From the IMG/VR virus record IMGVR_UViG_3300036715_003363: 64,000 bases of DNA; one strand, written 5' to 3'. Shown piece after piece: positions 1-64,000 of this stretch. Made by a program: the position numbers and the translations under genes. Under the pieces are notes generated by a model. That model searched no databases. It had not been told where the DNA came from and saw only the letters and a program-made list of their open reading frames with translations. Origin of the DNA: a virus. Numbering within the stretch: the first letter of the stretch is position 1; each line of letters begins with the position of its first letter.

Positions 1-323
1 TGTTATTTGACACGTCATAGCTTGAGTAGTAAAAGTTTTTATTACGAGGCTGAATTTGAATAGTGCCTGGAAGCAGTCCTAATCCAGGTGTTTGATTAGA
101 CTGAAATATTGAGCTTAAGCTAATTGCCGCTGTAAGAACTAAACATGATCCTCTGTTTATTGAAATGTCTTGATAGTTTTTAAATGCGTTAAATGCATAA
201 TAATTAAAATTTGAATATGTGTTCAGATTAACTACTAGACTTTCATCATAGTTGTATCTATAATGTATCTCTACAGGGTTGAGAGAAGAAAGATTAAAAT
301 ATTGAAGCGAAGACATATGTTAT

Positions 324-1472
324 TTAGGTTGTTGCAAATACGAGTGTATTATTAATATCGAGCGCGTATAAGCTACCGTTTTCTGTACTACGAACTTTTA
401 CAATTTTAATATTATTATTATTTGTGTTAAATTCAGTGATAGGTATGGGTCCTATTGCAGTTGTTGCAACACTTGTTGCACCTGTTGACATAGCGTATGC
501 CGTAATTGCCGGAGTAAATGTGCCCTGTGAATATGTTGTAATTGCATCATAATTTCTAGGATCAGCTAGATCAGATGTTATTGATCCTGTAAATGTAAAT
601 AGTAATGGGTCAGGAACTCCAAATCTTGTTACAGTATATTTTATGTCGTTTCCTAAATTCCAATCAATTTTGTCAATTGGAAAGCTTCCAGTTTGAGTAA
701 AGCGTGGTGTAAATTGAGCGGATAGAGGAGATCCTCCTGAAGTAATTGGTGATAGATTTACAAGAGATGCACTAAGAGGTATTTCTAATACGGTAATTAG
801 AGCAGTTTTTATTACTGACTGTTGTATTGCATTTAATACTGTTGTAACAACGTTAATGCTTTCGCATTCAGTATCATTTGCCTCATATGCCCATTTTTTA
901 GGGTATGCATTGTTCGATTTTGTTTGGCTCCAAATAAAAGGATTTGATCCTATATATTGTAGTTCGTGCCATTTCCAAGAACTACAATATTTCTGGACGC
1001 ATTCAGTACTATCATTCCAAAGCTTTGGAATAGATCCCGCGCATGCAAGCTGATCCCATGTTGCTGCTTCAACTGCAGAATTAACTAGGTTATCCCAATA
1101 CCACTGATGATTGTAGGCTCCAAGACAGTATGCCGGCTTAGGATCAACTAATACGTCATACTGCGATCTCGTGTGGTTTAGTGTAACTGTATACTGCCCA
1201 GGCATAACAAACACATGCGACACGCTTGATGTTGTTGATAATGTTATGTTGTTTGTTGCGTTATTATAGTAATCACCGAAATCCCACTCGTACGATTCAA
1301 TAATACTCGGATCTAATAATGTATCATTGCTCGATTGATTTGCAAAATCTACACTAAAGTATGGAGCGTATCCGGTATACTGAGCTGCTACAGTTGAGTA
1401 TGGTACGCCCTGCACCCATGAAAACGTTGCAGAAACAGAAGTCCCATCAGTAAATATAAAATCAGTAAACAT
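324..1472 (-). CDS. PKD-domain virion structural protein
   Basis: YEWDFGD...SHVFVMPGQYTVTL is a PKD signature; a second partial PKD (IDWNLG) follows; Thr/Ser-rich; lies among tail genes; TAAATAA motif just upstream of ATG. Confidence 0.7.
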   Translation of the reverse strand: MFTDFIFTDGTSVSATFSWVQGVPYSTVAAQYTGYAPYFSVDFANQSSNDTLLDPSIIESYEWDFGDYYNNATNNITLSTTSSVSHVFVMPGQYTVTLNHTRSQYDVLVDPKPAYCLGAYNHQWYWDNLVNSAVEAATWDQLACAGSIPKLWNDSTECVQKYCSSWKWHELQYIGSNPFIWSQTKSNNAYPKKWAYEANDTECESINVVTTVLNAIQQSVIKTALITVLEIPLSASLVNLSPITSGGSPLSAQFTPRFTQTGSFPIDKIDWNLGNDIKYTVTRFGVPDPLLFTFTGSITSDLADPRNYDAITTYSQGTFTPAITAYAMSTGATSVATTAIGPIPITEFNTNNNNIKIVKVRSTENGSLYALDINNTLVFATT

Positions 1473-1526
1473 TCACCATTATTTAAGCAGAGCTTTCAAT
1501 ATGGAAATACTCTCATTAAACAATTT

Positions 1527-2279
1527 TTAATTCCCGAAGATCATGACGGATAATTGCTGTGCGTCAACAAAGCCGCCAGTGGAGTTTGTTCCAACCCTAA
1601 CTTGAGTTGTTGACTTCAATGTAGGGAGCCCATTGTAAGTATTTCCTACACAAACATACCCTGCTATGACTGAATTAGGATTTGTAGGGCCAGTAACCAC
1701 TACAATATAATTATTGTCGTTCATGGCAACGGTGAAGTTTAACGTGTAATCTCCTGTACCGTTCTTTGTGGCACTCGACACATTAAAGGACGAGTAAATC
1801 CAGATATAGTAGGTGAGCGTGCCATTGGCTCCTGATGCAGCAGTCGTGAAAGTAAAGGTATTAACATCTAGAACTGTGATTACTACTGTCCCATTCACTC
1901 CTGTATCGGTTGCCGCAGAAACGACGATGATGTTTCCTGTAGACAGGCCATGTGCCGTCGAGGTTACTGTCACTGTAGTAGTAGTGCGTGTATAGCTCTT
2001 ACTCGTGACGGCAGTTTGAAGTCCATTAAGAACGATCCATGCTTTAGCAGAGGTTAATGCAAGAGTAGAATTAGCTCCAGCGCTAGTAGCGCTCCCAGTG
2101 ACATTGCCAGTGACATTGCCAGTGACATTGCCAGTGACATTGCCAGTGACGTTGCCAGATAAGCTTCCTATTATAGTTGCTGCACTAAGACTCCCTGGTG
2201 AAATTGTTACTGCATTAGAGCCATTAACTGAAATGTAACCTTTATTTAAAACTGAATCGGCTTGTAAGGAAATTGACAT
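1527..2279 (-). CDS. Tail fibre / receptor-binding-like protein
   Basis: (GNVT)5 repeat; Thr-rich beta-strand segments; C-terminal FNVSSATKNGTGDYTLNF motif typical of phage fibre tips; next to a fibre chaperone. Confidence 0.65.
   Translation of the reverse strand: MSISLQADSVLNKGYISVNGSNAVTISPGSLSAATIIGSLSGNVTGNVTGNVTGNVTGNVTGSATSAGANSTLALTSAKAWIVLNGLQTAVTSKSYTRTTTTVTVTSTAHGLSTGNIIVVSAATDTGVNGTVVITVLDVNTFTFTTAASGANGTLTYYIWIYSSFNVSSATKNGTGDYTLNFTVAMNDNNYIVVVTGPTNPNSVIAGYVCVGNTYNGLPTLKSTTQVRVGTNSTGGFVDAQQLSVMIFGN
2095..2158. repeat. 12-bp tandem repeat (ccagtgacattg)x5 encoding GNVT
   Basis: Four exact copies plus one with a single mismatch. Confidence 0.95.
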
Positions 2280-2281
2280 AA

Positions 2282-2719
2282 TTAGTTGGTTGATGCTGGA
2301 TAGAGAATGCTCGGTGAATGTTCCTTGATGCTGGCGAGGTTATCAGGGAGAGTACCCTTTGTCACATCACGCAATGCTTGCTTCTGTGCTGCAATGGAGC
2401 CTTGGAGGACTGAATCACCCCTCTCTAACGCTCTGATGTATTGGGTGTCGAGCGCATCGAGGAGCGGTTTGCGAACCTCGCGGAATTGGTTGAGACGTAT
2501 CTCCTTCGCCTTGTCGATATTGACGACAAGGGTTCCATCCTTGTGCTCGTAAGCATCGAAGAAAGTGTTATCGAATCCATCAGGGAGTGAGTCGAGGATC
2601 GTGTAGTCTGTTCCCTGCGGAACCGCTCCGCTTGCGAGTTCTTCGATAGGAATGGAAGGATCTACAGGATAGACCACTGCTGCGTTTCCGTTCTCTTGAG
2701 TGTAGATAATTATACTCAT
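2282..2719 (-). CDS. Tail fibre assembly chaperone-like protein
   Basis: NIDKAKEI..FREVRKPLLDALD...KQALRDVT pattern typical of fibre assembly proteins; lies between two fibre genes. Confidence 0.65.
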   Translation of the reverse strand: MSIIIYTQENGNAAVVYPVDPSIPIEELASGAVPQGTDYTILDSLPDGFDNTFFDAYEHKDGTLVVNIDKAKEIRLNQFREVRKPLLDALDTQYIRALERGDSVLQGSIAAQKQALRDVTKGTLPDNLASIKEHSPSILYPASTN

Positions 2720-2722
2720 ATA

Positions 2723-3739
2723 TTATAATTCTGCTGAAACCATGAACATATTAGTATAAGATGCAGTGCTAGCCGTGCCCGTTCCATAAAAAGAAAAGCT
2801 ATCAGTGTATACAGTAGGTATGACCCAAGCACTAAAATTACTATTCTGTACATTTACCATCGCTATTGATGGAATAACTCTCTTTGTAACTTTATAATAT
2901 GCAGAACCTCCATATCCCGGCCCCGTATTAATAACTCCATAATATGACTTATATAATACTTCATAATACCTTTGGCATAAAATTAGTTCTGTTCCGTACG
3001 GTCTATAATCAAAAGATGTAGCGGTTGAGCCTTTTTCGAGCTGAATATTGCTTAATGTCCATGCTCCGCTTGTTTGTGCGCCAGTTGTAAATAAAACTTC
3101 AATTCCTGTTGTTGCAGCCGTTGGGATTGCAAATGTTGTTGTGAACTGTTGTTGTGTACTATTAATTGTAAGTGCACCAGATGCAATTAGCGTTTTTGTT
3201 GTCCATACATCAGTCGATCCTGCATAAGAAACAATCCATGACATTGAGGATAGAAAGCTATTTGATGTAACTAATGATAGAGCTGCATTTGATCCTGCTA
3301 AATCTGCGCAGTTTACTGCTTCAATTCTTTGTCCTATTCCAACTGCTGAAACGCTAGAGATGCCGGCGACAGATAAGAAATTAAGACCCTTAGAGGCAGA
3401 CTGAGATGTTGTTACAGTACCACCTGTAGAATATGCATACCAGCGATCAACGCTCGGGTAAGTTCCTGTAAGAGGTGATGCAACTGTTCCTGCTATTCCA
3501 CTTAATCCTTTCTGAGCAACAGAGAATGCTCCGTTGATAAGACGATTTTTAAATCCAAAATTGTTCGGAGCTGTTAGTATTGTCGATTTATCGCTAAAAG
3601 ACAGTCCTGTTGAGCTGAGCATTCCAGCTGTTGACCACGATGGATGTCCTGTTGACAGTTGAGAAGCACTAATAACACCACTGCTAAGAGTTGTAGCGTC
3701 TGGAAAAACTACTGAATTAGATGTAATTTGTAGGCTCAT
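2723..3739 (-). CDS. Tail fibre protein with carbohydrate-binding-like domain
   Basis: FKNRLINGAFSVAQ and QLEKGSTATSFDYRPYGTELILCQRYY, motifs common in freshwater phage fibres. Confidence 0.7.
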   Translation of the reverse strand: MSLQITSNSVVFPDATTLSSGVISASQLSTGHPSWSTAGMLSSTGLSFSDKSTILTAPNNFGFKNRLINGAFSVAQKGLSGIAGTVASPLTGTYPSVDRWYAYSTGGTVTTSQSASKGLNFLSVAGISSVSAVGIGQRIEAVNCADLAGSNAALSLVTSNSFLSSMSWIVSYAGSTDVWTTKTLIASGALTINSTQQQFTTTFAIPTAATTGIEVLFTTGAQTSGAWTLSNIQLEKGSTATSFDYRPYGTELILCQRYYEVLYKSYYGVINTGPGYGGSAYYKVTKRVIPSIAMVNVQNSNFSAWVIPTVYTDSFSFYGTGTASTASYTNMFMVSAEL

Positions 3740-3749
3740 CTATTATTAA

Positions 3750-4148
3750 TTATGCAATGGTCCATGCGCTTCCGTTAGGAACTGTTATAATAACACCATT
3801 TGAAATTGTTATTGGTCCAAACGATCCTGCATTTTTACCGCTCGTTATTGAATAGCTTGTTGTTAGTACTGAGTCATTTTCATAAAACCCCCTATCTGTT
3901 CCGCCGCCGACAGCTCCTGTCCAGCTAGCTGATGAAGTATTAACAGTGGTGTATGCGCTATTCCAGTTTGCTGACGTTGCATGTACTATAGTGTTTACGC
4001 CAATGTCGCCAAGGCTAGAATTCCATGTAGCAGAATTTGACTGAACTGTTGTTGCAATTGAATTCCATGTTGCATTTGATCCACCTGATAAATCAGAGAT
4101 ACCCAAATTTAACTGAACAGGCTGAGTAAAAATTAATTGATTGCTCAT
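3750..4148 (-). CDS. Virion structural protein (fibre-associated)
   Basis: SATWNS repeats; C-terminal NAGSFGPITISNGVIITVPNGSAWTI motif. Confidence 0.55.
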   Translation of the reverse strand: MSNQLIFTQPVQLNLGISDLSGGSNATWNSIATTVQSNSATWNSSLGDIGVNTIVHATSANWNSAYTTVNTSSASWTGAVGGGTDRGFYENDSVLTTSYSITSGKNAGSFGPITISNGVIITVPNGSAWTIA

Positions 4149-4158
4149 TGTGTATTAT

Positions 4159-5166
4159 TTATTGAAGAGGGTCGCGACAATCGATACCATTTGCAAAAGG
4201 AAGCAGATTACTCGGAGAGAACTCAATAAGTGTTCCGGAACCAGCTGGATTTGTTAAGATAACATCCCATTTACCGACCGGAAGAACTAAAGGAGCTTGG
4301 AATGTGAGATGATTATAATCAATTGCAGTAAACGACGCAGTAAGAATTTGAGTGTTTGATGATAGAGATACGCTTGAAACTCTGAGAAATGAGTCTCCAA
4401 CAACTGAAAATACATCCTCAGCAGATACAGTTGTAAAATAAGGAGTAATGTAATGAGGCTGCGGAAGACCTGAGATCATTACTCTCTCCGTTGTTGTGCT
4501 GTCAATGAGAGCGTACTGCGTTGTGAGATCTTGAATTGTCGCAAGATCAGCCATAATGTTGTAGATTAGAGCGTCACCTGGCGTGGGAGCTGATTTAAAC
4601 AACCAGCCTTTAATTACAAATGCAGTTGTGCCTTCAACTCTTGCAACTTGACTCGATGCAATATCAACGGGGTATGTCGTGTTGACACCTCCTGACCAGT
4701 GAGCGAGAGAGCGAATTTCTTCATCAGGCGCGGACGGCGTTCTCCATGAGAGTGCAATATACGGGTCACAGTATGCAAGCATGGAACAAATCTGGTCAAA
4801 ATCTCTCTGATAGCGAGTTAAAATTGTTACATTGATATTCAGATCAATGGGCATGGGCTGTGGAAGAGGCTGTGCATATCCCAAAGCGGTTGATGCAACA
4901 TATGAGCCTTGAATTTTGTTAAATACTCTGCTCGGATCTCTCTGAAACCCTCCATTTGTAATTGCAACGACAGGCAGCTGAATAGTTTGCGCTTTGTCAA
5001 TGATGTCAAATAAAACTCTTTCTTTTGGAGCGTATATAAAACGAACTTTTAGTTGCTCTTGAGATGATCTATCTGCATTATATCGTTTGATAATAACATT
5101 ATCGAGAGCAGCTAACAACATCGTAATCATTGACTCGATTTCGAAATTGTACCCATTGTTTATCAT
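4159..5166 (-). CDS. gp15: T4 gp15-like tail completion / sheath stabiliser with C-terminal Ig-like (IPT) domain
   Basis: MLLAALDNVIIKRY...KVRFIYAPKER...LPVVA...PMPIDLNINVTILTRYQRDFDQI matches T4-like gp15; C-terminal WDVILTNPAG is IPT-like. Start placed at M35 of the ORF-track call. Confidence 0.7.
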   Translation of the reverse strand: MINNGYNFEIESMITMLLAALDNVIIKRYNADRSSQEQLKVRFIYAPKERVLFDIIDKAQTIQLPVVAITNGGFQRDPSRVFNKIQGSYVASTALGYAQPLPQPMPIDLNINVTILTRYQRDFDQICSMLAYCDPYIALSWRTPSAPDEEIRSLAHWSGGVNTTYPVDIASSQVARVEGTTAFVIKGWLFKSAPTPGDALIYNIMADLATIQDLTTQYALIDSTTTERVMISGLPQPHYITPYFTTVSAEDVFSVVGDSFLRVSSVSLSSNTQILTASFTAIDYNHLTFQAPLVLPVGKWDVILTNPAGSGTLIEFSPSNLLPFANGIDCRDPLQ

Positions 5167-5311
5167 GTAGGTATATTTAAGCTTGCGTTCTTTTGAGAGG
5201 GTGATATTATATATGAACAATCTGCCTGACGACAACAAAAAGCTTGCAGGCTCCGTAGGAAGGAGCATAAATAAATTTCAGAACGCCTGCAAAGGACTGT
5301 TCGAACGATCA

Positions 5312-5340
5312 TTGACATTATGTTTAGTTATTAATACGCT
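5312..5340 (+). promoter_or_regulatory. Sigma70-type promoter for the tRNA operon
   Basis: TTGACA-N17-TACGCT just upstream of the tRNA cluster. Confidence 0.6.
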
Positions 5341-5401
5341 GAACTGGTAACCCCAGCTCGGCGATAGGTCTCTGTGGACCATAAATCACAGACAATATTA
5401 C

Positions 5402-5490
5402 GTTAGAGTCCCATAGTGCTCGATTGGAACGGATTTGTAATCCGACAGACTAAAAATCTCACGTGGGTTGAAATCCCACCTCTAACTCCA
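5402..5490 (+). tRNA. trnT: tRNA-Thr(UGU) with long variable arm
   Basis: Acceptor gttagag/ctctaac, U73, CCA; anticodon arm cgga-TTTGTAA-tccg; T arm gtggg-TTGAAAT-cccac; 17-nt variable region. Confidence 0.75.
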
Positions 5491-5495
5491 TTTAC

Positions 5496-5572
5496 GCCTT
5501 TTAAGCATATGACAGCGATGCACTGATTTCGTAAATCAGAATAGCAGAGTGCAAGTCTCTGAGAGGGCTCCA
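5496..5572 (+). tRNA. trnT: tRNA-Thr(CGU)
   Basis: Acceptor gcctttt/agagggc, U73, CCA; ctgat-TTCGTAA-atcag; T arm cagag-TGCAAGT-ctctg. Confidence 0.8.
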
Positions 5573-5584
5573 AAACAAATCCTT

Positions 5585-5656
5585 CCTCCGTTGGTATAAT
5601 AGTAACAGTACACTAATAAGAGACAATAGGTGAGGCGAAACCACCACGGAGGACCA
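5585..5656 (+). tRNA. Degenerate tRNA-like element, possible Ile(AAU)
   Basis: Perfect acceptor cctccgt/acggagg + A + CCA; loop-like CTAATAA but poorly paired anticodon stem; T loop GGCGAAA. Confidence 0.45.
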
Positions 5657-5663
5657 ATTTTAT

Positions 5664-5738
5664 TCTCAGTAACGCACACGGTTGAGCGGAATGGCTGTTA
5701 ACCATTTGAACTAGGTTCGATCCCTAGACTGAGAGCCA
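5664..5738 (+). tRNA. trnN: tRNA-Asn(GUU)
   Basis: tctcagt/actgaga, G73, CCA; aatgg-CTGTTAA-ccatt; ctagg-TTCGATC-cctag. Confidence 0.92.
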
Positions 5739-5744
5739 ATTTAT

Positions 5745-5832
5745 GTATCAGTAGACCGTTAAAGATGCGGACACGGCTGTAACCCGTGTGGTCGAAAGGC
5801 CCAGCTAGGAGCGTTACCTAGGTGATACACCA
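5745..5832 (+). tRNA. trnY: tRNA-Tyr(GUA)
   Basis: cacgg-CTGTAAC-ccgtg; variable arm ggtc-gaaa-ggcc; A73, CCA; T loop AGCGTTA. Confidence 0.85.
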
Positions 5833-5837
5833 ATTTC

Positions 5838-5912
5838 AGGCTTGAAGCTTTAACAGTGAAGCAGTGTGCTTTTAACACACTGAACAGGGGGCGGTACCCT
5901 GCAGGCCTACCA
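5838..5912 (+). tRNA. trnK: tRNA-Lys(UUU)
   Basis: aggcttg/caggcct, A73, CCA; gtgtg-CTTTTAA-cacac; caggg-GGCGGTA-ccctg. Confidence 0.85.
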
Positions 5913-5918
5913 ATTTAT

Positions 5919-6008
5919 GCGACGGTAGCTCAACTGGACAGAGCACTCGGCTACGAACCGAAAGGGAGCATTATGCCGTTGAAGGTTCAAATCCTTCTCG
6001 TCGCACCA
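5919..6008 (+). tRNA. trnR: tRNA-Arg(ACG) with extended variable region
   Basis: gcgacgg/tcgtcgc, A73, CCA; canonical D arm; ctcgg-CTACGAA-ccgaa; gaagg-TTCAAAT-ccttc; ~18-nt variable region. Confidence 0.85.
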
Positions 6009-6031
6009 ATTCACTTATTATATAATTTTAT

Positions 6032-6114
6032 GCGCAGCTCGACATTAAGGGCGATGAGACGGAGGTGTTCATGACATTGCCGTTATATTAGTTCACTACT
6101 AACACTGCGCTCCA
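6032..6114 (+). tRNA. Atypical tRNA-like element, CAU anticodon-like loop
   Basis: gcgcag/ctgcgc acceptor, U73, CCA; T arm ttag-TTCACTA-ctaa; central long stem with loop TTCATGA. Confidence 0.45.
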
Positions 6115-6130
6115 TTCGATTAAGTATTAG

Positions 6131-6355
6131 ATGATCAGACTTTTACTCGTTTCACTACTACTTTTAACATCCTGCACCATGTTTGAGCCGGTAAAATACT
6201 ACCGAGTTACTAAAGATATTAACGGACATGCATCTGAAACACATATTACTAAAGGGTTTCCTTTTGTTGAGAACGAACAAGTTCGTTTTAAAGATTACAA
6301 AGAAGGAAAATTTTACACTTTTACTAGAAATTTCACAATTCAAATCATTCAATAA
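6131..6355 (+). CDS. Small lipoprotein
   Basis: Hydrophobic signal ending in lipobox LLTSC. Confidence 0.55.
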   Translation: MIRLLLVSLLLLTSCTMFEPVKYYRVTKDINGHASETHITKGFPFVENEQVRFKDYKEGKFYTFTRNFTIQIIQ

Positions 6356-6361
6356 TTTTAA

Positions 6362-6439
6362 GCGGATGTGTGTCCAAGGAGGACAGCCTCATTGCCAATG
6401 AGGATATTCAGGCGAGTTCGATTCTCGTCATCCGCACCA
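6362..6439 (+). tRNA. trnG: tRNA-Gly(GCC)
   Basis: gcggatg/catccgc + A + CCA; cctca-TTGCCAA-tgagg; TTCGATT T loop. Confidence 0.9.
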
Positions 6440-6447
6440 TTTTTTTA

Positions 6448-6522
6448 GGGGCTATAGTTTATTGACTAAAACAGTTGGTTTGCAACCTTCAGAGCGGCGA
6501 GGGAAGCGCTGTAGCTGTACCA
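6448..6522 (+). tRNA. trnA: tRNA-Ala(UGC)
   Basis: ggggcta/tagctgt with G3.U70; loop TTTGCAA; T arm cggcg-AGGGAAG-cgctg; CCA. Confidence 0.7.
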
Positions 6523-6527
6523 ATTTC

Positions 6528-6602
6528 GCGTCATTCGTCCATCACCTAGGATACTGCACTTCCAATGCGGGGAAGAGAGGGGAGCACTCTCATGGCGCAC
6601 CA
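6528..6602 (+). tRNA. trnG: tRNA-Gly(UCC)
   Basis: gcgtcat/atggcgc + A + CCA; ctgca-CTTCCAA-tgcgg; gagag-GGGAGCA-ctctc. Confidence 0.82.
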
Positions 6603-6776
6603 ATTTAAAACATCATGAGTGATTTAATAATTAAACAGAATGACAATTGTAGAATGTCTGAAGCTGATCGGAAATGGTATCAAGCATATCGCCGAAAATG
6701 TCTAAAGCTTCCAGAATCTAAAAATAAGCAGAGAAAAGGCTGGTATAAATCCTAAATACAGCTATATTCATTTTAC

Positions 6777-6855
6777 GAGTATGTAATGGCAGCGCCTTCT
6801 AAGCGATATGTGCATAATGGAATTAATGCTGGTTCGAATCCAGCCATACTCACCA
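6777..6855 (+). tRNA. tRNA-Arg(UCU)-like element lacking a D arm
   Basis: gagtatg/catactc + A + CCA; agcgc-CTTCTAA-gcgat; gctgg-TTCGAAT-ccagc; only 7 nt between acceptor and anticodon arm; 20-nt variable region. Confidence 0.65.
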
Positions 6856-6947
6856 TTTTTATTCTTTACAAACTGAAAAGTACACCACAAGGTTAAACTT
6901 TATAAAATAAATCTTGACTTTAAATCTATTTTTACTATTATGTATAG

Positions 6948-7568
6948 ATGAACGAAGTAACAGACACTGAAGCAGCATATAAACACAACCTCCGCGGAGA
7001 TCTTGTTCATCGCAATAAGAAAGAAAAGAAGGACACTCTCTATTGCAAAGTTCGTTCATATCTTTTCAACAAATATAATATCTGGAATATCTGGGACCTT
7101 CCTTTCTTTCCATATTCTATGAGATATCGTTGGTATGACTTTGAAGAGAAATGGATCATTCCTTTTTTTTATCCTCAAAATAAACGATATCGTAAAGTTA
7201 TTCCTAAAGTATGGAATGATGTTTCTGGTCTCATTATTATTGTTAACTTTGAATTCATTAAAGGCTTTTATGAGGATGAGTACATGGCTGGAACTGTTGA
7301 CTGGGAGGGCTCAAGCCCATCTCATGTAAAATTTGCAAAGTGGTTGGAGTCCGCTTATGATTATATCACTATTGAAAGACCTGCTCTTCTTAAGCAACAG
7401 GATAATTCTTACCCGCCACTTAAAACTCTTGACGAAATGTTCAATCTTGATTCATATGACGAAAAAGTACAATATGCAGAAGTTCGTCGTATTGAAACCC
7501 TAATTAGCAAAAAAGATACAAAAATCATTACTGAAATGGTAAAGTATAGAGAAATGCTCTGGACATAA
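6948..7568 (+). CDS. Hypothetical protein
   Basis: 206-aa ORF preceded by TTGACT-N16-TATTAT-N6-ATG. Confidence 0.6.
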   Translation: MNEVTDTEAAYKHNLRGDLVHRNKKEKKDTLYCKVRSYLFNKYNIWNIWDLPFFPYSMRYRWYDFEEKWIIPFFYPQNKRYRKVIPKVWNDVSGLIIIVNFEFIKGFYEDEYMAGTVDWEGSSPSHVKFAKWLESAYDYITIERPALLKQQDNSYPPLKTLDEMFNLDSYDEKVQYAEVRRIETLISKKDTKIITEMVKYREMLWT

Positions 7569-7738
7569 TTTATGAAAAAGTCTTATAACACACTCCGACG
7601 TAAAAACTTTAATAAGTTTTTTATTAAACATCTTCAACATCTGACACCACTACAAATTAAAAATGCATGTTTTATGTACAATGAGCATTTATTCGAATCA
7701 TCTCACAGAGTAGCGACTGAAGAACTAAACAAAAGATC

Positions 7739-7948
7739 ATGAAAGAGTTTATTTTTATTTTCACTATATACACTACTCCAGTGAGCAACAACATCAATTT
7801 TACTTCTACAGAAAATATAAATAGAGATTTACAAGACAGGTATAATTTAAAATTATGTAAGTCTCTTGTATTAACAGGCGATGTTGAGTCTGAATTTATT
7901 AAGAGTTCAGATCACAGAACATTTACAGCTTTTAAAATTGATTTCTAA
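7739..7948 (+). CDS. Hypothetical protein
   Basis: Short ORF in a co-oriented cluster. Confidence 0.4.
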   Translation: MKEFIFIFTIYTTPVSNNINFTSTENINRDLQDRYNLKLCKSLVLTGDVESEFIKSSDHRTFTAFKIDF

Positions 7949-7990
7949 TTAAACATTTGATTTTCACTAAAACAAATTCATAATATTCAT

Positions 7991-8233
7991 ATGGCAATTA
8001 AATCACAATCAACAGAAAGTATTCCAAACACAGACATTGTATATCCTTGGGCAGGCAAACATATAGATAAAAACGGACCTATTGTTTTCTTTCATGCAGA
8101 ATTTAAAGGCATTGTTGTAGATGGCGGCGAAACAAACGCAGGCGCATCTTTTCCAATTGGCACCTATCATGAAGGATGGAGCATGAAGCAGTTTAAAGAA
8201 TATAAAGGTAGAGTAACTCTTTCTTTCGAATAA
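7991..8233 (+). CDS. Hypothetical protein
   Basis: Preceded by TTGATT...CATAAT-N6-ATG. Confidence 0.55.
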   Translation: MAIKSQSTESIPNTDIVYPWAGKHIDKNGPIVFFHAEFKGIVVDGGETNAGASFPIGTYHEGWSMKQFKEYKGRVTLSFE

Positions 8234-8349
8234 TTTTAGTCACGGAAAAAAAGGAAAGACATACCTCGAAATTTACGGAACATCAAATCCTAAATGCGGA
8301 TTCAAAAAGAAAAATTGATTAATCAAAATATTACAGTATAATAAAGATC

Positions 8350-8919
8350 ATGAGCAAGTGGACTATTACAAAGGAAATGGGATTCTGTTATGGACATTCC
8401 GTTTGGAGCCAAGAACTTAATACTGAATACAGTCTCGACGGCAAACTATGCTGTCGTCATATGCACGGCCACGAAGGTCTTATAAGAGTCTCCTTAGCAG
8501 GAACAGAGTTGAATAACGGCATGGTGACAGATTTCAAACACCTTAACTGGTTCAAGAAATGGATAGACGAAGAACTTGATCATAAATTTATTATGGATTT
8601 GAACGATCCCCTTCTTCCTCATGAAGTTCCTATTCTTGCAAATTATTTAGGTGGTATCGATCGTTTACAGCTTTTTGATAAGCTCGATAAACAACCTGAG
8701 GGGCATTACACTATATGGCCTGAATACTACTCTGACTTTCCTCAGAGAGTACAAGAAAAATATGAGGGAATGGTTTTTGTAGATTTTGTTCCTACTTCAG
8801 AACATCTTTCTAAATGGTTATTTGAAATTGTACAAGAGAAGATGTCAAAGATTAATGTAAATGTTGAGAGTCTTCAATTTTATGAGACTCCAAAATCTCA
8901 ATCTGTATACTACAAATAG
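8350..8919 (+). CDS. queD: 6-carboxy-5,6,7,8-tetrahydropterin synthase (QueD/PTPS family)
   Basis: FCYGHSV, CRHMHGHE, DFKHL..WIDEELDHKF, PTSEHL, FYETPKS motifs. Confidence 0.9.
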   Translation: MSKWTITKEMGFCYGHSVWSQELNTEYSLDGKLCCRHMHGHEGLIRVSLAGTELNNGMVTDFKHLNWFKKWIDEELDHKFIMDLNDPLLPHEVPILANYLGGIDRLQLFDKLDKQPEGHYTIWPEYYSDFPQRVQEKYEGMVFVDFVPTSEHLSKWLFEIVQEKMSKINVNVESLQFYETPKSQSVYYK

Positions 8920-9236
8920 TTTATGAGCATCAACGAAATCATCCAATATCACGAAGAGAAAGCTAAACAGTGTTATACACCTAATAAAGGACGCATTCAC
9001 ACAATGTCTCTTGCAAAAAGATCTAATGCTCACTATCACGATACTATCGTAGCATTCTTAAAAAAGATTGAGAATAGTGTACCTTCAGTTGTAAAATAAA
9101 TAATACTGAATTATGAAACTATTAACTGTAGATGATCTCAAAGACGAGGAAAGAACGAGATGCGAAATCTGGACAAGAGTCTCCGGATATATTAGACCTA
9201 TAACCGAATTTAACATCGGTAAAAAACAAGAAAGAA

Positions 9237-9530
9237 TTGATAGAAAAAACTTTAAAGAGCAACCAATCAATGAATAGCGAAACAGCACTTGGCACCTATA
9301 TCTATATGGGCATGGGCATGATTAGTGGACACACTGTCTGCATGTCAGTTGCGTATAAACTCGATTATAGTGTTAAGAAAGCTCTTCAGTTTGAAAAGGT
9401 TCTTTGTGACGTAATCGGATTAAAGTCAGTATACTTTTTAAAAGTAAATAAGGTTAAGGTAGGCCAGCTAGAGGCTGAAACTTCCTTTACTCGCGAAGAG
9501 TTGGAAGAGTATGTAAAAAGGTTTTCTTAA
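9237..9530 (+). CDS. Hypothetical protein
   Basis: 97-aa ORF in a co-oriented cluster; start uncertain. Confidence 0.4.
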   Translation: MIEKTLKSNQSMNSETALGTYIYMGMGMISGHTVCMSVAYKLDYSVKKALQFEKVLCDVIGLKSVYFLKVNKVKVGQLEAETSFTREELEEYVKRFS

Positions 9531-9765
9531 ATATGATCGCGAAAGATTACGACATTATTTTTTTTATCAGATGGATAGCTATAATATTATTTTGGTTATT
9601 CATTGGATTGCTTTTGTTAATAGTTATGATTATTGGCCCTTTCTACAGACTTTTCGGTCCTAAAGATACTACTCTTACAGATTCGGAAGATTTCTGATTT
9701 ATCTAGCTTGTACAGAAATAGTTTGCACTTCCTAATAGGAGTAGCTATAATTAATAGATAATAAC

Positions 9766-9859
9766 GGAAGGTACGTGAATGCCGCTTTTTCACATCTGTT
9801 TGCTAAACAGACGATAGTCTAAAAGCTATCCGTGGGTTGAACTCCCACACCTTCCTCCA
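9766..9859 (+). tRNA. trnS: tRNA-Ser(GCU)
   Basis: ggaaggt/accttcc, U73, CCA; tctgt-TTGCTAA-acaga; long variable arm gatag/ctatc; 5-bp D stem gtgaa/ttcac. Confidence 0.85.
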
Positions 9860-9862
9860 TTT

Positions 9863-9937
9863 GTACCTGAAGCTAAAGGCTCGAAGCAGTTGGCTGCAAC
9901 CCTTCTCTACTCAGTTGAAGTCTGAGCAGGTACTCCA
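9863..9937 (+). tRNA. trnC: tRNA-Cys(GCA)
   Basis: gtacctg/caggtac, U73 (Cys determinant), CCA; loop CTGCAAC; ctcag-TTGAAGT-ctgag. Confidence 0.8.
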
Positions 9938-9951
9938 ATTTTACATTTTAT

Positions 9952-10040
9952 GGCAGATTAAACAGGGCGGCCCCTGTCTCTCACTTGAAATGAGACGGTA
10001 CCCTTAAACAAGGTATGGCGATCGACACGTCAGTCTGCTT
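9952..10040 (+). tRNA. trnS: tRNA-Ser(UGA), CCA not encoded
   Basis: ggcagat/gtctgct; 6-bp D stem acaggg/ccctgt; tctca-CTTGAAA-tgaga; long variable arm; tggcg-ATCGACA-cgtca. Confidence 0.78.
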
Positions 10041-10224
10041 GAGCTTAAAATCTATAATATTAGTTATTATATTAAGAAATTCTATAGAGAGTTTTCTAAC
10101 TGAACTCTTCCGTAAATAGGCTCGTAGTGAAAAATACCATTTAATTCAAATGCTAATTTTAGCTTTGGTATGAAGATATCTAGTTCAGAACTAATTGCAT
10201 CTTTACAATTAAATAAACAATAAC

Positions 10225-10314
10225 GGAAAGTTAACCTCATTGGATGAGGCCAATGCTGGAAACATTGTGGAGTTCCTCAAAAGGCTTAGAGCTCGATTCT
10301 CTAGCTTTCTTCCA
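10225..10314 (+). tRNA. trnS: tRNA-Ser(GGA)
   Basis: ggaaagt/gctttct, U73, CCA; cctca/tgagg D stem; caatg-CTGGAAA-cattg; tagag-CTCGATT-ctcta. Confidence 0.82.
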
Positions 10315-10612
10315 TTTAATTAATCCTAAGAGCAAGACTGTATTGGTGGTTAATCTGCTCTTGTTGACATCCGCCGTACAGCACATGTGAGTGAATAATT
10401 CCTCTAAGAGTGTTTATAATATACTCATCACTATTTCCTTTCTCGCGTAGTATTCGTATTAAATCAGAAACTGTTATTGACTCTTTCATATTTAGTATTT
10501 AATAAAAAATACTTTCATTTTAGGGTTGCAGTTTGGGGAACAAAAAAAGTTTTGCCTAATTCCTCAAGGTTGGGTTGCCTAATCAATAATATATAAAATT
10601 AATATAAGTATT

Positions 10613-10978
10613 ATGATGAGAGTTGTAGTACTTTTTCTTTGTCTATTACTAATTGGGTGTTCGACACCTCCAATAAAGCCTCCTACGATTGTGGGAAAAT
10701 ACGGAATGGCTTGTTTGCCAGAAGCAATTGAAATGTCATCTGCTCTTAGTAAAGCTGGAATTGTATCTGATGTAATTATTTTTTATACTGATCAGAGAAG
10801 TCATGCAATATGTGTTTATATGTATCCACCTGGTGCAAATAAGATTTGGGGATGGGACAGCACATACGGAAGTACAGTACTTAGAGCTTGGTGGAATGAT
10901 CCAGAATCAGAGGCGAAATCTTGGCTTTTTAAAAATGGAGGCACTTATGAAATATTTAGATGGGCAGAAAAACCGTGA
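10613..10978 (+). CDS. Lipoprotein with possible Cys-His-Asp (transglutaminase/papain-like) triad
   Basis: Lipobox LLIGC; ACLPEA...SHAICVY...WGWDS spacing. Confidence 0.5.
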   Translation: MMRVVVLFLCLLLIGCSTPPIKPPTIVGKYGMACLPEAIEMSSALSKAGIVSDVIIFYTDQRSHAICVYMYPPGANKIWGWDSTYGSTVLRAWWNDPESEAKSWLFKNGGTYEIFRWAEKP

Positions 10979-11184
10979 ATGATAAATATTTCAATAGAAT
11001 TTTAATTGCGTCAGTTCTTGTTTTTTAATATGTTTTTACTTTTTAGTGAGTGGGCCGCCAATTGAGTTTACTGACGTGAGGATGAAAGGTCTCCCACAGG
11101 GATGCATGATATATGCAATCTCTTAACAATGTTACAGATGAAGAGAATTAATTTAAAGTGCTTTGAGATTTATTAAGTAATTGC

Positions 11185-11388
11185 ATGAATACTCCAATTG
11201 ATCACAATAATGATAGATGGATTGGATTTCATTTGTCAGAACTAGATGCTCAGAAAGCTCTTGAAGCAGCCACCGTAAAACAAGCGAAAAAATATAGAAT
11301 TGTTTCTGCGTCGAAGACTCTACTCGCTAAGAAAAAAGGAGATCTTCTCATGTATAAGTTCGCTATTATCAAAACTCCGCGCTTTTAA
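11185..11388 (+). CDS. Hypothetical protein
   Basis: Short ORF upstream of hpt. Confidence 0.45.
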   Translation: MNTPIDHNNDRWIGFHLSELDAQKALEAATVKQAKKYRIVSASKTLLAKKKGDLLMYKFAIIKTPRF

Positions 11389-11427
11389 GCTTGTATTATT
11401 ATATAATAGCATCTACAATCAATTGAA

Positions 11428-11943
11428 ATGAATGATATAAAGATACTTTTTAGCAAAACTGTAATACGAAAACGTGTTCTAGAGCTTGCAAAAGTGATTA
11501 ATGCTGACTACAAGAACAAAGAAATTATGGTTATTCCTGTACTTGAAGGAGGAATGTTTTTTGCTGCTGATCTTATCAGAGAGCTCAAGATGCCTCTCAC
11601 TGTACACACAATCAATGTTTCGAGCTATCATGGCAAGGAAGTTTCCTCCGGCCATATTGATATGAAACAAGCTATAGTACCATTTTGTAATCATAAAAAC
11701 ATACTAATAATTGATGACATATTCGACACTGGTCTGACTATGTCAACATTGAAAAACATGTTTAAACTTGCAGGATCAGATAGCATAAAAACATGCACAC
11801 TATTAAATAAGCAAATAGTTAGAAAAATTAATACAGAACCAGACTATTACGGATTTAAAATTAAGAACGAATTTGTCATTGGTTACGGACTTGATCTCAA
11901 CAGCTTCTACAGAAACCTACCCTATGTTGGTATAAAACGATGA
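11428..11943 (+). CDS. hpt: Hypoxanthine-guanine phosphoribosyltransferase
   Basis: PVLEGGMFFAADL, PRPP loop LIIDDIFDTGLT, FVIGYGLD..YRNLPYVG. Confidence 0.92.
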   Translation: MNDIKILFSKTVIRKRVLELAKVINADYKNKEIMVIPVLEGGMFFAADLIRELKMPLTVHTINVSSYHGKEVSSGHIDMKQAIVPFCNHKNILIIDDIFDTGLTMSTLKNMFKLAGSDSIKTCTLLNKQIVRKINTEPDYYGFKIKNEFVIGYGLDLNSFYRNLPYVGIKR

Positions 11944-12551
11944 GTATCAACAAATTATATAAAGAAACAGTCTTAGTATTAAACAAGAACTGGCAAGCAG
12001 TTCACGTTTATAATCCCGCTGACGCACTATCAGAAATGTTTAATGGAGGCGTTATTGGTTTACACATTGACTGCAAGACTGGCGACATGATTCCCTTAAA
12101 GTGGAAGGATTGGGTTGCTCTTCCTTTCGATGAGAGCAGTGATTACATTTCAACTGTTCACGGAAAAATTAAATACCCAAGAGTCGTAATTCTCAAAAGC
12201 TTTGCTCAAGTACCAAAGAGGAAGATTAAGTTCTCTCTTCGAGGAATCTGGGACAGAGACAAGAATATTTGTGCTTATACTGGCGTAAAGCTTACTTCAA
12301 AGACTGGTAATGTTGACCACATTATACCTCGGTCTAGAGGAGGCAGAACAACTTGGAAAAATTGTGTTCTTTCTCACAAGGACGTGAATGCAAAGAAGGC
12401 TGATAAAACTCCTTCAGAGGCTGGTCTCCAGCTACTTAGATCTCCAGCTGAGCCAATGGCAGTGCCGGCGACTATGACGATTAAGAATAAGCATAACATT
12501 CCCGAATGGAAGATGGTTCTTGAGTATGACGGTTATGTTAAAGCTGATTAA
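11940..12551 (+). CDS. HNH endonuclease (McrA-like)
   Basis: VLVLNKNW N-terminus; RD.NICAYTG...VDHIIPRSRGGRTTWKNCV...N.KKADKTP. Confidence 0.88.
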   Translation: MSINKLYKETVLVLNKNWQAVHVYNPADALSEMFNGGVIGLHIDCKTGDMIPLKWKDWVALPFDESSDYISTVHGKIKYPRVVILKSFAQVPKRKIKFSLRGIWDRDKNICAYTGVKLTSKTGNVDHIIPRSRGGRTTWKNCVLSHKDVNAKKADKTPSEAGLQLLRSPAEPMAVPATMTIKNKHNIPEWKMVLEYDGYVKAD

Positions 12552-12560
12552 GCTGATATC

Positions 12561-13439
12561 TTAACCAAAGTCTACGCCGTGATCAGGTCCGCTACCAGAG
12601 GCTTTATAGTCATCCATGGCGCTCTTATAATACTTGTCAAAAGTATCATGCTCAACGTCTCTCATGTTTTCAGTGTCAGGCTCAAGAGCTGAAATAGTAT
12701 CATTACCTTTCTGTCTGGTGCCGGTAAGTACTCCTTTTGCGATGAGTTTGTTAAGAATGCTTGTAACTTTCCTATCGTTTAGATCTTTTCTATTATCAAG
12801 TTTGATTTCACCAGAGAGATAATCTAGAAGATCTGCTCCAGTATATACAGATCCTTTATCAACAATCTCGTAAATTCTACGCTCAGCGTCCTCTAGTGAG
12901 CCAGCACGAACCTCATCTTCAAAAGTATAGTCAATTGTTGAAGATGGTGTAAAGCGATTGATTGCTGAAGATTTTTTTGGAGCTTCATCTGAACTCTCAA
13001 CATCCTCTCCGCCTTCAGCAGAGACTTCTGATACAACTTCTTCAGTCTCCTCTTCAGAAGGTTCGTGAGAAAGCTTTATTCCTCCATCACGTTCATCAGT
13101 AATAATACCAGCTGATTTAAGAGCATTATGTAGCACGCGCGCAGCATACTTTGCGTTAGTTCCTGACAGAGGCTTTACTGATTTAATTGCATTAACAATG
13201 TCTTGCTCTTGGAACTCTTTATATGTCTTATCAGAATGGCCTCCAGCTTCGCGAAGACCGCTTACAATTTCTTCGAGAGCAGCTTTTGTTTCTTCTGGCG
13301 TCAGTGAGTATTTACCTTCTGATTTGACTGGAAATTCTGCAGGAGCTTCTCCTCCTGTACCTTCATACCCTGGCACAATATCAATAGGTGAGTATTCCTT
13401 TAGAAGGTTTTCGTAAATTGAGTCGAACTTTTTAGACAT
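12561..13439 (-). CDS. Acidic hypothetical protein, possibly head-associated
   Basis: N-terminus MSKKFDSIYENLLKE; TAAATAA motif 5 nt upstream. Confidence 0.6.
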   Translation of the reverse strand: MSKKFDSIYENLLKEYSPIDIVPGYEGTGGEAPAEFPVKSEGKYSLTPEETKAALEEIVSGLREAGGHSDKTYKEFQEQDIVNAIKSVKPLSGTNAKYAARVLHNALKSAGIITDERDGGIKLSHEPSEEETEEVVSEVSAEGGEDVESSDEAPKKSSAINRFTPSSTIDYTFEDEVRAGSLEDAERRIYEIVDKGSVYTGADLLDYLSGEIKLDNRKDLNDRKVTSILNKLIAKGVLTGTRQKGNDTISALEPDTENMRDVEHDTFDKYYKSAMDDYKASGSGPDHGVDFG

Positions 13440-13462
13440 ATAGATTATTTAGGTTATTTAGG

Positions 13463-13717
13463 CTATTTAGCAATGGAAATGTAGTTGAATTCAATTGCTT
13501 TTACATATTCTGATCTAACGTTGCTCGTCACACACTTAGGACAAAGCTGATAAATTTTTCTAATTTTGTCGAGTCCAAGAGAGCCTCTACCATAACACTT
13601 CTTACAGCTACTATTTGGCTCTTTTTTGAGAGGAATTTCTCCTTCACATAGATTCTTAAGCTCTTCTTCTCGGAGTTTATATATCTCTCCACTGTATGCG
13701 TTATATATATTAATCAT
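13463..13717 (-). CDS. Small zinc-finger protein
   Basis: CKKCYGRG...CPKC. Confidence 0.55.
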   Translation of the reverse strand: MINIYNAYSGEIYKLREEELKNLCEGEIPLKKEPNSSCKKCYGRGSLGLDKIRKIYQLCPKCVTSNVRSEYVKAIEFNYISIAK

Positions 13718-14085
13718 TTTAATGAAATTTCTAAAATATTATTATAGTATTGAGTTGGATTAATGCCACGTATTCTTATTGCGTTTAGTCTTTCTTCAGT
13801 TTCTTTATTATTACCAGCAAGGGAACTAATTCGGTAATCAAAATATATAATTCCGTCTTCAAGATGATGTTCTGTTTTAAATGGAATTGGAATCTCAAAA
13901 TTTTCTTTATTATCTCTACCATTAAGCATTGTAAAGATAATATGAAAATGAGCTCGCTTAAACAAAAGTAATCTACCTTTCTTAATTTGTTTCTTGCCTA
14001 ATTGAAAAATGATAGTGCTCTGCAAAGCGTTTGAGAAGAAGGTTTCACCTGGAATGTAGTCAACAATGGAAAAGTCTGTAATCAT
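13714..14085 (-). CDS. Hypothetical protein
   Basis: Overlapping, co-oriented operon member. Confidence 0.55.
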   Translation of the reverse strand: MITDFSIVDYIPGETFFSNALQSTIIFQLGKKQIKKGRLLLFKRAHFHIIFTMLNGRDNKENFEIPIPFKTEHHLEDGIIYFDYRISSLAGNNKETEERLNAIRIRGINPTQYYNNILEISLK

Positions 14086-14088
14086 ATT

Positions 14089-14475
14089 TTAGGAATTCAT
14101 AAAGGTTAATTTTTGATCTGGCGGCATTGGAGCAATACTGACTCCGAAGTATGCCCACCACTGAGTCGGTGAAGGTTGAGTGCTAATGACTGAAACAACA
14201 TCAACTTCATTGCAGTTAATTGCTCTAAAGTTTTGCATGAATAAATCCCACGCAATGACAAGATTTTTTGCGGCTGCGTTATAGGGAAGCATTCCATGAG
14301 GAGGATTAAAGTTTAGAATATTCCTACCAAGAGCGGAGTTGAGGAGCATTCGATCATTTGTGCAGAGCATACGACGAAAATCACTGTAGCCTTGTTTTTC
14401 GATTCTTCTTCGAAATTTAAGCTCTACTACACTTTTTGCGAGTAAGAGAGCCAATGATGATCGGCTCACTCTCAT
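14089..14475 (-). CDS. WYL_2/DUF2693-like SH3-fold protein
   Basis: VVELKFRR...RRMLCT...VIAWDL...FRAI pattern. Confidence 0.6.
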   Translation of the reverse strand: MRVSRSSLALLLAKSVVELKFRRRIEKQGYSDFRRMLCTNDRMLLNSALGRNILNFNPPHGMLPYNAAAKNLVIAWDLFMQNFRAINCNEVDVVSVISTQPSPTQWWAYFGVSIAPMPPDQKLTFMNS

Positions 14476-14897
14476 TATTTCTTTTTATTTACCTTCTTAG
14501 GAGTCTCTACTCTCGATACTGGCTTACAGATGCCAAAAATACGATCTTCATTTAAGAATACGTGCATTTGTCCGTCCTTCTGAATGCCTTTAATTCCTTT
14601 ATCTCCTGGAAAGATTATATAGTTGTCTGCTTTAACTTGTTTACAATCAGGCCCTGCAAGGACTACTCTTCCGACTCGCCAGCTGCGATTGTCAACAACA
14701 CTTACTGGGAGTACAATTCCATTTCGAATTAGGCTTCTGCCATCTGATGATACATCAGCGTAAACAACTTCAATTACATCGCCGAGCAGCTCAACAATTT
14801 CAAAATCCTCTGGGAGCGGATAACTTTCATACTGATCAATATCAGCAAGACCGTTGTTAATTCTTGGTAGTTCGTGCGGATGAATACTGTGTGCCAT
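14475..14897 (-). CDS. groES: Co-chaperonin GroES/Cpn10-like
   Basis: GRVVLAGPDCKQVKADNYIIFP...G...VFLNEDRIFGI. Confidence 0.75.
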   Translation of the reverse strand: MAHSIHPHELPRINNGLADIDQYESYPLPEDFEIVELLGDVIEVVYADVSSDGRSLIRNGIVLPVSVVDNRSWRVGRVVLAGPDCKQVKADNYIIFPGDKGIKGIQKDGQMHVFLNEDRIFGICKPVSRVETPKKVNKKK

Positions 14898-14969
14898 ATG
14901 AAGTTAATTATGATATATACATCCGACCTGCAACTACATATCATCAATTACATCACTAAATGTTTATCT

Positions 14970-15323
14970 TTATGCTTTTTTCATTTCATTCTGATCTAGC
15001 AGTTGTTGAATCTCTCTTTTGGAGAGCTCCATATTTCTTGCAAGCATATTAATTTTATCATCTTCTTCATCTTTCTCTTTCTTTACTTTTTTAAGATACT
15101 TGAATCGCGGAGCATACTTCATTTGAGGGAGACAGGTGAGAAGTAATTTGTAATGCTCTTCTTTTGTAAGTGTGCTAAAAATATTTACGGATTCATTTAG
15201 TGCGCTTGTCGTACCAGGAAGACCAAAGCTAATCCATCTATTGATTATATACGGAATATAATTCGCAAGAGGAAGATCTCCTTTCTTCCTCTGAGTTAAA
15301 TCTTTTAGGTACTCGAATAGCAT
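14970..15323 (-). CDS. gp62: T4 gp62-like clamp loader small subunit
   Basis: YIPYIINRWISF...EHYKLLL...PRFKYLKKVK...LARNMELS.REI. Confidence 0.7.
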   Translation of the reverse strand: MLFEYLKDLTQRKKGDLPLANYIPYIINRWISFGLPGTTSALNESVNIFSTLTKEEHYKLLLTCLPQMKYAPRFKYLKKVKKEKDEEDDKINMLARNMELSKREIQQLLDQNEMKKA

Positions 15324-15931
15324 TAACTAATGAGTTTTGTAGAAGCAACAAATACACTCTGTACTGTATGATTAAAGATTCCAATTGCCTTCTCAATAAA
15401 TTCATTTGTTTCTTCAGCGCCTAATTTAGTTGAATAAGCAAAAGCAGGAGCCTCGAGACCCGCTTCAATATTAATTCCGGTATGAATAAGCCCTGCTCCA
15501 TTGTTAAGAGTTGCAATAGATACTGAAGCTTTTTTCCACTCAACTGTGTCTTCTGCAGAGCTGCGCTGATCAGATTCAACCATAATATCATCTCCATCAA
15601 CGTGAACATTATAAGGAATGTAGACACTTAGAAGAGATCCAAGAGCTGTATTAAATAATCTCTGAAATAAAATTGAAGCTTCAATTGAATAGCCGGGAAG
15701 CTCAATCAGAAAGTTAATCGCTTTATCTGAATAAATGTAATCATTTGTCAGTGCATCTTCTAGATCAATTAGATTTTCTTGTACTGACATTCTAGATACA
15801 AAGGCAACAATATTACCAAGAGGGCTTACATCTTTTCTAAAGAACTTATAGGCAAACTTAGACTTTAAAATAGATCCGTCATAATAATTAACTCCAGTAA
15901 CTTCTGCTAATTGTTCGGTTGTAATGTGCAT
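15323..15931 (-). CDS. DUF366-like protein (biotin/lipoate ligase-like fold)
   Basis: YDGSILKSKFAY...GNIVAF...M.V.ENLIDLED...YSDKAINF...GDDIMV...KKASVSIA...HTGINI. Confidence 0.65.
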   Translation of the reverse strand: MHITTEQLAEVTGVNYYDGSILKSKFAYKFFRKDVSPLGNIVAFVSRMSVQENLIDLEDALTNDYIYSDKAINFLIELPGYSIEASILFQRLFNTALGSLLSVYIPYNVHVDGDDIMVESDQRSSAEDTVEWKKASVSIATLNNGAGLIHTGINIEAGLEAPAFAYSTKLGAEETNEFIEKAIGIFNHTVQSVFVASTKLIS

Positions 15932-15940
15932 CTAGTAATA

Positions 15941-16645
15941 TTATACGGCTTCTATCTGATTGCAATAGGCACCCTTAAATTTTTTATTAGCATCTTCCCA
16001 CTCAGGTGTATTCATTGAGTCTCCGAGTCCGTGATGAACAATTCGAAGAGGAATTACTCCAGCTGTAAGTTTTTTCTCAAAGCAATTCAACGAGAAAGAA
16101 ATATCATAGAAGTGAAATCCAAATCGCTCATCAAATAATACTTCAGCCTTTAACGCTTTCTCAACATTGACGGCAACGAACACTCCATCAAATACTAGAA
16201 CGCGCTCAATACCTGATAATCGAGGATGTTTCCAGAAGCATGTTGTCCAGACTTTTCCTTGTGCTGCATGAGTGACTTCTCCTCTTTTTTTATCTTCTCC
16301 TGATGCGAGATGCCATGCGAGCTTTTCAGCGCTTTTATTAAACTCAACTGCTCCTGCAAGAGCTGTGACATCAAATGGAGATTCATTTAGCTTTTCAACG
16401 AAGAATAGATCTTCAACCTCAACATCATCATGAACAAATGCTACAATCTTGTCTTTGTATTCATCAGTAAGAAATCTATTATACACCACAGACAATCCCT
16501 CCGTATTATCTCTTACAACATGAAAGTCAAAATGAGCTCTATCATAAATATTGTAGAGTTTGTGAAGAGATCTATAGATAGGTCTTGATTCAAACTCTTT
16601 TTCTGTTTTGCAACGTGTTGCCGTGATTAGTAATACTTGCTTCAT
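15941..16645 (-). CDS. GT-A fold glycosyltransferase
   Basis: GLSVVYN, FVHDDV, DGVFVAV, FDERFGFHFYDISFSL. Confidence 0.8.
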   Translation of the reverse strand: MKQVLLITATRCKTEKEFESRPIYRSLHKLYNIYDRAHFDFHVVRDNTEGLSVVYNRFLTDEYKDKIVAFVHDDVEVEDLFFVEKLNESPFDVTALAGAVEFNKSAEKLAWHLASGEDKKRGEVTHAAQGKVWTTCFWKHPRLSGIERVLVFDGVFVAVNVEKALKAEVLFDERFGFHFYDISFSLNCFEKKLTAGVIPLRIVHHGLGDSMNTPEWEDANKKFKGAYCNQIEAV

Positions 16646-16654
16646 AAAACTGTT

Positions 16655-17287
16655 TTATATCTCATAAGGGCTTTCGTATTTAAACGCTTTTTTTCGCTCA
16701 TGTAAAGAATATGCATGCAAAGTTAAAACTGATCCATCATCTACATCACTTGCACCTTCAAATGGAAGCGACGAAAAGCTCTCTCCATCAGTGTAAAGAG
16801 TTGATCCTGCTTTAACTACTTGAAGACTGTTATCTTCGATATTATAAATCCAGCACGTCAAAAGACCTTCATACATTTCAAATGTTTGTTTGATATCACC
16901 CTTATTCGCTGTGAGATGATATGGTATGATTGAACTATCAACATCAAACTCAGCACTCACCGGAAATGATTTAAAGTTAGAAAGTATTCCATTGTGAGCA
17001 ACATAATAAGAACCAAATGAAAATGGATGAGTTGTTTCCTCTGACCAAGCAGCCTTACTATTTGTTGGCGCTCTTGAATGAAATAGACAATATAATGACT
17101 CTCCGTGTCCGGTATTTATTATTCTCTTAAGATTTTCGTATTTAAATTTCTCTTTTTGTTTTGCAATGAATATATTACCTATTGCATTGAATGCAAGAAA
17201 ACCTGATGAGAATGCGCCTCTCGTAAGATTGTCTTCATATAGAGAGTACGCTTTTTTTAGCGTAGAACTGCCACTTATGCCACAAAT
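16655..17287 (-). CDS. Class II (Ntn) glutamine amidotransferase, non-AUG (ATT) start
   Basis: The frame stays open upstream of the ORF-track call and reads (I)CGISGSS...FHSRAPT...THPF...VAHNGIL...VDS; GGAGGG SD 7 nt before ATT; in-frame TAG at 17309-17311. Confidence 0.8.
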   Translation of the reverse strand: MCGISGSSTLKKAYSLYEDNLTRGAFSSGFLAFNAIGNIFIAKQKEKFKYENLKRIINTGHGESLYCLFHSRAPTNSKAAWSEETTHPFSFGSYYVAHNGILSNFKSFPVSAEFDVDSSIIPYHLTANKGDIKQTFEMYEGLLTCWIYNIEDNSLQVVKAGSTLYTDGESFSSLPFEGASDVDDGSVLTLHAYSLHERKKAFKYESPYEI

Positions 17288-17348
17288 ATAGATACCCTCC
17301 TCGTTTCGCTAGAGTTACAATAAATAGTGTTCATATATGATTCAGGTG

Positions 17349-18053
17349 TTACATTAGAATATTACACTCTTTCCAGTCAATATCAACTGAGTACTTTAGA
17401 GGATCAATGAACCCAGCTTTCTTAAAACCTGCAATACGACTTGAGCAACTCGGACAAATTCCACAACTCAATTCTTTTCCTTCATAGCATGTCCATGTTT
17501 CTCCTAGATGAGCACCTAAACTTAATCCAAGCTCAATAATTTGTTTTTTTGAAAGTTCAATAAGCGGAGCTTTAACCTCAATTCTATTTCGCCTATTCAG
17601 GGATAGTACATCATTGATTGCAGAAAGAAACTCAACAGTGCAGTCAAAATATCCGCTTAGATTATCTACTGCAGCAGCTCCATAGTAGACATGCTCCGCT
17701 CCAATAGACTCAGCATATGCTGCTGCTATTGATATCATAACCATATTGCGGTTAGGGCAATAAGCTGAATTTTGAGGATCTCCGATCACATCCTTCATTT
17801 TAGGAACATCAATAGTACTATTTGTAAGAGCAGATGTACTAGCTAAATTTGAATAGAATGATATATCAATAGTTTTTTGAGATACACTGTTTTTTTCGCA
17901 GTATACTATTGCTTTATCTATTTCTTTTTTGTGTCTCTGATTATAGTTAAATGTTAAGGCGTGTACACTTGCGTGATCTTTAAGTGCACAATGTAGAATT
18001 ACGGAAGAATCTAATCCGCCTGAATATATTACAACTGCTGGAGTACTAATCAT
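17349..18053 (-). CDS. queC: 7-cyano-7-deazaguanine synthase QueC
   Basis: YSGGLDS PP-loop, PNRNMVMIS, DCTVEF, TWTCY...CGICPSC; promoter TTGAAA-N16-TATTAT-N6-ATG supports start 18053. Confidence 0.93.
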   Translation of the reverse strand: MISTPAVVIYSGGLDSSVILHCALKDHASVHALTFNYNQRHKKEIDKAIVYCEKNSVSQKTIDISFYSNLASTSALTNSTIDVPKMKDVIGDPQNSAYCPNRNMVMISIAAAYAESIGAEHVYYGAAAVDNLSGYFDCTVEFLSAINDVLSLNRRNRIEVKAPLIELSKKQIIELGLSLGAHLGETWTCYEGKELSCGICPSCSSRIAGFKKAGFIDPLKYSVDIDWKECNILM

Positions 18054-18345
18054 CGCTATATAATACATTATATATGCAAATTTTCAAGATCTATTTCTTT
18101 GTAAAATTAATCGAAAGTTGGGGAAAACATACCCGTTTTATCACAATACTTTTTTTGAGAAAAATTGTGCTGTCTAGTTTCTCATTTCTCAAATCATTCG
18201 CGAGGTTTCAAGTTTTTTTCTTGCTGTTCATTCTAAAATACTCTATAATGAAAAGATATTAAAATTCATACTACTCCTACATTCTATATAGAACTCCCTG
18301 CAGAATGCCTTTGACGTTTCATCATAATTATCCTATTATAATGGT

Positions 18346-19260
18346 ATGAAATTAATAAACACTGCGAACGCCGACTTCATCAAAGCTGAAGATGTTGTAA
18401 TTCCTGATTCATACTACAATCGCTTTAAGACTGGAGTTGAGACTCTTGACTTCTGCTACGGAGGAGATGGGTTCCTTCCTGGAATGTCCTTCACCTTTGC
18501 AGCACCTCCCGGATCTGGCAAAACTACTTTTTTACTTCAGACTCTTAATCTTCTTGAAAAGAACAATAAGAATACTGCTTATGTTTCCGGAGAGGAGACT
18601 GTTGAGCAGCTCGCATTTACTTGCAAGCGTATTGGTGTGAATCAGGTTCGTGTTGCGAACATTACTTGCATTGAGGATATCTTTGATGCAGTTCAGAAAA
18701 ACAAGTTTAGTATGCTTGTTATCGATTCTTTTCCTTCCATGACTTCTCGTGATGAAACTCTTCACGGAATTCGTTTGGAGAAGTATCTCTCCGATTACAT
18801 TTGCACTAAATCAAAGGAGCTTGAGTGTGTTGTCGGAATAATTCTTCACTACACTAAGAATGGATCTTATAAAGGTTCAACTCTTCTTCCTCATTCCGTT
18901 GATGCAAACTTCACCATGGAGAAGGATGCTGAGGACGAAACGCTTCGGATCGTTGAAGCAACGAAAAACCGCTTTGGTACTTGCGCGCATGTTGCTTTCC
19001 GTATGACCGACACGGGATTCTCCTTTGAAAAGGTTGAGCGCGATGAGATCATTTCTGGCGGAAAGAAGACTAAGAAGAGTGATCAATACAAGGCTTCTCT
19101 CATTAAGGCAGTTACTGATAGCGGTAAGATTAATCTTGCCACGGCAACTGAACTTCTTGGAGATATCAGCAAGGCCATGCAAACTCTTCGTGAGCTTACT
19201 CTTGTCGGAAAACTCAAGAAAGAAGGAAAGGGAGGGGATGCGACTTATACGCTTGCTTAA
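18346..19260 (+). CDS. RadA/Sms-like RecA-fold ATPase
   Basis: PPGSGKTT, YVSGEE, VIDS, HYTKNGSYKGSTLLPHSVD, KNRFG. Confidence 0.8.
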   Translation: MKLINTANADFIKAEDVVIPDSYYNRFKTGVETLDFCYGGDGFLPGMSFTFAAPPGSGKTTFLLQTLNLLEKNNKNTAYVSGEETVEQLAFTCKRIGVNQVRVANITCIEDIFDAVQKNKFSMLVIDSFPSMTSRDETLHGIRLEKYLSDYICTKSKELECVVGIILHYTKNGSYKGSTLLPHSVDANFTMEKDAEDETLRIVEATKNRFGTCAHVAFRMTDTGFSFEKVERDEIISGGKKTKKSDQYKASLIKAVTDSGKINLATATELLGDISKAMQTLRELTLVGKLKKEGKGGDATYTLA

Positions 19261-19300
19261 TATTTGGTTTGAAAATAAAATATCAATATTCAATAAATAT

Positions 19301-19543
19301 ATGAACACAACTACAATGCCTGCTCCAAAAACAAAAAAGAAAACTGAACAGGAATCTGCTCCGAAAAAACCTCTGGAGCCTTATGTTTTTAAGAATATTA
19401 AAGTTCATGAGGTTAATGATGAAACAAATCAAGTAAATGAGCGAACGATCATCAAGCTTATTGGAGATGATGGAGTTATTATTCATTGCTCCGTTGGATG
19501 TGGTTATCGCCTTCTGCGCGATCTGAGAGATGTTCTTGAATAA
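19301..19543 (+). CDS. Hypothetical protein
   Basis: In-frame ATG after TAAATA; the longer ORF-track call overlaps the RadA-like gene. Confidence 0.45.
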   Translation: MNTTTMPAPKTKKKTEQESAPKKPLEPYVFKNIKVHEVNDETNQVNERTIIKLIGDDGVIIHCSVGCGYRLLRDLRDVLE

Positions 19544-19570
19544 GTTATTTTTTTACAATATAATAATCAG

Positions 19571-19789
19571 ATGAAATTTTGTACTGTTTGTCTTTCCGCA
19601 ATTGAAATTGAAAGGATTGAAATTCTTCCTGAAACTACATTCTGTTCTGTTTGTGCTCGAGTTCATTCAAATGTCAAGCCTAGGCTAGGAAGAATGGCAT
19701 TTGGTCATAAAACTGGAGGAGAAATTATGTTGATGTCCGAAGAAACTTTCAAGGAGACAAAGAAGTACTTTGATCCTGATTCTTATTGA
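19571..19789 (+). CDS. DksA/TraR-type C4 zinc finger protein
   Basis: CTVC..AIEIERIEILPETTFCSVCA. Confidence 0.72.
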   Translation: MKFCTVCLSAIEIERIEILPETTFCSVCARVHSNVKPRLGRMAFGHKTGGEIMLMSEETFKETKKYFDPDSY

Positions 19790-19795
19790 AGCTTT

Positions 19796-20089
19796 TTAAA
19801 ATAATGTTTTTGAAGGAAAATACTTTTGGAGAAATATATTCAGTTGATCGCAATCTTTCAAAATATCTATAAATCTTTCCTTCTGTTGAGGAGTTTCAAG
19901 CTCAATATTATTTCCGTACTTATCAACTGCTCGGCGAGAGTTTAATATATTGTGAATCATCCGGAATAATCCATCCCAATCATTCTTATACTTTTCTAGC
20001 TCTAAATCGAAGAATCCAGACTTTGTCGGAGCTTTAATATATGGCATCTCAAGGAGAAGAGACTCCCACAGATTATCAAAATCGCTCAT
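19796..20089 (-). CDS. Hypothetical protein
   Basis: TAAATAA upstream; N-terminus MSDFDNLWESLLLE. Confidence 0.55.
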   Translation of the reverse strand: MSDFDNLWESLLLEMPYIKAPTKSGFFDLELEKYKNDWDGLFRMIHNILNSRRAVDKYGNNIELETPQQKERFIDILKDCDQLNIFLQKYFPSKTLF

Positions 20090-20137
20090 CCTTTATTTAA
20101 GCTTGCAGTATCAATTGTAACCATCTATTATCAATGC

Positions 20138-20335
20138 ATGAATGAAGAAATAGAAGCAGAAATTACAGCAATATATTTTGAAATTAGTGAACTTAAAAAG
20201 ACTCTACTAACAGTTACTGAGATAGTTCAAAATCTCAATTTTATTACTAAAGATCTCGTTGAAATCTCAACAAAAAACAACAAAGAGGAAAGAGCTGCGT
20301 ATGACTATCTCCTTAAGCAGACAGATCATTCTTGA
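20138..20335 (+). CDS. Small coiled-coil protein
   Basis: TTGCAG-N17-TATTAT-N6-ATG. Confidence 0.55.
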   Translation: MNEEIEAEITAIYFEISELKKTLLTVTEIVQNLNFITKDLVEISTKNNKEERAAYDYLLKQTDHS

Positions 20336-20366
20336 TGTTCCTCTTAAATTGTAATAATATAATAGT

Positions 20367-20732
20367 ATGAAAATTAAAACAGCCCTGCTCGCAGCAATCC
20401 TTCCTTTGGCGGGATGCGTTCAATACGTCCCAGTTTCATCTGGAACAGTTACCACTCCTGTAGTTGTTGGTGGTGTACCGCCCATTATAAACTACCCTCA
20501 GCCAATCTATGGCGGAGCAATTCCATTCCAAGGCGGTGGGTATGGATGTGGATACGGATACGGTGGGTATGGTGGAGGTGGATTTGGTTGGAATAACGGA
20601 AACACAACGATTAACAACACCTATAATCGTACAGTAAGTAATAGTGGAAATGTAGGATCTGGAGCTCGCGTCTTTACGGGAGGATACGGAATGGGAATGG
20701 GTGGTGGTACATACGGAGGATTTCGTCGGTGA
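20367..20732 (+). CDS. Gly/Tyr-rich lipoprotein
   Basis: Lipobox LAGC; GYGYGGYGGGG low-complexity region. Confidence 0.6.
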   Translation: MKIKTALLAAILPLAGCVQYVPVSSGTVTTPVVVGGVPPIINYPQPIYGGAIPFQGGGYGCGYGYGGYGGGGFGWNNGNTTINNTYNRTVSNSGNVGSGARVFTGGYGMGMGGGTYGGFRR

Positions 20733-20920
20733 TCTCTCTATCAGGAACTAGAACAAATTTTGATTTCTTTGTTCAATCAATATCTATTCACCTTGATGAT
20801 GCTCTAACTGAATATACTGAAGCAACAACAGATCACGGTAGGGAGTTAGCAACGGTAAAAGTTGAACTTCTTGATAAAGTAGTGGAGGATTTAGCGTATT
20901 ATTTGGGAAATTCATGGTAA
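20729..20920 (+). CDS. Hypothetical protein
   Basis: GTGA overlap with the upstream gene. Confidence 0.4.
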   Translation: MISLSGTRTNFDFFVQSISIHLDDALTEYTEATTDHGRELATVKVELLDKVVEDLAYYLGNSW

Positions 20921-21088
20921 AATCCGGATATTTTCATGATTTTTAATAAAATTCTTATCAATGAGTTGTATTAAATGATCAACGAGTTATCAATGTAATA
21001 TCTTAAGGAGAACATAATTACCTCCGAAAATCAGGTAATAAACGGATACGAGATATAAAAATAGAAGAGTACATGGTTAAATAGTGAT

Positions 21089-21286
21089 GTGCAACCGCCA
21101 TTTGATATTACTTGGAGAGGATTTACATTTAAAATTCTTAAAAGCAGAAAGAAAAATACTCTTGAAATCGCCCTTATGTCAAAACCGAAAAAATATCGAG
21201 GAGAGCTGACAGATGAACATATTGAGTGTCTGTATTATTATCTTCAAGAGGAAGGTTTCATTGGCCGTTCAATTCAATTAGATTAA
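21089..21286 (+). CDS. Hypothetical protein
   Basis: Short ORF after a TAAATA motif. Confidence 0.45.
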   Translation: MQPPFDITWRGFTFKILKSRKKNTLEIALMSKPKKYRGELTDEHIECLYYYLQEEGFIGRSIQLD

Positions 21287-21669
21287 GATATATATATGTC
21301 AGGAAAAGGATCAAAACGTCGTATTGAGAATACAAAGAGAATTCACGAGAATTTTCTAAAAATCAAATTCACCGGTGTAGAAGGATTTAAAAAGAAAAAG
21401 AATAAGATTGTCAAAGTATATCGTTGACGTGTCTGGTATTATTAAACTATGAAAAACAGCGACTACATACAGACTCTGATTCTCTCTTTTGCAGAAAAAG
21501 AAAGAAAAAGAACGCGTTATCACTAAGGTTCTGGTTATCATTGGATTTATTACACTCATTGCATCCATTGCCGCAGCAAATAAGAAAACCACTGATTATC
21601 GATATGATCAGTGTAGTTATGAATCTCAATCAGTATAGAGAAAAAACACCAGTGTAACAATTCGAGTCT

Positions 21670-22050
21670 CTGTTATGGATGAACAGAGGCATTTCAAAGA
21701 TTTCTCTTTATATGGATATAGTACTGTTATGGAGAGAGCAGAGGTATTTCAAAGATGAGTATTCAGATGTTATAGTACTGTTATTGATATACAGAGGCAT
21801 TTCAAAGATGTTATAAGTTGAGGATACAATGGATATAGTACTATATGGAGAGAGCAGAGGCATTTCAAAGATGAGTATTACTAAGAAGCGTTATGGATAT
21901 AGTACTGTTATTGATGTACAGAAGCGTTTCAAAGATGTTATAAGTTATAAGTTGAAGGATACAATGGATATAGTACTGTTATTGATGTACAGAAGCGTTT
22001 CAAAGATAGGTATTACTAAGAAGCGTTATGGATATACTAGTATCATTAGT
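21670..22050. repeat. Mosaic ~55-70 bp repeat family
   Basis: Recurrent modules atggatatagtactgttat and cagag(g)catttcaaagat; tttcaaagat occurs 6 times. Confidence 0.85.
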
Positions 22051-22129
22051 TGAAGGAGAAAGACACTCATATAAGATCAATTGAGATCATTTGCTGAGAC
22101 TCTAGAGGGGGTTAGATAGCCTCGTTCAT

Positions 22130-22885
22130 CCTTTGCATCCTCGTTTAGCGGAGCTTTCATCTTATGCAGCTTATGCAGCTTCGTTCAGCCTTTGTTCAGT
22201 CTTTGTTCAGCCTTTGTTTAGCCTCTGCAGCTTTTGTTTAGCCTCTGCAGCTTTTGTTTAGCCTCTGCAGCTTTTGTTTAGCGGAGCTTCCAGTCTTTGT
22301 TCAGCTTTTGTTTAGCCTCTGCAGCTTTGTTTAGCCTCTGCAGCTTTTGTTTAGTCTTTGTTCAGCCTCTGCAGCTTCGTTCAGCCTCTGCAGCTTTTGT
22401 TTAGCCTCTGCAGCCTCTGCAGCTTTGTTTAGTCTTTGTTTAGCCTCTGCAGCTTTTGTTTAGTCTTTGTTTAGCCTCTGCAGCTTCGTTTAGTCTTTGT
22501 TTAGCCTCTGCAGCTTTTGTTTAGTCTTTGTTTAGCCTCTGCAGCTTTTGTTCAGCCTCTGCAGCTTTTGTTTAGTCTTTGTTTAGCCTCTGCAGCTTCG
22601 TTCAGCCTCTGCAGCTTTTGTTTAGCCTCTGCAGCTTTTGTTTAGCGGAGCTTTCAGTCTTCGTTCAGCCTCTGCAGCTTTTGTTTAGTCTTTGTTTAGC
22701 CTCTGCAGCTTTTGTTTAGCGGAGCTTTCAGTCTTTGTTCAGTCTTTGTTCAGTCTTTGTTTAGCGGAGCTTTCAGCCTTTGAGTACTGCTGTCTCCGAA
22801 CCGCCCGCTCAGCTTCCGCTCCGCTCCGCCCGCTCCGCTTCCGCTTCCGCTTCCGCTATCTAAAGCTAAAGCTAAAGCTAAAGAT
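22130..22885. repeat. Strand-skewed tandem repeats plus microsatellites
   Basis: About 19 copies of gcctctgcag in 20-nt (ttttgtttagcctctgcagc) and 31-nt units, then (ccgct)n, (ccgctt)3 and (ctaaag)4. Confidence 0.95.
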
Positions 22886-22984
22886 TGTCTTTACTTAATA
22901 AGGGAATTCATTTCATGTTCCTGCGCAGCTTTTTTCGCTCTGCAGTCTAAATTCATATTCATATTATGCAGGCTGCGCGACCAA

Positions 22985-23730
22985 CTTGCAAGATTATTAT
23001 AAAGTAATTTGAATCTACTATAGATGATGACAATCTATACCCATCTCCGAGGCAGAGCAAGCTTATACTTACAAGATTATTATAAAGTAATTCTTAGCTT
23101 GCCGGGCCCGGCCGATTGAATCTACTATAGATGATAACAATATAAACCCATCTCCGAGGCAGAGCAAGCTTATAATGATGAAACTACTACTGCAGAGCTT
23201 ATAATGATGAAACTACTACTGCAGAGCTTTATCTTATCGATGTATCCGGCCGATTGAATCTACTATAGATGATAACAATATAAACCCATCTCCGAGGCAG
23301 AGCAAGCTTATAATGATGAAATTTACTACTGCAGAGCAAGCTTATAATGATGAAATTTACTACTGCAGAGCAAGCTTATAATGATCTAGCAGAGTAACGA
23401 ACTTTACTACAAGCTTATAATGATCTAGCAGAGTAACGAACTTTACTACAAGCTTATAATGATGAAACTAGTCTAACAAGCTTATAATGATGAAACTACT
23501 ACTGCAGAGCTTTATCTTATCGATGTATGCAGAGATGAAGATTCTAATTACTGTGTCTGGCTGTTTGAATCTACTATAGATGATAACAATCTATACATAT
23601 CTCCGAGGCAGTACAAGCTTATAATGATCTAGCAGAGTAGCGAACTTTACTACTGCAGAGCAAGCTTATAATGATGAACTTTACTACTGCAGAGCTTATA
23701 ATGATCTGACAGAGCTTTATCTTATCGATG
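22985..23730. repeat. Mosaic repeat family
   Basis: Four copies of gaatctactatagatgat..catctccgaggcag and many aagcttataatgat...ctactgcagagc modules. Confidence 0.9.
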
Positions 23731-23752
23731 TATGCAGAGATGAAGATTCTAA

Positions 23753-23781
23753 TTGCCGTTCCATGGAAGCCTATCCATAAT
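23753..23781 (+). promoter_or_regulatory. Repeated sigma70-type promoter TTG(C/T)CG-N17-CATAAT (copies at 24087, 24821, 25210)
   Basis: Same spacing in all four copies; ATG 6 nt after the -10 box. Confidence 0.75.
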
Positions 23782-23787
23782 AAAATC

Positions 23788-24009
23788 ATGAAGATTAAAA
23801 CAATCATCCATACTGATACTACTGCGGCGGTCATTGACGCTATCATTGCTGAGAGTATTGATGATCCTGCAGGTACCGTAGCCATTAATGCTTTAAACCG
23901 CTGTACAGAGATCTTTCAAGGCACTGCGACGATCTCAGAGGTTAAGCAGTTCTTCCTTAATAGGTATACGTTCATGGCACTGCCCAATGCCGGTAAATTC
24001 TTATGCTAG
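23788..24009 (+). pseudogene. MKIKT-family paralogue 1 (truncated)
   Basis: Near-identical to copies 2 and 3 but stops after AGKFLC; degraded C-terminal sequence follows. Confidence 0.6.
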
Positions 24010-24121
24010 TAATCTAAAAGATGTTGAACTGCATATTGCATTCTAGGTCTCCTTATATTGTCTCTGGCATATATTTGAATTACTAATTGCCGTTCCATGG
24101 AAGCCTATCCATAATAAAATC

Positions 24122-24490
24122 ATGAAGATTAAAACAGCCACTACAATCATCTATACTAATACTACTGAGATCTATAGGAACTTTACTGAGGTGATCATTG
24201 ATGATATCATTACTGAGAGTATTGATGATCCTGCAGGTACCGTAGCCATTAATGCTTTAAACTGCTGTACAAGGATCTTTCAAGGCACTGCGACGATCTC
24301 AGAGGTTTATCAGTTCTTTCACGATGGGTATACGCTCATGGCACTGCCTAATGCCGATAAATTCTTAGATTCTTATACCGGTTCTCTAGATGATGTTGAA
24401 CTGCATATTGCATTCCCAGAATCTCGCTCTAGAGATCCTTATATCGTCCCTGGCAGATATTTGAATGGTCGTACTATAACAATAGCATGA
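24122..24490 (+). CDS. MKIKT-family paralogue 2
   Basis: Full-length copy with its own promoter. Confidence 0.7.
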   Translation: MKIKTATTIIYTNTTEIYRNFTEVIIDDIITESIDDPAGTVAINALNCCTRIFQGTATISEVYQFFHDGYTLMALPNADKFLDSYTGSLDDVELHIAFPESRSRDPYIVPGRYLNGRTITIA

Positions 24491-24741
24491 AGATTAAAAC
24501 AGTCATCTATACTAATACTACTGAGATCTATAGGAACTTTACTGCGGCGGTCATTGATGCTATCATTGCTGAGAGTATTGATGATCCTGCAGGGACAGAG
24601 TTCATCGATGCTTTAAACCGCTGTACAGAGATCTTACGAGGTGTTGCAACGGACTCAGAGGTTTATCAGTTCTTCCTTAATAGGTATACGCTCATGGCAC
24701 TGCCCAATGCCGGTAAATTCTTATACCGGTTCTCTAGATGA
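24487..24741 (+). pseudogene. MKIKT-family paralogue 3 (frameshifted)
   Basis: 8-nt deletion (aaattcttagattcttata to aaattcttata); the original C-terminus continues in another frame to about 24800. Confidence 0.65.
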
Positions 24742-24855
24742 TATTGAACTGCATATTACATTCCCGGCAGCTCATAATAAAACTCCTTATATCGTCCCTG
24801 GCAGATATTTGAATTACTAATTGCCGTTCCTTTTAATCCGCACCATAATAATAGT

Positions 24856-25209
24856 ATGAAAATTAAAACAACTACAAAGGCCGTTACAAAGACTATCATT
24901 GAAGTTGCTTCTGAGGAGTTCTATATGAACTTTACTGAGGCGGTCGTTGCTGAGAGTATTGATGATCAAACAGGTGCAAAGTTCGTTGATGCTTTAATTA
25001 CATGCTCAAAGATCGTTCAAGGCGACGCGACGAGCTCAGAGGTTAAGCAGTTCTTCCTTAATAGGTATACGTTCATGGCACTGCCCAATGTTGGTGGTTT
25101 CTTAGATTCTTATACCGGTTCTCTAGATGATGTTGAACTGCATATTACATTCTCAGAAGCTCACAAGCGAGGTTCTTATATCATCCCTGGCAGATATTTG
25201 AAATTCTAA
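24856..25209 (+). CDS. MKIKT-family paralogue 4
   Basis: Full-length copy with its own promoter. Confidence 0.7.
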   Translation: MKIKTTTKAVTKTIIEVASEEFYMNFTEAVVAESIDDQTGAKFVDALITCSKIVQGDATSSEVKQFFLNRYTFMALPNVGGFLDSYTGSLDDVELHITFSEAHKRGSYIIPGRYLKF

Positions 25210-25244
25210 TTGTCGTTCCTTTTAATCCGCACCATAATAATAGT

Positions 25245-25610
25245 ATGAAAATTAAAACAGCCAAGACGACAATCACGAAGACGATCATTGAAGTTACTTC
25301 AGCTGAGTTCTTTATGGACTTTACTGAAGCTATCGTCTATCGTGCCGTTGCTGATAATATTGATGATCGAATGAGTTTCGTAGCCATTGATGCTTTAAAC
25401 CGCGGCACAAGTATCTTTCAAGGAACTGCCACGCCGACGGAGGTGAATCGATTCTTCCGCGATGGGTATACACTCATGGCAATACCTGGTGCAACTGAGT
25501 TCTTTAATAACTATACTGGTAATCTAGAGAATGTTGAAATGCATATTACATTCCCGGCGTCTCACAAGCGAGAACCTTATATTGTCTCTGGCATATATTC
25601 AAACTACTAA
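25245..25610 (+). CDS. MKIKT-family paralogue 5
   Basis: Most divergent full-length copy, with its own promoter. Confidence 0.7.
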   Translation: MKIKTAKTTITKTIIEVTSAEFFMDFTEAIVYRAVADNIDDRMSFVAIDALNRGTSIFQGTATPTEVNRFFRDGYTLMAIPGATEFFNNYTGNLENVEMHITFPASHKREPYIVSGIYSNY

Positions 25611-25907
25611 TCAACCTGATGCTGATATATTTACAGTTTAAGACTCACTGAAACCCACTCTTTTAATATGGAATACAACAAACACGAATCAGAATCAGAT
25701 CATTTTGTCCTTGGACTAATCATCGGCGCGAGCATTGCTAACGTTATTGCATATATCATTATAATACTATAACCTATTTTATGATTCTTTATATACTAAC
25801 TATTATCTGCGCTACTATCATAAGTTTCTTTCTGATAACCAGTGGCTCGGCTGTACTAACTTTTGCAATGCTAGCTTTCTGCATTGCTGTCATGATCTTT
25901 CTGATAA

Positions 25908-26351
25908 ATGATTTATAGCAATAAAAACGCGGTTGAATACTACGAGAAGTTCAACAAGCTTCCACACCCGAAGATCAAATGCTCGCTGTGTAGCGCAATG
26001 ACAACATGCTTTGGCGATAATCTCCGTAGTCGCATTAAGCTTGCCGGGGGATTGCTTGAGCTCTTAGATAGCTTCAAGTGCCGGCGTTGTCGCACCGGAG
26101 CGTCGCCGATGAAGCCCGTAAAGGCTGCCCGGGTGACGAAGGCTACCAATAAGATAAAGGACTGTGACATTCCTAAGATGAGGCCCTTTGTACCGCTCAA
26201 TATGTATTTGCGTGATTTACCTGATCTAGCTTCCTCGATATCTACCACATCATGCCTGGCACCGCAACTCTATCTGAATAACGGTAGGAATTGTCGAGGA
26301 TGTACGTTTCATTCAATGTGTAATAACCCTCTTCGTAAACAAGTAGCATAA
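25908..26351 (+). CDS. Cys-rich zinc-binding protein
   Basis: CSLC...CRRC plus C-terminal SCLAPQLYLNNGRNCRGCTFHSMC. Confidence 0.6.
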   Translation: MIYSNKNAVEYYEKFNKLPHPKIKCSLCSAMTTCFGDNLRSRIKLAGGLLELLDSFKCRRCRTGASPMKPVKAARVTKATNKIKDCDIPKMRPFVPLNMYLRDLPDLASSISTTSCLAPQLYLNNGRNCRGCTFHSMCNNPLRKQVA

Positions 26352-26562
26352 CCGCAGAAAACCCCGGGACCCCTAAAGCTCCCAAGCGCATACATACAAT
26401 GAATCGCAATATACAACCCAGTAAATCAGATAGTCCGAGCTATGGAAACTTTCTTATTGATTGTGCCTTGAGAATCTCTTATACTGATCGTATGAAAATT
26501 AAGAACAAAACAGTACAGCACAACGCAATCTAACCCAGGTATTCCTACAACACTGATATATT

Positions 26563-26808
26563 ATGTATAAAAATATGATTAACTTCTACGACCAAATCCT
26601 ATCGCTGCCAATTGATACGCGCACGGAGTGCTTTAAAATTGCTGAGCGTGCCATGTCTGATATGTACCCAGTGTACAGTACTGATGATGTCTGGCAGTAT
26701 ATTTTCTACCGATGCTACAATCTTCATCCAGATGACTTCCTTAGCTGGGCAGGACTTCTTCAAGACCACAATCTCTTTGATCAGAGTCTTCTAAAAATAC
26801 AAGATTGA
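26563..26808 (+). CDS. Hypothetical protein
   Basis: Short co-oriented ORF. Confidence 0.45.
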   Translation: MYKNMINFYDQILSLPIDTRTECFKIAERAMSDMYPVYSTDDVWQYIFYRCYNLHPDDFLSWAGLLQDHNLFDQSLLKIQD

Positions 26809-27139
26809 CTTTCCTCAAGAATCAAGATACCATCTATAGATAATGAAATACCTTTTAAGACTATTAGGATACGAAATCGTAGAGCATAAGCCCATCTCTA
26901 TTCTAGCTCATATGCACAGAACTACTCATCAGAGCTGGTTGAAGTCCTTGCAGAACTCAAATCGAATAAGAGACTATCAGGTTAACCTTTATATCAATGA
27001 ATAAACGAATAGTTATTATTTGTCTAGTATGCTGTATAATCGCAAGTATACCTCATATTATTAACCATTGTCGTAATTCTTTTACTGATCGATATTCTTT
27101 ATATGTCAGCTTAGATTAGCACTCTCCCAACCTCAAATA

Positions 27140-27865
27140 ATGAAAACACAACATAGAAAACAAACCGAGGGCTTTTCCCTCATTGAGGTCGTTATTGGCC
27201 TCGTCGTCGCTGCCGTCTGCGTATTCTTTCTCCAGCGATTGCTTCCCAGCAGCCTGAGAGTTTCCGCGAATGCCACTGATCAGACAGCTGCCAGTAGTAT
27301 GATGACGGCAATTGCACAGGATCTCCGCAATACGCCTGCTGGCTCCTCCATCTCGCCGGGATTTGGAATCACGCTCCCAGTGAATACTACAAACTCCTCA
27401 GCACTCATCTCCACCAACCTCTACCTTTCGACAGATGGTCTAGGTGTTTTGTCACCTTCGCAGGCACGATATGCGGCAACGATATGGATGAGCAATGCCG
27501 CCTCAGCAACGGTCACCTCGCTCACCACAGCACGGATTAGGGTTACTTGGCCTGCAAGTGCATATGCGAGCAACGCTCTAGGTTCCGTGGAGACCATCAC
27601 CTCGTTTAATCGACAGTTGCAGCTTAACGGAGCGTATGTATCAAGTAAAGGAGCCGGGGCTTCTCCTATGAGGACGGGCAGTGACATTGATGGTCATGAC
27701 AATGGGAAGGGTAATAACTATCAAAATGAAGGAGTAGGTAATGGTGGAAGTACTGCTGGGTGCAATATGTGCAGTGGCTGCGGCGGTGGGTGTGGCGGCA
27801 ATTGCAGTAGCCATTGTCCTCAAGGTATGGTAACAAGAGATCATGGCAATGGACAGGACAGATAA
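27140..27865 (+). CDS. Prepilin-type N-methylation domain protein (resembles Verru_Chthon cassette protein B)
   Basis: Basic leader + G|FSLIEVVIG + hydrophobic helix + LLPSSLRVS..ATDQTAA; Cys/Gly-rich tail. Confidence 0.75.
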   Translation: MKTQHRKQTEGFSLIEVVIGLVVAAVCVFFLQRLLPSSLRVSANATDQTAASSMMTAIAQDLRNTPAGSSISPGFGITLPVNTTNSSALISTNLYLSTDGLGVLSPSQARYAATIWMSNAASATVTSLTTARIRVTWPASAYASNALGSVETITSFNRQLQLNGAYVSSKGAGASPMRTGSDIDGHDNGKGNNYQNEGVGNGGSTAGCNMCSGCGGGCGGNCSSHCPQGMVTRDHGNGQDR

Positions 27866-28070
27866 AAGAGATAGCAGATCAAGGAGTATAAGCAGAGTTA
27901 CTCTGATCGAACTGCTCGTAGTGGCTCTCTTGGTGATTTTGCTGAGCCAGATTATCAATCAGGCTTCTCAGACTAGTTCGCTCACTCCAGAACAGCAGGA
28001 GCAGGAGCTTCTTAATACTATCTATTATGATATGGTAACAAACGCTTGCAGCTCTTATAGACATCAATGA
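27843..28070 (+). CDS. Small pilin-like peptide
   Basis: TLIELLVVALLVILL motif but the G|F cleavage site is missing. Confidence 0.45.
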   Translation: MAMDRTDKRDSRSRSISRVTLIELLVVALLVILLSQIINQASQTSSLTPEQQEQELLNTIYYDMVTNACSSYRHQ

Positions 28071-28164
28071 GAATGTTCTTGCGTTCCTTTCATTGAGGAG
28101 CCATAATTTATGAACAATCGAAGGATTGTTCTAAACAAAATAAACAAAAACAAAACAAAATACA

Positions 28165-28524
28165 ATGAAATCAGTAATCCCACAAGAAGTCACTCAATAT
28201 CAGGCTGCCTACTTTGAGACCTTTGGTACTCTCCCTACTCCAGTCATTGAGTGTAATATCACTGGCCAGGCAGTTACTTGCTTTGGCACGAACCTCGCCA
28301 AAAAGGTCGAAATGGCTGGCTCCATTGAGAAGCTCTTGGAGACGTTCGTCGGCCGCGGCAACGCTCCGATGCTTGCAAAGCCAGCGAAGCCAGCGAAGAC
28401 TCCAGCGAAGCCAGTGAAGGCTCCATCAAAGGCTCCATCAAAGCCAGCGAAGAAGACTCCAAAGGGTAAAGTAGTGGCGACTCTCTCAGAGGCTAAGGTC
28501 GGAGATCTGGTCACACTTGAGTAG
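28165..28524 (+). CDS. Protein with AKP/Lys-Pro-Ala-rich basic tail, paralogous to 25908
   Basis: ECNITGQAVTCFGTNL..K...AGS.EKLLETF; histone H1-like PAKP repeats. Confidence 0.65.
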   Translation: MKSVIPQEVTQYQAAYFETFGTLPTPVIECNITGQAVTCFGTNLAKKVEMAGSIEKLLETFVGRGNAPMLAKPAKPAKTPAKPVKAPSKAPSKPAKKTPKGKVVATLSEAKVGDLVTLE

Positions 28525-28529
28525 GTTCT

Positions 28530-28613
28530 CCAATCGGGCTCTAATCCTGCCGCTCATCCAAGAAGACAATGAAGTTTGAGCAACTAGAGGAAAGCAGGAT
28601 TAGAGCTGATTGG
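28530..28613 (+). ncRNA. Long stem-loop (20-bp inverted repeat)
   Basis: ccaatcgggctctaatcctgc / gcaggattagagctgattgg enclosing 43 nt. Confidence 0.5.
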
Positions 28614-28765
28614 TTCTGTGTTCATGACGATGCGATGATGTGCAGTTGTCCTTGAGAGACGCGGTTGTCCCGGGTGATTCGCAGAGTATTGAGTGGATAA
28701 TGCGAAAGTTAGAGTAAGAAGCGGATTTTAGTTGACTTCCAGGCCCGGCACTCTATTATTAATAT

Positions 28766-29143
28766 ATGAGCCTTTACATATACCTTATGGGAGAATCTGT
28801 AACAACAGATTGCGAATGTATTGATTGCGGGCATAAGCATTCAAGAACATCCAGAGAGAAGTTGTTCCGAGCAAACATTACTCATAACTTATCATTAATG
28901 GCCTCAGAGGCTGGATTATATCTTCCTCTTTGGCATCCAGAGAATCTCATGAGCCAGAAGGCAAAGGATTTAATCCCAGAGGTTGAGAAAGGACTTCAAA
29001 GTTTACTACTCTCTCCGGAGTTCTATAAAACATTTAACGATGAAAACGGCTGGGGAGTGTACGAACACTTTGTTTCTTTTGTTGAGAGATGCCTAGAGGC
29101 TTTTAAAGAATTCCCAGAGGCAACTGTGGAGACATCAACTTAA
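28766..29143 (+). CDS. Hypothetical phage protein
   Basis: ANITHNL..MASEAGLY..LWHPE...NGWG.YE.F pattern; own promoter. Confidence 0.65.
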   Translation: MSLYIYLMGESVTTDCECIDCGHKHSRTSREKLFRANITHNLSLMASEAGLYLPLWHPENLMSQKAKDLIPEVEKGLQSLLLSPEFYKTFNDENGWGVYEHFVSFVERCLEAFKEFPEATVETST

Positions 29144-29147
29144 TAAT

Positions 29148-29462
29148 ATGAGTGTATATCATACTCTAACACCCAAGGAGGTCCAACTACTCTCTTCTTT
29201 TTCATATAAGAAGAGTGATTCACTTACACATTTCGAAGATGTTAAGCGGAACGAAGTGTTGGACGAAGAGTTGAGTGAGCGGTGTATGATCTGCAACAAG
29301 GAGAAAGGGCAGCATCGCGCCGGTGTCCCTCATTCTTGTCCTCTACCAAGTTTTAACAGTGTTTGGAGTGGCTGGTCATCAGAAAATGAATTTGTATCTT
29401 TGCTGAGTACTCTAAAGAAAGAGACTGCGGAAACGTTTAAAGATATTGTCAATGACTTATAA
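29148..29462 (+). CDS. Hypothetical protein with TFxDIxxEL-type C-terminus
   Basis: Ends ETFKDIVNDL. Confidence 0.6.
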   Translation: MSVYHTLTPKEVQLLSSFSYKKSDSLTHFEDVKRNEVLDEELSERCMICNKEKGQHRAGVPHSCPLPSFNSVWSGWSSENEFVSLLSTLKKETAETFKDIVNDL

Positions 29463-29482
29463 ATTGAAAATACTATTGAACT

Positions 29483-29719
29483 ATGATAATTAATGATATG
29501 GCTAAACCAACAGAAACAGAACTACTCATTGCTGAGATTGAAAGATTAACTAAAAACAGATCAGAACTGATCGCTGCATATGAAGATCTTGTAAGTCTTC
29601 TCGGCGCTGAGATTCAAGAAACTGCTCCTCTTGCTTTTCAGGCAATGAACGGCAAATGGAAGTCTCGCAGAGTACATGCCGGTTTTGCGGCGCGCGAGAG
29701 AGTTGATAGACTCAAGTAA
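29483..29719 (+). CDS. Hypothetical protein
   Basis: TAATG coupling to the next gene. Confidence 0.5.
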   Translation: MIINDMAKPTETELLIAEIERLTKNRSELIAAYEDLVSLLGAEIQETAPLAFQAMNGKWKSRRVHAGFAARERVDRLK

Positions 29720-29952
29720 TGACTGATTCTAAACAAATTTGTATGGGGTGCGGACATGAAAGAGATATGCACTACGTAGTGCACTGCACTGTGCACAGTA
29801 ATATGAACGGCACAGATTATACAATTGTATGTCCAAGTGAGAGGGGAGCACTCAAAGCGTTATTTGATACAAGGAACGGCACATTCACACCACGACCAGT
29901 TCTTTCAGACGAGGCAGAGGAAACATTTGGAGATATAATCGATGAGCTCTAA
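29719..29952 (+). CDS. Hypothetical protein with TFxDIxxEL C-terminus
   Basis: Ends ETFGDIIDEL. Confidence 0.6.
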   Translation: MTDSKQICMGCGHERDMHYVVHCTVHSNMNGTDYTIVCPSERGALKALFDTRNGTFTPRPVLSDEAEETFGDIIDEL

Positions 29953-30262
29953 CGAATATATTAACGATGAGGAATATAATAAGAGGCTCGATCACTGGAG
30001 AGACTCTTTAATGGTAGGTGATCGAGTAATTTTTCAGACCAGATACGGACTCAAAGAGGGTACTATACATGACAGTCGAGCTACTCGCTATAAAAATATT
30101 AAAGCTGACCAAAGATATTCTTGGATTAGTATTGATGAGAGTAATTGTGGTTCACCGCCGTTTGTGGCATTTAATTGCTATCCAACAAAGCATGATGAGG
30201 TAACTCTTAGACTCTCTGCAGGCGCACTAAAAACATTTGGAGATATAATCAATGAACTTTAA
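29942..30262 (+). CDS. Hypothetical protein with TFxDIxxEL C-terminus
   Basis: Ends KTFGDIINEL. Confidence 0.6.
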   Translation: MSSNEYINDEEYNKRLDHWRDSLMVGDRVIFQTRYGLKEGTIHDSRATRYKNIKADQRYSWISIDESNCGSPPFVAFNCYPTKHDEVTLRLSAGALKTFGDIINEL

Positions 30263-30461
30263 AGTTTTTTTTACTGCACTCATAAAGGACAAGCCGCCCG
30301 AAAAGAATTCGAAGGCTGATGCAGGCTATGTTCCTGTATGTTTAAATGAACAATACTGCAAGGACTGTACAATGTGGAGAGAGCCGAATCAATGCACTGC
30401 AGTTCGCGGATTAATTGAAAGAGAGGCATCTTGCAATTGGTGGAGAAAAGGAGATATATAA
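30252..30461 (+). CDS. Small Cys-rich protein (HiPIP-like Cys spacing)
   Basis: KADAGY...CKDCTMW...C..V.G.I...ASCNWW. Confidence 0.45.
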   Translation: MNFKVFFTALIKDKPPEKNSKADAGYVPVCLNEQYCKDCTMWREPNQCTAVRGLIEREASCNWWRKGDI

Positions 30462-30501
30462 TTTTATTGCCGTTCCGTAATAAATATAATATAACCATTA
30501 T

Positions 30502-30837
30502 ATGAAATCAAAAGATCAAACTCTACTCGAAGAAGCATACAAGCGCATTTATGAATCCGCCGGCGAAGTTACATCTGGAGATGGAGGAGAGTATGAAGAT
30601 TCTCCTGATATGAGCGCAAAGCGTGATGAACATCTTGAAAAAGCTGAAAACTACATTCACGTTCTTAGAAGCCGCGGATGGAAACAAGCATCAGCTCCCG
30701 CAGAAGGAAAATCAGGTCTTTATAAGTATACAAAAGGTAAGAACGTTGTTTCAATTGAAAAGACTCTTGACGGTAGAGTCTCCGTTGTTATCAATGGAGA
30801 GCCATTTACCGGTAAAATTAATAAATTAAAAGCCTAA
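30502..30837 (+). CDS. Hypothetical protein, possibly head-associated
   Basis: N-terminus MKSKDQTLLEEAY, typical of T4-like late proteins. Confidence 0.6.
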   Translation: MKSKDQTLLEEAYKRIYESAGEVTSGDGGEYEDSPDMSAKRDEHLEKAENYIHVLRSRGWKQASAPAEGKSGLYKYTKGKNVVSIEKTLDGRVSVVINGEPFTGKINKLKA

Positions 30838-30922
30838 CAATCGTTACGCTTAAACCGGCAGTATTAACATCTATTATGATAATAGATGAATTATAAGAGC
30901 ACTTCATTAAATAATATATTCA

Positions 30923-31657
30923 ATGCATCTTCTCCAGGAAATTAATAACATCTACGATATCTACAGATCAATGATATTATTTGAGACAGAGTCGGGTAAT
31001 AATATCAATGGAATTGATCCAAAGACTTGGGCGAAACTTGAGCTCACCATTCGTCGCTGTAAGTACGCGCTCATGAGGAAGAGTGTCTTTATTGGTAATG
31101 TTCTTGCACGACTTAAGATTTGTTTTACGAATGATATTGATACAATGGCTGTTGATGATTACGGAAACATTTATATTAGCCCGAAGTTTGCTCTTTCAAT
31201 CTCTGAGGACGAAGTTACTGCAGTCTTAGCTCATGAAGCGTTCCACATTATTAATATGACTTTCTTTAGAAAGCGTGGAAGAGATCATGAGCTTTGGAAC
31301 ATCGCAACAGATTATTTGATGAACATGTATCTCCTTCAGGATGGATTTAAACTTCCTGAATGTGGTTGTAACCCAGTTAAAAAAGGTGATCGCTGGGTAA
31401 TTCCAGTACTCAGAGGAACGAAAGAGATTAAGGATACGGATATCACAGAACTTTCTGCTGATGATTTATATAATATCTTATATAGTATTGCTGTACCTCG
31501 GAATAAAGGAGGAGGCGACAGTTCAATTAATGTTGGGGATGTTGTTTACGATGAAACCACTAAAAAATATGGTGTTGTAACGAGCATCAATCCAAAGACT
31601 AACAAAGTTCAATCACGTGAAATACCTGAATCAGAAGTGGAGAGACATTTAAAATAA
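30923..31657 (+). CDS. Zn metallopeptidase-like protein (DUF2201 N-terminal type)
   Basis: TMAVD..GNIYI, VLAHEAFH, WNIATDY.MN. Confidence 0.8.
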   Translation: MHLLQEINNIYDIYRSMILFETESGNNINGIDPKTWAKLELTIRRCKYALMRKSVFIGNVLARLKICFTNDIDTMAVDDYGNIYISPKFALSISEDEVTAVLAHEAFHIINMTFFRKRGRDHELWNIATDYLMNMYLLQDGFKLPECGCNPVKKGDRWVIPVLRGTKEIKDTDITELSADDLYNILYSIAVPRNKGGGDSSINVGDVVYDETTKKYGVVTSINPKTNKVQSREIPESEVERHLK

Positions 31658-32601
31658 TGGAATCAAATTTAACAGATCTTAAGAAAGTTGTTCGAGTCGA
31701 CGCCGGCGGTGGCGGTAGAGTAGCTCCAGATAACGTTAAGCCTTGGGGAAAGTCGAGCTCGCCACCGCAGCCCGGTGAGAAGAAGATTACAAAGGGCGGT
31801 GATACTCTTGACGATCACTTAGAGGGCGGTGATAAGAAACCAGATGTCCTTGATACTCCGGATGACTCTGATGAATTTAAACCTAGCGACGGCAGTGAAA
31901 AAACCGAGCAAGAAAAAATTGCAGATATGAAGGAAAAGATTACAGGTGCTCTTCAGGAGGCTGAAAAGGCAAGGGGTAGCGGAGGAGGAGCTCCTCGTTG
32001 GTTTGATAAGAAAATTTTTGCTCCGAAAACAAACTGGAAGAAAGTTCTTCGCGATTATATCACAAAGAGTTCAAAGCATGCTTATGATTGGGGTCGCCCA
32101 AATAAAAGAGCACTAGCTGCTGGCTATTACGCTCCAAAGAATACAACTTTAAAGAGTGATTTGGAGGCTGTGATTGCCATTGACACTTCTGGGTCCATGA
32201 CACAGCCAGTACTTACAACGTTTGTGAGTGAAATCGTTGGAATTGTTCGCTCAGTTAAAAACGCCAAGCTCACAATTCTTTTGTGGCATGATGAGGTTTA
32301 CAGGCAATTCGAAATTGATTCTAGTAAAACTGATTCGGGAATGATTCCATCTGTAATTAACGCCGCCAATCCACAATCCGGCGGCACCAAATTAAGTTGT
32401 ATTGATCAATACTTTAAAAAGAACGCAATTAAGACTGATAAATTAAACTTACTAATCCTCACTGACGGACAAGTTGAATCAAATCCAATTCTCCCAAGAA
32501 CACAAAAGAGACCTATTTTCCTTATTAACAGCGACTCCGGAACGGATGAAATGTTAAAGGGAAGGGGTGAAATATACTTTGTAGACATAGGACATAAATA
32601 A
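31657..32601 (+). CDS. VWA-domain protein (DUF2201 C-terminal type)
   Basis: NWKKVLRDY, RPNKR, MIDAS AIDTSGSM, GGT, LTDG. Confidence 0.85.
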   Translation: MESNLTDLKKVVRVDAGGGGRVAPDNVKPWGKSSSPPQPGEKKITKGGDTLDDHLEGGDKKPDVLDTPDDSDEFKPSDGSEKTEQEKIADMKEKITGALQEAEKARGSGGGAPRWFDKKIFAPKTNWKKVLRDYITKSSKHAYDWGRPNKRALAAGYYAPKNTTLKSDLEAVIAIDTSGSMTQPVLTTFVSEIVGIVRSVKNAKLTILLWHDEVYRQFEIDSSKTDSGMIPSVINAANPQSGGTKLSCIDQYFKKNAIKTDKLNLLILTDGQVESNPILPRTQKRPIFLINSDSGTDEMLKGRGEIYFVDIGHK

Positions 32602-32621
32602 AATAAATAAACAAACAAACA

Positions 32622-34304
32622 ATGTCAAAGAACAAATCAGAACTTAGAGGTCTTCAGTCCGCGTACTCGCGCGTTAACGAAGCAGACGAATCGTCAAACC
32701 CGGCAATTACCGCAGCTGCTCAACAGATTGCAGGAAAAGTTGAGGCGGGATTAAAGTCAAAGTCAAAGGCTCCCGTCGGACCAGCTAATCCGGAGAAAAA
32801 GAAGATTGGATATTTTGATGTTAAGAATCCTGGATCATGGTCTGCTGTGGAGACTCCTCCCGGTGATGAAGGATTTAACATTGGTACTTGGAACGGCTAT
32901 AAGACACTTGTCATTGACTTAGTTCGCGCCTATCACGCAGATCCAAAAGAGAATCTTCTCGTTTATGGTGATGCAGGTATCGGTAAGAGTGCAACTGTTC
33001 TTCAGGTTTGTAGAAGAATGGCTGAAGAAGAAGGCAAAGAGTTTGCAAATTGGGGTAAGTCTTCTTCTGAAAAGAAGATGGATATGATGAACCATCCTGA
33101 GAAATATTTTGCATTAGTTGATATTCGTACTGCGGGTCTTGAGCCATCAGATATCGTTGGTATACCAAATATCAATTCAGCAAAGGATTACCTTGAAGTA
33201 AAGCAAGGTCCGTGGATCTATTTTATCTCGCGTCCTGAAGCTTCAGGATTTATTTTCTTTGATGAAATTAACCAGGGATCTGAGCAAGTTCTTAAGGCCT
33301 TCTTTGAGGTTGTGTACGATAAGTCCGCTGCTGGAACTCCGATTTCAGATCGCATGTCTATTGTTGCCGCTGGTAACCTTGGAGGCATTTATAACAATGC
33401 CGATCTTCCTCCAGCTTTAACAGATCGCTTTACTGCTGGGTTCCTTATTGTTGATAGTCATGCATGGCTTCGTTGGGCTGAGGGAAGCGATGATGGCGAT
33501 GATGATGTTGATTCTCTCGTTGCAAGTACTTCACGACTTGCAACGGTTGCAAAAAATCCTGGATTAAAAGCTCCTCGACTTGATCCTCTTATTCTTGGAT
33601 TTGTAAAATCTAATCCAACTGAAAACTTTAACTTTAAGCCAGTTCATGGGCAACCTTCAAACAAGCTTCCAACCCCTCGTAGTATGACTGCGCTTACAAG
33701 GTCTCTACACAAGATTTATCAGGACTACTATCACGTTGAAAACACTGAGGATTTTGCTCATTTTAATGCTGAACCAATGATGCAGGCCATGGCCAGAAAA
33801 GCAGCTCATATCTGCGGCCCTCACTGGGGTAATGCATTTATGGCCTTTGTTGAGCATATGTGGAAACTCACTCTAGAAAAAGTTCTCGGTCACGCTGAGC
33901 GTGGTGAGCTTGGAGCAAAATCTAAAGCATATGTTGGTGCTGGGATGACTCACGCAATCATGCGTTGGCTTACTGAGAAGATTCGTGTAACAGTTGAGAG
34001 CATTAAGGCTGGAAACCCTGCTAATGCTGAAGATGAAAAGATTCTTACTGCAGTAGCTATTATTTCAAACCATCTTGCAAAAACTGCTCCGGAGTGGCTT
34101 GCAACTCTCTGGTCAACGTTTAAATATGAAATGCCGGATGAATGGGCTGTGATTCTGGAGTATCTAGAAAGCGGCAAATATGATGATAAAATCAAAAAAG
34201 AATTTAAGACTACAACACTCAATAAGCTAAAACTTTCAATTACTGATATTAGTAACATTACCTATGACTCAAACGGCCAGCCACAGCTTAAACCTAAAAA
34301 ATAA
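32622..34304 (+). CDS. MoxR/dynein-related AAA+ ATPase
   Basis: YGDAGIGKS Walker A, FFDEINQG Walker B, AAGN, LPPALTDRF, PTPRS. Confidence 0.85.
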   Translation: MSKNKSELRGLQSAYSRVNEADESSNPAITAAAQQIAGKVEAGLKSKSKAPVGPANPEKKKIGYFDVKNPGSWSAVETPPGDEGFNIGTWNGYKTLVIDLVRAYHADPKENLLVYGDAGIGKSATVLQVCRRMAEEEGKEFANWGKSSSEKKMDMMNHPEKYFALVDIRTAGLEPSDIVGIPNINSAKDYLEVKQGPWIYFISRPEASGFIFFDEINQGSEQVLKAFFEVVYDKSAAGTPISDRMSIVAAGNLGGIYNNADLPPALTDRFTAGFLIVDSHAWLRWAEGSDDGDDDVDSLVASTSRLATVAKNPGLKAPRLDPLILGFVKSNPTENFNFKPVHGQPSNKLPTPRSMTALTRSLHKIYQDYYHVENTEDFAHFNAEPMMQAMARKAAHICGPHWGNAFMAFVEHMWKLTLEKVLGHAERGELGAKSKAYVGAGMTHAIMRWLTEKIRVTVESIKAGNPANAEDEKILTAVAIISNHLAKTAPEWLATLWSTFKYEMPDEWAVILEYLESGKYDDKIKKEFKTTTLNKLKLSITDISNITYDSNGQPQLKPKK

Positions 34305-34307
34305 TCA

Positions 34308-34775
34308 ATGAACAAAAAAGAATTAAAACATTTAGCAGAAGCTCACTACTTCACAGGTCAGAAACTATCTGACGAACAGTATAATGAATTAAGAGAATCA
34401 GAGTATTCTCATGTCATTGCAATTCGTTCAAAATTTGACGAACTTCTTCAAGAAGCTCTTCCGGAAGAAGTCTCTCATAAATTACCTGATGCGTATGCAA
34501 AAAGAAAACATTCTGGGTTTCATGTTGGAGTTGATAAAAATGCCGCTGATCATCTTATTGATACTGTTGAGGATCATTTCAATCTTGGTATTACCAACAC
34601 ATCAACTCGCAAGTATTTATCTGTTAACATCGAAGAGCTAAAGAGCTTTATTCTTAATCATATCGACGATGAAGGAGTAGATAAAGTTACGAGCGAACAT
34701 GCTCATAATATTGTTGATAAGCAGGGTGCTGATGTATATGATGTTATGAAGGGATTGTATTCTCTCGGCTCGTAA
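34308..34775 (+). CDS. Hypothetical protein
   Basis: Co-oriented; N-terminus MNKKELKHLAEAH. Confidence 0.55.
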   Translation: MNKKELKHLAEAHYFTGQKLSDEQYNELRESEYSHVIAIRSKFDELLQEALPEEVSHKLPDAYAKRKHSGFHVGVDKNAADHLIDTVEDHFNLGITNTSTRKYLSVNIEELKSFILNHIDDEGVDKVTSEHAHNIVDKQGADVYDVMKGLYSLGS

Positions 34776-34795
34776 TTGATTAAGCGCGAATACTG

Positions 34796-35794
34796 CTAGC
34801 GAGATTTAAACTTAACTTCAGCATCAAGTCCTTTAAAGGAGTTCTTAACAAAGAACGAGTATGGTATTTCATCTGTTGATAAATGACAACAAATTTCATT
34901 TACATCTTTAAACTTACTCATCTTCTTAGGCCATATTAGTACGCGCCCACCGCGCTTAATTGTTTTAATAACTTGAGATTCCATCTCTTCGTTGTTTTTA
35001 TCATTATCAAAAACATATATAACTTCATGTCCAATACATGTTTCTAAAAATTGATTCTGTCTATCTGTTCTTTTTGCTCCGCCAACAGCAACTCCATTTT
35101 TGCAAAACATGGCGTCAATCGGCCCCTCAAAAACGAAAATGTATGGAATGTCTTCTGATATTGTGTTTTCGCCGTATAGACACTTTTCTCCATACTTTGT
35201 AAGATATTTTGCGTCATTAGTATCAAGTAATAATCTTGATTGATAGCTTCCAATTTTTCCAGTGTTTGAGTAAAACGGAATAATAAGTCTATCCTTATGC
35301 ACAAAGTCATCAAAGGAGAGATATAATGATTTTGGTCTATTAACAGCAGTATCTAATCTCCTATCTTTAATGTAGTTCATAGCTCTCAGAACAATATCTC
35401 TATGAAAGCTTTCAATATAATAACTGACTTGTTTCTCATCAAATAGATTTACGGAGTCTTCTGGAATTGCTGGAACTATTTTTTTCGGAGTTCTGTCTTC
35501 CTCTCTAAGCATTTCCGAGGTGGTGTCGTAGCTTTCAGATTCGCGACATATTTCACTAAAGCTCTTTTGTGTTACTTCTTTTAGCCATTCAATTTCATTC
35601 CAAGAGCGAGTGCAGTTAAAACAATAAAAGAATCTATCTCTAGGATAGTAGAATAGTCTTCTCTTTCGTCCTGCTGAGGAGCCCTCATTGCATACACAGC
35701 ATTCCGCGTTGTAATCGCCTTGATACTTTTTGTATGTAGGTCTCTTACAGTACGTATAAAACGCTTGTATAACGTAGCTTTGAGGTAGTTCCAC
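34796..35794 (-). CDS. gp61: DNA primase (T4 gp61-like)
   Basis: Zn finger ECCVC...FYCFNC; TOPRIM FEGPIDAMF and FDND. Confidence 0.9.
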   Translation of the reverse strand: MELPQSYVIQAFYTYCKRPTYKKYQGDYNAECCVCNEGSSAGRKRRLFYYPRDRFFYCFNCTRSWNEIEWLKEVTQKSFSEICRESESYDTTSEMLREEDRTPKKIVPAIPEDSVNLFDEKQVSYYIESFHRDIVLRAMNYIKDRRLDTAVNRPKSLYLSFDDFVHKDRLIIPFYSNTGKIGSYQSRLLLDTNDAKYLTKYGEKCLYGENTISEDIPYIFVFEGPIDAMFCKNGVAVGGAKRTDRQNQFLETCIGHEVIYVFDNDKNNEEMESQVIKTIKRGGRVLIWPKKMSKFKDVNEICCHLSTDEIPYSFFVKNSFKGLDAEVKFKSR

Positions 35795-35824
35795 ACCTCA
35801 TTATAATCTCAAATTAGATTAATT

Positions 35825-36247
35825 CTAGCGAAAAGCTCTCTGAGAGGTTGACTGATTGATATTACCTGCTACAATATCGCGCTTGCGCTTCGAAGAATTA
35901 ATAATAAAGCCCTTCAGTGTTTCAGATAGAGAGCGAACTGATTCGGCGATGCTGATAATGTCAGAGGATGTCTCGCGCGAGATTCCTTGAAATACACTTC
36001 CAGCGACGTCAATATCATTTACATACTGCTGTAGAGATCCGCCTTCAGTACTATTTAGTTCATCAGCAAATGTCTCAAGCTTTTCAATATACTCTTCAAT
36101 TGAAGTTCCGCCTTCATGTGATGGTGATGTTGGAACTGGAGCAGGCTCAACATCGTATCCGTCTGGCACTGGTTCGTCGTCATTGTGTACCTCTGGAAGT
36201 TCTAGATCTTTAGATTCGAACAGATAATTGTATAGTGCATTAAACTT
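35825..36247 (-). CDS. Hypothetical acidic protein
   Basis: Probable start MKFNALYNYLFES (M11 of the ORF-track call). Confidence 0.55.
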   Translation of the reverse strand, partial: KFNALYNYLFESKDLELPEVHNDDEPVPDGYDVEPAPVPTSPSHEGGTSIEEYIEKLETFADELNSTEGGSLQQYVNDIDVAGSVFQGISRETSSDIISIAESVRSLSETLKGFIINSSKRKRDIVAGNINQSTSQRAFR

Positions 36248-36271
36248 CATAATAGCTAAGTATATATACTT

Positions 36272-36628
36272 ATGCATCTATGGGATAAGATCATTATAAA
36301 TTCTCTCTCAATTACTAGTTTATTAATAATTTGGTTTAAAACTGACGCGTTTGTTAGTTACTGTCAGCTCTTTAATTGGTTGAATCCAATCAAAGACTAT
36401 ATTGCGAATCCAACAGAATTAAGTTATCCTCAGTTTTTATACATTAACAAAGACCTTTTAGCTAAAAATAAAACAAACTTGTTTCTCATTAAGCTCATCA
36501 GTTGTCCCTTGTGTGTAACGCTCTGGCTGAGTCTTGCTATATGTACTATAACAGGAGTACCCTTTCTTTTTTTGGCTGTATACTGCGCTGCTCTTATAGT
36601 ATATCAATTAACATCTAGGATAATTTGA
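36272..36628 (+). CDS. Membrane protein with CPxC motif
   Basis: Hydrophobic helices; LISCPLCVTLW. Confidence 0.5.
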   Translation: MHLWDKIIINSLSITSLLIIWFKTDAFVSYCQLFNWLNPIKDYIANPTELSYPQFLYINKDLLAKNKTNLFLIKLISCPLCVTLWLSLAICTITGVPFLFLAVYCAALIVYQLTSRII

Positions 36629-37399
36629 TAAAATAGCTGCGCACTCGTCTTGTAGATCGTTAGTATCAATTACTTTATAACTGTCATTATCGGAATTGAA
36701 CCAAACAACTGAATGTTTTGCAATTTTTACGCATGTATACTTTTCAATAAAATGCTTATACAATGAAAGCTGAAGACTGTATGTATTAAATTCACAGCTA
36801 TCAAGATAAGAAACTGGATCTAATAATTTTTCACCCCATGGATTAACAGTCTTAATGTTTTTATTAGTTTTAATATCCAACAGCTCAAACGTATCATTTT
36901 CAATGTTATACATTAGTAAGTCTAACATGCCACAAATTTTTGTATTATCAATATCACCAACAATAAATTCATTCTTAATTGGCATCAATACACTTTTTGT
37001 ATCATTAAAAAAAGTGTAGAACTGCTTAATGAGATATGGAATTTCGCTTCGTAGCTCTGCGTGCAAATTAACACCAAGCTCTCTTTCAACTTTTCCTTTA
37101 TCGTAAGGAACAAATTTATTTGAGTAGTAATTCTCAATGTAATTATGAATTATTGATCCCTTTGTTGTTGAATACAAATTTCCAATTCTCCAAATTTCCT
37201 TTTGCTCTTCAGGAGTAATTCCAGCTTTTTTAGCTGAAATTTCAGCCCATTTATCAAGCTCAAAGACAGGTTTACATCTTTCGAGTACACCAGTAACAGA
37301 TTTGTTAGCTGATGGTTTTCCGTCTACTAAGTAAATATGTGTACCGCTTTTAAAAGTTACACGGTCAAATACTCGTAGACTTATTAGTTCTTTTTTCAT
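36608..37399 (-). CDS. PD-(D/E)XK exonuclease
   Basis: SVTGVL, GSIIHNYIE, CGMLDLL, LDIKTN, YSLQLSLY. Confidence 0.82.
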   Translation of the reverse strand: MKKELISLRVFDRVTFKSGTHIYLVDGKPSANKSVTGVLERCKPVFELDKWAEISAKKAGITPEEQKEIWRIGNLYSTTKGSIIHNYIENYYSNKFVPYDKGKVERELGVNLHAELRSEIPYLIKQFYTFFNDTKSVLMPIKNEFIVGDIDNTKICGMLDLLMYNIENDTFELLDIKTNKNIKTVNPWGEKLLDPVSYLDSCEFNTYSLQLSLYKHFIEKYTCVKIAKHSVVWFNSDNDSYKVIDTNDLQDECAAILSNYPRC

Positions 37400-38024
37400 T
37401 TATTTTTTTAATTGGGCATTTACAAAGCTTAAAAATACTGCAACCTTCACAGTTCTTGCCGTTGTTAAGAAAGATGTGTGGTCTGTGACATGAAGAGTGA
37501 GTTAGTGATTCAACATCTTTTGCATTTTTCATATTGAGAAACGTTGGTACTTTATCTCTGTTAACTGCATACTTTGCTCTTACTGCAGAATCCGACATAA
37601 AATCTTCTATAAAAGAGTTTGTAAGTTTTTTCTCTTTGCGCCTCTTAACTTTTTCGCGATCTTTAATTTTAGGAGCGTAGCACCTTAAAAATTTTAAAGG
37701 TAGGTCTGTTTTATCCTTACAGTTAAATTTGTTTCTTATTTCGTATTCAGTGTAGCCTTCTTTAAGAAGTTTTATTGCTTCTTTACAGACGTAATATTGA
37801 ACGTAGTCCGAAGAGGAGGGAAACTTAAGTTTAAGCGATCGAGCTTCAAGCTGCGCTTTTGAAATTTTAAAAGTTTGCCCAGTTAAAATACAAACACATA
37901 CTGGTCGAAGAGGTTTCTTTACAACTTTTAGTTTCTTTACAACTTTCTTAGACGAAAGTTTTCTTAGTGACTTTTTTTTGATTAAGACTTTTTTCTTATT
38001 AACTGGTTTCTTCTTTGTAGCCAT
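37365..38024 (-). CDS. Basic Cys-rich protein related to 25908/28165
   Basis: Lys-rich N-terminus; CILTGQ; C-terminal SCHRPHIFLNNGKNCEGCSIFKLC. Confidence 0.6.
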   Translation of the reverse strand: MATKKKPVNKKKVLIKKKSLRKLSSKKVVKKLKVVKKPLRPVCVCILTGQTFKISKAQLEARSLKLKFPSSSDYVQYYVCKEAIKLLKEGYTEYEIRNKFNCKDKTDLPLKFLRCYAPKIKDREKVKRRKEKKLTNSFIEDFMSDSAVRAKYAVNRDKVPTFLNMKNAKDVESLTHSSCHRPHIFLNNGKNCEGCSIFKLCKCPIKKINEKRTNKSTSI

Positions 38025-38080
38025 TGTATTATATGTGCTCCGCGGAGGAAAAGGGCCCTCCCGGAGAAGGGCCCTTTCGA

Positions 38081-38305
38081 TTAACGACTCTCCTTAACGC
38101 GTGCAAAGCGACCATTATTGTCACGAACGTTGTAATAACGCTCCTGAAGAACGACGGTGTTGGTGCGATCGATGAAGCCAATGAATTCATACTTCGAGGT
38201 ATCAAGATAATGGTCAACGATGCTCTCTTTAACGTAACGAGGTGCAATGGAGTCAATATTAAATCCAGCGATTTCACTAAGGTTCTTTGTGGTCATGTTG
38301 TTCAT
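38081..38305 (-). CDS. Hypothetical protein
   Basis: Co-oriented; ends VRDNNGRFARVK. Confidence 0.5.
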   Translation of the reverse strand: MNNMTTKNLSEIAGFNIDSIAPRYVKESIVDHYLDTSKYEFIGFIDRTNTVVLQERYYNVRDNNGRFARVKESR

Positions 38306-38337
38306 GAAGTATTATGTTATATGCTTATAAGTGAATA

Positions 38338-39504
38338 TCAACGGAACCCCATGCGCTTTTCTTCTTTAATTAAAGGAGTTGAGGTGTTTTCAACGTTTAG
38401 GTTGAAAATATCTGCTAGTGAAAGAGGTTCTTTTACAACATAGTCTCCACCAATTTCTTCAATGAGTTTCTTTGCCGTTGGCACGCTGAGTTTTTCAAAC
38501 GCGTACTCTTTTTTGAGTCTGCCTTTGCGGAGAAGAGCAGCATCAAGCTCGTGGCGCGGATTGTTATAGGTCGCAATGATTGATACGTTAAAGATGTCTC
38601 CCATAATTCCGTCTGTAAGGTTTAAGATGGTTGATACGAGTGATGAGCTGTCTCCTGCGTCTCTTTGTAATAGAGCCTTTTCAGCATCTTCGATAACAAT
38701 AACGCAGTGTTTTTTGTTTAGAAGTGCAGGGATAAATGCAGGGTCAGTAATTGCATCAATGAAGTTCGTTGGAACATAAATTACATTTCTGCTAATGACA
38801 GAGGAAAGATACTTAATGTATGTTGTTTTTCCTGTCCCTGGAGGGCCGTGAAGAAGGTATAGACCGCTTTTATTTTTGCTTAGACTACTTACGATTTGTT
38901 TACTAATTTCAGCAAACTCTGGTTCATAGTGAGTGTTAATATTATAACTATCAGGAAGAGATACTTCAAAGGGTTCAAACGCAAAACCCTTTGAAGTTTT
39001 AATAATTGTGTAGATTACGGACTTGAAGTCTGGTGTATATATAAACTGTTCAAAATCTTCAATTGGTGCCTTAGTGCCTGGGCAGTGAAAGATTGTAATT
39101 GATAGTTTAAGAGATTCATCCTTTAACGACTTTGATTTTTTTGTTACGATTTCAATGATGCAATCTTTATAGGAAAATCTCGCGATGTAATCATTACCAG
39201 CTACATCCCAGTCGGTTAGAAAGCAATCGTCACTATCGTATCTTTCTCTCGCGGGCATTTTATTTTTTGTTGGAGTAGCGGAAAGAAAGTCAGAGATAAG
39301 CTCGCCGTTATCTCTGAGATAACTTAAAGCTTCAAGAGAATAATCATCACCGGAATAAAGAGTGCATGGAATCATTCCATGCTTATGCTGAAACAGAATT
39401 CCGATAGCAAGGTCTTGTGTACCGTGTCTTGTACTAAACATTTCGATAGTCTTGCTAACTTTAAACGGCTTTCCTACTCCAGTTTGAAGAATATTGTTGT
39501 TCAT
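38338..39504 (-). CDS. AAA+ ATPase (classic AAA / BCS1-like)
   Basis: HGPPGTGKT, IEDAE, ILNLTDG, LDAALLRKGRL. Confidence 0.85.
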   Translation of the reverse strand: MNNNILQTGVGKPFKVSKTIEMFSTRHGTQDLAIGILFQHKHGMIPCTLYSGDDYSLEALSYLRDNGELISDFLSATPTKNKMPARERYDSDDCFLTDWDVAGNDYIARFSYKDCIIEIVTKKSKSLKDESLKLSITIFHCPGTKAPIEDFEQFIYTPDFKSVIYTIIKTSKGFAFEPFEVSLPDSYNINTHYEPEFAEISKQIVSSLSKNKSGLYLLHGPPGTGKTTYIKYLSSVISRNVIYVPTNFIDAITDPAFIPALLNKKHCVIVIEDAEKALLQRDAGDSSSLVSTILNLTDGIMGDIFNVSIIATYNNPRHELDAALLRKGRLKKEYAFEKLSVPTAKKLIEEIGGDYVVKEPLSLADIFNLNVENTSTPLIKEEKRMGFR

Positions 39505-39505
39505 A

Positions 39506-40576
39506 TTATTTCATGAAAGGATTTGGAGGAACCTCTCTAAGCTCAGGGCCTTTAAAAAAGAGTTCGGAGGCAAAGCGGTTAATTTCAAGTCGAGCTCTTG
39601 AATCCTTTTCGCCTAGTTTGTGTGACGCAACAAACGTGAGAGCATTGAACAGATCATAGCTGTTAACGTTTGATGTTGCACTACTCTTCCAACGAGCGTT
39701 TTTACTTGCAAGATTTACTCCAGCACCAGCATATGCATTAACAATTGAAGTGTCGTCGAAGATACCTCCTTGATCAAGAGCGTTATCAAAGCCTTTTGCG
39801 AGTTTTTGCGCAATAAAATACTCTCTAAGAGAGGCTGCACTCTCAAGAAGTCTCTTTCCATTTTTTATTACATCCTTTGTTCCTTCCGCACCAGATGCAT
39901 ACGGCGCAATTTGACGGTTAAATGTTCGTTGTGTTAAATCTTTTGAGATAACAAAGCGTTGTGTCATTTGGTGTACAGCCTTCATTCCGTTTGCACAGAT
40001 GAGACGGATATAGAATGGATACGTCTGAAACTTATTTAACCCTGCGGTTGTTCCAAAGCCTCCTTCCCAAATATCTTTTCCGTCTCCAAATACATCGATT
40101 GAAAAACTCGGTGAACGAAAATCAGTATGAACTGAAAGATCGACCGGATTAAAATACATTGAAGATAGAGTAAGATCTTCAGTATGTGTTTTTAGAAAAT
40201 TTTCCGTGTATTGAAGACTTTTTGAAAGATCAATAAACCCGTCATTTTCTTCTCGATAAGAAACGATTTGCGAGACCTCTTTACACTTTGTGTTGATAAC
40301 TGCAGTAACCTTTATATCTTCTTTAATACAAGCAAGTGCTTCATGAAGAGGCTCCCATTGCTCTGCATCATCTTTAATGTCATCAACAAGACTCTTCTTA
40401 ACGCCAAGAAGGCTTAGAAGGCCCTCAATTGACTGTTCAGTAAACTTATTTCCGTTAACAATAAATGTGTCTTTATTTTTCTGAATATCCGAAACACTTA
40501 AATGAACTAAACGATATTCATCGATAGTGCTTTGAACTTTTTCTTTTGCGGCGACGTACCTGTCAATTGTTTTCAT
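39506..40576 (-). CDS. DUF932-like protein
   Basis: RLICANGM motif; YDLFNALTFVASH. Confidence 0.55.
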   Translation of the reverse strand: MKTIDRYVAAKEKVQSTIDEYRLVHLSVSDIQKNKDTFIVNGNKFTEQSIEGLLSLLGVKKSLVDDIKDDAEQWEPLHEALACIKEDIKVTAVINTKCKEVSQIVSYREENDGFIDLSKSLQYTENFLKTHTEDLTLSSMYFNPVDLSVHTDFRSPSFSIDVFGDGKDIWEGGFGTTAGLNKFQTYPFYIRLICANGMKAVHQMTQRFVISKDLTQRTFNRQIAPYASGAEGTKDVIKNGKRLLESAASLREYFIAQKLAKGFDNALDQGGIFDDTSIVNAYAGAGVNLASKNARWKSSATSNVNSYDLFNALTFVASHKLGEKDSRARLEINRFASELFFKGPELREVPPNPFMK

Positions 40577-40630
40577 GCCCCCATTATAGGGGAGTATGAA
40601 TTAAGCTCCAGCTTTTTTTTGTAGAGTTTT

Positions 40631-40828
40631 TTACTTTGTACTCTTTTTCTCTTTACGGGAATTTTTTTCCTCTTGGATGTTTTTTCTCTCTTCTCTTCCG
40701 TATTTGATAATATCCTGAAGAACTTTTCTTGCACGAGCACCTGCTGCATTATTTCCACTATAAAATTTTTCAGCTTCAATAGCAAAATTAGAGGCTAGTT
40801 CTGTTAGACTTGTTGATGTGTTGGGCAT
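40631..40828 (-). CDS. Small basic histone H1-like (Hc1-type) protein
   Basis: EAEKFYSGNNAAGARARKVLQ; start placed at M14 of the ORF-track call. Confidence 0.6.
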   Translation of the reverse strand: MPNTSTSLTELASNFAIEAEKFYSGNNAAGARARKVLQDIIKYGREERKNIQEEKNSRKEKKSTK

Positions 40829-40866
40829 AGTACAGTACTTAATATTACATAAATATAAAATCAACA

Positions 40867-41043
40867 ATGAAATCGTTTAAATATTTTTTTGAATCAAAAG
40901 CATTTAAAGTGTCACCTGAGAGAGTCGAGGATAATATCATTGATATCTCTCATGTAAAAGAGAGAAAACGCTTTGCACCTCCTACAAAAAAGTTTAAAAA
41001 TAAGACAAAATACTCAAGGAGTAAGGTCAAAAACGAGGTGTAA
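40867..41043 (+). CDS. 58-aa basic peptide with T4-like capsid-targeting N-terminus (not in ORF track)
   Basis: MKSFKYFFES...RKRFAPPTKKFKNKTKYSRSK. Confidence 0.55.
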   Translation: MKSFKYFFESKAFKVSPERVEDNIIDISHVKERKRFAPPTKKFKNKTKYSRSKVKNEV

Positions 41044-41091
41044 CTTCAATTACATCTATTGTAAACGAATTAAGTATCCACTTTAACTGTT

Positions 41092-41391
41092 TTACCAATC
41101 AACAAGCCCGAACACTTCTTTAGGCTCAGACGACTGTTGCCACTGATCTTCACTAACCAGTTTTTTCCCCATTATATACTCAAGGGTTGATTGAAGCTCC
41201 TTTTGACTCGTTACTTCATAACTAAGATATGTGCCGTCTGGCAATGTGTGAACAATTTCTGCGGAATCTAAATCTGTGCTCAACTCAACCACAATTTCTC
41301 CTACTTTTTCATCTTTAAATGAATATGTGAAGAATCTTTCATCTTGTACTCCATTAAATTCAAAGTTGATATTATCAATATACTTTTTCAT
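41092..41391 (-). CDS. Hypothetical protein
   Basis: Co-oriented cluster. Confidence 0.5.
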   Translation of the reverse strand: MKKYIDNINFEFNGVQDERFFTYSFKDEKVGEIVVELSTDLDSAEIVHTLPDGTYLSYEVTSQKELQSTLEYIMGKKLVSEDQWQQSSEPKEVFGLVDW

Positions 41392-41450
41392 GCATTTTTT
41401 TTGGTGTTTACTGTTGTCATTTTATGTGGGTTATAAATTATTGCAACTGC

Positions 41451-42128
41451 TTATATATCAATTTCATTATCGTCGAGATATATCTCTAGATTGTGTTGAA
41501 GTTCTTGTACAACGTTACAAAAATCAGATCCTTCTTCTATATCAATTTCGAAAACATCAGGAGTTGTTGAAAGATATGCCTGAATTTCATCCTTAATGAC
41601 CTCTTGACAATACCCCATATCCTTAAGGAACTTTGTCATCTTTTGTTCTTGAGAGGCGGAAATTGAATCAACTAGTTCATCAACTGTTTCTCTGTAAGAT
41701 GAATCCGTGTAATAGAGTCCATGGCACACTTCGTGTCTTACTGTTCCCCATGCGTTCTCTGTTGCGCCAATGAGGTAGTATTTGTAGTTTGTAATTGCTG
41801 GAACATCTTGATTATGAATTTTTAAAATAACATTGTCGTATAGATTTAGATCAGGAATGCTTTGACTATATAGACTTTCAATTGCAATAGACGGAACGTT
41901 AAACCCAAACCAATCTGTAGGATATGTAAATGACTTTTCACCTCTTTCATGGGTGTAGAGTCTTTGATACTCTGCTATACTGAATACTTTGCCACGAATT
42001 TCTTTATATGGCGATTCGTAGTATTCCTGCACCCTACAAAACGTCATAGCAAGATCATAAGGATCCTTCATTGCACATAAAAATACAGACGGAGCAACCT
42101 CCTTGAGTTTATATTTAACTGGCTTCAT
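41451..42128 (-). CDS. Hypothetical protein with HExxH motif
   Basis: VRHEVCHGLYY...DEIQAY. Confidence 0.6.
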   Translation of the reverse strand: MKPVKYKLKEVAPSVFLCAMKDPYDLAMTFCRVQEYYESPYKEIRGKVFSIAEYQRLYTHERGEKSFTYPTDWFGFNVPSIAIESLYSQSIPDLNLYDNVILKIHNQDVPAITNYKYYLIGATENAWGTVRHEVCHGLYYTDSSYRETVDELVDSISASQEQKMTKFLKDMGYCQEVIKDEIQAYLSTTPDVFEIDIEEGSDFCNVVQELQHNLEIYLDDNEIDI

Positions 42129-42169
42129 TGCGACTATTATAGTCTCCGACTATCAACGATGCAACTATA

Positions 42170-42538
42170 TTATGATTTATATGCGATAACTGCACCTGGC
42201 GCGATGCTAAATCCCTGTATTTGTCCTGATATTGTGAAGTTTGCAGGAAGAGAGTAATTTGCAATGTTTCCAATGGATGTATCTGTCGCCGTTAATCCAG
42301 TAAGTCTTGTCGCTGAGAGTGTAATAAGCGATGAAAACGATCCCTGAATTGAAGAAGTTCCGTCGACAAAGGTAAATCCTTTTGATGTTACAATATCATT
42401 AACGCCATAAACTGCTCTTGCAAACATGGGTCTGTTTTGATCGTTAGTTACAGGAATCCATGAATATGTCTCCGCTATTCCGAGATTATATGTTGGTATA
42501 CCGTTTCCGCCTGTTAGTACTGAAGTAAGAGTCGCCAT
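42170..42538 (-). CDS. Hypothetical (virion-like) protein
   Basis: TAAATAA upstream; Thr/Ser/Gly-rich. Confidence 0.55.
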   Translation of the reverse strand: MATLTSVLTGGNGIPTYNLGIAETYSWIPVTNDQNRPMFARAVYGVNDIVTSKGFTFVDGTSSIQGSFSSLITLSATRLTGLTATDTSIGNIANYSLPANFTISGQIQGFSIAPGAVIAYKS

Positions 42539-42549
42539 TGTATTATTTA

Positions 42550-42909
42550 TTAAGATTCGTTAGCCTTCTGATTGATAAGCATTTGAACCTCTTGGTCGTT
42601 GTTAAGAGCATCAAGTTCTTCGTCCGTAAGAGGTGTTCCGTCTTCATATGAAGCAGAATAGATAGAAGCGTCAGCAAAATCAGGCTTATCTTCCGGATCT
42701 ACTCCATCAAGTTTAATTGAGCTGAGATCTACAGATTTACCGTTAATTTCAACACTCGCTTTTGCTTCGTTGTGACATTCCTCAGCATCAACTTCAAGAG
42801 GCTTAGTATAATCTGGGCCTGAATACGCTGGTTTTGACATCTGGATTGGCTCGCGAGGCACTGTGTCGTAAGCTTCTGAAATTAGCTTATCTGTGTTTTT
42901 ATTAATCAT
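42550..42909 (-). CDS. Hypothetical phage protein
   Basis: MINKNTDKLISEAY; IKLDGVDPEDKPDFADASIYSA..EDGTPLTDEELD. Confidence 0.6.
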   Translation of the reverse strand: MINKNTDKLISEAYDTVPREPIQMSKPAYSGPDYTKPLEVDAEECHNEAKASVEINGKSVDLSSIKLDGVDPEDKPDFADASIYSASYEDGTPLTDEELDALNNDQEVQMLINQKANES

Positions 42910-43042
42910 AGCAAGGATCTTCAGTTTTATTTGTTTGACGCTCTTTATCACCATTACACTTACAATCAGGGCATCCATCACACTTACATCCCTTCTTTGC
43001 GTATTCGCATTTAATTTTGTCAGATTTAATCGGAACGTTCAT
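42902..43042 (-). CDS. 46-aa Cys-rich metallothionein-like peptide (not in ORF track)
   Basis: MNVPIKSDKIKCEYAKKGCKCDGCPDCKCNGDKERQTNKTEDPCYD; TAAATAA upstream; ATGATTAA overlap with the next gene. Confidence 0.55.
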   Translation of the reverse strand: MNVPIKSDKIKCEYAKKGCKCDGCPDCKCNGDKERQTNKTEDPCYD

Positions 43043-43055
43043 ATTGTTTATTTAA

Positions 43056-43526
43056 TCACAGCTCATCTATTATCTCTTCAAAAGTGTTTTTTGCTCTTGA
43101 TGAGAGATTGTCCTTCATTGCCTCTTGCTTTAGATACTGTACTCTTTTATTGAAATCCCACTCTCTTCTAATATATTTTATCGCTAAATCTCTGAGCTCT
43201 CCGTGAATAATATACTCCCCATTTGGCTTAGCATCCGGCCCCATAATAATTATTCCGGACTGAAGATTTACCGTTTCAAACACACTTAGTGTAATATCAG
43301 CGTCATTGCCAGTGCTATTCTTTATTGGATTACCTGTGACTTCATCTATATAATTTACTTGCAGTGTAAATGTATCAGTAATAACATCTTCTTCTGACTG
43401 AGTGTTTACTCTTTCAAGTTTTATAAATTTTACAGTTGCAGGTTTTCCGTGAATATAGCCTTCCCACGGTTTAAAAAAAGAAGGAGTATTCTCTAATAGT
43501 ATTTTGTAGCGCTCTTTAAAGTTCAT
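43056..43526 (-). CDS. Hypothetical protein with TFxxIxxEL C-terminus
   Basis: Ends NTFEEIIDEL. Confidence 0.6.
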   Translation of the reverse strand: MNFKERYKILLENTPSFFKPWEGYIHGKPATVKFIKLERVNTQSEEDVITDTFTLQVNYIDEVTGNPIKNSTGNDADITLSVFETVNLQSGIIIMGPDAKPNGEYIIHGELRDLAIKYIRREWDFNKRVQYLKQEAMKDNLSSRAKNTFEEIIDEL

Positions 43527-43628
43527 CTATATTATCTTCAAATGTATTTCATCTTTCTTAAGATTGTGTCTCCATATCCAGAGATTTTTAATCGATAACA
43601 TAACAATATCTTACTTGTAAGTTATTAA

Positions 43629-43877
43629 TTAAAGAGCGCTGACATGAAAATTTAACGCTTTAAGAAACTTATCTCTATAATTTTTGATTGGTGCTGGTTG
43701 AGGTGTATTCTCCTCAACTTCCGCTTCCGTAACCGTCTGAAGACGAGCATATTCAGCATTTAAGGCTGTGAGAAACTCTTCACTAAATTGAATCTGTTTC
43801 GGGTATCTTACACGCTTAACAGTTTTCATTGTTGTAGGAAAAAAGTTTTCGTATAGTTCGTTAAAGCGTTCGCTCAT
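43629..43877 (-). CDS. Hypothetical protein
   Basis: TAAATAA upstream. Confidence 0.55.
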   Translation of the reverse strand: MSERFNELYENFFPTTMKTVKRVRYPKQIQFSEEFLTALNAEYARLQTVTEAEVEENTPQPAPIKNYRDKFLKALNFHVSAL

Positions 43878-43885
43878 ATTATTAT

Positions 43886-44497
43886 TTAAACAGTTCTAAT
43901 GCTACCTCCCAGTTTATTTACAGCTCCCATAAGAGACTCTCCACCTTTCTTTATATTTGTTGTCCACTTATTCTCTTTTTTAAAATGCTCTAATCGCGGA
44001 CTCGCATAATCTGTATATTCGGCAATATTATGAAGACCTAAAAAGCGATTTATATCTTCAACCAATTCACTCTCATCTATAAATACTATATGTTCTCTGG
44101 CTTGAAAAAAACTCTTAAACGCAACAAATCGATTTGTTGCGCTAATATTATAGAGAGCTCTATACGCAGTGTCATAGATAGGGAAATATTTTGTATTGTT
44201 GTTTAATTCTTCATCCGACATATATGGTCTTCCGCCTTCAGTTGCTCTGCATGCATTAATAACAAATTCATCTTTATAGGCATCCCTTCCGTACAATTTT
44301 TTTATTTGTTCTGCTATAAGCGTCACTACCTTTGTAGGCGTACTAATATCGTTCACGCTAATTACACCTTTTTTTGCTTCTTCACGTGTAGTGCCTGGAT
44401 ATTTTATCTTACTTGAAGGATCAGCGGGCACTCCGTCTTTTCCGATGAAATTATCCTCGCTCAATACCTCTGTAACAATAAAATTAAAATCGATCAT
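43886..44497 (-). CDS. Hypothetical protein
   Basis: TAAATAA upstream; MIDFNFIVTEVLSE. Confidence 0.55.
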   Translation of the reverse strand: MIDFNFIVTEVLSEDNFIGKDGVPADPSSKIKYPGTTREEAKKGVISVNDISTPTKVVTLIAEQIKKLYGRDAYKDEFVINACRATEGGRPYMSDEELNNNTKYFPIYDTAYRALYNISATNRFVAFKSFFQAREHIVFIDESELVEDINRFLGLHNIAEYTDYASPRLEHFKKENKWTTNIKKGGESLMGAVNKLGGSIRTV

Positions 44498-44598
44498 ATC
44501 TGTTATTTAATCGACGTAGAACTCTTAATCATCTCTTTACGCTTCTTAGCGTTAGTAGGATTTACCTAAAAGCTTCTAAGCTGACAGTCACTCTATAT

Positions 44599-45225
44599 TT
44601 AAGAGTAAATTAATGAAGGATCTTCTTCTGTATACGGATTTCCGGTGTCTTTAATGTAGAGCTGAATCTGATCACAGCGAAGATCCGCAGGGCCCTCCAG
44701 CGCAATAACTGCAGGACAATCGCGTAGAGGAAGGAAAATACCCGAGTTCTTTTCGTATGATGTGACTATCGCCCTAAAGATATTGTCAATCTCTTCTCTG
44801 TATTCTGGAGAGTTGTCTCTGTGCTTTCTTTTGACGAGCGGAATTTCTTTATCGAGAGGTAGATAAAAAATAATATCAAATAATTTAACTGTCTCCGCCA
44901 TGAGATATTTGCAATCCATTACAAATTCATCTGAAACTTTCTTATTTGCATTAAGCCAGAGAGTGTACGCAATGTTATCAACAACGCAACGATCGAAAAT
45001 AATATCTGTTTTATCTGACCCTGCAGCTGCTTGAGCTTCGTCAATGAGAGCGTTTAGAATGAGTCGCTGAGATTTTTCATCTCCCTTTCTATTGAGTTTT
45101 ACTTTTGCATCGAGAAAGTCTCTATATGTCTTCTCAGGTTTAGAGTACATTGGCCACCTCTTAAGGAATTCTTCGATGAGAGTCGTTTTGCCGTTCGAGT
45201 GTGTACCAATAATACCGATTTTCAT
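44599..45225 (-). CDS. P-loop nucleotide kinase (AAA_28/NadR-like)
   Basis: IIGTHSNGKTT; FDRCVVDNIAY. Confidence 0.75.
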   Translation of the reverse strand: MKIGIIGTHSNGKTTLIEEFLKRWPMYSKPEKTYRDFLDAKVKLNRKGDEKSQRLILNALIDEAQAAAGSDKTDIIFDRCVVDNIAYTLWLNANKKVSDEFVMDCKYLMAETVKLFDIIFYLPLDKEIPLVKRKHRDNSPEYREEIDNIFRAIVTSYEKNSGIFLPLRDCPAVIALEGPADLRCDQIQLYIKDTGNPYTEEDPSLIYS

Positions 45226-45257
45226 ATATGTTTAATTATACTACTCTGAGCTCTTTA

Positions 45258-46013
45258 TCAAACACGTAGGGCTTTGTTCCAAATCAAAAGTTGTAATCTC
45301 GGACTAAAATTAACACCCATTGCTTTTGCAAACTCTGCAACGGCTGGAGATTTATCAATAAGTTCCTGTCTTGATCCGCAGCAAGGCATAAACCAAATAC
45401 GATTTAAGGGCACATGAATATCTTCCTTATCATCGACATATTTTTTCCAAATCTCCTCAATATCTCTATCTGAAGTGATGACAAATTTAAAGCCTGAATT
45501 TTGCTCTACATGCCAACGAAGAACATCTGGTTTATATGTTTTACTCTCTGGATCTCCATTTGTTGTTAATTTAGGAGAGGTGGTAAATGTTGCACCAACT
45601 TCGTGTTCAACCCATCCTCTATCGGGAGTTATTGTTGCATTTGTCTCGAAATCAATACGCGGCTGAAACTCGTATTTTTTTATAAATTCTTTCACAAAGG
45701 GTAAAAGCTTCTTCTGCTGTTGAAGCGGTTCACCGCCAGTTAGCTTCCAGATAGCACCGTTTTTAAGATTGTCAATAAGAAGATTATCTTTATAAAACTT
45801 AAAAATGTCCTTAAAGGAAGTTTTATTTTTAATTGACCAGGAGATAAAGGAATCACATCCATGAGGAGAATCAGGCGAAGCGAAGCTCTTGCAGGTCAAA
45901 TTGCATCCCGCTAAACGAAAAAATACACTAGGTCTACCTATATGTTCACCCTCTCCCTCCAAAGTATAAAATCCGGGGCCATCATCACTTACTAACAAAA
46001 AGTCATTGCTCAT
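45258..46013 (-). CDS. queE: 7-carboxy-7-deazaguanine synthase QueE (radical SAM)
   Basis: TLEGEG.HIGRPSVFFRLAGCNLTC...CDS, LTGGEP, FETNAT, SPKL, FKFVI, SPRLQ. Confidence 0.88.
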   Translation of the reverse strand: MSNDFLLVSDDGPGFYTLEGEGEHIGRPSVFFRLAGCNLTCKSFASPDSPHGCDSFISWSIKNKTSFKDIFKFYKDNLLIDNLKNGAIWKLTGGEPLQQQKKLLPFVKEFIKKYEFQPRIDFETNATITPDRGWVEHEVGATFTTSPKLTTNGDPESKTYKPDVLRWHVEQNSGFKFVITSDRDIEEIWKKYVDDKEDIHVPLNRIWFMPCCGSRQELIDKSPAVAEFAKAMGVNFSPRLQLLIWNKALRV

Positions 46014-46036
46014 GTTTTGATTATAATCTCCTTATT

Positions 46037-46264
46037 TTAAGATTCCAGTTCTTTTTGCTTTCCTACACTTTCCATAATCGGTGTAGATGTTGTCACTGTT
46101 TTAATAATCCTAAATTGCCATGATGGAGGATATGACTCTAATATGTTTAGAAATTGATCCTTAATGCTATCAATTGATTCTACATCCCTTTTGAATCCGT
46201 AATCGCACCATCTATTTGATAATTTAGATGTAATCTGAATTTTGTAAGTTGTTACCTCCTCCAT
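46037..46264 (-). CDS. Hypothetical protein
   Basis: Co-oriented. Confidence 0.45.
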   Translation of the reverse strand: MEEVTTYKIQITSKLSNRWCDYGFKRDVESIDSIKDQFLNILESYPPSWQFRIIKTVTTSTPIMESVGKQKELES

Positions 46265-46267
46265 TTT

Positions 46268-46591
46268 TTACGCTTGATTAAGATCAAGAACGCTGATATT
46301 GTCACCAAAGCTCTTCTTAATGTCTCCAGCCCATTGATCTTCGTATCCCTTAAGTCTATCTTCTTCTGATTCATAAAATACAATGTTTTTTAATTTTGTA
46401 TTTTCTCTCCTGAGTTTTTTGGCGATTTCAACTATATCTGTAATATCTTCTTCTTGCCAATAACCTCCAACGTTTACGGACGACGAAAAGAGTAGAGACT
46501 CAATGATGAGGTTATTTTCTCTATCTGTTAGAGTTTGATTAAGAATGATTGCATCAATCTCCTCCGAGTGCTGTGAATCTGTGATGTTCAT
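46268..46591 (-). CDS. Hypothetical protein
   Basis: Co-oriented. Confidence 0.5.
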   Translation of the reverse strand: MNITDSQHSEEIDAIILNQTLTDRENNLIIESLLFSSSVNVGGYWQEEDITDIVEIAKKLRRENTKLKNIVFYESEEDRLKGYEDQWAGDIKKSFGDNISVLDLNQA

Positions 46592-46621
46592 GTTGTAAGT
46601 ATAATAACTTACACACTAAGT

Positions 46622-47308
46622 TCAAGTAATTAGTTTACTATTAAACAGTTTATATATATTTTCACTGAATTTGCCATACAGGTCAATAATGATTTGCTTT
46701 CTTTGTTGATCACTTCCTACTTTATACATTTCTCTAATTTCAGAAGCGCTTATTACAGTCTTACCTTGTACTTTGAATTGCTCAACACATTCAACTGTTA
46801 TATATCCATGTCTCGCAAAGGGATCAAGAAGATGATTACTGCCATTAACATCTTCATATCGTTTTAGATACGCAGCAGATCCGTCTTTCTTTTTTCCGTA
46901 GCTAAAGCGATCAGAGTCTTTCTGAGATAGTGCGAATATTAAAGAAGTAGAATCTGGATTATACTTTTTTGTAATTTCTATAGCTTTGTATGGATCAGAA
47001 ACTTGAACTACTCTATGTCCTGGAATTCCAAAGAACTCGATAATACTAAGCTTCTCTTTAAAGCTGAATGGAGATTTTTCATTTACAACATTTGATGTAG
47101 CAATAAATACTTCACCTTGTGTAAATCTCTTACACAGTGAGTTATAAGTTTTTGCATGCCCCTTATGAAAGGGCTGAAAGCGGCCAGGAAATATAACCAG
47201 AAGTTTATGCTCTAATTCTGTGTTAGATATTCGAGGAGCGGTAACATCGCGAACTCCAAGACGAGGGTCGCTTGTTTCCTTTAGAAAGAATGAACGAAAG
47301 TCTATCAC
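46622..47308 (-). CDS. Cytidyltransferase-like (HxGH) nucleotidyltransferase
   Basis: FPGRFQPFHKGH, FSFKEK, ISASEIRE. Confidence 0.85.
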   Translation of the reverse strand: MIDFRSFFLKETSDPRLGVRDVTAPRISNTELEHKLLVIFPGRFQPFHKGHAKTYNSLCKRFTQGEVFIATSNVVNEKSPFSFKEKLSIIEFFGIPGHRVVQVSDPYKAIEITKKYNPDSTSLIFALSQKDSDRFSYGKKKDGSAAYLKRYEDVNGSNHLLDPFARHGYITVECVEQFKVQGKTVISASEIREMYKVGSDQQRKQIIIDLYGKFSENIYKLFNSKLIT

Positions 47309-47357
47309 TTAAATTTTTCTCCTTGTAGTGGTATAATACCTTCAATTTCAGGTGATA

Positions 47358-48494
47358 TTACTTCCATGTTTTTGGTTGTGTTAGGTTGGCGCGCGAAAAT
47401 TCCAAACGGTTTATTATTTTTACAGCATTTCCTATGTGATCAACTGCAACATATCCCTCAGGATCAGTAGCAACGAGATCACCATTTTCGCTTGAAATAA
47501 ATTGCTTTGTTTTTACTGCTGCATTGTATTTGTTTACAAAAACCATCTTTAGTCGTTCAAGTACTTTTGTAATATGAAAAATATTCAAATAAGTTATTTT
47601 ATGCTCGTTAATATCGTCAATAATTTTATTGCGTAATTCTTCTTTTTTTTGCTTACTTGAAACAGTCTTAAGTTTTTTAATATCTTTATTTGTTCTTTCC
47701 AAATACCACTTAATAAAATCAGTAAGAGATTCTTCCGGATCATCAATAAACTTTTGCTGTCTAATTAATGTGTTGCAAAAAATACTAATTAAAGCGTAGA
47801 TATTATCAGGAATTGCATTCCACTCTGTAAGGCTTGCTGCTGATTTTATAGTGCTTGTAAGGTGTCTGACATTATTAGATTCTTCGTCTGTAAGAAGAAC
47901 GTTACCAGACACATCTTTAAAATTTGCATCCTCCATCCATATATTATCATCTTTAGGAAAGCTTGATACTGATGCACCAAATGTTTTTTTAAGCTGTGTG
48001 AGAGACGGGCCAGTATATTGTGTGTGAATAACCGCGCCGACTTTTGCGCGAAGTACCTTTTGACCTTCAGGGGAGTCTTTTGGAATTGCGTATATAATCG
48101 TATTAGGCTTAAAGGTAATATACGTCACTGCATCACTTATAAGCTCGCCGAGTGATTTATGATCAAACATAAAGTCTCCCTGATATATTCCGTTTTTAAT
48201 AATAGTCGGAAAATACTGAAGTCCTAATTTAAGCTTGTCAACTAGGCCGGGAGCATTGCCGTGATTGCGTTGAATATCCTCTGCTGTATAATTTATCTTA
48301 GGCTCAACGTTGCCAAGACTTTTTGTTGATATGAAAAACTTTCTATTTTCAGGATTAATACCACATATGAATGCCGGAGAATTATGTATGAGAAAGGATG
48401 TTACTCCTGTATGCACATAAAAATTTTCCGTTAGTGTAGTGATATCACATTCAGGGTATTTTTCAGTTAAAATTTTAACGCTTTTAATTCTCAT
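47358..48494 (-). CDS. Fractured gene, C-half: split-intein IntC (38 aa) + C-extein of DUF6267-like KxDG protein
   Basis: MRIKSVK...DITTLTENFYV...LIHN|SPAFICG..FFISTKS...QGDFMF..FKPNTIIYA...PEGYVA...KIINRLEFSRAN. Confidence 0.85.
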   Translation of the reverse strand: MRIKSVKILTEKYPECDITTLTENFYVHTGVTSFLIHNSPAFICGINPENRKFFISTKSLGNVEPKINYTAEDIQRNHGNAPGLVDKLKLGLQYFPTIIKNGIYQGDFMFDHKSLGELISDAVTYITFKPNTIIYAIPKDSPEGQKVLRAKVGAVIHTQYTGPSLTQLKKTFGASVSSFPKDDNIWMEDANFKDVSGNVLLTDEESNNVRHLTSTIKSAASLTEWNAIPDNIYALISIFCNTLIRQQKFIDDPEESLTDFIKWYLERTNKDIKKLKTVSSKQKKEELRNKIIDDINEHKITYLNIFHITKVLERLKMVFVNKYNAAVKTKQFISSENGDLVATDPEGYVAVDHIGNAVKIINRLEFSRANLTQPKTWK

Positions 48495-48882
48495 TAAGTG
48501 TACTTATTAAATCTTTACAGTATGTCTTTATAAAGTAATCACTATCCATATTACCTTTTATATTATTAACATACTTTAAACCAAAAGAAATGTTGCTTCT
48601 TCCTCCGGCAATACCAGGTTCAATGTTTGTCAAAAAACATTTTAAAATGCTGATTTTATGATCAACAGATCTTTTGTACCAGTCATTTGGATTAGCTTTT
48701 CCTCGTACGTCAGCAAATTCTATTCCTGTATATTCACAACGCGAAGGAACCTCACCTTTCTTAATTATTTCTTTAATAGTTTCTTTGGTAACCCCTTCAA
48801 CTTTTTGTCTATAAACACTAAACGCTGCAGCAAACTTAGGTTTTACATTCTCTACACTCCGTTCTTTATTTATGGTATCCAT
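48484..48882 (-). CDS. Free-standing HNH-type homing endonuclease
   Basis: RCEYTG...SVDHKISI...SNISF...NNIKG; sits between the intein halves. Confidence 0.7.
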   Translation of the reverse strand: MDTINKERSVENVKPKFAAAFSVYRQKVEGVTKETIKEIIKKGEVPSRCEYTGIEFADVRGKANPNDWYKRSVDHKISILKCFLTNIEPGIAGGRSNISFGLKYVNNIKGNMDSDYFIKTYCKDLISTLNEN

Positions 48883-48888
48883 CAGATG

Positions 48889-49413
48889 TTATGGATGTAT
48901 TTCTTTTAAAATATCTATAGATGTTAAGAATTGTGCCTCAACCCATCCTCTATTTTCAGTATATACCCTATGATCTGCGGTACATTTAAATGTTGAATCA
49001 TCTTCTAAAGTTATTTCAACCCACTTTTTTTCATTATTATTAATTCTTGGAAATTCAGCAACATTCCATTCGTCTAAACCGGTACTAAAATTATGAGACA
49101 AGACTTTAATATTTTCTTTTGAATTAATAATTTTTTCGATCTCAATATGACCTCTATCTGTAATAAGCTTAGATTCGGGATGAATACATCCGTCATATTT
49201 AGTTGTGACTAAAATTTTTGCATCATTATGACCTACAAAGACCTTATAAAGCTGCTCAATAATATGTAGAGCAATTTTTAGACCCTCCTCTTTTCTTGTA
49301 AGAATTAATTCTTCAAGATGAGTAAGATGCTTTAAGACACCTTCAGATTCCTCAACGATTAAGCAGCCTCTGTAGGTATCTTTATAAAATTGTGTAAAGG
49401 CTTGAGGAAGCAT
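48889..49413 (-). CDS. Fractured gene, N-half: N-extein + split-intein IntN (99 aa)
   Basis: HLTHLEEL...VTTKYDG|CIHPESKLIT (block A)...FKCTADHRVYT (block B)..., then a stop. Confidence 0.88.
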   Translation of the reverse strand: MLPQAFTQFYKDTYRGCLIVEESEGVLKHLTHLEELILTRKEEGLKIALHIIEQLYKVFVGHNDAKILVTTKYDGCIHPESKLITDRGHIEIEKIINSKENIKVLSHNFSTGLDEWNVAEFPRINNNEKKWVEITLEDDSTFKCTADHRVYTENRGWVEAQFLTSIDILKEIHP

Positions 49414-49420
49414 CCATTAT

Positions 49421-49675
49421 TTAAGCAGTAGCTGATGGTGCTGGAGCTGAAATTTGTCCAGGATAAGTGTGAGTGGTATCAGGACCTGTGAGAGCTTTAA
49501 ACAGATCTTCTGGATGAACTCCAAGTGCTTGAGCTGCTTGCTTTACTTTCGGATCATTAGTTCCTTGTAGAGTTGGCTTCGGAGTATTTGCTTGAGGAGC
49601 TGCCTGCGCAATAGGAGCCTGAGGAGCAGCTATATCCTCTACAATTTGCTGGTATAGTTCTTGAAAGCGTGACAT
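49421..49675 (-). CDS. Hypothetical Pro/Ala/Gln-rich protein
   Basis: TAAATAA upstream; MSRFQELYQQIVED. Confidence 0.55.
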   Translation of the reverse strand: MSRFQELYQQIVEDIAAPQAPIAQAAPQANTPKPTLQGTNDPKVKQAAQALGVHPEDLFKALTGPDTTHTYPGQISAPAPSATA

Positions 49676-49689
49676 GATAGTATGTTTAT

Positions 49690-50202
49690 TTAATGTAATT
49701 GATCAACTATCTCTTCATTTGATTCAATGGATCCAGTTGGAAACGCTTTGAATCTCTTACTTCTCTTCAGAAAACTAATAAGTTCATGAGTCTTTGCAAA
49801 TTTATTAAGTTTTTGTGTATTAGGCTTTTGTGTTGAAAGTCTACCAAGAGCTGCAATTACAGTATCCGGACTATCAAAGCTTTTACATTTACACCAAGGA
49901 ATCGGAAGAACTTTTAATACTCTTTCAAGACCATTGCTTGTAAATGTTTGAAGAGGACCTCTTCCAGGCTTTGGATAGATAACTAATACTTTTGGATACT
50001 TTGATTGACACTTTGTATATCCTCCAATGAATCGTTCTAAGCAATAATGATAGAATAGCTTTGTAAAGTCCTTTGAATTACTTCTGGTCGTTTGTATGTT
50101 ATGTTTCTTACAGAGCAGTAAAAGATCTTTTAGGGCACCTTCAAGTAATGGATAGTAGTCGATTGTACAAATTCTCTGTTCTGTATAATCTCTTTTACTC
50201 AT
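49690..50202 (-). CDS. Hypothetical protein
   Basis: Co-oriented 170-aa ORF. Confidence 0.5.
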   Translation of the reverse strand: MSKRDYTEQRICTIDYYPLLEGALKDLLLLCKKHNIQTTRSNSKDFTKLFYHYCLERFIGGYTKCQSKYPKVLVIYPKPGRGPLQTFTSNGLERVLKVLPIPWCKCKSFDSPDTVIAALGRLSTQKPNTQKLNKFAKTHELISFLKRSKRFKAFPTGSIESNEEIVDQLH

Positions 50203-50222
50203 AAATAGATTATAGGCTGAAT

Positions 50223-50807
50223 TTATTTACGAATCAAGGCCTCAATTTGCTCAAAAGAAAGTCCATTGGAGTAAGCTTCCTGGATTGTTTCATGCATTTG
50301 ACTAAAAATATGCTCAAATTTATTCTCATACTCAAGGAGAGTTACGTACTTCTTACTTGAATACTGTACTCCAATCTCTTTTTCGAGGAGAGTTGATTGC
50401 TCGAGAAGTTCTGTTTTCGGTCCAAGATATCTTTTAATCCTAATCAAAGTTCTCATGACAGGAGTATAAGCTGAAAGTTCCTGTTCAGTAACCGGAGTTT
50501 TAATCCTTTCTCCTCTAATGTTAATAATCCCGAGCTTATAAGCCGGAAGACTAGAGATAGGTTTAAGTAGCTCGTTCATATAGAATCCGTTTATAAGTGA
50601 CTCCTTGAACATTGTGTTAAACATTATTCCGTGAATATGCGTCTTACCTGCAGGATTAACTTTGCATCCAGTTCCGTAATTGGATGATCCGCAATAAGAG
50701 CAATGTTTTGGATCATCTGGATGAAAATGAACTCCTCCTGGAGCGTAGCGACAACCTTTGCCATAACTAGTACTTTGGCAGAACATACAACGATTTAACT
50801 GTTTCAT
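50223..50807 (-). CDS. Protein with duplicated Cys/His zinc-binding repeat
   Basis: CMFCQSTSYGKGC...HFH and CSYCGSSNYGTGC...HIH. Confidence 0.6.
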   Translation of the reverse strand: MKQLNRCMFCQSTSYGKGCRYAPGGVHFHPDDPKHCSYCGSSNYGTGCKVNPAGKTHIHGIMFNTMFKESLINGFYMNELLKPISSLPAYKLGIINIRGERIKTPVTEQELSAYTPVMRTLIRIKRYLGPKTELLEQSTLLEKEIGVQYSSKKYVTLLEYENKFEHIFSQMHETIQEAYSNGLSFEQIEALIRK

Positions 50808-50915
50808 TTCGGTTATTTAATCAGTTTCTATTAAAGTGATCGAAGACTGTCATAAAAACTCTCTCAAAGTTCTTCGGATAAAACCTGTTCTTTGCCGGCT
50901 GCACCTTTTCTACAC

Positions 50916-51371
50916 TTATGCCCACCGACCTGATATGGCAACTAACTTTTTGGAAATACTTTTATCACGTGCATTTTTAGGTGCTTTTCCGAGCTTTGGA
51001 CCAACAAAGCCATTATAGTATGTGTCATCGAAGAGAACATTCCTTGCCAACTGTTCGACAAGCTCGTAGTAGGACAACTCCCATTTTGATGTACAAGTCT
51101 GTAAAATCTCGAACGTAAAATTGTCCTTACCGATCTTCTCAATATCAGCGTTTAGATCACTTGAAGATCCAGTATAGGACTTCCAATCCGATTCCCTTGT
51201 GTCCTTTCTTTTATTCTTTCTTCCCTTTAAAGGCTTTCTCTTAAAGTTTGATATACACTGCTTCTTTCCAACATACATTCTCTTCGTAACATTGTTAGTT
51301 ATAAGATATATGAATCCATATGAATCAGTCAGATCAACACTCTCCTTAAGTAGCCAGTGCCCAGTATCCAT
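50916..51371 (-). CDS. GIY-YIG endonuclease
   Basis: YGFIYLITN...MYVGKK...ESDWKSYTGSS...FTFEIL...YN. Confidence 0.85.
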   Translation of the reverse strand: MDTGHWLLKESVDLTDSYGFIYLITNNVTKRMYVGKKQCISNFKRKPLKGRKNKRKDTRESDWKSYTGSSSDLNADIEKIGKDNFTFEILQTCTSKWELSYYELVEQLARNVLFDDTYYNGFVGPKLGKAPKNARDKSISKKLVAISGRWA

Positions 51372-51616
51372 TACTTCTTCTTCTTCTTTTTCTTCTTCCC
51401 CTTAGGACAACCCTTAAAGGTCGAGTTTGTAGGTGTATTACGGCGAATCACTTTACCCCCGAGAGCCTTAGGGGTCCGTGCATCGCCCTTAGCGTAATTA
51501 TCACCGCTGAATGCAGTCTCAGTTGATGTAGTGCCAGACCCGAATGCACTTCCAGATCCACCTGCAACGACGTCCTCATTTAGAACATCCTCAATTATTT
51601 TTTTAAATTTATACAT
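51371..51616 (-). CDS. Small basic protein
   Basis: MYKFKKIIEDVLNED; Lys-rich tail. Confidence 0.5.
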   Translation of the reverse strand: MYKFKKIIEDVLNEDVVAGGSGSAFGSGTTSTETAFSGDNYAKGDARTPKALGGKVIRRNTPTNSTFKGCPKGKKKKKKKK

Positions 51617-51660
51617 AACAGTTGTCTTTTAATAAAACTATACTACACTATTTATTACTT

Positions 51661-52074
51661 ATGAGTGACGAAGGAGATATCTCTCTACTTGAAAAATATC
51701 ACGAACAGATTAAAGAGGTTGTAACCCTTTCAGAATTTAATATGAAAGAGGTTCAACTGAATCTTCCTGCCCACAGACATTATTGGGTTGGTAGACTTAT
51801 GTTTCATAAAAGGGAGCTTAGGAAGCTTCAATCAATTAAAACACAAGCTCGCCCTAAGATTGCTCAAAAGATGATTGAAGATATTCCGGTCGGCATTAAT
51901 CAAAGGACATCTGACTCAGTTATTGGAACACATCCAATTATGATAAAAATTGACGAGCAGATTGCAGAACAAGAGTTGCTTATTGATTATCTAACAAAGA
52001 TTGAAGCTAACTTCAGATCGATGGGGTTTGACATTAAGAATCTCACAGAGATTATCAAATTAGAGACAAGTTAA
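51661..52074 (+). CDS. uvsY: UvsY-like recombination mediator
   Basis: C-terminal DYL..IE.NFRSMGFDIKN; position just before uvsW as in T4-like phages. Confidence 0.7.
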   Translation: MSDEGDISLLEKYHEQIKEVVTLSEFNMKEVQLNLPAHRHYWVGRLMFHKRELRKLQSIKTQARPKIAQKMIEDIPVGINQRTSDSVIGTHPIMIKIDEQIAEQELLIDYLTKIEANFRSMGFDIKNLTEIIKLETS

Positions 52075-52134
52075 TAGTAATGAAACTACAAGTTGAACTT
52101 TTAGAACTCACATATATAATCGGATATTACATAA

Positions 52135-53223
52135 ATGATAAAGGTAGTTTTCGATTATGATCAATCAAGGAAGAAGGGAATTATTATTTCTGATTATCTT
52201 CCAAACATTAGAGAGTATTTCTCTGTAGAGGATAAAAATAACTTCTTTAAAAGACGCTTTGCAGTTGGATATCGCCCAGCAACGAGAGTATATTCCGTTA
52301 CCCCTCAAGGAAGATTTAATGTTAATCTATTTGAAGAGATTGTAGGCCATCTCAATACACTTGAGAGTGCTCTCGATATAAGTGTAACTGATTTATTCAA
52401 GAGTGCCTTTATTAAGCCTGCACTCAAAAAAGACGCATATAAACTTCCAGCAAAATTTCTACCTAGAGACTATCAACAGGAAGCTGTTGAGACTGCTCTT
52501 GAAAAAGGACAAGGCGTATTTGAATTAGCTACCTCTGCAGGAAAAACATTTGTTGCAGCAACACTCTGTAAATCGATTCAAAGAAATTTACATAAAAGAG
52601 ATAAAATTTTAATTATTGTGCCTGATACTGGCCTTGTAAGACAGACGTACGGTGACTTCTTAGACTACGGCCTCACACCAGCTGACGTCACAAAATGGTC
52701 CGGCACTGAAGAATCAATTTCAGACGCTCAAATTATTATTGCTAATATTCAGATTCTAATGTCAAAAAAACAGGATCTAACAATTTTAAAAAAGGTTAAA
52801 TTGCTCATAGTTGACGAATGTATAAGAAGAAATACACTAATTTGTCTCAAAAACGGAAAAATAAAGCCCATACAGGATATTAAAATAGGAGATATGGTTA
52901 AATCTTATAACACTACAAGTAAAAAAATAGAATATAAGAAGGTGTTAAATACATGGAAGAATTTACAAAAAAGCAATAGCTGCAGTTATTTTATAGAAAT
53001 TAAACTTGAAGACAACTCTATAATACATCTCACACCGAATCATAAGGTATACACTCAGAGAGGATATATTAGAGCAGATAAAGTGCGAGAAACAGATGAT
53101 GTGTACATTGCAGACTCGAACTTTACGAGCCTCTGGTATAGATACCAGTATGCAAAAACGTATATTAGAGCACAGCTGTGCAATTTGTTCAAAAAAACAA
53201 AAATATCTCGGAAGACATCTTAA
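52135..53223 (+). CDS. uvsW: UvsW helicase N-half + intein N-part
   Basis: PRDYQ, LATSAGKT, IVP, LIVDE|CIRRNT (block A)...LTPNHKVYT (block B); IntN starts at 52819. Confidence 0.9.
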   Translation: MIKVVFDYDQSRKKGIIISDYLPNIREYFSVEDKNNFFKRRFAVGYRPATRVYSVTPQGRFNVNLFEEIVGHLNTLESALDISVTDLFKSAFIKPALKKDAYKLPAKFLPRDYQQEAVETALEKGQGVFELATSAGKTFVAATLCKSIQRNLHKRDKILIIVPDTGLVRQTYGDFLDYGLTPADVTKWSGTEESISDAQIIIANIQILMSKKQDLTILKKVKLLIVDECIRRNTLICLKNGKIKPIQDIKIGDMVKSYNTTSKKIEYKKVLNTWKNLQKSNSCSYFIEIKLEDNSIIHLTPNHKVYTQRGYIRADKVRETDDVYIADSNFTSLWYRYQYAKTYIRAQLCNLFKKTKISRKTS

Positions 53224-54175
53224 AAATATGCATCAAATCGATATCAAAAAATATTATGATACATACCTCAAAACAATTTTTAAAATGAAAGTAAAGTGTA
53301 TTGGTAGAGTTAACAGAAATAATGAAGATGTCTTTAATTTAGAGGTTGAAGGTAATAATAATTACTTTGCTAATAATATTTTAGTAAGTAACTGTCACAA
53401 AGTTCTTAGTAAGAACAAAGTTAATAAAGTAATTAACACAATTCCTGCAGTATATAAATACGGAATGACAGGAACACTTCCTGACAATAAGACAGATCGA
53501 TGGAATATCATTGGTCACTTCGGAAGCGTCATAATTAATAAGACGTCAAAGGAACTCAGAGATGAGGGTTATATTAGTGATGTAGTTATCGCAATTATAA
53601 AGCTAGTATATTCAAACCTGCCAAGGTTTAAAAAGCCTTCAGCATCTGAACCAACGGCGGCGTATGAAGAAGAATTACAATTCCTGCAAACAAACAAATT
53701 CCGAAATGAGACTATTTGTAAGCTCGTTAATAAGATGGATAAGAATGTTCTTATTATGGTTGATAGATTAGCCCACGGTGAACATCTATTAGAGATCTTA
53801 AAGAAAAATACAGATAAACAGATACATTGGATCTGTGGAGAAGTTGAAATTGACGCTCGCGAAAATGTTAGAAAGATAATGGAAGAAGATAATAATGTTG
53901 TGTGTATCGCAATATCAAAGATATTCTCTACTGGTATTAATATTAAAAACCTCCACTATATTATTTTTGCCTCAATCGGCAAAGCAAGAATTAAACTTAT
54001 TCAAACAATTGGAAGAAGTCTCAGATTGCATGCATCAAAAGAGCGCGCAGTAATTATCGATCTTGCAGATAATCTTCGATACGGAAGAGTTCACGTTGAG
54101 CAGCGCATTGAAATTTATAAGAGAGAGAGTATTAACTACACTATTAAAGAGATAACCGAACCCTTAAACACATGA
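53150..54175 (+). CDS. uvsW: Intein C-part + UvsW helicase C-half (start at 53150 or 53285)
   Basis: MKVKCIGRV..EDVFNLEVEGNNNYFANNILVSN|CHK...GMTGTLP...FSTGINI.NLH...QTIGRSLR. Confidence 0.88.
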   Translation: MQKRILEHSCAICSKKQKYLGRHLKNMHQIDIKKYYDTYLKTIFKMKVKCIGRVNRNNEDVFNLEVEGNNNYFANNILVSNCHKVLSKNKVNKVINTIPAVYKYGMTGTLPDNKTDRWNIIGHFGSVIINKTSKELRDEGYISDVVIAIIKLVYSNLPRFKKPSASEPTAAYEEELQFLQTNKFRNETICKLVNKMDKNVLIMVDRLAHGEHLLEILKKNTDKQIHWICGEVEIDARENVRKIMEEDNNVVCIAISKIFSTGINIKNLHYIIFASIGKARIKLIQTIGRSLRLHASKERAVIIDLADNLRYGRVHVEQRIEIYKRESINYTIKEITEPLNT

Positions 54176-55503
54176 TAACAAAAACAAAACAAAGAGATGT
54201 CGATGATATTAATTCAAGCTTAGATGAAATTCTAAGTGATAAGCAGTTATACGCACGTAAAAAAAGAGTGCGTCGAACAAAGGAAGAACTAAAGCCTAAC
54301 TACGTTGACCCAATTGAAATGGAGAGACTTATTAAGAGCTACTATGTAACCGGAGAGCTATATTCAGAACTTGCTGATATGATTCAAAAGATAGGAACAA
54401 GACTTGGTTATGCTCAGAACTTCATCAACTATTGTGTCGATGAGCAAACAGAGGCACTCACTATGAGAGGGTGGCTCAAGCATAACGAAATTAATGAAGG
54501 TGACATAATTCTTTCATATAATATTCAAACAAGAGCATTGGCGTGGAGCAAAGTGAAAGGAATTTATCGCGCTCCTTATGAAGGATTAATGCATCATCTT
54601 AAATGTGAAGGATTAGATGCGCTTGTGACGCCAGGTCATAAGTTTGTTACATCAGAAGACGGACTGAAGACAGTTGAGAATATTAAATGTACAGATTATG
54701 TTGTATTAAACGGTCTTCCAGTTGAAGATAATACTGCAGTACACAGTGATGAATTTGTTGCTGATCTTGCACCATGTAGAGTAATGTTAACGCACGAATT
54801 TGTATTATCGTTGACACAATCACAGAGAATTAAACTCATTCATACAATGGCAAAGAGTGATGAACAAAATACATCATGGTCATACAACAATGAAGATAAA
54901 GATCTTGTTGATAGTTTTTTAATGCTATGCACACTTGCTGGATTAACAACATCAACAGAACTTGTGCAAAATGTGTCAGAGCTTAGTAGTAATAATTACT
55001 ATGTTGTTAATATTTACAATACACAAAAAACACACTGTCTCGGAGAGTGTATTGATTTTCATGGAGGCAGCCCTGGTCCTGAAGAGGATAATAAATCTAA
55101 TCCAACGGTGCATTATTCCGGAACTGTGTGGTGTCCAGAAACAGAATACGGTACATGGGTGTGTAGAAGAGGTAGCGCAATATACACGACAGGAAATTCC
55201 TACAAGGAGGAAATGATTGGAGATGCAATTATTAAAATGATGACTGCGCTTACAAGACATAGATTTAAATGTGATCTAGGCTTTAATCCATTCTCATATT
55301 TTACAAAAGTTGCTTATCGTGCTTTTCAAAATAGAATTAAGAAAGAGAAGAAAGAGCACGACACAATTCACAGATACCAAGAAGAAGTATACGAACTCTT
55401 AACTGAAAGCGGCCAAATTCCGCATCAGAAAAACACTCACGCAGAAGACGACGGAAGCGATCACTACAATGAGGAGCTTTCAACGGTTTATAGAGATGAG
55501 TAA
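54172..55503 (+). CDS. gp55: T4 gp55-like late sigma factor containing an intein
   Basis: NYVD...IGTRLGYAQNFINY|intein|SYKEEMIGDAI...NPFSYFTKVAYRAFQNRIKKEKK. Confidence 0.9.
   Translation: MITKTKQRDVDDINSSLDEILSDKQLYARKKRVRRTKEELKPNYVDPIEMERLIKSYYVTGELYSELADMIQKIGTRLGYAQNFINYCVDEQTEALTMRGWLKHNEINEGDIILSYNIQTRALAWSKVKGIYRAPYEGLMHHLKCEGLDALVTPGHKFVTSEDGLKTVENIKCTDYVVLNGLPVEDNTAVHSDEFVADLAPCRVMLTHEFVLSLTQSQRIKLIHTMAKSDEQNTSWSYNNEDKDLVDSFLMLCTLAGLTTSTELVQNVSELSSNNYYVVNIYNTQKTHCLGECIDFHGGSPGPEEDNKSNPTVHYSGTVWCPETEYGTWVCRRGSAIYTTGNSYKEEMIGDAIIKMMTALTRHRFKCDLGFNPFSYFTKVAYRAFQNRIKKEKKEHDTIHRYQEEVYELLTESGQIPHQKNTHAEDDGSDHYNEELSTVYRDE
54433..55197 (+). mobile_element. 255-aa intein with degenerate LAGLIDADG-like centre
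   Basis: CVDEQTEALT (A), VTPGHKF (B), YSGTVWCPET (F), YTTGN|S (G). Confidence 0.88.
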
Positions 55504-56548
55504 AATTACAGGTCCGAGAGTTGCATTTATTAGCGACATCCATCTCGGAGTTCATCAGAATTCCCAGACATGGCACGATATTGCTATTAACTATGCGTAT
55601 TGGTTAAAGGATCAGCTCCACGACCAAGGAATTAAAGATCTTATAATTGCGGGAGATATTTTTCATAATAGACATGAAATCGGGGTTAATACTCTTCACG
55701 TTGCGTACAGGTTCTTTAAAATTCTAGAAGATTTTAACATTGTAGCGATTAGCGGCAATCATGATGCATATAGAAAGAATACATCTGATATTAACTCAAT
55801 CTCAATTCTTAACGGTAAGAATATAACAATCTACGACAGCCTTCATCAAGAGATAATTAACGGCAAAAAAATTACATTTTGTCCGTGGGGAACGGAATTA
55901 ACAGATATTCCGACCTGTGATATTATTATTGGACACTTTGAAATTATAAACTTTAGAATGAATCAAATCCGTGTTTGTGATCACGGATTACAGACTGACG
56001 GACTACTTGATAAGGCGGATATGATCATTACTGGTCACTTTCACTATAGAGAGCACAGAAAATATGAGAACGGAAAGAGTATTATATATCTCGGCTCTCC
56101 TCACGAGCTAGACTTCGGAGATCGCGATCAAGTTAAAGGAATTACAATTATTGATACAAACACTCTTAATGTTGAGTTTATTGAAAATACAGTTTCACCA
56201 AAACATAAAAATATTAGTGTTTCAAAACTATCTGAGTCAACTCCAGAAGAAATTGAAAAACTTGTATCAAATAATATTATCAGTCTTCATGTTGATACAA
56301 AAACATCCCCTCAGAACGTTGATTTGATTTTATCAAAATTCGGAGGATATAAACCTCTGCAGATGAGAACAGAGTTTAGCACATTTGAAGAGAATTATGT
56401 CAACGCAGAAGATCTTGAAAGTCTAAGCTTCGACATTGAAACAGCCATTCATGAATTTGTTAATTTGCTTACTGCAGATGTAAGCAAGAAAGATATTCTT
56501 GATAAATGCATTGAAGTATATAAACTTAGTCAAACATCACATGAGTAA
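55496..56548 (+). CDS. gp47: T4 gp47-like recombination nuclease (Mre11/SbcD)
   Basis: SDIHLG, AGDIFHNR, SGNHD, GHFE, TGHFH, YLGSP. Confidence 0.92.
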   Translation: MSKITGPRVAFISDIHLGVHQNSQTWHDIAINYAYWLKDQLHDQGIKDLIIAGDIFHNRHEIGVNTLHVAYRFFKILEDFNIVAISGNHDAYRKNTSDINSISILNGKNITIYDSLHQEIINGKKITFCPWGTELTDIPTCDIIIGHFEIINFRMNQIRVCDHGLQTDGLLDKADMIITGHFHYREHRKYENGKSIIYLGSPHELDFGDRDQVKGITIIDTNTLNVEFIENTVSPKHKNISVSKLSESTPEEIEKLVSNNIISLHVDTKTSPQNVDLILSKFGGYKPLQMRTEFSTFEENYVNAEDLESLSFDIETAIHEFVNLLTADVSKKDILDKCIEVYKLSQTSHE

Positions 56549-57230
56549 AAAAATTGCAATCGGGTATCTTAGTTCAAGAGGCACTATTTCATCAAACATA
56601 ACAGAGCTTCCAATTATTGCTAAAAACATTAGCATCAACATAACAGCTGACAAAAACTCACTTCTTAGAAGCTTTATGCATACAGAATTTGCATTTAGTG
56701 ACGGAATTCATAAAGCGGATTACTTTATTTTGTATAATACAAAAAGTGAACTTAAACAATTATCATATGATGAGATTATTAATCTTTCAAAAAAATATGT
56801 CAACGCAATTGAAGAGACAGGTATTCAATATTTTACAGGCTATCTTGAAAGTAAATATATAATTGATTATGGTAATACTCAAATTAATGTAAGTCACGGA
56901 GAAGAACAAAAAGTTATTCTAGAGGTATTGTCTCGAAAAGCAGTTGAATCAGTTGGATACCTCGATGTAAGATTTCAAGATACATTATGTTCAATGGATT
57001 ATGCAATTAGATTGGGAGGCACAAAATACTACCCATCAAGAACATTTAAAGCGCAGCCGTGGCTTATTGATATTGTTCAAGGCGACTCAAAGATAGCTAA
57101 GCAAGTAATTGACACGCATATGGCCGGATGGTACAAGTACAAGCATGAGTCTCTACCTTGGGAACAGCAGGGAGGTAATTTAGTTAACCTTAAAAAGGAG
57201 CTAAAGGAAATTAAGAATGATACAAAATAA
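56541..57230 (+). CDS. Hypothetical (glycosyltransferase-island) protein
   Basis: Coupled to neighbours; start placed at MSKKIAIG. Confidence 0.5.
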   Translation: MSKKIAIGYLSSRGTISSNITELPIIAKNISINITADKNSLLRSFMHTEFAFSDGIHKADYFILYNTKSELKQLSYDEIINLSKKYVNAIEETGIQYFTGYLESKYIIDYGNTQINVSHGEEQKVILEVLSRKAVESVGYLDVRFQDTLCSMDYAIRLGGTKYYPSRTFKAQPWLIDIVQGDSKIAKQVIDTHMAGWYKYKHESLPWEQQGGNLVNLKKELKEIKNDTK

Positions 57231-58017
57231 AATCGGTGTTGCTCTTATAACATGTGATCGCCCAGCAATGCTTGGTGAATCGCTACAGTCAATTATTATC
57301 ACTAAAGATAATTACGATGAATTTATTGTTGTCAATGATGGAAAAAGCGCGATAGAATTCGATAGCATTAACAACGATCCTCCTTATCAAGGTGTAGGAG
57401 TATCAAAGAGTAAAGCTCTACGGTATCTGTATGAAAAAGACTGTGAGCATATTTTTCTCATAGAGGATGATATTACAATTGATGCTGGTGTGTTTCAAGC
57501 CTATATTAATGCATCTAAAGCAACAGGAATTAAGCATCTTAACTTCGGATTGCATGGCAATCACAATAAAGACGCCCGAGGTAATCCAGTTATTAGAAAA
57601 ACTGTAGAGTATCCGGACGGTACAAAAATAGACCTTTACAATAATGTACTCGGAGCATTTAGCTACTATCATCGATATGTAATTGAAGATTGTGGATTTA
57701 TGAATGAGTTATACTTTAACGGATTAGAGCATGTATCTCATACATTAGAAATTGCTGAAAAGGGGTACACTTCTCCTTTTCGCTGGTTTGCAGATATTCA
57801 CGATTCAGAAAAATATATAAAAGATATTGATAAGAATCACGAAGGATCAAAAATTAGAAACGAAAAAGATTTTCATGAGCAGTTTAAAAAGAATCTGGAC
57901 ATATTCATTACACAGCATGGATTCTCTGTTGTAGGAGGATACGGTCCACCTGAAAAATTTTATACTGAGGAAGAAACAATCAAACAGTTAAAACAAATTT
58001 ACAATGAATCAAGATAA
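57217..58017 (+). CDS. GT2-like glycosyltransferase
   Basis: IVVNDG, FLIEDD, LEHVSHT. Confidence 0.8.
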   Translation: MIQNKIGVALITCDRPAMLGESLQSIIITKDNYDEFIVVNDGKSAIEFDSINNDPPYQGVGVSKSKALRYLYEKDCEHIFLIEDDITIDAGVFQAYINASKATGIKHLNFGLHGNHNKDARGNPVIRKTVEYPDGTKIDLYNNVLGAFSYYHRYVIEDCGFMNELYFNGLEHVSHTLEIAEKGYTSPFRWFADIHDSEKYIKDIDKNHEGSKIRNEKDFHEQFKKNLDIFITQHGFSVVGGYGPPEKFYTEEETIKQLKQIYNESR

Positions 58018-58792
58018 AATAGGTGTAGGAGTAATCACGTATAATTCAGAAGACTATTTTAAGAAGTTGTGGCATTCAATACCTCGTCATCTCGTACAGG
58101 AATTAGTAGTCGTTAACGGAGGGGACCCTTATAAAGGAGATTATAAAGGAGCCCGTTGGATTCAACACACTGAAAATAAATATCCTGCAGTTTGCAGAAA
58201 CGAAGCAGTCCAGCATCTCCTAGATACTAATTGTACTCACCTGTTTCTTATTGAAGATGATATGATTATTAGGACATCTGGAATATTTAACGCATATATT
58301 AAAGCATCAGAAATTAGCGGACTAAAGTATTTTTCGTTTGCAAGCACATCCTGGGAAAGCGGAACCCCGGAAAGAAGAACACCACAATTTACAGTATCGT
58401 ATCCAGACGGAATAAATGTTTCGCTTTATAAAAATATGTGTAACGAGTTTACATATCATCACAGATCATGCTTTGAAAAGACTGGTATGTACGATACTCA
58501 ATTTCGTGATCCGTTTGATATTGACATGGCATATAGAGAGTCTCAACAAGATTACTGCGCACCGTTTTGGTACTTTGCAGACATTGCGAACGCAGATGTG
58601 TTTATACAAAATAATCCAGTTGCAGTCAGCAGACTTCAAGCAGAAGGAAGACCAGACGGATCCCGCGAACAGAGAATTCAAGAGCAGTGGAATCTCTTCA
58701 TTAAAAAACATGGATTAATGGTTAATCAGATTCCGGATATTGGTGCTATAGAAGCACTCAACAAATTAAGATCTATTGCTCAACCATCATGA
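58004..58792 (+). CDS. GT2-like glycosyltransferase
   Basis: VVVNGG, RNEAV, FLIEDD; paralogue of the previous gene. Confidence 0.8.
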   Translation: MNQDKIGVGVITYNSEDYFKKLWHSIPRHLVQELVVVNGGDPYKGDYKGARWIQHTENKYPAVCRNEAVQHLLDTNCTHLFLIEDDMIIRTSGIFNAYIKASEISGLKYFSFASTSWESGTPERRTPQFTVSYPDGINVSLYKNMCNEFTYHHRSCFEKTGMYDTQFRDPFDIDMAYRESQQDYCAPFWYFADIANADVFIQNNPVAVSRLQAEGRPDGSREQRIQEQWNLFIKKHGLMVNQIPDIGAIEALNKLRSIAQPS

Positions 58793-59577
58793 AAATTGTA
58801 ATCGGAGTAAACACATATAAAGAAGAGACATCTTTTAATAACAGAGAGCAGATGTGTGTTGACTCATTGCGTGTAATTAAACAAAAACACAATATTGAAT
58901 TATATAGCTTTACGTTCTTCGATGAACAATTTGAAATTAATGACTTTAATAACTGTCATAATCTTCAAGATATTCCAAATGTAACAAATAGAAAGGTTCC
59001 GTTTGTTAATGAAATATTTGATAAATTATCCGACATTGATTGCGACTATTTTATATTTGTTAATAATGATGTAGCAGTCTCAAATAGATTTATTAAAGAA
59101 ATTGAAAGAAATAATGTAGACTGTCTTCCGGCAAGTAAACTTCATTTTACAAAATTAGATTCAATTAATGACAAAGAAAGCATTCCTCAGTCATTAAGTG
59201 TACACGGTTTTGATGGATTCGCAATCAGGTCATATTGGTGGAAAGAAAACAGAATAAAATTTAAGCCGATGCTTCTCGGATGTGCATATTGGGACACATA
59301 TTTTTATTCTAAGTGTCAGTTATACGGAGAATGCATAACCTTAAATAAGCCACCTGCAGTTATATTTCACCTTGATCATCAAAGCACATCTATGGAAGCT
59401 GAGCCTGGAAATGCATTTAACGAAAAGAATTTTGTTGAAGACGAAGATAATATTAACACAAGGTGGTTTAGTTACGTACAAAACGTCTTGCTTAAAAGAC
59501 CTACTCACAATAATATATTATGGTACACTCCGTTTACGAACGAAGCCGAACTAGAAAAACAATACTTTACAAAATGA
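58789..59577 (+). CDS. GT-A-like glycosyltransferase
   Basis: FIFVNNDV, FDGFAI, AYWD. Confidence 0.6.
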   Translation: MKIVIGVNTYKEETSFNNREQMCVDSLRVIKQKHNIELYSFTFFDEQFEINDFNNCHNLQDIPNVTNRKVPFVNEIFDKLSDIDCDYFIFVNNDVAVSNRFIKEIERNNVDCLPASKLHFTKLDSINDKESIPQSLSVHGFDGFAIRSYWWKENRIKFKPMLLGCAYWDTYFYSKCQLYGECITLNKPPAVIFHLDHQSTSMEAEPGNAFNEKNFVEDEDNINTRWFSYVQNVLLKRPTHNNILWYTPFTNEAELEKQYFTK

Positions 59578-60365
59578 ACATCTCAGTAGCTCTTGCAATA
59601 AACTATACAAAAACAAACATATCACCATTTCTTAAGAGCTATGAAAAATACGCTTCAGGTATTCTATACATTCTCACAGATAAGATGGATCAGTATGAAG
59701 GATTTAAAAATATTGTAGCAGTAAATGTAATTGATATTATTCAAAAATATAGAATTGACACTACAAAACTAACTCCGTACAATCTTAAGCCAATTGTTTA
59801 CTATCTATTTTTAAAGGATTTTGATCAACCAGTCGAAAATGTGTTTCTTACAGACGTTGATGTTGTATTTCAGTCAGATCCGTTTGCAATTCTCAATGAA
59901 ATAAAAACAGACACATTTATAATATGCGAAGAAAAGAAACTCTACAGTGAGTGCGATACGAATACAACCTGGTACAACATGGGTTATAGAGATTCATATG
60001 ACAAGGTTATCAATGAAAAAATTCTTAATTGCGGCATCACTCTCGGAACAAAAGCATCTGTTCAGGACTACCAAAAGCAAGTTGCAAAAGAACTTGAAGT
60101 TGTCATGGCAAGACAGCCGTACTTTGCGTATGATCAAGTAATCCTTAATGTCCTATACTATACAACTAAAACCGTGAATCCCACAATTCTCCCGCACGGA
60201 AACAACTATATAGTACACCTGGCTCACGTTGATGATAGTGAGTTAAATGATAAGAATGTCGTTAATAATCAACTTCTTAATAATGACGGTGTTCCCTATC
60301 CAATTGTTCATCAATTTAATGAGCGCCTCTCTCTAAATGAAATGTTTATAAAACTTTACGAATAA
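59574..60365 (+). CDS. Nucleotide-diphospho-sugar transferase
   Basis: FLTDVDVVFQSDPF, ILNCG, DQVILN, IVHQFN. Confidence 0.75.
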   Translation: MNISVALAINYTKTNISPFLKSYEKYASGILYILTDKMDQYEGFKNIVAVNVIDIIQKYRIDTTKLTPYNLKPIVYYLFLKDFDQPVENVFLTDVDVVFQSDPFAILNEIKTDTFIICEEKKLYSECDTNTTWYNMGYRDSYDKVINEKILNCGITLGTKASVQDYQKQVAKELEVVMARQPYFAYDQVILNVLYYTTKTVNPTILPHGNNYIVHLAHVDDSELNDKNVVNNQLLNNDGVPYPIVHQFNERLSLNEMFIKLYE

Positions 60366-61312
60366 TGTCAACTTTAATCTACGTCTTCATTAATAACAAC
60401 TTTAAGGCTACGTCTGAGAGCTTTAAGAGTAGTTATAGTTATAGTGAAATTCCTGATTACTATCTTGACACTCTTAAGTTTAATAGCAAAAAGTTTACAA
60501 ACACATATCTACTTACACAAAAAGAAGAAATTGAAAGACTTAGAACTATCGTTCCGAGTAATGTTGAGCTCATTGATGTCGAAGAAGTCGTATGTACCAC
60601 TCCGGAATTTATTGAAGCCCAAAAAATAATTGACACAAAATGGGCAAGATACAAGAACGATACGTTTTGGTACACGACATTTATACGAGTAATTCTTTTA
60701 AGCTTGTTTGTAAAGGTAAAAGGATGTACAAACAATATTCATGTCGAAGCTGATAATATTATTTATGAAAACGACTTTACTCAGATCAACAATCTTTTTG
60801 GTAGCGGTGAATTTGGATTTACGAGCGAAGCACCAAATTCATCCGCGCCATCTTTAATATATCTTAAAGACGAAAAATCTGGAGAGAATCTTTTTAATCT
60901 TCATTTAAAGCTCCTTAAAAAAGGAGACGATGTGCTTGCTCCTTATGTAGGACACTTTGGAACATGGATTACAGATATGGCTTTTCTCGATCTAATTCGA
61001 ATTAAAGGAGACAATTTTAAAATGCTCCCATGTCTTCCATCCGGGCCTTTTTCTGAAAATTTTGATAAGCTTCATGCAGTATTTGATCCAACTTCATACG
61101 GACAATATATCAGCGGAACAAATAATGGACATGATGAAGGGTACCATGAAGCAAGACATTATGTTGGCAACGAAATTGTAAAAGGAACACTAACAATTAA
61201 TTCAAGCCCTATTCCGAGTATCAGATTTAACGATATTCCTTATCCGATCTTTAATTTACACGTTCATAATAAGAAAAAAATAAAGGAACTAATACGCAAT
61301 GCTGGACAATAG
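60365..61312 (+). CDS. Glycosyltransferase-like protein
   Basis: HVEADNIIY, TDMAFL, VFDPTSYGQYISG, NLHVH. Confidence 0.65.
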   Translation: MSTLIYVFINNNFKATSESFKSSYSYSEIPDYYLDTLKFNSKKFTNTYLLTQKEEIERLRTIVPSNVELIDVEEVVCTTPEFIEAQKIIDTKWARYKNDTFWYTTFIRVILLSLFVKVKGCTNNIHVEADNIIYENDFTQINNLFGSGEFGFTSEAPNSSAPSLIYLKDEKSGENLFNLHLKLLKKGDDVLAPYVGHFGTWITDMAFLDLIRIKGDNFKMLPCLPSGPFSENFDKLHAVFDPTSYGQYISGTNNGHDEGYHEARHYVGNEIVKGTLTINSSPIPSIRFNDIPYPIFNLHVHNKKKIKELIRNAGQ

Positions 61313-62102
61313 TTTCATAATTACTCCAGACCGATTTCAAGAGCTTGCAACAAATCTTATTGCTCGTCACGAAACAAAACTCACGTTTAATCCGAGTGAT
61401 AACATAATATTTCTTCACGGAGATAATATGAGATTATTCATGACAGACGTCCTTCCGAAAATTACATACAAGTTTATTCTCATCACTCATGATGCAGACG
61501 CTCCAGTTACAGAAGACTATTTAGATATTTTAAACAATCAATATTTAGTAAAATGGTTTGGAATGAACTGTCACATTCTTCACGATAAGCTCTTTCCAAT
61601 TCCAATTGGAATGGCAAACGAGATCTGGCCTCACGGAAATAAAGAAGTAATGACGAGGATTATCAGTGAAAGAAATATAAAAACAAACCTAGTATATTGT
61701 AATTTTGCTATTAGTACAAACGCAACTGAAAGATATTCCGCATATCAAGAACTTCAAAGTAAATACTTTATTGACTTTGAAACTCAAAAACTAACTTTTG
61801 AGGAATATGTTCGAAAGTTGAGCACATATAAGTATGTAATTTCTCCTCCAGGCAACAGTGTTGATTGTCATCGCATTTGGGAATCAATGTATGTTTACAC
61901 AATTCCAATATGCAAAAAAAGTATTCCTCTCGTGTCATTTAAAGACTGCCCAATAATGTTTATCAATAGCTGGAGAGAAGTTACATCTGAATATCTGGAA
62001 GAAAAATATGATACAATAATTGCAAAAGATTCAACAAAGTCAGATTTTAATTATTATAAGAACGTAATACTCGAACTTGCAAGCTCTATTAACAATATAT
62101 AA
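61299..62102 (+). CDS. Exostosin (GT47)-like protein
   Basis: LITHDAD, IPIGMAN, YVISPPGNSVDCHRIWES. Confidence 0.7.
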   Translation: MLDNSFIITPDRFQELATNLIARHETKLTFNPSDNIIFLHGDNMRLFMTDVLPKITYKFILITHDADAPVTEDYLDILNNQYLVKWFGMNCHILHDKLFPIPIGMANEIWPHGNKEVMTRIISERNIKTNLVYCNFAISTNATERYSAYQELQSKYFIDFETQKLTFEEYVRKLSTYKYVISPPGNSVDCHRIWESMYVYTIPICKKSIPLVSFKDCPIMFINSWREVTSEYLEEKYDTIIAKDSTKSDFNYYKNVILELASSINNI

Positions 62103-62111
62103 TTAGAACAC

Positions 62112-62921
62112 ATGAAGAAAGTATTTTTATCAATGCCATTATATAATGACTGGAAGTATCAGGCCTTTAGGGAGTATATGACCCCACAAAATAAAAAGTA
62201 TTGTGAGATTCATGGATACGAATATCTCGAAACACCAAGAGAGGTTAATGTTACTCAAGTGTTTAATAACATACATGAAAGAGACAATATTATGTTTTTT
62301 AGATGGAAAGTTCTTAAAGATGTTGTTGATGCAGGACACCTAAAAGATGGGGATATTGTAAATATGTTTGATTGCGATGTGTTTATCGTTCAACCAGAAA
62401 AATTATTTGAAACTAAAAAGAGCTTTACATACGCAATCGATTCTGGCAACACTCATTGCATGGGAATTTTTTCATTAAAAGTAAATGAGTTTACAAGAAA
62501 ACTTATTAATGCAATTGTCAGTCAGGAAAGATATGATGCACTTAAAGATTTTTTAGTGTATAAGGAAGATGTAAAACAGAATGTTCCTTTCTATGCATGC
62601 GACCAGCATGCATTTTATCATGTTATTGGAGCAAAGCCTCACAGCTGGGTGTCTTTTCTTGATATGCCAGATTACGGATGGCATTCAAATAGAACAGAGC
62701 ATACTCTCTTTACATTAAAAGAACTTCATGAAAATATTGATGTGCTTGGACCTGAGTGGAATACAACACACCTTTTAGAAGAAACTGGTGACAACGGAAA
62801 GAGAAACTACTACGATATCGTGCACACAACAAAAGACAAAGTTATTAACAGACACTTTGCTGGCGGCCAGCCATGGCTCTGTAAGGAGTGGAAGGAGTAC
62901 AGTAAAATGTATGAAAATTGA
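62112..62921 (+). CDS. GT34-like (GMA12/MNN10-type) glycosyltransferase
   Basis: KKYCEIHGYEY, FDCDV, DQHAF, HFAG. Confidence 0.6.
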   Translation: MKKVFLSMPLYNDWKYQAFREYMTPQNKKYCEIHGYEYLETPREVNVTQVFNNIHERDNIMFFRWKVLKDVVDAGHLKDGDIVNMFDCDVFIVQPEKLFETKKSFTYAIDSGNTHCMGIFSLKVNEFTRKLINAIVSQERYDALKDFLVYKEDVKQNVPFYACDQHAFYHVIGAKPHSWVSFLDMPDYGWHSNRTEHTLFTLKELHENIDVLGPEWNTTHLLEETGDNGKRNYYDIVHTTKDKVINRHFAGGQPWLCKEWKEYSKMYEN

Positions 62922-63612
62922 TAAAATTTATATTATCCATTATTATAAAGAAAAAGAGCGAAGAGAGTACATTGAAAATTATCTCACGAATAGAGCAACT
63001 CCTTTTGAATTTAGATCTCTCTACAATAGAGATAGTGTAGAAGTATATAACGAGGAGTACTTCGATCAATCTGAAGAAAATAAAGAAAGAAGAAACAGAG
63101 TTATTGCAGTTCATGGCAAGGTCATGGAAACAGGAATGCCTCTTGAGTGGGGCGAAAGATCTAGAGCTTATAGGGCATGCACTCTTGAACACTTTAAAAC
63201 ATACGAGCATATACTGCTTAATACAAACTATAATAATATACTCATTCTTGAAGATGATGCAATGTTTAAAGATGACTTTGATGATGGAATACAAAAGATA
63301 TTAGAAGCGCTTACTGATACATACGATGTCTGCTATATTGGATCCGGATGCGATATGCACCTTCCATACGCCACTGATAAAGTCGTAGATCTACATTATC
63401 AATATTATAGCCGATGCAGCGATTCATATATCATTAGTAGAAAGGCTCTTCAAAAAATAGTTGATACAGCTCTTCCGTTCTTCTCTGCAATTGACTGGGA
63501 GCTAAATTATTTACAGGCGCTTAACGAACTAAACGTGTATTGGGCAACGTCGCCTATAACATATCAAGGATCACAACACGGAAAATATAACAGCACATTT
63601 AACATTATATGA
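62911..63612 (+). CDS. GT25-family glycosyltransferase
   Basis: IYIIHY..ERR, ACTLEH, LILEDDA, YIISRKA, IDW; start placed at MKIDKIY. Confidence 0.8.
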   Translation: MKIDKIYIIHYYKEKERREYIENYLTNRATPFEFRSLYNRDSVEVYNEEYFDQSEENKERRNRVIAVHGKVMETGMPLEWGERSRAYRACTLEHFKTYEHILLNTNYNNILILEDDAMFKDDFDDGIQKILEALTDTYDVCYIGSGCDMHLPYATDKVVDLHYQYYSRCSDSYIISRKALQKIVDTALPFFSAIDWELNYLQALNELNVYWATSPITYQGSQHGKYNSTFNII

Positions 63613-64000
63613 GAAAAATTCTATTCTTTAACAACTATCATATTGGTGATGTATTTTTACCTGTAAGCTTTATCAAGAATATTGTTGCGAGCAATCCAGA
63701 TGTAGATTTTTATTATTGGTGTCACGAAGGACACAACTTTTTTAAAGATATTAATATTAAGTTTGCAGTAGATATAACTCACGACATATTGAAACCAGTT
63801 GAAGAAATTGTTGAGTCACGTCACGAAGACTACGAATTAATCAATACATGGATTGTAGGATTCTGGAAAGACAAAAAGTATAAAGATATTCCAGTGCAGG
63901 AATGCGATTTGTGGTATCTTTACGAAGATTTTAAGCGCGTCTGTGAACTAAACAATTTAAATTTTACTCTTAATAAAAAAGATTTATTTTTTACAATGCC
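63609..64000 (+). CDS. Partial ORF running off the window (glycan-related?)
   Basis: MRKILFFNNYHIGDVF..., open to the window end. Confidence 0.5.
   Translation, partial: MRKILFFNNYHIGDVFLPVSFIKNIVASNPDVDFYYWCHEGHNFFKDINIKFAVDITHDILKPVEEIVESRHEDYELINTWIVGFWKDKKYKDIPVQECDLWYLYEDFKRVCELNNLNFTLNKKDLFFTM

Follow-up and report, generated by a model that had tools for sequence, protein, structure and literature searches.

Fractured genes, in which a single break divides one host gene and the two halves of a split intein flank the break, were described by Dassa, London, Stoddard, Schueler-Furman and Pietrokovski (2009; PMC2677866) with the examples gp41-1, gp41-8, NrdJ-1, IMPDH-1, NrdA-2, DnaE, a Felix01-like DNA ligase and a terminase, and the published split inteins have IntN fragments of 88–105 aa and IntC fragments of 33–54 aa. 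The locus analyzed here has the same construction: a single break leaves one host gene as two ORFs that are colinear and share a strand, and a separately translated ORF lies between the halves. It is located in a 64,000-nt stretch of viral DNA (IMG/VR record IMGVR_UViG_3300036715_003363), which we refer to as the window. We propose, with a probability of roughly 80%, that the whole explanation of the locus is a natural fractured gene, namely a ligase-like DUF6267 gene that is cut by a split intein in a T4-like phage for which metagenomic assemblies are the sole source. According to the ORF list and the translations, the fractured gene spans positions 47358–49413 with three ORFs, all on the minus strand, and the features are, in the direction of reading and including the downstream neighbor:

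49189–49413, minus strand: 75-aa N-extein that belongs to the DUF6267 ligase-like protein and has motif I (T-T-K72-Y-D-G) at its end; Pfam DUF6267 profile positions 2–47 and gap-free homologue alignment.
48892–49188, minus strand: IntN, 99 aa, with Cys1 (block A) and T70-x-x-H73 (block B); TIGR01445, NrdJ-1 match and eight-allele alignment.
48883–48888, minus strand: spacer of 6 nt (CATCTG) that separates the nuclease ATG from the IntN stop; from the sequence.
48484–48882, minus strand: free-standing putative nuclease ORF, 132 aa, of an HNH/endonuclease VII-like family, N-terminally truncated; own ATG and stop.
48484–48494, minus strand: nuclease/IntC overlap of 11 nt, ATGAGAATTAA; the first IntC codons contain the stop codon of the nuclease.
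48381–48494, minus strand: IntC, 38 aa; its block F reads C-D-I-T-T ... N-F-Y-V and its block G L-I-H37-N38; aligned with 21 further IntC sequences.
47358–48380, minus strand: C-extein, 340 aa plus stop, with Ser as +1 nucleophile (S-P-A-F) and E-G and K motifs near the C-terminus; Pfam DUF6267 profile positions 48–376, E 3.1e-73.
46622–47308, minus strand: downstream neighbor, a cytidylyltransferase-like (HxGH) nucleotidyltransferase; PF01467, E 1.7e-9.

The N-piece ORF (48889–49413) encodes 174 aa, in which the extein end TTKYDG is followed by the IntN start CIHPES, with CTADH further inside, and it closes with a TAA stop at 48889–48891. The nuclease ORF starts 6 nt past this TAA in the reading frame of IntN, and the C-piece ORF (47358–48494, 378 aa) is read in a different frame, with the IntC end LIHN directly before SPAF. 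An intein N fragment thus closes the upstream ORF, an intein C fragment opens the downstream one, and such a three-ORF layout lies far beyond chance. An earlier note, made from the letters of the window, had read the three ORFs as IntN, HNH ORF and IntC, and every coordinate and frame that it gave is borne out; its assignment to the fractured genes with split intein and free-standing endonuclease is likewise sustained, as gene order and overlap match the published cases (PMC2677866).

The agreement with the described fractured genes (Dassa et al., 2009; PMC2677866) extends to the lengths of IntN and IntC, which fall inside the published ranges, to the order IntN, free-standing ORF and IntC, to the way in which the endonuclease gene runs with its 3' end into the start of IntC, and to hairpins ahead of the endonuclease, which here are found in other alleles. 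The locus differs in that DUF6267 is outside the named hosts, although a locus published as being of "unknown function upstream of nrdB" may correspond to it, in that the endonuclease of the window matches neither the GIY-YIG nor the Vsr-like type of the published cases, and in that it is truncated. Actinophage inteins that carry an endonuclease VII-like gene also have this gene at the endonuclease insertion point and in a frame other than that of the intein; however, these inteins are otherwise contiguous, whereas here the halves are separately translated, and the host is another protein in T4-like aquatic phages. The layout is therefore of a known type, while the DUF6267 host gene and the nuclease family appear to be undescribed, and we found no description of a cassette at the DUF6267 site in the literature.

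IntN scores 38.5 bits with the NCBIfam model intein_Nterm (TIGR01445; cut-off 24.5, E 1.7e-9), and its best solved relative is the NrdJ-1 intein (PDB 8ubs, E 3.2e-9). With IntC and five extein residues, nothing was found among PDB sequences at E ≤ 10, and the NCBIfam C-terminal intein models did not match the C piece. The assignment of IntC therefore rests on the alignment of alleles and on the contiguous allele P0066, in which the match to NrdJ-1 spans both halves (E 1.6e-12) and the region homologous to IntC aligns with the C-terminal NrdJ-1 blocks. The intein pair suggested by the earlier note thus passes the HMM comparison on the IntN side, but IntC alone matches no HMM. In the alignment of 9 IntN and 22 IntC sequences, all splicing blocks are conserved, and the class 1 residues C1, T70-A-D-H73, D17, H37 and N38 of IntC, and S+1 are kept in all alleles. 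The published NrdJ-1 sequence likewise has Cys1 and Ser+1, and NrdJ-1 is among the fastest known trans-splicing inteins. The new pair resembles this split intein (PDB 8ubs, 9omb) in being short, in its origin from aquatic phage metagenomes and in a similar split position; the host protein and the insertion site are different ones, and the sequence similarity is moderate. From the sequences, we infer that the IntN and IntC halves trans-splice.

The break cuts the Pfam family DUF6267 (PF19782) between profile positions 47 and 48, with the N piece covering positions 2–47 and the C piece positions 48–376. With the gathering threshold at 27 bits, the C piece reaches 247.7 bits, whereas the N piece by itself stays below with 22.2 bits, as expected from the coverage of only 47 of the 376 profile positions. 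The joined exteins align without gaps with the intein-less homologue P0011 (45% identity), and at the junction KYDG-SPAF the alignment with the intein-less KxDG-[AS]P[AS] homologues is also ungapped, so that the predicted product agrees with the spliced sequence that had been proposed earlier. All 14 residues that are invariant in the family are retained in the joined exteins. The invariant residues include K74, D76, G77, E384, G385 and K397, of which K74, D76 and G77 are invariant in 83 intein-less members and correspond to K72, D74 and G75 in the window. The intein insertion point thus lies immediately 3' of motif I (K-x-D-G).

In a fold search with the AlphaFold model of P0011 (pLDDT 90.6), ATP-dependent RNA ligases were the best matches, and Foldseek returned DNA ligases with probabilities of 0.3–0.6; no Foldseek match reached E ≤ 0.001, and the weak ligase matches stood amid carbonic anhydrase noise. 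Judged from this model, DUF6267 has the fold of an adenylyltransferase domain. The Pfam family RNA_lig_T4_1 (PF09511) weakly matched 3 of 83 DUF6267 members, with a best E of 6e-4. A profile search of PDB sequences with the DUF6267 alignment gave no ligase and only spurious low-complexity or coiled-coil matches, and the C piece as a single sequence found nothing in the PDB. In comparison to the ATP-dependent RNA ligases T4 Rnl1, Rnl2, Naegleria NgrRnl, the Trl1 ligase domain and T. brucei REL1, DUF6267 gave no significant sequence match to any ligase family in these searches, and ahead of the E-G motif its model shows a helical insert of some 125 aa (residues ~240–365). The earlier idea of a ligase- or nucleotidyltransferase-like DUF6267 protein is backed by the fold search at the level of the model, which supports an RNA-ligase-like nucleotidyltransferase with a presumed ligase chemistry.

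As found by BLASTP, the HxGH neighbor is related to the fused protein P0014 in the N-terminal domain of the latter (36% identity, E 7e-37) and to P0027 (E 1e-27), with only a marginal match to P0065, and one fractured allele, L016, itself contains an HxGH–DUF6267 fusion. In the long fused DUF6267 forms, no named Pfam partner domain was detected at E ≤ 0.001. Since other phages have the HxGH protein fused to DUF6267, the spliced product and this neighbor are likely to be functional partners. The DUF6267 gene is conserved in T4-like cyanophages and pelagiphages, where it is annotated as hypothetical.

The cassette is present in at least 10 independent metagenomic phage loci, and the same three-gene layout is found in L003/4, L005/6, L007, L008, L009/10, L011/12, L013, L014, L016/17 and L018, and in one further locus without DNA. 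Among the top 150 DUF6267 family representatives, there are 15 split C pieces, a tally of clusters at 50% identity that is to be read as at least 15, and 3 contiguous mini-intein alleles with the intein at the same site. The 11-nt nuclease/IntC overlap recurs in L003, L005, L007 and L009, and the overlap is 14–23 nt in L011, L013 and L014. The frame of the nuclease relative to IntN varies by allele (0, 1 or 2). Therefore, the in-frame position of the nuclease, which the earlier note had pointed out and which is correct for the window, is coincidental, and a read-through of the TAA that would fuse IntN to the nuclease was rejected for the same reason. The cassette was absent from the deposited phage genomes that were searched, and a megablast of 20 kb of the window against the phage collection gave no match. 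The attribute "new" thus holds for the literature and these deposited genomes, but in metagenomes the cassette is common. H31, a 485-kb uncultured phage, was considered as carrying a DUF6267 allele and was rejected, as its intein resides in a DnaX-like clamp-loader gene.

The family of the middle ORF, for which 149 relatives were collected, has no Pfam model and occurs so far only at the DUF6267 intein site. Its core has the pattern C49-x-Y-T-G ... D74-H75 ... N97 ... Y104-x-N106-x-x-K109. None of six family members matched Pfam, including its HNH models; all six matched the endonuclease VII family phrog_1035 of PHROG (best E 1.1e-8), and HNH phrogs matched single members. Structural matches were weak, with Gme HNH 4h9d and GVE2 HNH 5h0o as the best ones. 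A profile search of PDB sequences with the family alignment gave spurious low-complexity or coiled-coil matches only, the ORF as a single sequence found nothing in the PDB, and tblastn with the family against the phage collection found no match. Look-alikes in the ESM Atlas belong to unnamed clusters, one of which has Pfam HNH in 18% of its members and can serve as a lead only. The former label "HNH" is thus favored by the endonuclease VII phrog and the weak structural matches, but no Pfam HNH model agrees with it, and we regard the middle ORF with moderate confidence as HNH/endonuclease VII-like and as a putative nuclease.

Most members of this family have 203–255 aa, and the copy in the window lacks the N-terminal ~115 aa, which comprise a CxxC...H...C region in L003, L005 and L007 and a KYGV region in most members. 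The spacer ahead of the nuclease, which is 27–82 nt long in other alleles and in several of them contains hairpins, late-promoter-like boxes or RBS-like boxes, has also been lost. With the N-terminal part and the regulatory spacer gone, the nuclease of the window is probably decaying and poorly targeted. It is a real, if less likely, possibility that the cassette is instead fully mobile, with the 132-aa protein being an active site-specific homing endonuclease that finds its target via the intein halves or another partner: stand-alone HNH nickases of ~90–100 aa such as the two best structural matches exist, another short form of 149 aa occupies the same site in L018, and all 22 invariant columns of the six-sequence alignment are intact in the window copy, which they are by definition since this copy is part of the alignment. 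This mobility is nevertheless difficult to reconcile with the loss of both N-terminal regions and of the spacer in a member of a protein family in which greater lengths are the rule, and tblastn within the window revealed neither a second copy nor a relic of the lost nuclease domain elsewhere.

The fractured-gene reading would imply the following sequence of events. An ancestral mini-intein would have been seated directly after motif I of the DUF6267 nucleotidyltransferase, and a free-standing homing-endonuclease gene would have entered it at the point where inteins are usually split, which would have resulted in the three ORFs for N-extein plus IntN, for the nuclease and for IntC plus C-extein. 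After translation, the 99-aa IntN and the 38-aa IntC may associate to a HINT domain, and class 1 trans-splicing via Cys1, T-x-x-H, the block F Asp, His-Asn and Ser+1 would then produce an enzyme of 415 aa with a restored active-site loop K72-Y-D-G-S-P-A. The spliced enzyme probably acts together with the adjacent HxGH nucleotidyltransferase. Full-length nuclease alleles would cleave intein-free alleles and thereby spread the cassette. As stop and start codons overlap, the nuclease ORF of the window may still supply the start context for the C piece, presumably by translational coupling. No Shine-Dalgarno-like sequence is visible ahead of the nuclease start or the IntC start, and the expression of the C piece is for this reason an assumption. 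In the window, TATAAATA boxes are below chance frequency, with none near the fractured locus, and the counts of sigma-70-like sites and terminators are not above those of shuffled sequences.

A more far-reaching combination, which we consider rather improbable as a whole, sees in these data an undescribed and widespread homing system, with the nuclease ORF as a coupler and with phage functions that depend on splicing. Such a system may have its own HNH-like endonuclease family together with NrdJ-1-related split inteins, and empty sites, mini-inteins, and split forms with full or truncated endonuclease may exist side by side. The truncated nuclease ORF would be kept mainly as a translational coupler that passes ribosomes on to the C piece, and splicing at the catalytic loop, together with inteins in a UvsW-like helicase and a gp55-like late sigma factor 3–6 kb away, would make several functions splicing-dependent.

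That the gene is dead, and that the DUF6267 pieces and intein halves are unspliced relics, is improbable to a degree that we hardly see it as a competitor. The truncation of the nuclease indicates that decay has begun in the cassette, and the C piece is not preceded by a visible ribosome-binding site; yet both DUF6267 ORFs are open throughout, the splicing residues are intact together with the full set of invariant host residues, and the arrangement persists across the clusters of split C pieces. In the related alleles L003, L005 and L007, dN/dS is moreover 0.1–0.3 in every estimable part, that is, in the exteins (where dS could be estimated), in both intein halves and in the nuclease, with dS near or beyond saturation. 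Very improbable is also a non-covalent two-subunit enzyme whose halves associate via the intein fragments without a peptide bond being formed. Some split enzymes, such as the Aeh1 NrdA cited in PMC2677866, do function in the absence of splicing, but here the break is inside the catalytic K-x-D-G loop, an unremoved HINT domain of 137 aa would sit on the active site, and the retention of Cys1, T-x-x-H, His-Asn and Ser+1 in all alleles is unexpected if the chemistry is dispensable. An assembly or sequencing artefact that conceals a contiguous intein whose nuclease domain is in frame can practically be dismissed: the common frame of IntN and nuclease with a single TAA between them would fit, but IntC is in another frame, its 11-nt overlap recurs in independent contigs that stem from different samples, the IntN/nuclease frame relation differs among alleles, and the N-piece and middle-ORF proteins are each recorded as identical copies on 4 contigs, which argues against a one-off assembly error.

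In conclusion, the fractured DUF6267 gene adds a natural split-intein pair that is related to NrdJ-1, has Cys1 and Ser+1, and occurs in many diverged alleles, so that candidates for orthogonal protein-ligation tools can readily be drawn from it. The nuclease family, without a Pfam model and seen at one intein site, represents a candidate for a new homing-endonuclease group with a known target sequence. For DUF6267 itself, the predicted RNA-ligase-like fold, the catalytic K-x-D-G motif and the fusion or adjacency to an HxGH nucleotidyltransferase provide a functional lead, and the alleles taken together record, stage by stage, the gene breaking that the 2009 model put forward.

Sequence comparison gives good support for a real, natural split intein in the fractured gene of this T4-like phage: its halves flank a truncated nuclease gene, and it is inserted in a protein of the Pfam family DUF6267. 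On re-reading, the three-ORF description of the earlier note (IntN with C-I-H-P-E-S and C-T-A-D-H, an in-frame ORF past a TAA, and IntC with L-I-H-N/S-P-A-F; slashes mark splice junctions) was right in every detail:

48889-49413, minus strand: N piece, 174 aa; 75-aa N-terminal segment to T-T-K-Y-D-G, then a 99-aa segment (IntN) starting C-I-H-P-E-S, with internal C-T-A-D-H and a TAA stop at its end
48484-48882, minus strand: middle ORF, 132 aa, starting 6 bases past the N-piece TAA and sharing the N-piece frame
47358-48494, minus strand: C piece, 378 aa, in a frame different from the other two; 38 residues (IntC) ending L-I-H-N, then S-P-A-F
46622-47308, minus strand: gene for a cytidylyltransferase-like HxGH protein, downstream of the fractured gene

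The 3' end of the middle ORF and the start of the C piece overlap by 11 bases. The DUF6267 profile is divided between positions 2-47 in the N piece and 48-376 in the C piece (E 3.1e-73), and the host family is therefore broken at a single site. In the comparison with intein HMMs that the earlier note had named as a check, IntN scored above the cut-off of the NCBIfam intein N-terminal splicing model TIGR01445 (38.5 versus 24.5 bits), and among solved structures its closest relative is the NrdJ-1 split intein (8ubs, E 3.2e-9). The 38-aa IntC, a fragment too short for such a search, gave no match when searched alone; it lines up column for column with 21 other IntC sequences of the DUF6267 family, and in the contiguous allele P0066 the IntC-homologous region aligns with the C-terminal blocks of NrdJ-1 (whole intein versus NrdJ-1, E 1.6e-12). 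The allele alignment shows a complete set of class 1 splicing residues, all of them conserved: Cys1, T70-x-x-H73, the block F Asp, His37-Asn38, and Ser+1. In the second such check, comparison of the spliced product with intein-less homologues, the exteins joined in silico give 415 aa that align gap-free at the junction (45% identity to the homologue P0011), with K-Y-D-G/S-P-A here and K-x-D-G/A-P-A in intein-less relatives, and retain all 14 of the 14 family-invariant residues. We infer that the halves are joined by trans-splicing.

The ligase/nucleotidyltransferase-like motif I proposed earlier is supported by structure prediction. The closest intein-less relative, modelled from 83 sequences, reached a pLDDT of 90.6, and Foldseek returned only weak DNA-ligase matches for the DUF6267 model; the family is therefore probably a divergent member of the covalent nucleotidyltransferases that carries a helical insert. 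The intein lies immediately past motif I, adjoining the presumed catalytic lysine (K72 here), which agrees with the preference of inteins for active-site motifs. In other phages, including one fractured allele, a cytidylyltransferase-like HxGH domain is fused to the DUF6267 N-terminus, so the HxGH protein and the DUF6267 protein probably act together. In the fractured allele of L016 (700-3643) and L017, a 343-aa N piece unites the cytidylyltransferase-like domain with the DUF6267 N-extein and IntN; next come an endonuclease of 247 aa and a C piece of 380 aa. The window's own cytidylyltransferase-like gene is followed downstream by genes for a radical-SAM/4Fe-4S protein (45258-46013, minus strand; weak Fer4_12 match, QueE-like by sequence reading) and an AAA_28 kinase-like protein (44599-45225, minus strand); both (44599-46013) could be part of the same nucleotide-related module. 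In the long DUF6267 forms P0012, P0018, P0044, P0057, and P0073, the C-terminus is extended by 300-560 aa, for which Pfam gave no match at E <= 0.001.

The cassette is common in aquatic phage metagenomes. The N-piece search found four further N-extein+IntN proteins with an identical three-gene order on their contigs, and the middle-ORF search found only two relatives, both flanked by DUF6267 pieces; four more nuclease-family members, sampled from long contigs, are likewise placed, and the locus that encodes the closest split C piece has this arrangement too. An exhaustive C-piece search returned 1,817 DUF6267 family representatives, of the best 150, 15 are C pieces with an IntC and 3 have a contiguous mini-intein (137-143 aa) at K-x-D-G/C, the remainder of these 150 having no intein at the K-x-D-G site. 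Intein-less homologues occur in 351 deposited phage genomes (T4-like cyanophages, pelagiphage HTVC008M, and Methylophilales phage Melnitz), none of which has an intein at this site or a relative of the middle-ORF nuclease. Among the metagenomic loci L003, L005, and L007, dN/dS is 0.1-0.3 for both intein halves, the nuclease, and the exteins where dS, which is near saturation, could be estimated. The closest pair shows stronger conservation of the nuclease (76% identity) and of IntC (77%) than of the exteins (55% and 66%), a pattern that fits phage-to-phage movement of the cassette.

The middle ORF is probably an HNH/His-Me-finger nuclease. All of its aligned relatives have in common an invariant core (C-x-Y-T-G-x-x-F-A-D ... 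N-P-N-D-x-x-K-R-x-x-D-H ... N ... Y-x-N-x-x-K) that appears to follow the classic HNH motif order with most zinc cysteines gone. The HNH label of the earlier note is moderately supported: the PHROG "endonuclease VII" matched 6 of 6 family members (best E 1.1e-8; HNH phrogs matched single members), and two independent structure searches with a mediocre model (pLDDT 66) placed small HNH enzymes on top with weak scores, but no Pfam model matches the family. A profile search yielded 149 relatives, usually 203-255 aa long, and no Pfam domain in any of them. Because the window's copy lacks the N-terminal ~115 aa, where several aligned full-length relatives have a CxxC...H...C segment and most have KYGV, as well as the 27-82-nt IntN-nuclease spacer of other alleles, we conclude that it is probably a decaying copy; its nuclease activity, which it may have lost, is, like the ligase chemistry of DUF6267, a prediction. 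A second short form (149 aa) occupies the DUF6267 site of L018. Several other alleles have spacers with hairpins and an ATAAATA-like or AAGGAG box:

L005, 5529-5577
L007, 1585-1633
L009, 598-679
L011, 2940-3000
L014, 2927-3000

Hairpin z values are -2.5 to -3.7 in L007, L011, and L014. Most of these spacers have the ATAAATA-like box (ATAAGTA in L007), L011 and L014 additionally AAGGAG; in predicted folds the RBS is paired in L011 and the start region in L014.

A second intein interrupts a UvsW-like helicase (52135-54175, plus strand; N part ResIII/DEAD, C part Helicase_C). Its IntN begins after V-D-E/C in ORF 52135-53223, and its IntC, preceded by a C-x-x-C...H...H relic and ending I-L-V-S-N/C, is encoded by the overlapping ORF 53096-54175, whose frame differs; an endonuclease gene is absent. 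Across 36 residues, the window's two IntN sequences are 42% identical. By sequence reading, 54172-55503 (plus strand) encodes a gp55-like late sigma factor with a contiguous intein (~N-Y/C-V-D-E to T-T-G-N/S-Y-K-E-E), the ORF having one weak Pfam Intein_splicing match (E 3e-6, under the gathering score), which brings the window to three inteins within ~8 kb. Upstream of the fractured gene, at a distance of 1.5 kb, is a free-standing SegE-like GIY-YIG endonuclease gene (50916-51371, minus strand; PF19835, E 1.2e-31). A long tract rich in A/T homopolymers spans ~51371-51400; ORF 51371-51616 (minus strand) closes with eight Lys codons, a Phe run on the plus strand. As a side match, the IntN search found a DnaX-like clamp-loader ATPase with a contiguous intein (L-F-D-E/C to V-S-N/C) in L015 (3186-5072; LR745208.1, a 485-kb uncultured phage).

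The fractured-gene layout recognised earlier is that of Dassa et al. (2009; PMC2677866), with matching gene order, fragment lengths, and overlap of the endonuclease 3' end with the IntC start. Their hosts are gp41, IMPDH, DnaE, NrdA, NrdJ, a Felix01-like DNA ligase, terminase, and one unnamed protein upstream of nrdB, and their endonucleases are GIY-YIG and Vsr-like only (PMC2677866). DUF6267 is absent from the named hosts, though the unnamed one could belong to it. "DUF6267" was mentioned in no paper of the literature searched, and a search on inteins in cyanophage proteins or ligases gave nothing on this site. The closest published case of such a nuclease comes from a 2025 preprint, which reports as new that inteins of actinophages contain endonuclease VII-like nucleases in another frame. 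DUF6267 as a split-intein host, suspected earlier to be a new insertion site, and the nuclease family both appear undescribed, and the cassette is moderately interesting, both because it supplies NrdJ-1-like split inteins and for its lead to DUF6267 function.
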